Assembly: GCA_023382815.1 (NCBI GenBank)
Contig: JAHDXB010000078.1
Coordinates: 1 to 32,741 of the forward strand
DNA: 32,741 nucleotides
Direction of reading: 5' to 3'
Origin: Myxococcales bacterium
GTDB taxonomy: Bacteria > Myxococcota_A > Polyangia > Haliangiales > Haliangiaceae
The translations under genes and the position numbers were made by a program. Each line of letters begins with the position of its first letter. The first letter of the stretch is position 1. Below are positions 1 through 32,741 of this stretch, in pieces. The notes beneath the pieces were generated by a model that saw only the letters and a program-made list of their open reading frames with translations, was not told where the DNA came from and searched no databases.

Positions 1-225
1 CGGCCTTCGACACGCCCTCGCTGGCGCTCGGGCGGCTCAGGCCGAGCGGAGAGATGGGCTCGCCGTTCGGTCGCGCGGGGCCGCGGCGTGTCGGCGCGGG
101 GCCGCGGCGTGTCGGCCTTCGACACGCCCTCGCTGGCGCTCGGGCGGCTCAGGCCGAGCGGAGAGATGGGCTCGCCGTTCGGTCGCGCGGGGCCGCGGCG
201 TGTCGGCGCGGGGCCGCGGCGTGTC
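1..225. repeat. Tandem direct repeat of a 112-bp unit in two copies (1-112 and 113-224/225). Each unit holds a nested 21-bp direct repeat (cgcggggccgcggcgtgtcgg, twice).
   Basis: Read directly: the unit starting cggccttcgacacgccctcgctggcgctcgggcggctcaggccgagcggagagatgggctcgccgttcggtcgcg recurs head-to-tail at 113. ORFs across it are in conflicting frames with non-protein-like composition. Confidence 0.85.
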
Positions 226-380
226 GGAGGCCGCCCGCCGCAGCTGCTGGCCGTTCGGTTTCCCGCGAGCTCCGACCGCGGTCGGTGAAGGGCTCAGGGT
301 GAGCGGATCGATCCGAGCCCGACTCCGATCCGAACCCGAGCCCGGATCCGGGCCCGAACCGGTACGCTCGCCGACGCGCC

Positions 381-1409
381 GTGACCCGCCCCACCTCGAC
401 CCTCACCACCGCCACGCTCGCCACCCTCGCCGCGGCCGCCATCCTCGCCGCCGCGCTCGTCCTCGCCGGCGGCTGCCAGCGCGAGCGGGCGGCGCCGCGC
501 GTGCCGTGGCCGGGCGAGGCGCCGGCCTGCGCGCCCCCGACCGCCAGCGGCGCGGCGTGGCGCCACGATCGCAGCGCCGTCGTCGCTCGCATGGGCGAGC
601 CGCGCCACGTCGCCAGCGACGTCGTCGTGCCAGCGCGGACCCGGCCCGAGCTCGTCGCCAAGTTCGCCTACGGCAAGGTCTCGAAGGACCTCGAGGGCGA
701 GGACGTCGACGTCTACCTGGCGGGCGCCGACTGCGCGGTCCGCCGCCTCGGCCGCACCGGCACCGACGACGACGGCCGCGCCGGCTACCAGGCGCCGGCG
801 CTGCCACCCGGGCACCACCGCTACTGGATGCGGGTCGCTGGCGACGGCAGCGCCGCCGAGGGTGGCGTCTGGGTGCTACCCGGCGCCACGCCGGCGGTGG
901 TGTTCGACGTCGACGGCACGCTCACGATCGACGACGGCGAGCTGCTCGACGACCTGCTCGGGCGCGGCGCCGAGGCCTTCGCCGGCGCCGCCGCGGTGGC
1001 CCGGGCCTGGGCCGACAAGGGCTACCTCGTCGTCTACGTCACCGGCCGCCCGTACCCGCTGCGCGAGCGCACCCGGCGCTGGCTGGTGACCGGCGGCTTC
1101 CCGTTCGGGCCGCTGTTCACCCCCGATCGCCTGCGCGACGGCCGACCGAGCCGCGACGGCGTCGGCGCGTTCAAGCGCGAGGCCCTGACCGCGCTCCAGG
1201 CCGCCGGGCTGCGCGTCGTCCGCGCCTACGGCAACGCCGCCACCGACGTCTGCGCCTACGCCGAGGCCGGCATCCCGCCGGCCTCCACCTTCATCCTCGG
1301 TACGCCCACGCCCTGCGACGCCCACCCGCTGCCGCATGCGCTGCCGGGCTACGTCGACCACCTCGCCGACGTCGAGGCCCAGCCCGCCGCGGCGACGCTC
1401 GCGCCCTGA
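381..1409 (+). CDS. Lipoprotein with a HAD-superfamily phosphatase domain that looks lipin/LNS2-like (motifs DVDGTLT, VYVTGRP, YGNAATDVCAY). The start is a GTG.
   Basis: N-terminal signal peptide with lipobox LAGGC. HAD motif I DxDGT, motif II (S/T in VTGRP) and a GNxxTD motif resembling LNS2 GNRxTD. GC3-rich codons. Confidence 0.6.
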   Translation: MTRPTSTLTTATLATLAAAAILAAALVLAGGCQRERAAPRVPWPGEAPACAPPTASGAAWRHDRSAVVARMGEPRHVASDVVVPARTRPELVAKFAYGKVSKDLEGEDVDVYLAGADCAVRRLGRTGTDDDGRAGYQAPALPPGHHRYWMRVAGDGSAAEGGVWVLPGATPAVVFDVDGTLTIDDGELLDDLLGRGAEAFAGAAAVARAWADKGYLVVYVTGRPYPLRERTRRWLVTGGFPFGPLFTPDRLRDGRPSRDGVGAFKREALTALQAAGLRVVRAYGNAATDVCAYAEAGIPPASTFILGTPTPCDAHPLPHALPGYVDHLADVEAQPAAATLAP

Positions 1410-1460
1410 CCGGCCTGACCGCCCTGACCGCCCTGACCGGCGTGACCGGCGTGACCGGCC
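1405..1460. repeat. Short tandem repeat with 9-bp period (CTGACCGSC/GTGACCGGC, about 6 units). It begins at the TGA stop of the upstream CDS.
   Basis: Read directly: ctgaccggc ctgaccgcc ctgaccgcc ctgaccggc gtgaccggc gtgaccggc. Confidence 0.8.
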
Positions 1461-1487
1461 CGTCGGGCCCGACCGCGCCGGCGCCCG

Positions 1488-2807
1488 TCACAGGTTGCTG
1501 TTGCCCTCGACGAACAGGTCCTCGAAGAGCTGGTCCTCGTGGCGGCCGCGGTAGCGCAGGACGTAGAGGCCGTTGCGCGAGTCGACGACGTGGATGAGGC
1601 CGCCCTGGATCACCGGGTAGCTCCACATCAGCACCGGGTGGCCGCCCAGGGTCGGGTCCTCGTGCTCGACCACCGGCACCGGCTCGGGCCGCAGCTCGGC
1701 CAGCCCCACCGGCGCTCGCGGATCCTCGACGTCGATCACCTGGAGGCCGCCCGAGTACCAGGTGACGAAGGCCAGGTCGCGGGTGGTGGTGATGTTGTGG
1801 GCGGTGAAGGCGACGCGGTCGTGGTCGCCGCCGGCGCAGAAGGCCGGATCGTTCTCGGGCAGCCGGAACTCGCCGAGCAGCACCGGCGCCGCGGGATCGG
1901 AGGCGTCGACGGTGCGGACGTGCCCCCACGGGCAGCCGGTGCCGAGCGGGTTGGGGTAGACCTCCTCGCTCAGCACCAGCACGTTGCGGCCGCGGAGCTG
2001 CACCGCCGAGTGCGGGCCGGCGAACTCGGCGGGCGGCCAGGTCACCGCCGCGTCGGGCGGCGTGAGCAGCCGGACCGCCGGCAGCGCCGAGACGTCGGCG
2101 AGCAGGAGGCCGGCGCGGAGGTGCGAGAGGTATGCGATCTTGCCGTCGGCCGACACCCCCACCGAGTGCAGGATGTAGTCGCCGGACAGCCGGCGCACGC
2201 CCTCCTGGGTCGGATCCCACGTCGTGCGCACCGGCGCCCGTGGATCGGTGAGGTCGATGACCTCGAACGCCGGCGGCCCCGGCGGCGCCGACACGAACAG
2301 CAGCACCCGCGCGCCGTCGCGCCACAGGTAGAACTCGTGCGGGCTGCGCGGCCGGCGGAAGTCGCCGGTCACCGGGATGGTCGCGACCAGGCGCGGCGCC
2401 CGCCGGTCGGCGATGTCGTAGAGCTTGAAGTTCTCGACCTCGCCGCCGGTCGGCGCGCAGCCGTGCTGCTCCTCGCCGCAGACCATGTTGAGCACGATCA
2501 GGAGGTCGAGGTCGGGCACCGCGCGCAGCTCGCGCGACGACATCGCCGGCAGCCCCTCGTCGGGCGGGCCGAGCTCGCCGACCACCGTCGGCCGCGCCGG
2601 ATCGGCGAGGTCGACGATGAGCACGCCCTTCTTGTCGTTGCGTGAGCCGACGTAGGCGGTGTCGCCGGCGACCGCCAGCGCCGCGTACATGCCGCGCGCC
2701 CCCAGGTCGGTGTGGCCGACGATGTCGAGGCGGTGGACCTGGGGCAGGTTGTCGCCGCACGCGGCGACGAGCGCCAGGGGCGCGAGGAGGGGCGCGAGCC
2801 GCCGCAT
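1488..2807 (-). CDS. LVIVD-repeat beta-propeller lipoprotein.
   Basis: Signal peptide plus lipobox LVAAC. Repeated [21 protein letters not shown] and [10 protein letters not shown] motifs typical of the LVIVD repeat (PF08309). Confidence 0.7.
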
Positions 2808-2891
2808 GCCCCTGATGATAGGCCACCGGTCGCCTCCGGAGGGTCCGGCTGGTATGCCGGCCCCACCCGTGGCAAGGTGCGCGCCCCCATC

Positions 2892-4295
<1,404 letters not shown>

Positions 4296-4313
4296 CCGCG
4301 CGCCGGCGGCGGC

Positions 4314-7013
4314 TCACAGCTCGACGCGCACGCCGAGCACGGCGGTCAGCGGCGCCTGGAAGCGGCTGGGCGCGCCGCGGCGACGGTTGACCCGGGCCGG
4401 CTCCGACTCGAAGACGTTGTCCTTGGCGAAGATCAGATCGCCGGCGTCGCCGCCGTCGATGGGCAGGAGCGCGTCGATGACGTGGACCTCGTCGACGGCG
4501 ACGGTGCCGCGGCGGTCGAACACGTTGAGCACGTCGAGGCCGACCGTGAGGCGACCGCGGCGCGCCGCCAGGCGGGCGCTGGTCTGGGCCACCGTCGGCA
4601 GGCGCCCGGCGGCGCCGCGAGGCAGGAGGAAGCTCTGGCCGGCGATCGTGCGCACGCTGCGCGGCCGGCCCGAGGTGGCGGCGGCGCGCAGCCCGAGCTC
4701 GAGGTCGAACCCGGCCTTGCGGCCGCGGCCGGTGACCTCGGCGAAGAAGCGGTGGGGCTGGTCGTTGGGCAGGGGCCCGGTGGCGTTGATCGCGCCGTCG
4801 TCGAGCGCCGACGACAGGTAGAGGCCGAAGCCGTCGACCGGATCGTGGGGGCCGGCCCAGTTGCCGCGCAGCCGCGACCAGGCGTAGCCGGCGCGCACGG
4901 TGACGGCGGCGGCGGGCGAGGTCTCGCCGGTCACGCCGACCTCGATCAGCTCGCGGGTGGCGGCGGCCTGGCCGGGCTCGGCGCCGACCACGGTCAGCAC
5001 GCCGCCGACGGTCTCGAGCCCGCGGCCGAGGTGGCGGTGGCGCGCCACCACGCCCAGCCGCGCCACGTCGGCGGCGCCGACCTCGACGCCGGCCAGCGCC
5101 TCGTCGACGCGCACGCCGCGCAGGTCGGGCGCGATCGGCACGTCGCCGCTGGCGGCGAGGGCGTGGGTCATGGTCGGGCCGAAGGTCGCCTGCTGGTAGA
5201 CGGTGGGCCCCGCGAACACGCGCTCGCCGGCGCCGGCGGGCAGCACCGCGGCGTAGCGGCCCCAGCCGACGAAGGCGCGCGAGCGGCCGCCGCCGAGGAA
5301 GTCCCAGGCCGCGCCCAGCCGCGGCAGCAGATCGCGGACCCGCACCGACTCGCCGATCTGGCTGGCCTCGGCGCGCGCCCCGTACTCGACGGCGATCGCG
5401 GCGCCCGGTCGCCAGGTGTCGGCGAGCCAGGCCGCGACGTGGCGGGTGCGGATCGTGCGCTCGTGCTCGTCGAGCCAGTCGCACGCCACGTCGCCGCAGG
5501 CGTCGTCGAGGCCGGGTCCGGAGCCGACCCGCACCAGGCGGTAGTCGACGTAGGCCTCGGGGCCGAGCTGGCGGCGGAGGTAGCCGCCGCTGTAGCGGGT
5601 GCGGAGGACGACCCGGGCGTCCTCGCCGCTCACCCCGGCGGTGATGGTGTGGTCGCCGATGGCGCGCTCGAGCTCGGCCACCACGCCCGGCCGGTCCTGG
5701 ATCACGTCGCCGAGCTGGCCGACGCCGCCGACGTGGTAGTAGCCGGTGGGGAACGGGCAGTTGACGAAGCCGGGGTACGGATCGTCGGCGACCTGATCGG
5801 TGCAGCCGGCGCGGACGGCGCGATCGGCGCCGGTCGTCGTGGCCTCGGCCGGCGGGATGTAGGCGAGGCCGAGATCGGGGGCGAGGCCGCCGGCGGTGCG
5901 CGGCGACTCGACGCGGCCGGCGCGCAGCCAGCTCGCGACGACGCGGGCGCGGGTGCGCGGCCAGGTGCCGCGCCAGGTCGCCGACAGCGAGGCGTCGAGG
6001 TCGCGACGATCGACGCCGGCGGCGTCCTCCTCGGCGGTGACCCGCCACCGGGTGTCGCCGGCGGCGGTGACCAGCGCGGTGGCGGCCAGATCGTGGTGGG
6101 CGGCGCGCGCGCCCAGCCGCAGCATCGCCGGCACCGACCACGCCAGCGCGTCGCGGTGGGCGGTGCCGAGCGGGTCGTGGACCAGGAGGCCGTCGGGCCG
6201 CCGGTCGGGGCGCAGGTCGCCGTCGGCGTCGGCGCGACGCCAGGCGTGGCGGACCAGCGAGGCGTCCGCCAGCCGCGGCGCGACGCCGGCCGCGTACCAC
6301 AGGCGCGCGCCGCCGGCGCGGCGCAGCGGCCCGTCGCCGACGAGCGCCAGGTCGAGCGCGCGCTGATCGGCGAGGCGGCCCTGGAACGAGCGGTACTCGC
6401 CACGCACCGGCGCGGTGAGCCGCGGCGGCGCGCCGGCGCCGAGCCAGGCGCTGGCGGTGGCGCGATGGTCGTCGCCGCCCTCGCGCAGGCGGGCCTCGAT
6501 CACGGCGCCGACCGCGGCCCGGTCGCGGGCCGAGAAGCCGCCGGTGGTCACCGTCACCTCGTCGACGAACGCCAGCGGCACCCGCAGGCCGAGGTTGCCC
6601 AGCCGCGGCGAATCGACGGCGGCGCCGTCCACCAGCCAGCGGTTGTCGGCCGAGGTCGCGCCGGCGTAGTAGAGGCCGCCGTCGTCGCGGCCGGCGCCCA
6701 CCACCAGGCCGGCGGCGGCGTCGAGGTCGGCCGCGGCCAGGGGCAGGCGCAGGAGGTACGTGGCGCGGAGCCGGGTGCGCCACGCCGCCGGTGGCCGCGC
6801 GTCGTCGACCGGGCACGGCAGGTCGCGGGCGTCGGCGCAGGTCGCCGGCGCGTCGGCCGGCGCGTCGAGGCCGAACAGGTCGCGGGCGTCGTCGGCGGCG
6901 GCCGGGTGGTGGGCGGCGGCCGCGCACAAGGCGACCGCCGCGGCTGGCGCGACGAACGCGATCCGGCGAGCATCGCAGCCGGATGGCCACCCGGGACTCA
7001 TGGCGGCAAGCAT
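4314..7013 (-). CDS. TonB-dependent-receptor-like outer membrane protein (plug-domain signature). The start is ambiguous: M at 7013 or 7001.
   Basis: N-terminal signal-like hydrophobic stretch. Plug-like segment NRWLVDGAAVDSP...VDEVTVTTGGFSARDRAAVGAVIEARLR. C-terminal beta-barrel-like segment with NVFD. The C-terminus lacks the canonical terminal aromatic, so the family assignment is tentative. Confidence 0.5.
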   Translation of the reverse strand: MLAAMSPGWPSGCDARRIAFVAPAAAVALCAAAAHHPAAADDARDLFGLDAPADAPATCADARDLPCPVDDARPPAAWRTRLRATYLLRLPLAAADLDAAAGLVVGAGRDDGGLYYAGATSADNRWLVDGAAVDSPRLGNLGLRVPLAFVDEVTVTTGGFSARDRAAVGAVIEARLREGGDDHRATASAWLGAGAPPRLTAPVRGEYRSFQGRLADQRALDLALVGDGPLRRAGGARLWYAAGVAPRLADASLVRHAWRRADADGDLRPDRRPDGLLVHDPLGTAHRDALAWSVPAMLRLGARAAHHDLAATALVTAAGDTRWRVTAEEDAAGVDRRDLDASLSATWRGTWPRTRARVVASWLRAGRVESPRTAGGLAPDLGLAYIPPAEATTTGADRAVRAGCTDQVADDPYPGFVNCPFPTGYYHVGGVGQLGDVIQDRPGVVAELERAIGDHTITAGVSGEDARVVLRTRYSGGYLRRQLGPEAYVDYRLVRVGSGPGLDDACGDVACDWLDEHERTIRTRHVAAWLADTWRPGAAIAVEYGARAEASQIGESVRVRDLLPRLGAAWDFLGGGRSRAFVGWGRYAAVLPAGAGERVFAGPTVYQQATFGPTMTHALAASGDVPIAPDLRGVRVDEALAGVEVGAADVARLGVVARHRHLGRGLETVGGVLTVVGAEPGQAAATRELIEVGVTGETSPAAAVTVRAGYAWSRLRGNWAGPHDPVDGFGLYLSSALDDGAINATGPLPNDQPHRFFAEVTGRGRKAGFDLELGLRAAATSGRPRSVRTIAGQSFLLPRGAAGRLPTVAQTSARLAARRGRLTVGLDVLNVFDRRGTVAVDEVHVIDALLPIDGGDAGDLIFAKDNVFESEPARVNRRRGAPSRFQAPLTAVLGVRVEL

Positions 7014-7030
7014 CGCACGGACCGCTCACG

Positions 7031-7711
7031 ATGCTGGCCGACGGCCTGTGGATCGTCGACGCCAGCCTCGACCTCCTGCCCATCGGCCGCCGCATGACGG
7101 TGCTGCGCCTGGGTGACGGCAGCCTGGCGGTGCACAGCGTCGTGTGCTGCGACGACGCGACCCAGGCCGCGATCGAGGCGCTGGGGCCGGTAGGCTGGAT
7201 CGTCGTGCCCAGCCGCAACCACACGATGGACGCCCCGCGCTGGAAGGCGCGCTACCCCGCGGCGCGGGTGGTGACGACGGCGGCGTCGCAGGCGGCGGTG
7301 GCGCGCCGGGTCGCGGTCGACGGCGACCTCGCGCTCCTGCCCGGCGGCGAGGCCGTGACCTGGCAGGTGCTCGACGGCGTCCCCGAGGAGGCGGTCCTCC
7401 TCCACCGCGACGGCGACGGCGCCGTGACCGCGGTCTTCAACGACGCGTTCATGAACCTCCCCGATCGACTCCCGGGCTGGAAGGGCAGGGTGGTCGCGCT
7501 CATCGGCTCGACCGGCGGGCCCAAGGTCACGCGCACCGCCCGCTGGTTCCTCGTGAAGGATCGCGCCGCCTACGCCGCGCACCTGCGCCGGCTCGCGGCC
7601 TGGCCCGGCCTGGCCCGGGTCGTGCCGGGCCACGGCGCGGTGGTCATCGACGACGCGCCGGCCGCCCTGCGGCGCGCCGCCGACGGCCTGCACCCGGCCG
7701 GGGCGGCGTAA
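7031..7711 (+). CDS. Hypothetical protein, possibly DUF4336-like, starting MLADGLWIVD.
   Basis: GC3-biased ORF in a clean frame, divergent from the TonB-like gene with only 18-30 bp between starts. Weak resemblance to DUF4336 proteins (LW.VD...L.LG.RMTV.RL.DGSL.VHSP). No catalytic motif identified. Confidence 0.45.
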   Translation: MLADGLWIVDASLDLLPIGRRMTVLRLGDGSLAVHSVVCCDDATQAAIEALGPVGWIVVPSRNHTMDAPRWKARYPAARVVTTAASQAAVARRVAVDGDLALLPGGEAVTWQVLDGVPEEAVLLHRDGDGAVTAVFNDAFMNLPDRLPGWKGRVVALIGSTGGPKVTRTARWFLVKDRAAYAAHLRRLAAWPGLARVVPGHGAVVIDDAPAALRRAADGLHPAGAA

Positions 7712-7741
7712 CCGCCCCGTCGCCGGCGCCGTCGAAGCCGG

Positions 7742-9283
<1,542 letters not shown>

Positions 9284-9345
9284 TCCCGGGCCGCCCGGGC
9301 GCCGCGGCGGCCAGTCGGTTGCCGGCGGCCACGGCCTCACCTACG

Positions 9346-9921
9346 ATGCAGGCGATGCGAACCCGGGGACTCGTCGGCGGCACCATGGTCATGATCGGGG
9401 CCGCGCTCGCGGGGCTCGCCTGTGGCGGGACGGAGGTCGACCGGGTCGCCAACGCCTGCGAGGACTACTGCGTGCTGGTGATGCGCAACTGCCAGGGCGC
9501 GGTCGCGCAGTTCTCCGACGTCTCGACCTGCCGGGCGACGTGCGAGACCCTGGAGCTGGGCGCGCCCGACGATCGCGGCGGCCAGACCATCGCCTGCCGG
9601 ACGTACTGGGCGGCGATCGCCGAGGGCGACCCCACCGCCTGCACCCGCGCCGGCCCCGGCGGCGACGGCACCTGCGGCACCAACTGCGAGAGCTTCTGCG
9701 CCATCACCGACGCCCTGTGCAGCGACCAGTCGGTGCCGCCCTACGCCTCGGTCGCCGCCTGCCTGGCGGCCTGCCCCGGCCTCGACGCCACCGAGACCTA
9801 CGACGCCAGCGACATCGCCGGCAACACGCTGGCCTGTCGCATCTACCACCTGACCGCGGCCTCGACCGATCCCGACACCCACTGCAGCCACACCGCGGTC
9901 AACAGCGTGACCTGCCTGTGA
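9346..9921 (+). CDS. Small Cys-rich lipoprotein built from two internally duplicated units of about 75 aa with multiple Cys.
   Basis: Signal peptide plus lipobox LAGLAC. Repeat 1 is CEDYCVLVMRNC...TCRATCE...IACRTYW...PTAC. Repeat 2 is CESFCAITDALC...AACLAACP...LACRIYH...THC. The start could be 9346, 9355 or 9382. Confidence 0.6.
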   Translation: MQAMRTRGLVGGTMVMIGAALAGLACGGTEVDRVANACEDYCVLVMRNCQGAVAQFSDVSTCRATCETLELGAPDDRGGQTIACRTYWAAIAEGDPTACTRAGPGGDGTCGTNCESFCAITDALCSDQSVPPYASVAACLAACPGLDATETYDASDIAGNTLACRIYHLTAASTDPDTHCSHTAVNSVTCL

Positions 9922-10010
9922 CCCGCGGCCACGCGCGCGGGTGCGGCGCGCCGCCGCGACCGGCGCCGGCGACACCGGCGCGACCGGTCGTCATGGCGTA
10001 GGCTTGGGGC

Positions 10011-10793
10011 ATGGCCGTCCACCGCACGCCGATGCCGCTGTCGACCCGGGCCCGCTGGGTGCTGGTGGCCAGCGCCGCGGTCACGCTCGGGCTCTACCTG
10101 GTGCCCCACGGTCACTACCTGGCCTACCCGCTCATCCTGATCTCGACCCTGGTGCACGAGCTCGGCCACGGCGTCGCCGCCATGCTGGTCGGCAGCGAGT
10201 TCATCGAGTTCAAGATGTGGCAGGACGGCTCGGGGGTCGCGGTCCACACCGTGCCGGGCTCGGCGGCGGCCAAGGCCTTCATCTCGGCGGGCGGCCTGTG
10301 CGGACCGGCGGTGGCGGCCGCCGGCATGATGGCGGCGGCGCAGGACGGGCGCTGGGCCCGCTACGCGCTGGGCGCCTTCGGCGCGGTCCTGGCCCTGGCG
10401 CTGGTGCTGGTGGTGCGCAACGGCTTCGGCGCCGCGTTCACCGGCGTGCTCGCCGCCGGCGCGCTCGTGATCGCGATCCGCGGCGGCGCGCACCTGGCCC
10501 AGGCCGCCCTCCTGTTCCTGGCGGTGCAGCTCGCGCTGTCGGTGTACTCGCGCGGCGACTACCTGTTCATGCAGTGGGCCGAGACCACGCAGGGCCGCAT
10601 GCCGTCGGACACCCAGCAGATGGCCGAGGCCATGGGCGGGGCCTACTGGTTCTGGGGCGCGATGTGCGGCGCCTTCTCGATCGCGATGCTGGCCGTGGGC
10701 GCGCTGGTGTTCTGGCGCGGGACCCGGGTGGCGACGCCGGCGCGCCCGGCGGCGCCGGCGCCGGTCCGGCGCGCCGGCGCGGGTCCCCGCTGA
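10011..10793 (+). CDS. Integral membrane M50-like (site-2-protease-like) zinc metallopeptidase.
   Basis: HELGH zinc-binding motif inside a predicted TM helix (LISTLVHELGHGVAAMLVG). Multiple hydrophobic TM segments. Architecture matches the Peptidase_M50B-like family. Confidence 0.65.
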   Translation: MAVHRTPMPLSTRARWVLVASAAVTLGLYLVPHGHYLAYPLILISTLVHELGHGVAAMLVGSEFIEFKMWQDGSGVAVHTVPGSAAAKAFISAGGLCGPAVAAAGMMAAAQDGRWARYALGAFGAVLALALVLVVRNGFGAAFTGVLAAGALVIAIRGGAHLAQAALLFLAVQLALSVYSRGDYLFMQWAETTQGRMPSDTQQMAEAMGGAYWFWGAMCGAFSIAMLAVGALVFWRGTRVATPARPAAPAPVRRAGAGPR

Positions 10794-10798
10794 CCTGA

Positions 10799-20587: not shown

Positions 20588-20794
20588 TCACGGCGCGGGG
20601 ACGCGTCGCACCTCGAGCTCGCCGGACTCCGGGTGGAAGCGGACCACCCAGCGGGTGTCGTCGGCGGCGCGGAAGGAGGCGGTGTGGTCGCTGTTGGACT
20701 GCGCCTCGGTGATCAGGAACTTCAGGTAGTCACGGTTGTCGGCGGCCAGCGCCTTGAGCGCCGCGACGCCGTCGTCATCTCCGACCACGCGCAT
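20588..20794 (-). CDS. Small hypothetical protein (68 aa; MRVVGDDDGVAALKALAADNRDYLKFLITEAQSNSDH...).
   Basis: Short GC3-biased ORF. The upstream in-frame extension listed in the ORF track (to 21133) has non-coding-like composition and low-GC3 codons, so I start at the ATG at 20794. No recognisable domain. Confidence 0.35.
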   Translation of the reverse strand: MRVVGDDDGVAALKALAADNRDYLKFLITEAQSNSDHTASFRAADDTRWVVRFHPESGELEVRRVPAP

Positions 20795-20922
20795 GAGGGA
20801 GAGATAGCCTGCCGCGGCGAGTTGGACAACGCGGCGCCGCGGCGGTTCCCTCGAAGTGCGCGTTGCCCTGGGAGGCGATGCCATGACAACGTCAGGGCTC
20901 TCGCGGTGTCTCCCGAGGAACC

Positions 20923-22467
20923 ATGCGCACACGCCTCGTCTCGCTCGCCCTCGTCGGCCCGGTCGCGCTGACCCTGGCCGTTCCCCTCGTCGCCTGCGGC
21001 AAGAAGGAGCCGGCCGGCAAGGCCGGGGCCGGCAAGGTCGAGCGCGACGGCGCCGGCAGCGGGTCCGGCAGCGCCTCCGGCAGCGCGGCGCCGGCCGAGC
21101 CGCGGGTGGCGCCGCCGCCGCGGCCGCTGCCACCGCTGGCCGAGTCGCCGCCGGGCGCCACCGGCGCGGTGGCCTGGGTCACGAGCCTCGGCGGCACCCG
21201 GGTCGACATCGTGCGGCGGCTCGCGGTCGGAGGCGACGGCGCGGTGTACGCGGTGGGCGACTTCGAGGAGGCCGCGACCTTCGCCGGCGCCGGCGCGCGC
21301 ACCGCGGCCGGCAAGAGCGACGCCTTCGTCGCCCGGCTCGACGCCAGCGGCGCGGTGAGCTGGGTGACGACGATCGGCGGCAAGCACGAGGAGCGGGGCG
21401 ACGCGGTCGCGGTCGACGACAAGGGCAACGTCGCCGCCACCGGGCTGTTCTCGAGCACGGTCACCGCCGGCGGGTTGAGCGGCAAGGCGACCGGCTCCGA
21501 CGACCTGTTCGTGGTCGGGCTCGACCCCGCCGGCGAGGTGCAGTGGCTGTGGACCGCCGGCGGCCCGGCCTCCGACGCCGCCACCGCCATCGCCGCCGCC
21601 GGCGACGGCGGCTGGATCGTCGCGGTGTCGTTCGGCCAGGAGGTGGCGCTGGGCGCGACCACCGTGACCTCGCGCGGCGGCGACGACGCGGCGCTGGTCA
21701 AGCTCGGGGCCGGCGGCGAGGTCGAGTGGGTGACCCAGCTCGGCGGCGAGTACCCCGACGAGGTGAGCCACGTCGCCGTCGACCCCGCCGGCAACATCTA
21801 CGCCCTCGGCCGCTTCAAGGGCACGATCACGCTCGGCGGCACCACCCACAAGAGCGCCGGCGACGACGACCTGTTCGTGGCCCGCTTCGATCCGGTGGGC
21901 AACCACGTGTGGAGCGTGCGCCTCGGCAACCCGTTCCAGGAGCGGGCGGGCGGGCTCGCCGTCGACCCCGCCGGCCACGTCGTGATCACCGGCTCGTTCG
22001 ACAAGGACCTCGACGTGCTGGGGACGCCGGTGCTGTCGAAGGGCGAGTCCGACGTGTTCGTGGCCCGGCTGTCGCCCGAGGGCAAGCTCCTGTGGGTCAA
22101 GACCTACGGCGGCGAGCGCGCCGACGTCGGGCTCGGCGTCGCCGCCGACGCCGCCGGCAACCTGGTGGTCGTGGGCGGCTTCGAGACCACGATCGACCTC
22201 GGCGGTGGCCCGTTCAAGACCGCCGGCTACATGGACGGCTTCTTCCTCAAGCTCGACGCCGCCGGCACCCACGTGTGGAGCCGGCGCTGGGGGGCCAAGG
22301 ATCAGGACGTCGGGCTGGCGGTGGCCATCGGCCGCGACGGCACGCCCTACGTCTCGGGCGCCTACCGCTTCACGCTCGACCTCGTCCCCGGCGGGCCGAC
22401 CGCGGTCCAGGCCGAGGGCGCGAAGCTGGCCAAGCCCGACGCCTTCGTCGCCCGCCTCGCGCCCTGA
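20923..22467 (+). CDS. Beta-propeller repeat (SBBP-type) lipoprotein.
   Basis: Signal plus lipobox LVACGKK. About 8 repeats of the pattern DAFVARLDASGAVSWVTTIGG / DLFVARFDPVGNHVWSVRLG typical of PF06739. Confidence 0.75.
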   Translation: MRTRLVSLALVGPVALTLAVPLVACGKKEPAGKAGAGKVERDGAGSGSGSASGSAAPAEPRVAPPPRPLPPLAESPPGATGAVAWVTSLGGTRVDIVRRLAVGGDGAVYAVGDFEEAATFAGAGARTAAGKSDAFVARLDASGAVSWVTTIGGKHEERGDAVAVDDKGNVAATGLFSSTVTAGGLSGKATGSDDLFVVGLDPAGEVQWLWTAGGPASDAATAIAAAGDGGWIVAVSFGQEVALGATTVTSRGGDDAALVKLGAGGEVEWVTQLGGEYPDEVSHVAVDPAGNIYALGRFKGTITLGGTTHKSAGDDDLFVARFDPVGNHVWSVRLGNPFQERAGGLAVDPAGHVVITGSFDKDLDVLGTPVLSKGESDVFVARLSPEGKLLWVKTYGGERADVGLGVAADAAGNLVVVGGFETTIDLGGGPFKTAGYMDGFFLKLDAAGTHVWSRRWGAKDQDVGLAVAIGRDGTPYVSGAYRFTLDLVPGGPTAVQAEGAKLAKPDAFVARLAP

Positions 22468-22511
22468 GCGAAGGCGGGGCGAGCCCGCGGCCGGCCGATC
22501 GCCGCGACGCG

Positions 22512-23987
22512 ATGACGCATGCCGGCGCCGGCGGTGGCATCATCCCAGCGGGGATGGAGCCGACCGCTTACCCGGTCAACGACTTCGGTCCGGCGATGCG
22601 CGGCATGGTCATCGGCGCGGTCGGCATCCTCCACGTCTTCCTCGCCCAGTTCGCGATCGGCGGCGGGTTCCTGATGACGTACTTCCAGTGGCTGGCCGGG
22701 CGCGGCGTGCCCGACGCTCGCCGCTTCCTCGACAGCTTCTTCAAGTACCTGGTGCTGGTCAGCTTCGTCACCGGCGCCCTGACCGGCGTGGCGATGTGGT
22801 TGACGACGATCCAGGTCGGGCCGCGCACGATCGGGCTCATGGTCGACGAGTTCCACTGGATCTGGGCGATCGAGTGGTGCTGCTTCGCGGTCGAGATCGT
22901 CGCCGGCTACATGTTCCTGCGCTACGGCGAGCGCCTGCCCGACGGCGTGCGCCTGCGCCTGCTCGCCACCTACGCGCTGGCGTCGTTCGGCAGCCTGTTC
23001 TGGATCAACGGCATCCTGTCGTGGCAGCTCACCCCGGGGGCGTGGCTGGCCTCGGGCGACGTGTGGGCCGGCTTCTTCAACCCCAGCTTCTGGCCGTCGC
23101 TGCTCTACCGGGTCGCGGTGTCGAGCACGCTGGGGGCGCTGGCCGCGATCGCCGTCATCAACACGATGGAGCTGGACCGCGCCGCGCGCCACGCCCTCCT
23201 CGCCCGCGCCGCGCGCCTGCTGGTGCCGATGGCGGCGATGCCGGCGCTGGGGCTGTGGTACGTGGCGGTCATCCCCGCCGACAGCCGGGCGTGGCTGACC
23301 GGGGGCAGCGTGGCGATGTCGATGTTCCTGGCGCTGGCCGCCGGGGCGTCGCTGCTGATCGGCGCCTACGCGCTCGTCGGGATCTGGTGGCGGCGCCTGT
23401 ACGTGAGCGGCGCGACCGCGGCGCTCCTGCTGGCGCTGGCGTTCGGCGCCACCGCCGCCGGCGAGTTCGTGCGCGAGGGCGCGCGCAAGCCGTTCACGAT
23501 CCGGCAGGTCCTGTACTCCAACGCCATCGCGCCGGCCGAGGTCGCGCGGCTGCGCGCCGAGGGCTCGGTGGCGCGCGATCCGTACCCGCTGCGCGACGCC
23601 GCGCGCTACCCGACGGCGCAGCTCGCCCTCGGCGCGCGCGTGGTGCGGCTGCAGTGCGCGGCCTGCCACACGATGAAGGGCGCCAACGGCCTGGTCCACC
23701 TCGGCGGCGCCTGGTCGCTCGAGCAGCTCCGCATCGCGATCGCGCGCCTGCAGGAGACCAAGGGCTTCATGCCGCCGTTCGCCGGCCCGGCGACCGAGGT
23801 CGAGGCGGTGGCCCAGCTCATCCGCTGGGAGGCGGCGGGCGCGCCGGCCGCCTGGCCGGTGTCCGACGACCCGACGGCGCTGGCGCAGATCGCGCGCTGG
23901 CTCGACGAGGCTGGCACCGCGCCGGCGCCGGAGCGGCCGCGGCCGCCGGGCGAGGCCGCGGGTGGTGGGCGCGGGGGTGCGCGATGA
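22512..23987 (+). CDS. Cytochrome bd superfamily subunit-I-like (CydA-like) membrane protein fused to a C-terminal c-type cytochrome domain (CxxCH).
   Basis: Parallels to the CydA N-terminal helices ([13 protein letters not shown] vs [32 protein letters not shown] vs [37 protein letters not shown] vs LSALWILVANGWMQ). Heme c motif [11 protein letters not shown] near the C-terminus. The start could be 22512, 22554 or a later Met. Assignment is from memory of CydA sequence. Confidence 0.5.
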   Translation: [491 protein letters not shown]

Positions 23988-24994
23988 GCCTGTTCGCCGA
24001 CCTCGGCGGCCCGGGGGGCTACGTGCTCCTGCTCGTGCTCACCTTCGCCGCCCACGCGCTGCTCGTCGGCTTCGTGCTGGGCGCGGCGGCGTGGGCGACG
24101 GCGCGGGCGCTCGTCGGCGGCGACGATCCGGTGGCGGCGGCGGCCCGCGACTGGCTGCCGTTCGCGCTCGGCGCGGCGATCACCGCCGGGGTGGCGCCGC
24201 TGCTGCTGATCCAGGTCCTCTACCAGCACCGCGTGTACACGGCGACGCTCCTCATGTCGCACCGCTTCATGGCGATCGTGCCGGCGCTCATCGCCGGCTT
24301 CTACCTGCTGTACCTGGGCAAGAGCGTGCGGGCGCAGGCGTGGTCGCGGGCGCGGCGGGGGCTGGTGAGCGGCGCCGCCCTGCTCGCGTTCCTCTTCGTC
24401 GCGTGGTCGTGGATCGAGGAGCACACCCTGGCCGCCGCCGGCGCCGAGACCTGGGTCGCGCACTACCGCGACGGTCGCGTCGTCCACCGCGACCCGGTGA
24501 TCGCCGTCCGTCTGGCGCTGTGGCTGGGGTTGGCGGCGGTGGCGTTCGCGACCGGCGCGGCGTGGCTGGCCGCGGCGCGGGCGGGACGCGGCGAGCTGCG
24601 CCGCCTGGGCGGGCTCGGGCTGACCGGCCTGGCGGTGGCGGCGGCGGCGGCGGTGGGGACGGTCGGCGGGCGCGCCGGCGAGCTGCCGGCGATGGCCACG
24701 CCGTGGCTGGTGCTGGCGGGGAGCGGCGCGGCGGTGACCGCGGCCGGGATGGTCGCGCTCGCCGGCGGGCGCGGGCGAGCGGGGCGACGGCTGGTCACCG
24801 TCGGCGCGGTCGCGCTGTTCCTCGCGGTGGCGGCGCTGCGCGAGGTCGATCGCGCCCACGCCATCGAGTGGCGGGCGACGCTCGACGGCGCCCAGGGCCT
24901 GCCGCTGTTCGTCGTGTTCTTGCTGCTGGCGACCGGCGCGATCGCGTGGTGCGCGCGGCTGGTGCGGCGGCACCTGGACGAGCGCGCCGGCTGA
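23984..24994 (+). CDS. Polytopic integral membrane protein, translationally coupled (ATGA overlap) to the upstream CydA-like cytochrome. It may be that protein's partner subunit.
   Basis: The ATG at 23984 overlaps the TGA at 23985-23987. About 8 hydrophobic helices (LLLVLTFAAHALLVGFVLGAAAW, LPFALGAAITAGVAPLLLIQVLY, and others). No known motif recognised. Confidence 0.5.
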   Translation: MSLFADLGGPGGYVLLLVLTFAAHALLVGFVLGAAAWATARALVGGDDPVAAAARDWLPFALGAAITAGVAPLLLIQVLYQHRVYTATLLMSHRFMAIVPALIAGFYLLYLGKSVRAQAWSRARRGLVSGAALLAFLFVAWSWIEEHTLAAAGAETWVAHYRDGRVVHRDPVIAVRLALWLGLAAVAFATGAAWLAAARAGRGELRRLGGLGLTGLAVAAAAAVGTVGGRAGELPAMATPWLVLAGSGAAVTAAGMVALAGGRGRAGRRLVTVGAVALFLAVAALREVDRAHAIEWRATLDGAQGLPLFVVFLLLATGAIAWCARLVRRHLDERAG

Positions 24995-25035
24995 CGCGCG
25001 GGCCCGCGCCGGCGCCCACGCGCGGCGGGCGTCAG
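24991..25035. terminator. GC-rich imperfect inverted repeat between convergent genes (ctgacgcgcgggcccgcgcc...gcgcggcgggcgtcag). Possible bidirectional terminator hairpin, with no T-tract.
   Basis: Read directly. The outer arms CTGACGC/GCGTCAG pair and the inner arms pair imperfectly. It lies between the stop of 23984..24994 and the stop of the M23 peptidase gene. Confidence 0.25.
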
Positions 25036-26108
25036 CGACAGTGCTCGACGAACTGGCCGTGCACCGGGGCGACCCGCGCCGGCGGCTGACCGTCGACGCA
25101 GGCGTCGTCGAACCACACCGGCAGGCCGGCGCCGCGGAACAGGGTGGGGCCGTCCTGGAGGTGGAGGTGCAGGTGGGGCTCGCTGGTGTTGCCGCTGTTG
25201 CCGGTGAGGCCGAGCCGCTGGCCGGCGGTGACCCGATCGCCGAGCCGCACCGCGACCGAGCCCTGTTGCAGGTGGGCGAGGAGCGCGTGGGCCCCGTCGC
25301 CGAGATCGAGCACGACGTGGTTGCCGGCCTTGGCGCTCGCGTCCATCTTGCCCGGCGGGTTGTCGGGCAGGCCGTTCTCGACGGCGACGACCGTGCCGGC
25401 GGCCGGCGCCAGCACCGGCTGACCCCAGCAGTGGTACTGCTCGTTGCGGGTGCCGTCGCCGGTGTGGGTGCCGCCGTCCTTCCAGATCACGAGGTCGTAG
25501 GCGTGACGCTGGTCGGGGGCGACCACGTGGTAGTTGACCGTGGCGCTGGGTCCGCCCCAGAACACGAACCACTGGCCGTCGAAGGGTAGGCGCAGGCGCG
25601 CGCGCAGCGGGCGGTCGGCGTGGGGGTCGGGCGGCAGCGGCGGCCGGGGCACGAAGGTCAGGCCCGCGAGCTTGCCGGCGTCGTCGAGCGCCATGCTGGC
25701 GGTGACGGTGCCGCTCGCGGTCACGAGGTCGCCGAGGTAGCCGCGCGCGGCGGGCGTGAGGAAGACCGCCTCGGGCCCGCGGGTGACCGGCCCGGCGGCG
25801 GTGAGCTGGGCGCGGACCTGGGTGAGGAGCTCGATCGAGGCCAGCTCGGCGAGCGCGGGCTGGAACCAGGCGTGGAGCTCGGCCAGGTCGCCGTCGAGGA
25901 GGAGGGTCAGCGCCGCGCGGCCCTCGCGCTCGGTGCGGGCCCGGGCCGCGGCGTAGTCCGCGGGCACCGCCGCCGGGGTGCGCGCGGCGGGTGCGGCCGA
26001 CCCGCTCGCCGGCGCCGCGGTGCCGCCGCCGGCGGTCGGCGCCGCGCCCCCGCGGCAGCCGGCGAGGAGGAGGGCGGGGAGCACGGCGAGCGCGAGGCGG
26101 AGCGACAT
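25032..26108 (-). CDS. M23-family metallopeptidase lipoprotein (LytM/lysostaphin-like).
   Basis: Start MSLRLALAVLPALLLAGC (lipobox). M23 motifs HxxxD-like HCWGQP...NHVVLDLGDG and C-terminal HLHLHLQ (HxH). Confidence 0.75.
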   Translation of the reverse strand: MSLRLALAVLPALLLAGCRGGAAPTAGGGTAAPASGSAAPAARTPAAVPADYAAARARTEREGRAALTLLLDGDLAELHAWFQPALAELASIELLTQVRAQLTAAGPVTRGPEAVFLTPAARGYLGDLVTASGTVTASMALDDAGKLAGLTFVPRPPLPPDPHADRPLRARLRLPFDGQWFVFWGGPSATVNYHVVAPDQRHAYDLVIWKDGGTHTGDGTRNEQYHCWGQPVLAPAAGTVVAVENGLPDNPPGKMDASAKAGNHVVLDLGDGAHALLAHLQQGSVAVRLGDRVTAGQRLGLTGNSGNTSEPHLHLHLQDGPTLFRGAGLPVWFDDACVDGQPPARVAPVHGQFVEHCR

Positions 26109-26213
26109 GCGCCGGTCATAGCACGCAGCGGCGGTCGGCCGGCGCCGGGGGGGCTCGGCGCGCGGCCGCGGCGGAGGCGCTGATAACGTGGAGTGAAGAA
26201 CGGGTCTCCTATG

Positions 26214-26228
26214 ATAGGATGTGTCTAT
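26214..26228. promoter_or_regulatory. Putative OxyR-type operator half-site ATAG-N7-CTAT (ATAGgatgtgtCTAT) overlapping the oxyR leader, with an adjacent CCTAT element.
   Basis: Read directly at 26214-26228, immediately upstream of the oxyR ATG at 26233. The OxyR consensus ATAGnnnnnnnCTAT is established knowledge. Only one clean unit is seen here. Confidence 0.4.
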
Positions 26229-26232
26229 CCTC

Positions 26233-27153
26233 ATGAAGGTCGGCTTCACGCTCCGCCAGCTCGAGTACATGGTCGCGGTCGCCGACCATCGCAGCTTCCG
26301 CCGCGCGGCCGAGGCGTGCATGGTGACCCAGCCGGCGCTGTCGGCGCAGATCGCCCAGCTCGAGGAGACGCTCGGCGTCCAGCTCTTCGAGCGCGACCGT
26401 CGCAAGGTGCTGGTGACCGCGGCCGGCACCGAGATCGTGGCGCGGGCGCGGGCGACGCTGGCCAGCGCGGCTGCCATCGCCGAGGTGGCGCGGACGGCGG
26501 CCCAGCCGCTGTCGGGCACGCTGCGCCTCGGCGTGATCCCCACGATCGCGCCCTACCTCCTGCCGGTGGTGCTGCCGGCGGTACGGGCGGCGTACCCGGA
26601 GCTGCGCCTGATCCTGCGCGAGGAGCAGACCGCCCGTGTCCTCGCCCAGCTCGACGACGGCCGGCTCGACGCCGGGGTGCTGGCGCTGCCGGTGCCGGGC
26701 GATCTGGCGGCGATCCAGCTCTACCGCGAGCACTTCCTCCTGGCGGCGCCGCTGGCCCACGAGCTGGCGCGGCGGGCGCGGGTGCGCGAGGACGACCTGG
26801 CGGGCGAGGACGTGCTCCTGCTGGAGGACGGGCACTGCCTGCGCGATCAGGCGCTGGCGGTGTGCAGCCACGCCGGCTCGCACGAGGTGGCGGAGCTGCG
26901 CGCGACCAGCCTGCCGACGCTGGTGCAGATGGTGGCGAGCGGGCAGGGGGTGACGCTCCTGCCCGAGATGTCGGCCGCGGTCCTGGCCGGCCGGGGCACC
27001 GGCGTGGCCAGCGCGAAGCTGGCGCCGGCGCCGGGCCGCGACGTCGGGCTGGTGTGGCGGATGTCGTCGGCGCGCGGGCGCGAGCTGGGGTTGCTGGCGG
27101 AGGTGATCCGCGCCGAGGCCGCGCGCCACCTCACGGCGCTGCGCAAGCGCTGA
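26233..27153 (+). CDS. oxyR: LysR-family hydrogen-peroxide-sensing transcriptional regulator OxyR.
   Basis: LysR HTH at the N-terminus (LRQLEYMVAVADHRSFRRAAEACMVTQPALSAQIAQLEETLGV). LLLEDGHCLRDQALAVCSHAG reproduces the E. coli OxyR redox pair (C199 in EDGHCLRDQ, second Cys 9 residues later). Here these are Cys202 (codon 26836-26838) and Cys211 (26863-26865). RATSLPTLVQMVASGQGVTLLP matches OxyR RATSLETLRNMVAAGSGITLLP. Confidence 0.9.
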   Translation: MKVGFTLRQLEYMVAVADHRSFRRAAEACMVTQPALSAQIAQLEETLGVQLFERDRRKVLVTAAGTEIVARARATLASAAAIAEVARTAAQPLSGTLRLGVIPTIAPYLLPVVLPAVRAAYPELRLILREEQTARVLAQLDDGRLDAGVLALPVPGDLAAIQLYREHFLLAAPLAHELARRARVREDDLAGEDVLLLEDGHCLRDQALAVCSHAGSHEVAELRATSLPTLVQMVASGQGVTLLPEMSAAVLAGRGTGVASAKLAPAPGRDVGLVWRMSSARGRELGLLAEVIRAEAARHLTALRKR

Positions 27154-27179
27154 CGGGCGGGGCGCGACGCCGGGTCAGT

Positions 27180-28370
27180 TCAGAAGATGCCGGTGACGGC
27201 GAGGCCGCCGCCGTGCGGCACGGCCATGGGCACGACCTGGGTGGTGGCGGCGGGGGCGACGCGGAAGCGCGGGTCGGGGCGCATGTTGCGCGTGAAGCGC
27301 GAGCCGAGGAAGAGGCCGCCCCAGGCGCCGCCGAGGGCGAGGGCGGCCGTGATGCGGCCCTTGGTGTTGGTGTCCTCGCCGGCGTCGTCGTCGGCGAAGA
27401 GCATGATGCCGGTGGCGCCGCCGAGGATGCCGCCGAGGAGGGCGCCCAGCCACACCAGGCGGGCGCGGCCCGCCGACCAGGTCAGGTCGCGCCCCAGGTA
27501 CATGCCGCCGATGGCGCCGGCGTCGAGGCCGCCGGCCATGGCGAGGAGGATCGTGTCCGAGTCGTCGATGTCGGGCTGGATGATGATGAGGCCGAGGCCG
27601 ACGGTGGCGAGGCCCATGGTCGCCATGGTGCCGGAGAACGAGACCTGGCCGCGGGTGGGGTTGCGGCGGTGGCCGTAGTAGAAGCCGGCGCCGGCGGCGA
27701 CCGCCATGCTGCCGAGCACGGTGACGTTCCACTGCTCCGAGGTGTCGGCGCCGAGCGGTCCGGCGAGGAGCAGGCCGTTGCCGGCGCCGATCATCATGCC
27801 GAGGCTGTAGGCCTCGGCGGTGCCGCCGGTGATCGTGCGGCCCTTGGTGCCGTAGAGGCTGAGCGCGAGGCCGGCGGCGGTGGTGGCGACGACGATGCCG
27901 GTGATGGCGCGGGCGTCGCCGGTGTCCGCGAGGTCGGACAGGACGGCGCCGGCGTAGATGGAGGCCAGCGTCGACGTGACGATCACGCCGGCGCGCCCCT
28001 CGTCGTGGTCGTCCTTGTGGTCGTGGTGGCCGGGGGCGGGCGTGGGCGTCGGCGTCGGCTCGGTGGCGGCGCCGAACACGATCCGGGCCTGGCGCGCGGC
28101 GAGCTCGTCGGCGAGGCGGCCGAGCTCGCGCGCTGCCGCCCGCAGCTCCGGGTCGGGCGAGGTCGCCGTCACCTCGGCGAAGCCGGCGCGCGCGGACGCC
28201 AGGTCGCCCGCGATCATCGCCGCGAACGCCCGCTGATAGATCGCCTGCGCGTCCACCGGCGGTGGCGCCGGAACCGGCGCTGGCTCCGGCGGTGGCGCGC
28301 CTCCCGGCTGCGCCATGACCGGCGAGGTGACCACGAGCAGGGCGGCGAGGGCGGCGAGCGGCGAGCGCAT
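27180..28370 (-). CDS. Secreted or membrane Gly-rich protein of unknown function.
   Basis: Sec signal MRSPLAALAALLVVTSPVMAQ. Pro-rich linker. His/Asp-rich patch GHHDHKDDHDEG, possibly metal binding. Several Gly-rich hydrophobic segments. Ends in ...VTGIF. No recognisable family. Confidence 0.45.
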   Translation of the reverse strand: MRSPLAALAALLVVTSPVMAQPGGAPPPEPAPVPAPPPVDAQAIYQRAFAAMIAGDLASARAGFAEVTATSPDPELRAAARELGRLADELAARQARIVFGAATEPTPTPTPAPGHHDHKDDHDEGRAGVIVTSTLASIYAGAVLSDLADTGDARAITGIVVATTAAGLALSLYGTKGRTITGGTAEAYSLGMMIGAGNGLLLAGPLGADTSEQWNVTVLGSMAVAAGAGFYYGHRRNPTRGQVSFSGTMATMGLATVGLGLIIIQPDIDDSDTILLAMAGGLDAGAIGGMYLGRDLTWSAGRARLVWLGALLGGILGGATGIMLFADDDAGEDTNTKGRITAALALGGAWGGLFLGSRFTRNMRPDPRFRVAPAATTQVVPMAVPHGGGLAVTGIF

Positions 28371-28479
28371 CCCGAGATCCTACACCAACCGGTGGGTGGC
28401 ACCGCCCGGGCAGGGGGACGTGGAGGGTGCCACCCACCGCATTTTACCTTTCAGTTCTTGATGTTGTGAGAATTGTTAT

Positions 28480-28503
28480 TGACAGTGTCATATGACAGTG
28501 TCA
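28480..28503. promoter_or_regulatory. Two tandem copies of the perfect 11-bp palindrome TGACAGTGTCA (28480-28490 and 28493-28503), inside a local AT-rich island (28441-28513) in a 74% GC region. Candidate operator/promoter; the first copy supplies a TTGACA -35-like hexamer.
   Basis: Read directly: attgttaTTGACAGTGTCAtaTGACAGTGTCAtggtggatgggtgagc. Located 10 bp upstream of the GTG start of the MerR-like gene. Confidence 0.55.
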
Positions 28504-28513
28504 TGGTGGATGG

Positions 28514-29217
<704 letters not shown>

Positions 29218-29221
<4 letters not shown>

Positions 29222-32741: not shown

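Follow-up and report, generated by a model that had tools for sequence, protein, structure and literature searches.

Two overlapping genes on a contig from the Haliangiaceae encode a pair of membrane proteins that, judged from their sequences, probably form an OR-C-type relative of cytochrome bd, one that would take electrons for O2 reduction from periplasmic cytochrome c and not from quinol. Gene A, at positions 22512-23987 of the window (the whole stretch of 32,741 nucleotides that was analysed), encodes an OR-C1a-like subunit I of 491 residues, and gene B, at 23984-24994, an OR-C1b-like subunit II of 336 residues with nine helices and no CxxCH motif. Both open reading frames were confirmed where a preliminary description of this DNA had placed them; they lie on the plus strand, as do all features given coordinates below. 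The ATGA coupling described there is likewise present, the start codon of B overlapping the stop codon of A at 23984-23987. The G+C content of the window is ~77%, and codon-position G+C was therefore used for picking real frames. Close homologues of A begin at the counterpart of Met15 and residues 1-30 are disordered in the AF2 model, so the true start of A may be the ATG at 22554 and not the one at 22512. A scan of 22300-26400 for consensus promoters and terminators gave no promoter-like site and a single intragenic hairpin resembling a terminator, no more than expected by chance. The possibility that A and B are a pseudogene or remnant was ruled out because both frames are intact and 98 positions of A are invariant.

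Gene A has the CydA fold and belongs to the cytochrome bd superfamily as a subunit I. The preliminary description had called it CydA-like and named a search with PF01654 (Cyt_bd_oxida_I) as the check; that profile matches with 47.6 bits against a cut-off of 26.2, residues 38-246 aligning to profile positions 10-224. More than 1,300 homologues exist. From AF2 helices, a positive-inside reading and the PF01654 match, the CydA-like membrane core comprises eight transmembrane helices (residues 27-325; 22590-23486). Across a conservation set of 81 sequences, made up of 80 genome loci and the window, the invariant residues include His41, His115, Glu121, Glu128, Ser161, Arg325, Cys382, Cys385, His386 and Met420. 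Alignment with E. coli CydA by hhalign and MAFFT, the second check named in the preliminary description, places His41 (22632-22634; 81/81, codon checked) on CydA His19, an axial ligand of the heme d/b595 site. The Glu-containing helix that the description had likened to CydA is a TM3 segment at 22863-22898, in which Glu121 and Glu128 (each 81/81) align with Glu99 and Glu107; six residues lie between them, as in Geobacillus-type enzymes, and Murali et al. (2021; bioRxiv 10.1101/2021.01.16.426971) noted a one-residue deletion between these glutamates in OR-C proteins. In the same alignments the invariant Ser161 falls on CydA Ser140.

Beyond TM4, global MAFFT and low-MAC hhalign alignments of A with E. 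coli CydA are unreliable because of the Q-loop, and local alignments of the TM5, TM6 and TM7 segments do not score above shuffles, the TM8/E445 motif being the one exception. Here an 18-residue segment of A that follows TM8 (23460-23513) matches E. coli CydA 440-457, GWFVAEYGRQPWAIGEVL, with a local alignment score of 53, compared with a mean of 26, a standard deviation of 5.5 and a maximum of 55 in 500 shuffles. By this match Glu322 (80/81) corresponds to Glu445 and Arg325 (81/81) to Arg448; both codons were checked. PDB sequence searches with A alone and with a 26-sequence A profile returned cytochrome c6-type chains and never CydA, so that the sequence evidence for homology of A to CydA comes from the Pfam HMM and hhalign.

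The site at which canonical enzymes oxidize quinol is missing from A. In the AF2 model, the loop between TM6 and TM7 has ~13 residues (254-266) against roughly 150 in E. coli, and A therefore has no Q-loop. The position of CydA His186, a ligand of heme b558, is occupied by Tyr199 when read by the NP-x7 register, and across the family (n=81) by Phe in 48 sequences and Tyr in 33. Among the same 81 sequences, no His is invariant in TM5-8. Met269, conserved in 79 of 81, is a candidate counterpart of Met393, but the TM7 alignment on which that pairing would depend is no better than shuffles. The pair thus lacks the Q-loop, the His186 ligand and a partner recognizable as CydB by sequence, all of which mark a quinol-oxidizing CydAB enzyme.

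In place of a quinol site, A carries a C-terminal class-I monoheme cytochrome c domain (residues 341-467; 23532-23912), delimited by PF13442, profile matches in the PDB and the AF2 helices. The PF13442 (Cytochrome_CBB3) match covers residues 370-435 with 27.6 bits against a cut-off of 27, a margin of only 0.6 bits, and the A profile finds cytochromes c6 and c551 in the PDB, cytochrome c6 at E = 1e-4. The heme c attachment motif already recognized near the C terminus in the preliminary description, CAACH (Cys382, Cys385 and His386; 23655-23669), is conserved in 81 of 81 sequences, and the candidate distal ligand, Met420 within an FMPPF stretch, is invariant in 80 of 80. With its CxxCH, distal Met and profile match, the tail is a class I c-type cytochrome at the level of sequence, and heme attachment is predicted. 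Read together with the AF2 helices, the Arg-rich loops of A alternate as expected for an N-out, eight-helix, C-out protein, and the CAACH domain therefore faces the periplasm. The linker between membrane core and heme c domain (residues 326-338) has pLDDT values below 50 in the AF2 model.

Gene B matches no family in Pfam or NCBIfam. The preliminary description had given it roughly eight transmembrane helices, where the structure model has nine long ones; its suggestion that B may be a non-canonical second subunit is supported. With hhalign, the B profile gives no signal against E. coli CydA or CydB (E = 0.2-0.3; 0.29 for CydB), and a search of the PDB with it returned only spurious GPCR matches. 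Against A, the same method gives a weak match (E = 0.06 with small profiles, 0.015 with profiles of 76 and 81 sequences) whose alignment is colinear and spans B residues 2-305. In that alignment, His24 in TM1 of B (24053-24055, codon checked) occupies the position of A His41 and CydA His19, and R286-E287-V-D-R290 at the periplasmic end of TM8 (24839-24853, codons checked) pairs with A R321-E322-G-A-R325, which contains the equivalents of CydA Glu445 and Arg448; no Glu of B aligns at the channel positions E99 and E107. His24 is present in 74 of 74 loci and in 134 of 137 distant representatives, and the R-E-x-x-R motif in 69 of 69 loci and at least 98% of 141 representatives.

Clustered at 50%, the B family comprised 1,366 representatives in an exhaustive profile search. 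Among the 150 listed, lengths are mostly 330-410 residues (range 270-498); representatives are only 27-45% identical to B of the window, none of the 141 newly returned contains a CxxCH, and a Pfam scan of ten gave no relevant domain. Gln77, Tyr107, Tyr110 and Arg176 (142/142) are kept in these distant representatives as well. B is a b-type subunit of CydA descent that lacks E99 and E107, and we infer that it is a fast-evolving paralogue of A with the same fold, in the structural role of CydB. The ligand-equivalent His and Glu that B keeps mean that it may bind heme. That B is not an inert CydB-like scaffold and holds its own heme or hemes through His24 and R286-E287-x-x-R290 is a tentative proposal, which on balance we doubt.

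Relatives were collected by a scan of one genome per species, which found 348, and the best 80 of these were analysed. These 80 are from Kofleriaceae, Haliangiales, Polyangium (cultured strains; P. jinanense and P. fumosum carry the pair), Planctomycetaceae, Pirellulaceae, Phycisphaerae and one member of the Eiseniibacteriota; a near-identical locus belongs to a MAG labelled 'uncultured delta proteobacterium'. Pairing is obligate: every one of the 75 loci with enough downstream DNA has B after A in the same orientation, in Myxococcota, Planctomycetota and other phyla, and the two genes overlap by ATGA or GTGA in 32 of the 75. In the same loci, the sequence of A has changed far less than that of B (64% against 39% median identity to the window), and within the Myxococcota/Planctomycetota clade subunit A keeps 60-87% identity across phyla. 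Targeted tblastn over the 80 loci showed no neighbour besides the pair itself to be conserved across phyla, those in Polyangium, Planctomycetota, Phycisphaerales and Eiseniibacteriota being unrelated. An SBBP lipoprotein gene upstream (kept in 10/80) and an M23 peptidase gene downstream (4/80), each at variable distance, were considered and discarded as parts of the unit. Within the window there are no cytochrome c maturation genes, candidate donors or other respiratory genes.

These features place the pair among proteins that have already been classified. Murali, Gennis and Hemp (2021; bioRxiv 10.1101/2021.01.16.426971) divided the bd superfamily into qOR, OR-C and OR-N, and described OR-C as having about eight helices, no quinol site and a C-terminal periplasmic heme c extension, with cytochrome c as the proposed donor; OR-C1b is an adjacent eight-helix subunit that arose by duplication. 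Many one-heme OR-C1a proteins of ~440-490 residues appear in their Table S7 beside a zero-heme 'hypothetical protein' OR-C1b, for example in D. vulgaris DP4, Hydrogenobacter thermophilus and Thermocrinis, and their Table S3 records OR-C in Myxococcota and Planctomycetota, with 532 OR-C genes in 24,706 genomes. Papers published after this work only cite the classification or reuse its HMMs. In the OR-C1a reference row of Table S6 (Desulfovibrio), H186 is replaced by F and M393 is absent, while H19, E99, E107 and S140 are kept. A shares with this type its eight helices, absent quinol site, aromatic residue at H186 and retained H19, E99, E107 and S140, together with a periplasmic C-terminal CxxCH domain and an adjacent b subunit without the channel glutamates. 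Matched on these published features, the pair has the OR-C1a/OR-C1b architecture, and the poorly characterized branch of the bd superfamily to which the preliminary description had referred the fusion is thereby named. There are differences: the published Desulfovibrio row has a dash at E445 and W441 whereas the clade of A keeps a clear E445/R448 motif, the H126 position is Arg147 in A, and B is modelled with nine helices against the published eight.

Other relatives are more distant. From the canonical CydAB structures (E. coli, 6RKO; G. thermodenitrificans, 5DOQ and 5IR6; M. smegmatis, 7D5I) A differs in lacking the Q-loop, His186 and TM9 and in its heme c fusion; the pair shows no evident CydX-type small subunit, and B is not recognizable as CydB by sequence and keeps CydA-like His and Glu residues. 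CydAA' of Caldivirga maquilingensis (qOR4a/qOR4b) offers a likeness for B, since its subunit II derives from a duplicated and diverged CydA, with the H19-equivalent His kept but E99 and E107 missing; whether that subunit binds heme was left undecided by Murali et al. (2021; bioRxiv 10.1101/2021.01.16.426971). Its CydA, however, still oxidizes quinol, has the b558 ligands and carries no heme c, and CydA' has no conserved E445 position, unlike B. The OR-N 'bd-like oxidases' of Nitrospira and relatives are also CydA-like, without a quinol site and with other modules for electron entry, but their helices number 10-14, H186 is present, no heme c is fused to them and their genes belong to larger operons. 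In cbb3 oxidases, the class-I cytochrome c domain of CcoP is reduced by the periplasmic cytochrome c pool; the likeness to A, a PF13442-type cytochrome c as built-in entry, is one of functional analogy only, as the catalytic subunit is unrelated and belongs to the heme-copper superfamily.

Together with these comparisons, the conserved residues suggest how the pair might work, and on the same basis we infer its heme content, electron donor, use of O2 as substrate and mode of energy conservation. A is a CydA core trimmed to eight helices, with a periplasmic monoheme cytochrome c domain (CAACH plus Met420) replacing helix 9. It retains the residues of the high-spin di-heme site (His41 for H19, Glu322/Arg325 for E445/R448) and of the cytoplasm-facing proton path (Glu128 for E107, Glu121 for E99, Ser161 for S140), but has neither the Q-loop nor the His that ligates heme b558. 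The fused heme c would be reduced by a periplasmic donor and would pass its electrons to the di-heme site of A by a putative transfer that bypasses any heme b558; there, O2 would be reduced to water, the cytoplasm supplying the protons, and the membrane potential would arise from charge separation and not from pumping. A literature search found no purified or assayed OR-C enzyme and no biochemical study of one, so that both the reduction of O2 and the donor proposed here are extrapolations from quinol-oxidizing relatives.

The genes downstream of the pair suggest a different role. The preliminary description had placed it two genes from oxyR, and a LysR-type regulator gene (26221-27153; Pfam HTH_1 and LysR_substrate) is indeed the second gene downstream, with the correction that a convergent M23 peptidase gene lies between it and B. 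Its best NCBIfam match by far is OxyR PRK11151, at 287 bits and below the equivalog cut-off of 329, and its translation contains the OxyR signature GHCLRDQALAVC with both redox cysteines (Cys199 and Cys208 in OxyR). An OxyR homologue lies about 1-5 kb downstream in 23 loci of the Kofleriaceae/Haliangiales clade, out of about 28 with enough downstream sequence to judge (a table count), with ahpC between in 10 of the 23 and ahpD in 13; in the window, the M23 peptidase gene stands in place of ahpCD. In four loci oxyR comes immediately after B and in the same orientation. The next most frequent neighbours, SBBP (10) and cyclophilin (8), are each kept in fewer than half as many loci as the 23. The pair could on these grounds be a membrane cytochrome c:H2O2 reductase, or a low-level O2 reductase, serving chiefly in peroxide or ROS defence under OxyR instead of a respiratory terminal oxidase, and E. 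coli cytochrome bd shows measurable quinol peroxidase activity (PMC4899803). However, the linkage is confined to one clade: it occurs in no Planctomycetota or Polyangium locus, where the neighbours are unrelated housekeeping genes, and inherited synteny alone could account for the pattern. In the window, moreover, the pair and oxyR share no promoter region, A-B being convergent with the intervening gene, and the full set of proton-channel residues is kept, as expected for reduction of O2 to water. Because of the oxyR-ahpCD linkage in that clade we give a defence role some weight, but regard it as unlikely.

The invariance of those same residues bears on a further reading, in which the two proteins form a redox module with no action on O2, carrying electrons across or along the membrane or reducing, for example, NO, with hemes in both subunits. 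Residues specific to the O2-reducing site of bd enzymes and to their proton path are all invariant in A; matches of the NrfD type have scores far lower than those of the bd subunits, and there are no conserved partner redox genes nearby. This reading seems to us quite improbable. That the pair is an ordinary quinol-oxidizing CydAB whose cytochrome c tail is incidental finds an echo in the databases, some of which call homologues 'cytochrome bd ubiquinol oxidase subunit I', but is hardly credible for an A that has neither a Q-loop nor a His at the H186 position and whose family profile retrieves no CydA chain from the PDB, with a B that matches neither CydB nor any other catalogued family. A cytochrome c-fed oxidase of the OR-C type is thus the reading we prefer.

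To our knowledge, cytochrome bd oxidases are one of just three known superfamilies that reduce O2 to water. Within theirs, the OR-C type, whose predicted electron source is cytochrome c and not quinol, is known from sequence alone; it was catalogued by comparative genomics in 2021, and the pair adds a member to it. As a match in a genome scan, A-B confirms rather than surprises, and the window contributes a very well conserved Myxococcota/Planctomycetota clade of OR-C. It goes slightly beyond the published description in three respects: the retention in A of the E445/R448 motif where the reference row has a dash, the conservation in B of a His and a Glu placed like heme ligands of CydA, and the linkage of the pair to oxyR-ahpCD in one clade. 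Cultured Polyangium strains also have the pair, so that purification and testing of the enzyme would be feasible. One could then learn how electrons are delivered to a bd-type active site in the absence of heme b558, whether heme is bound by the duplicated second subunit, and whether some lineages use the enzyme in peroxide defence. If B does bind heme, both halves of the pseudo-symmetric dimer would contain cofactors in this bd-type enzyme, and the enzyme of Haliangiales and Kofleriaceae may also be tied to the OxyR peroxide response.

Gene A, which encodes the CydA-like subunit I fused to a cytochrome c domain, offers two in-frame ATG start candidates, at 22512 and 22554. Alignment with most homologues begins at the second of these (Met15), and in the structure model the first 30 residues are disordered.

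Upstream of gene A lie a 68-residue open reading frame that belongs to no family (20588-20794, minus strand) and an SBBP beta-propeller lipoprotein gene (20923-22467, plus strand). Among the 80 related loci compared, the best of 348 relatives, they are kept in 6 and 10, respectively; because both are retained in close relatives only, and at a distance from gene A that differs between loci, we rejected them as members of the unit formed by gene A and gene B, its overlapping subunit II partner. Downstream, an oxyR homologue follows the pair in 23 of the 80 loci, all of the Kofleriaceae/Haliangiales type (L007-L012, L014, L017, L018, L027, L048, L066, L072, L087 and others), and of these 23, 10 also have ahpC and 13 have ahpD. 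The window has no ahpCD; between the pair and the end of oxyR (25032-27153), its slot is filled by a gene on the minus strand that encodes an M23 peptidase (25032-26108).

Elsewhere in the window, an 845-residue protein (14359-16900, minus strand) matches the shoulder domain of the eukaryotic major vault protein (PF11978, 89 bits) as well as the vault repeat PF17795. Near its gene are two that each encode a protein with VIT and von Willebrand A domains (10799-13306, minus strand, and about 29240-31743, plus strand); both domains are typical of vault-associated proteins. The second lies immediately 3' of the gene for a MerR-family regulator (28496-29221, plus strand); in this regulator a long Asp-Ala repeat (ADADAD...) precedes a poly-Ala stretch. 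A DEAD-box helicase (2886-4295, plus strand) has a terminal tail in which about 20 glycines are followed by arginines.

Within gene A, His115 (22854-22856) is invariant, being present in all 81 aligned sequences. It lies six residues ahead of the equivalent of Glu99 of Escherichia coli CydA, at a place occupied there by Gly93, and canonical bd oxidases have no counterpart of it. His115 could serve as an extra heme ligand or as a component of an electron path in place of heme b558. In gene B, topology and hhalign comparison identify a histidine in TM1 (24053-24055) as the equivalent of CydA His19, and an R-E-x-x-R motif (24839-24853) as that of CydA Glu445/Arg448. Among 141 distant representatives of the family, which share just 27-45% identity with the window protein, at least 97% retain both. 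Conservation of these residues at CydA ligand positions suggests that the second subunit may bind heme.
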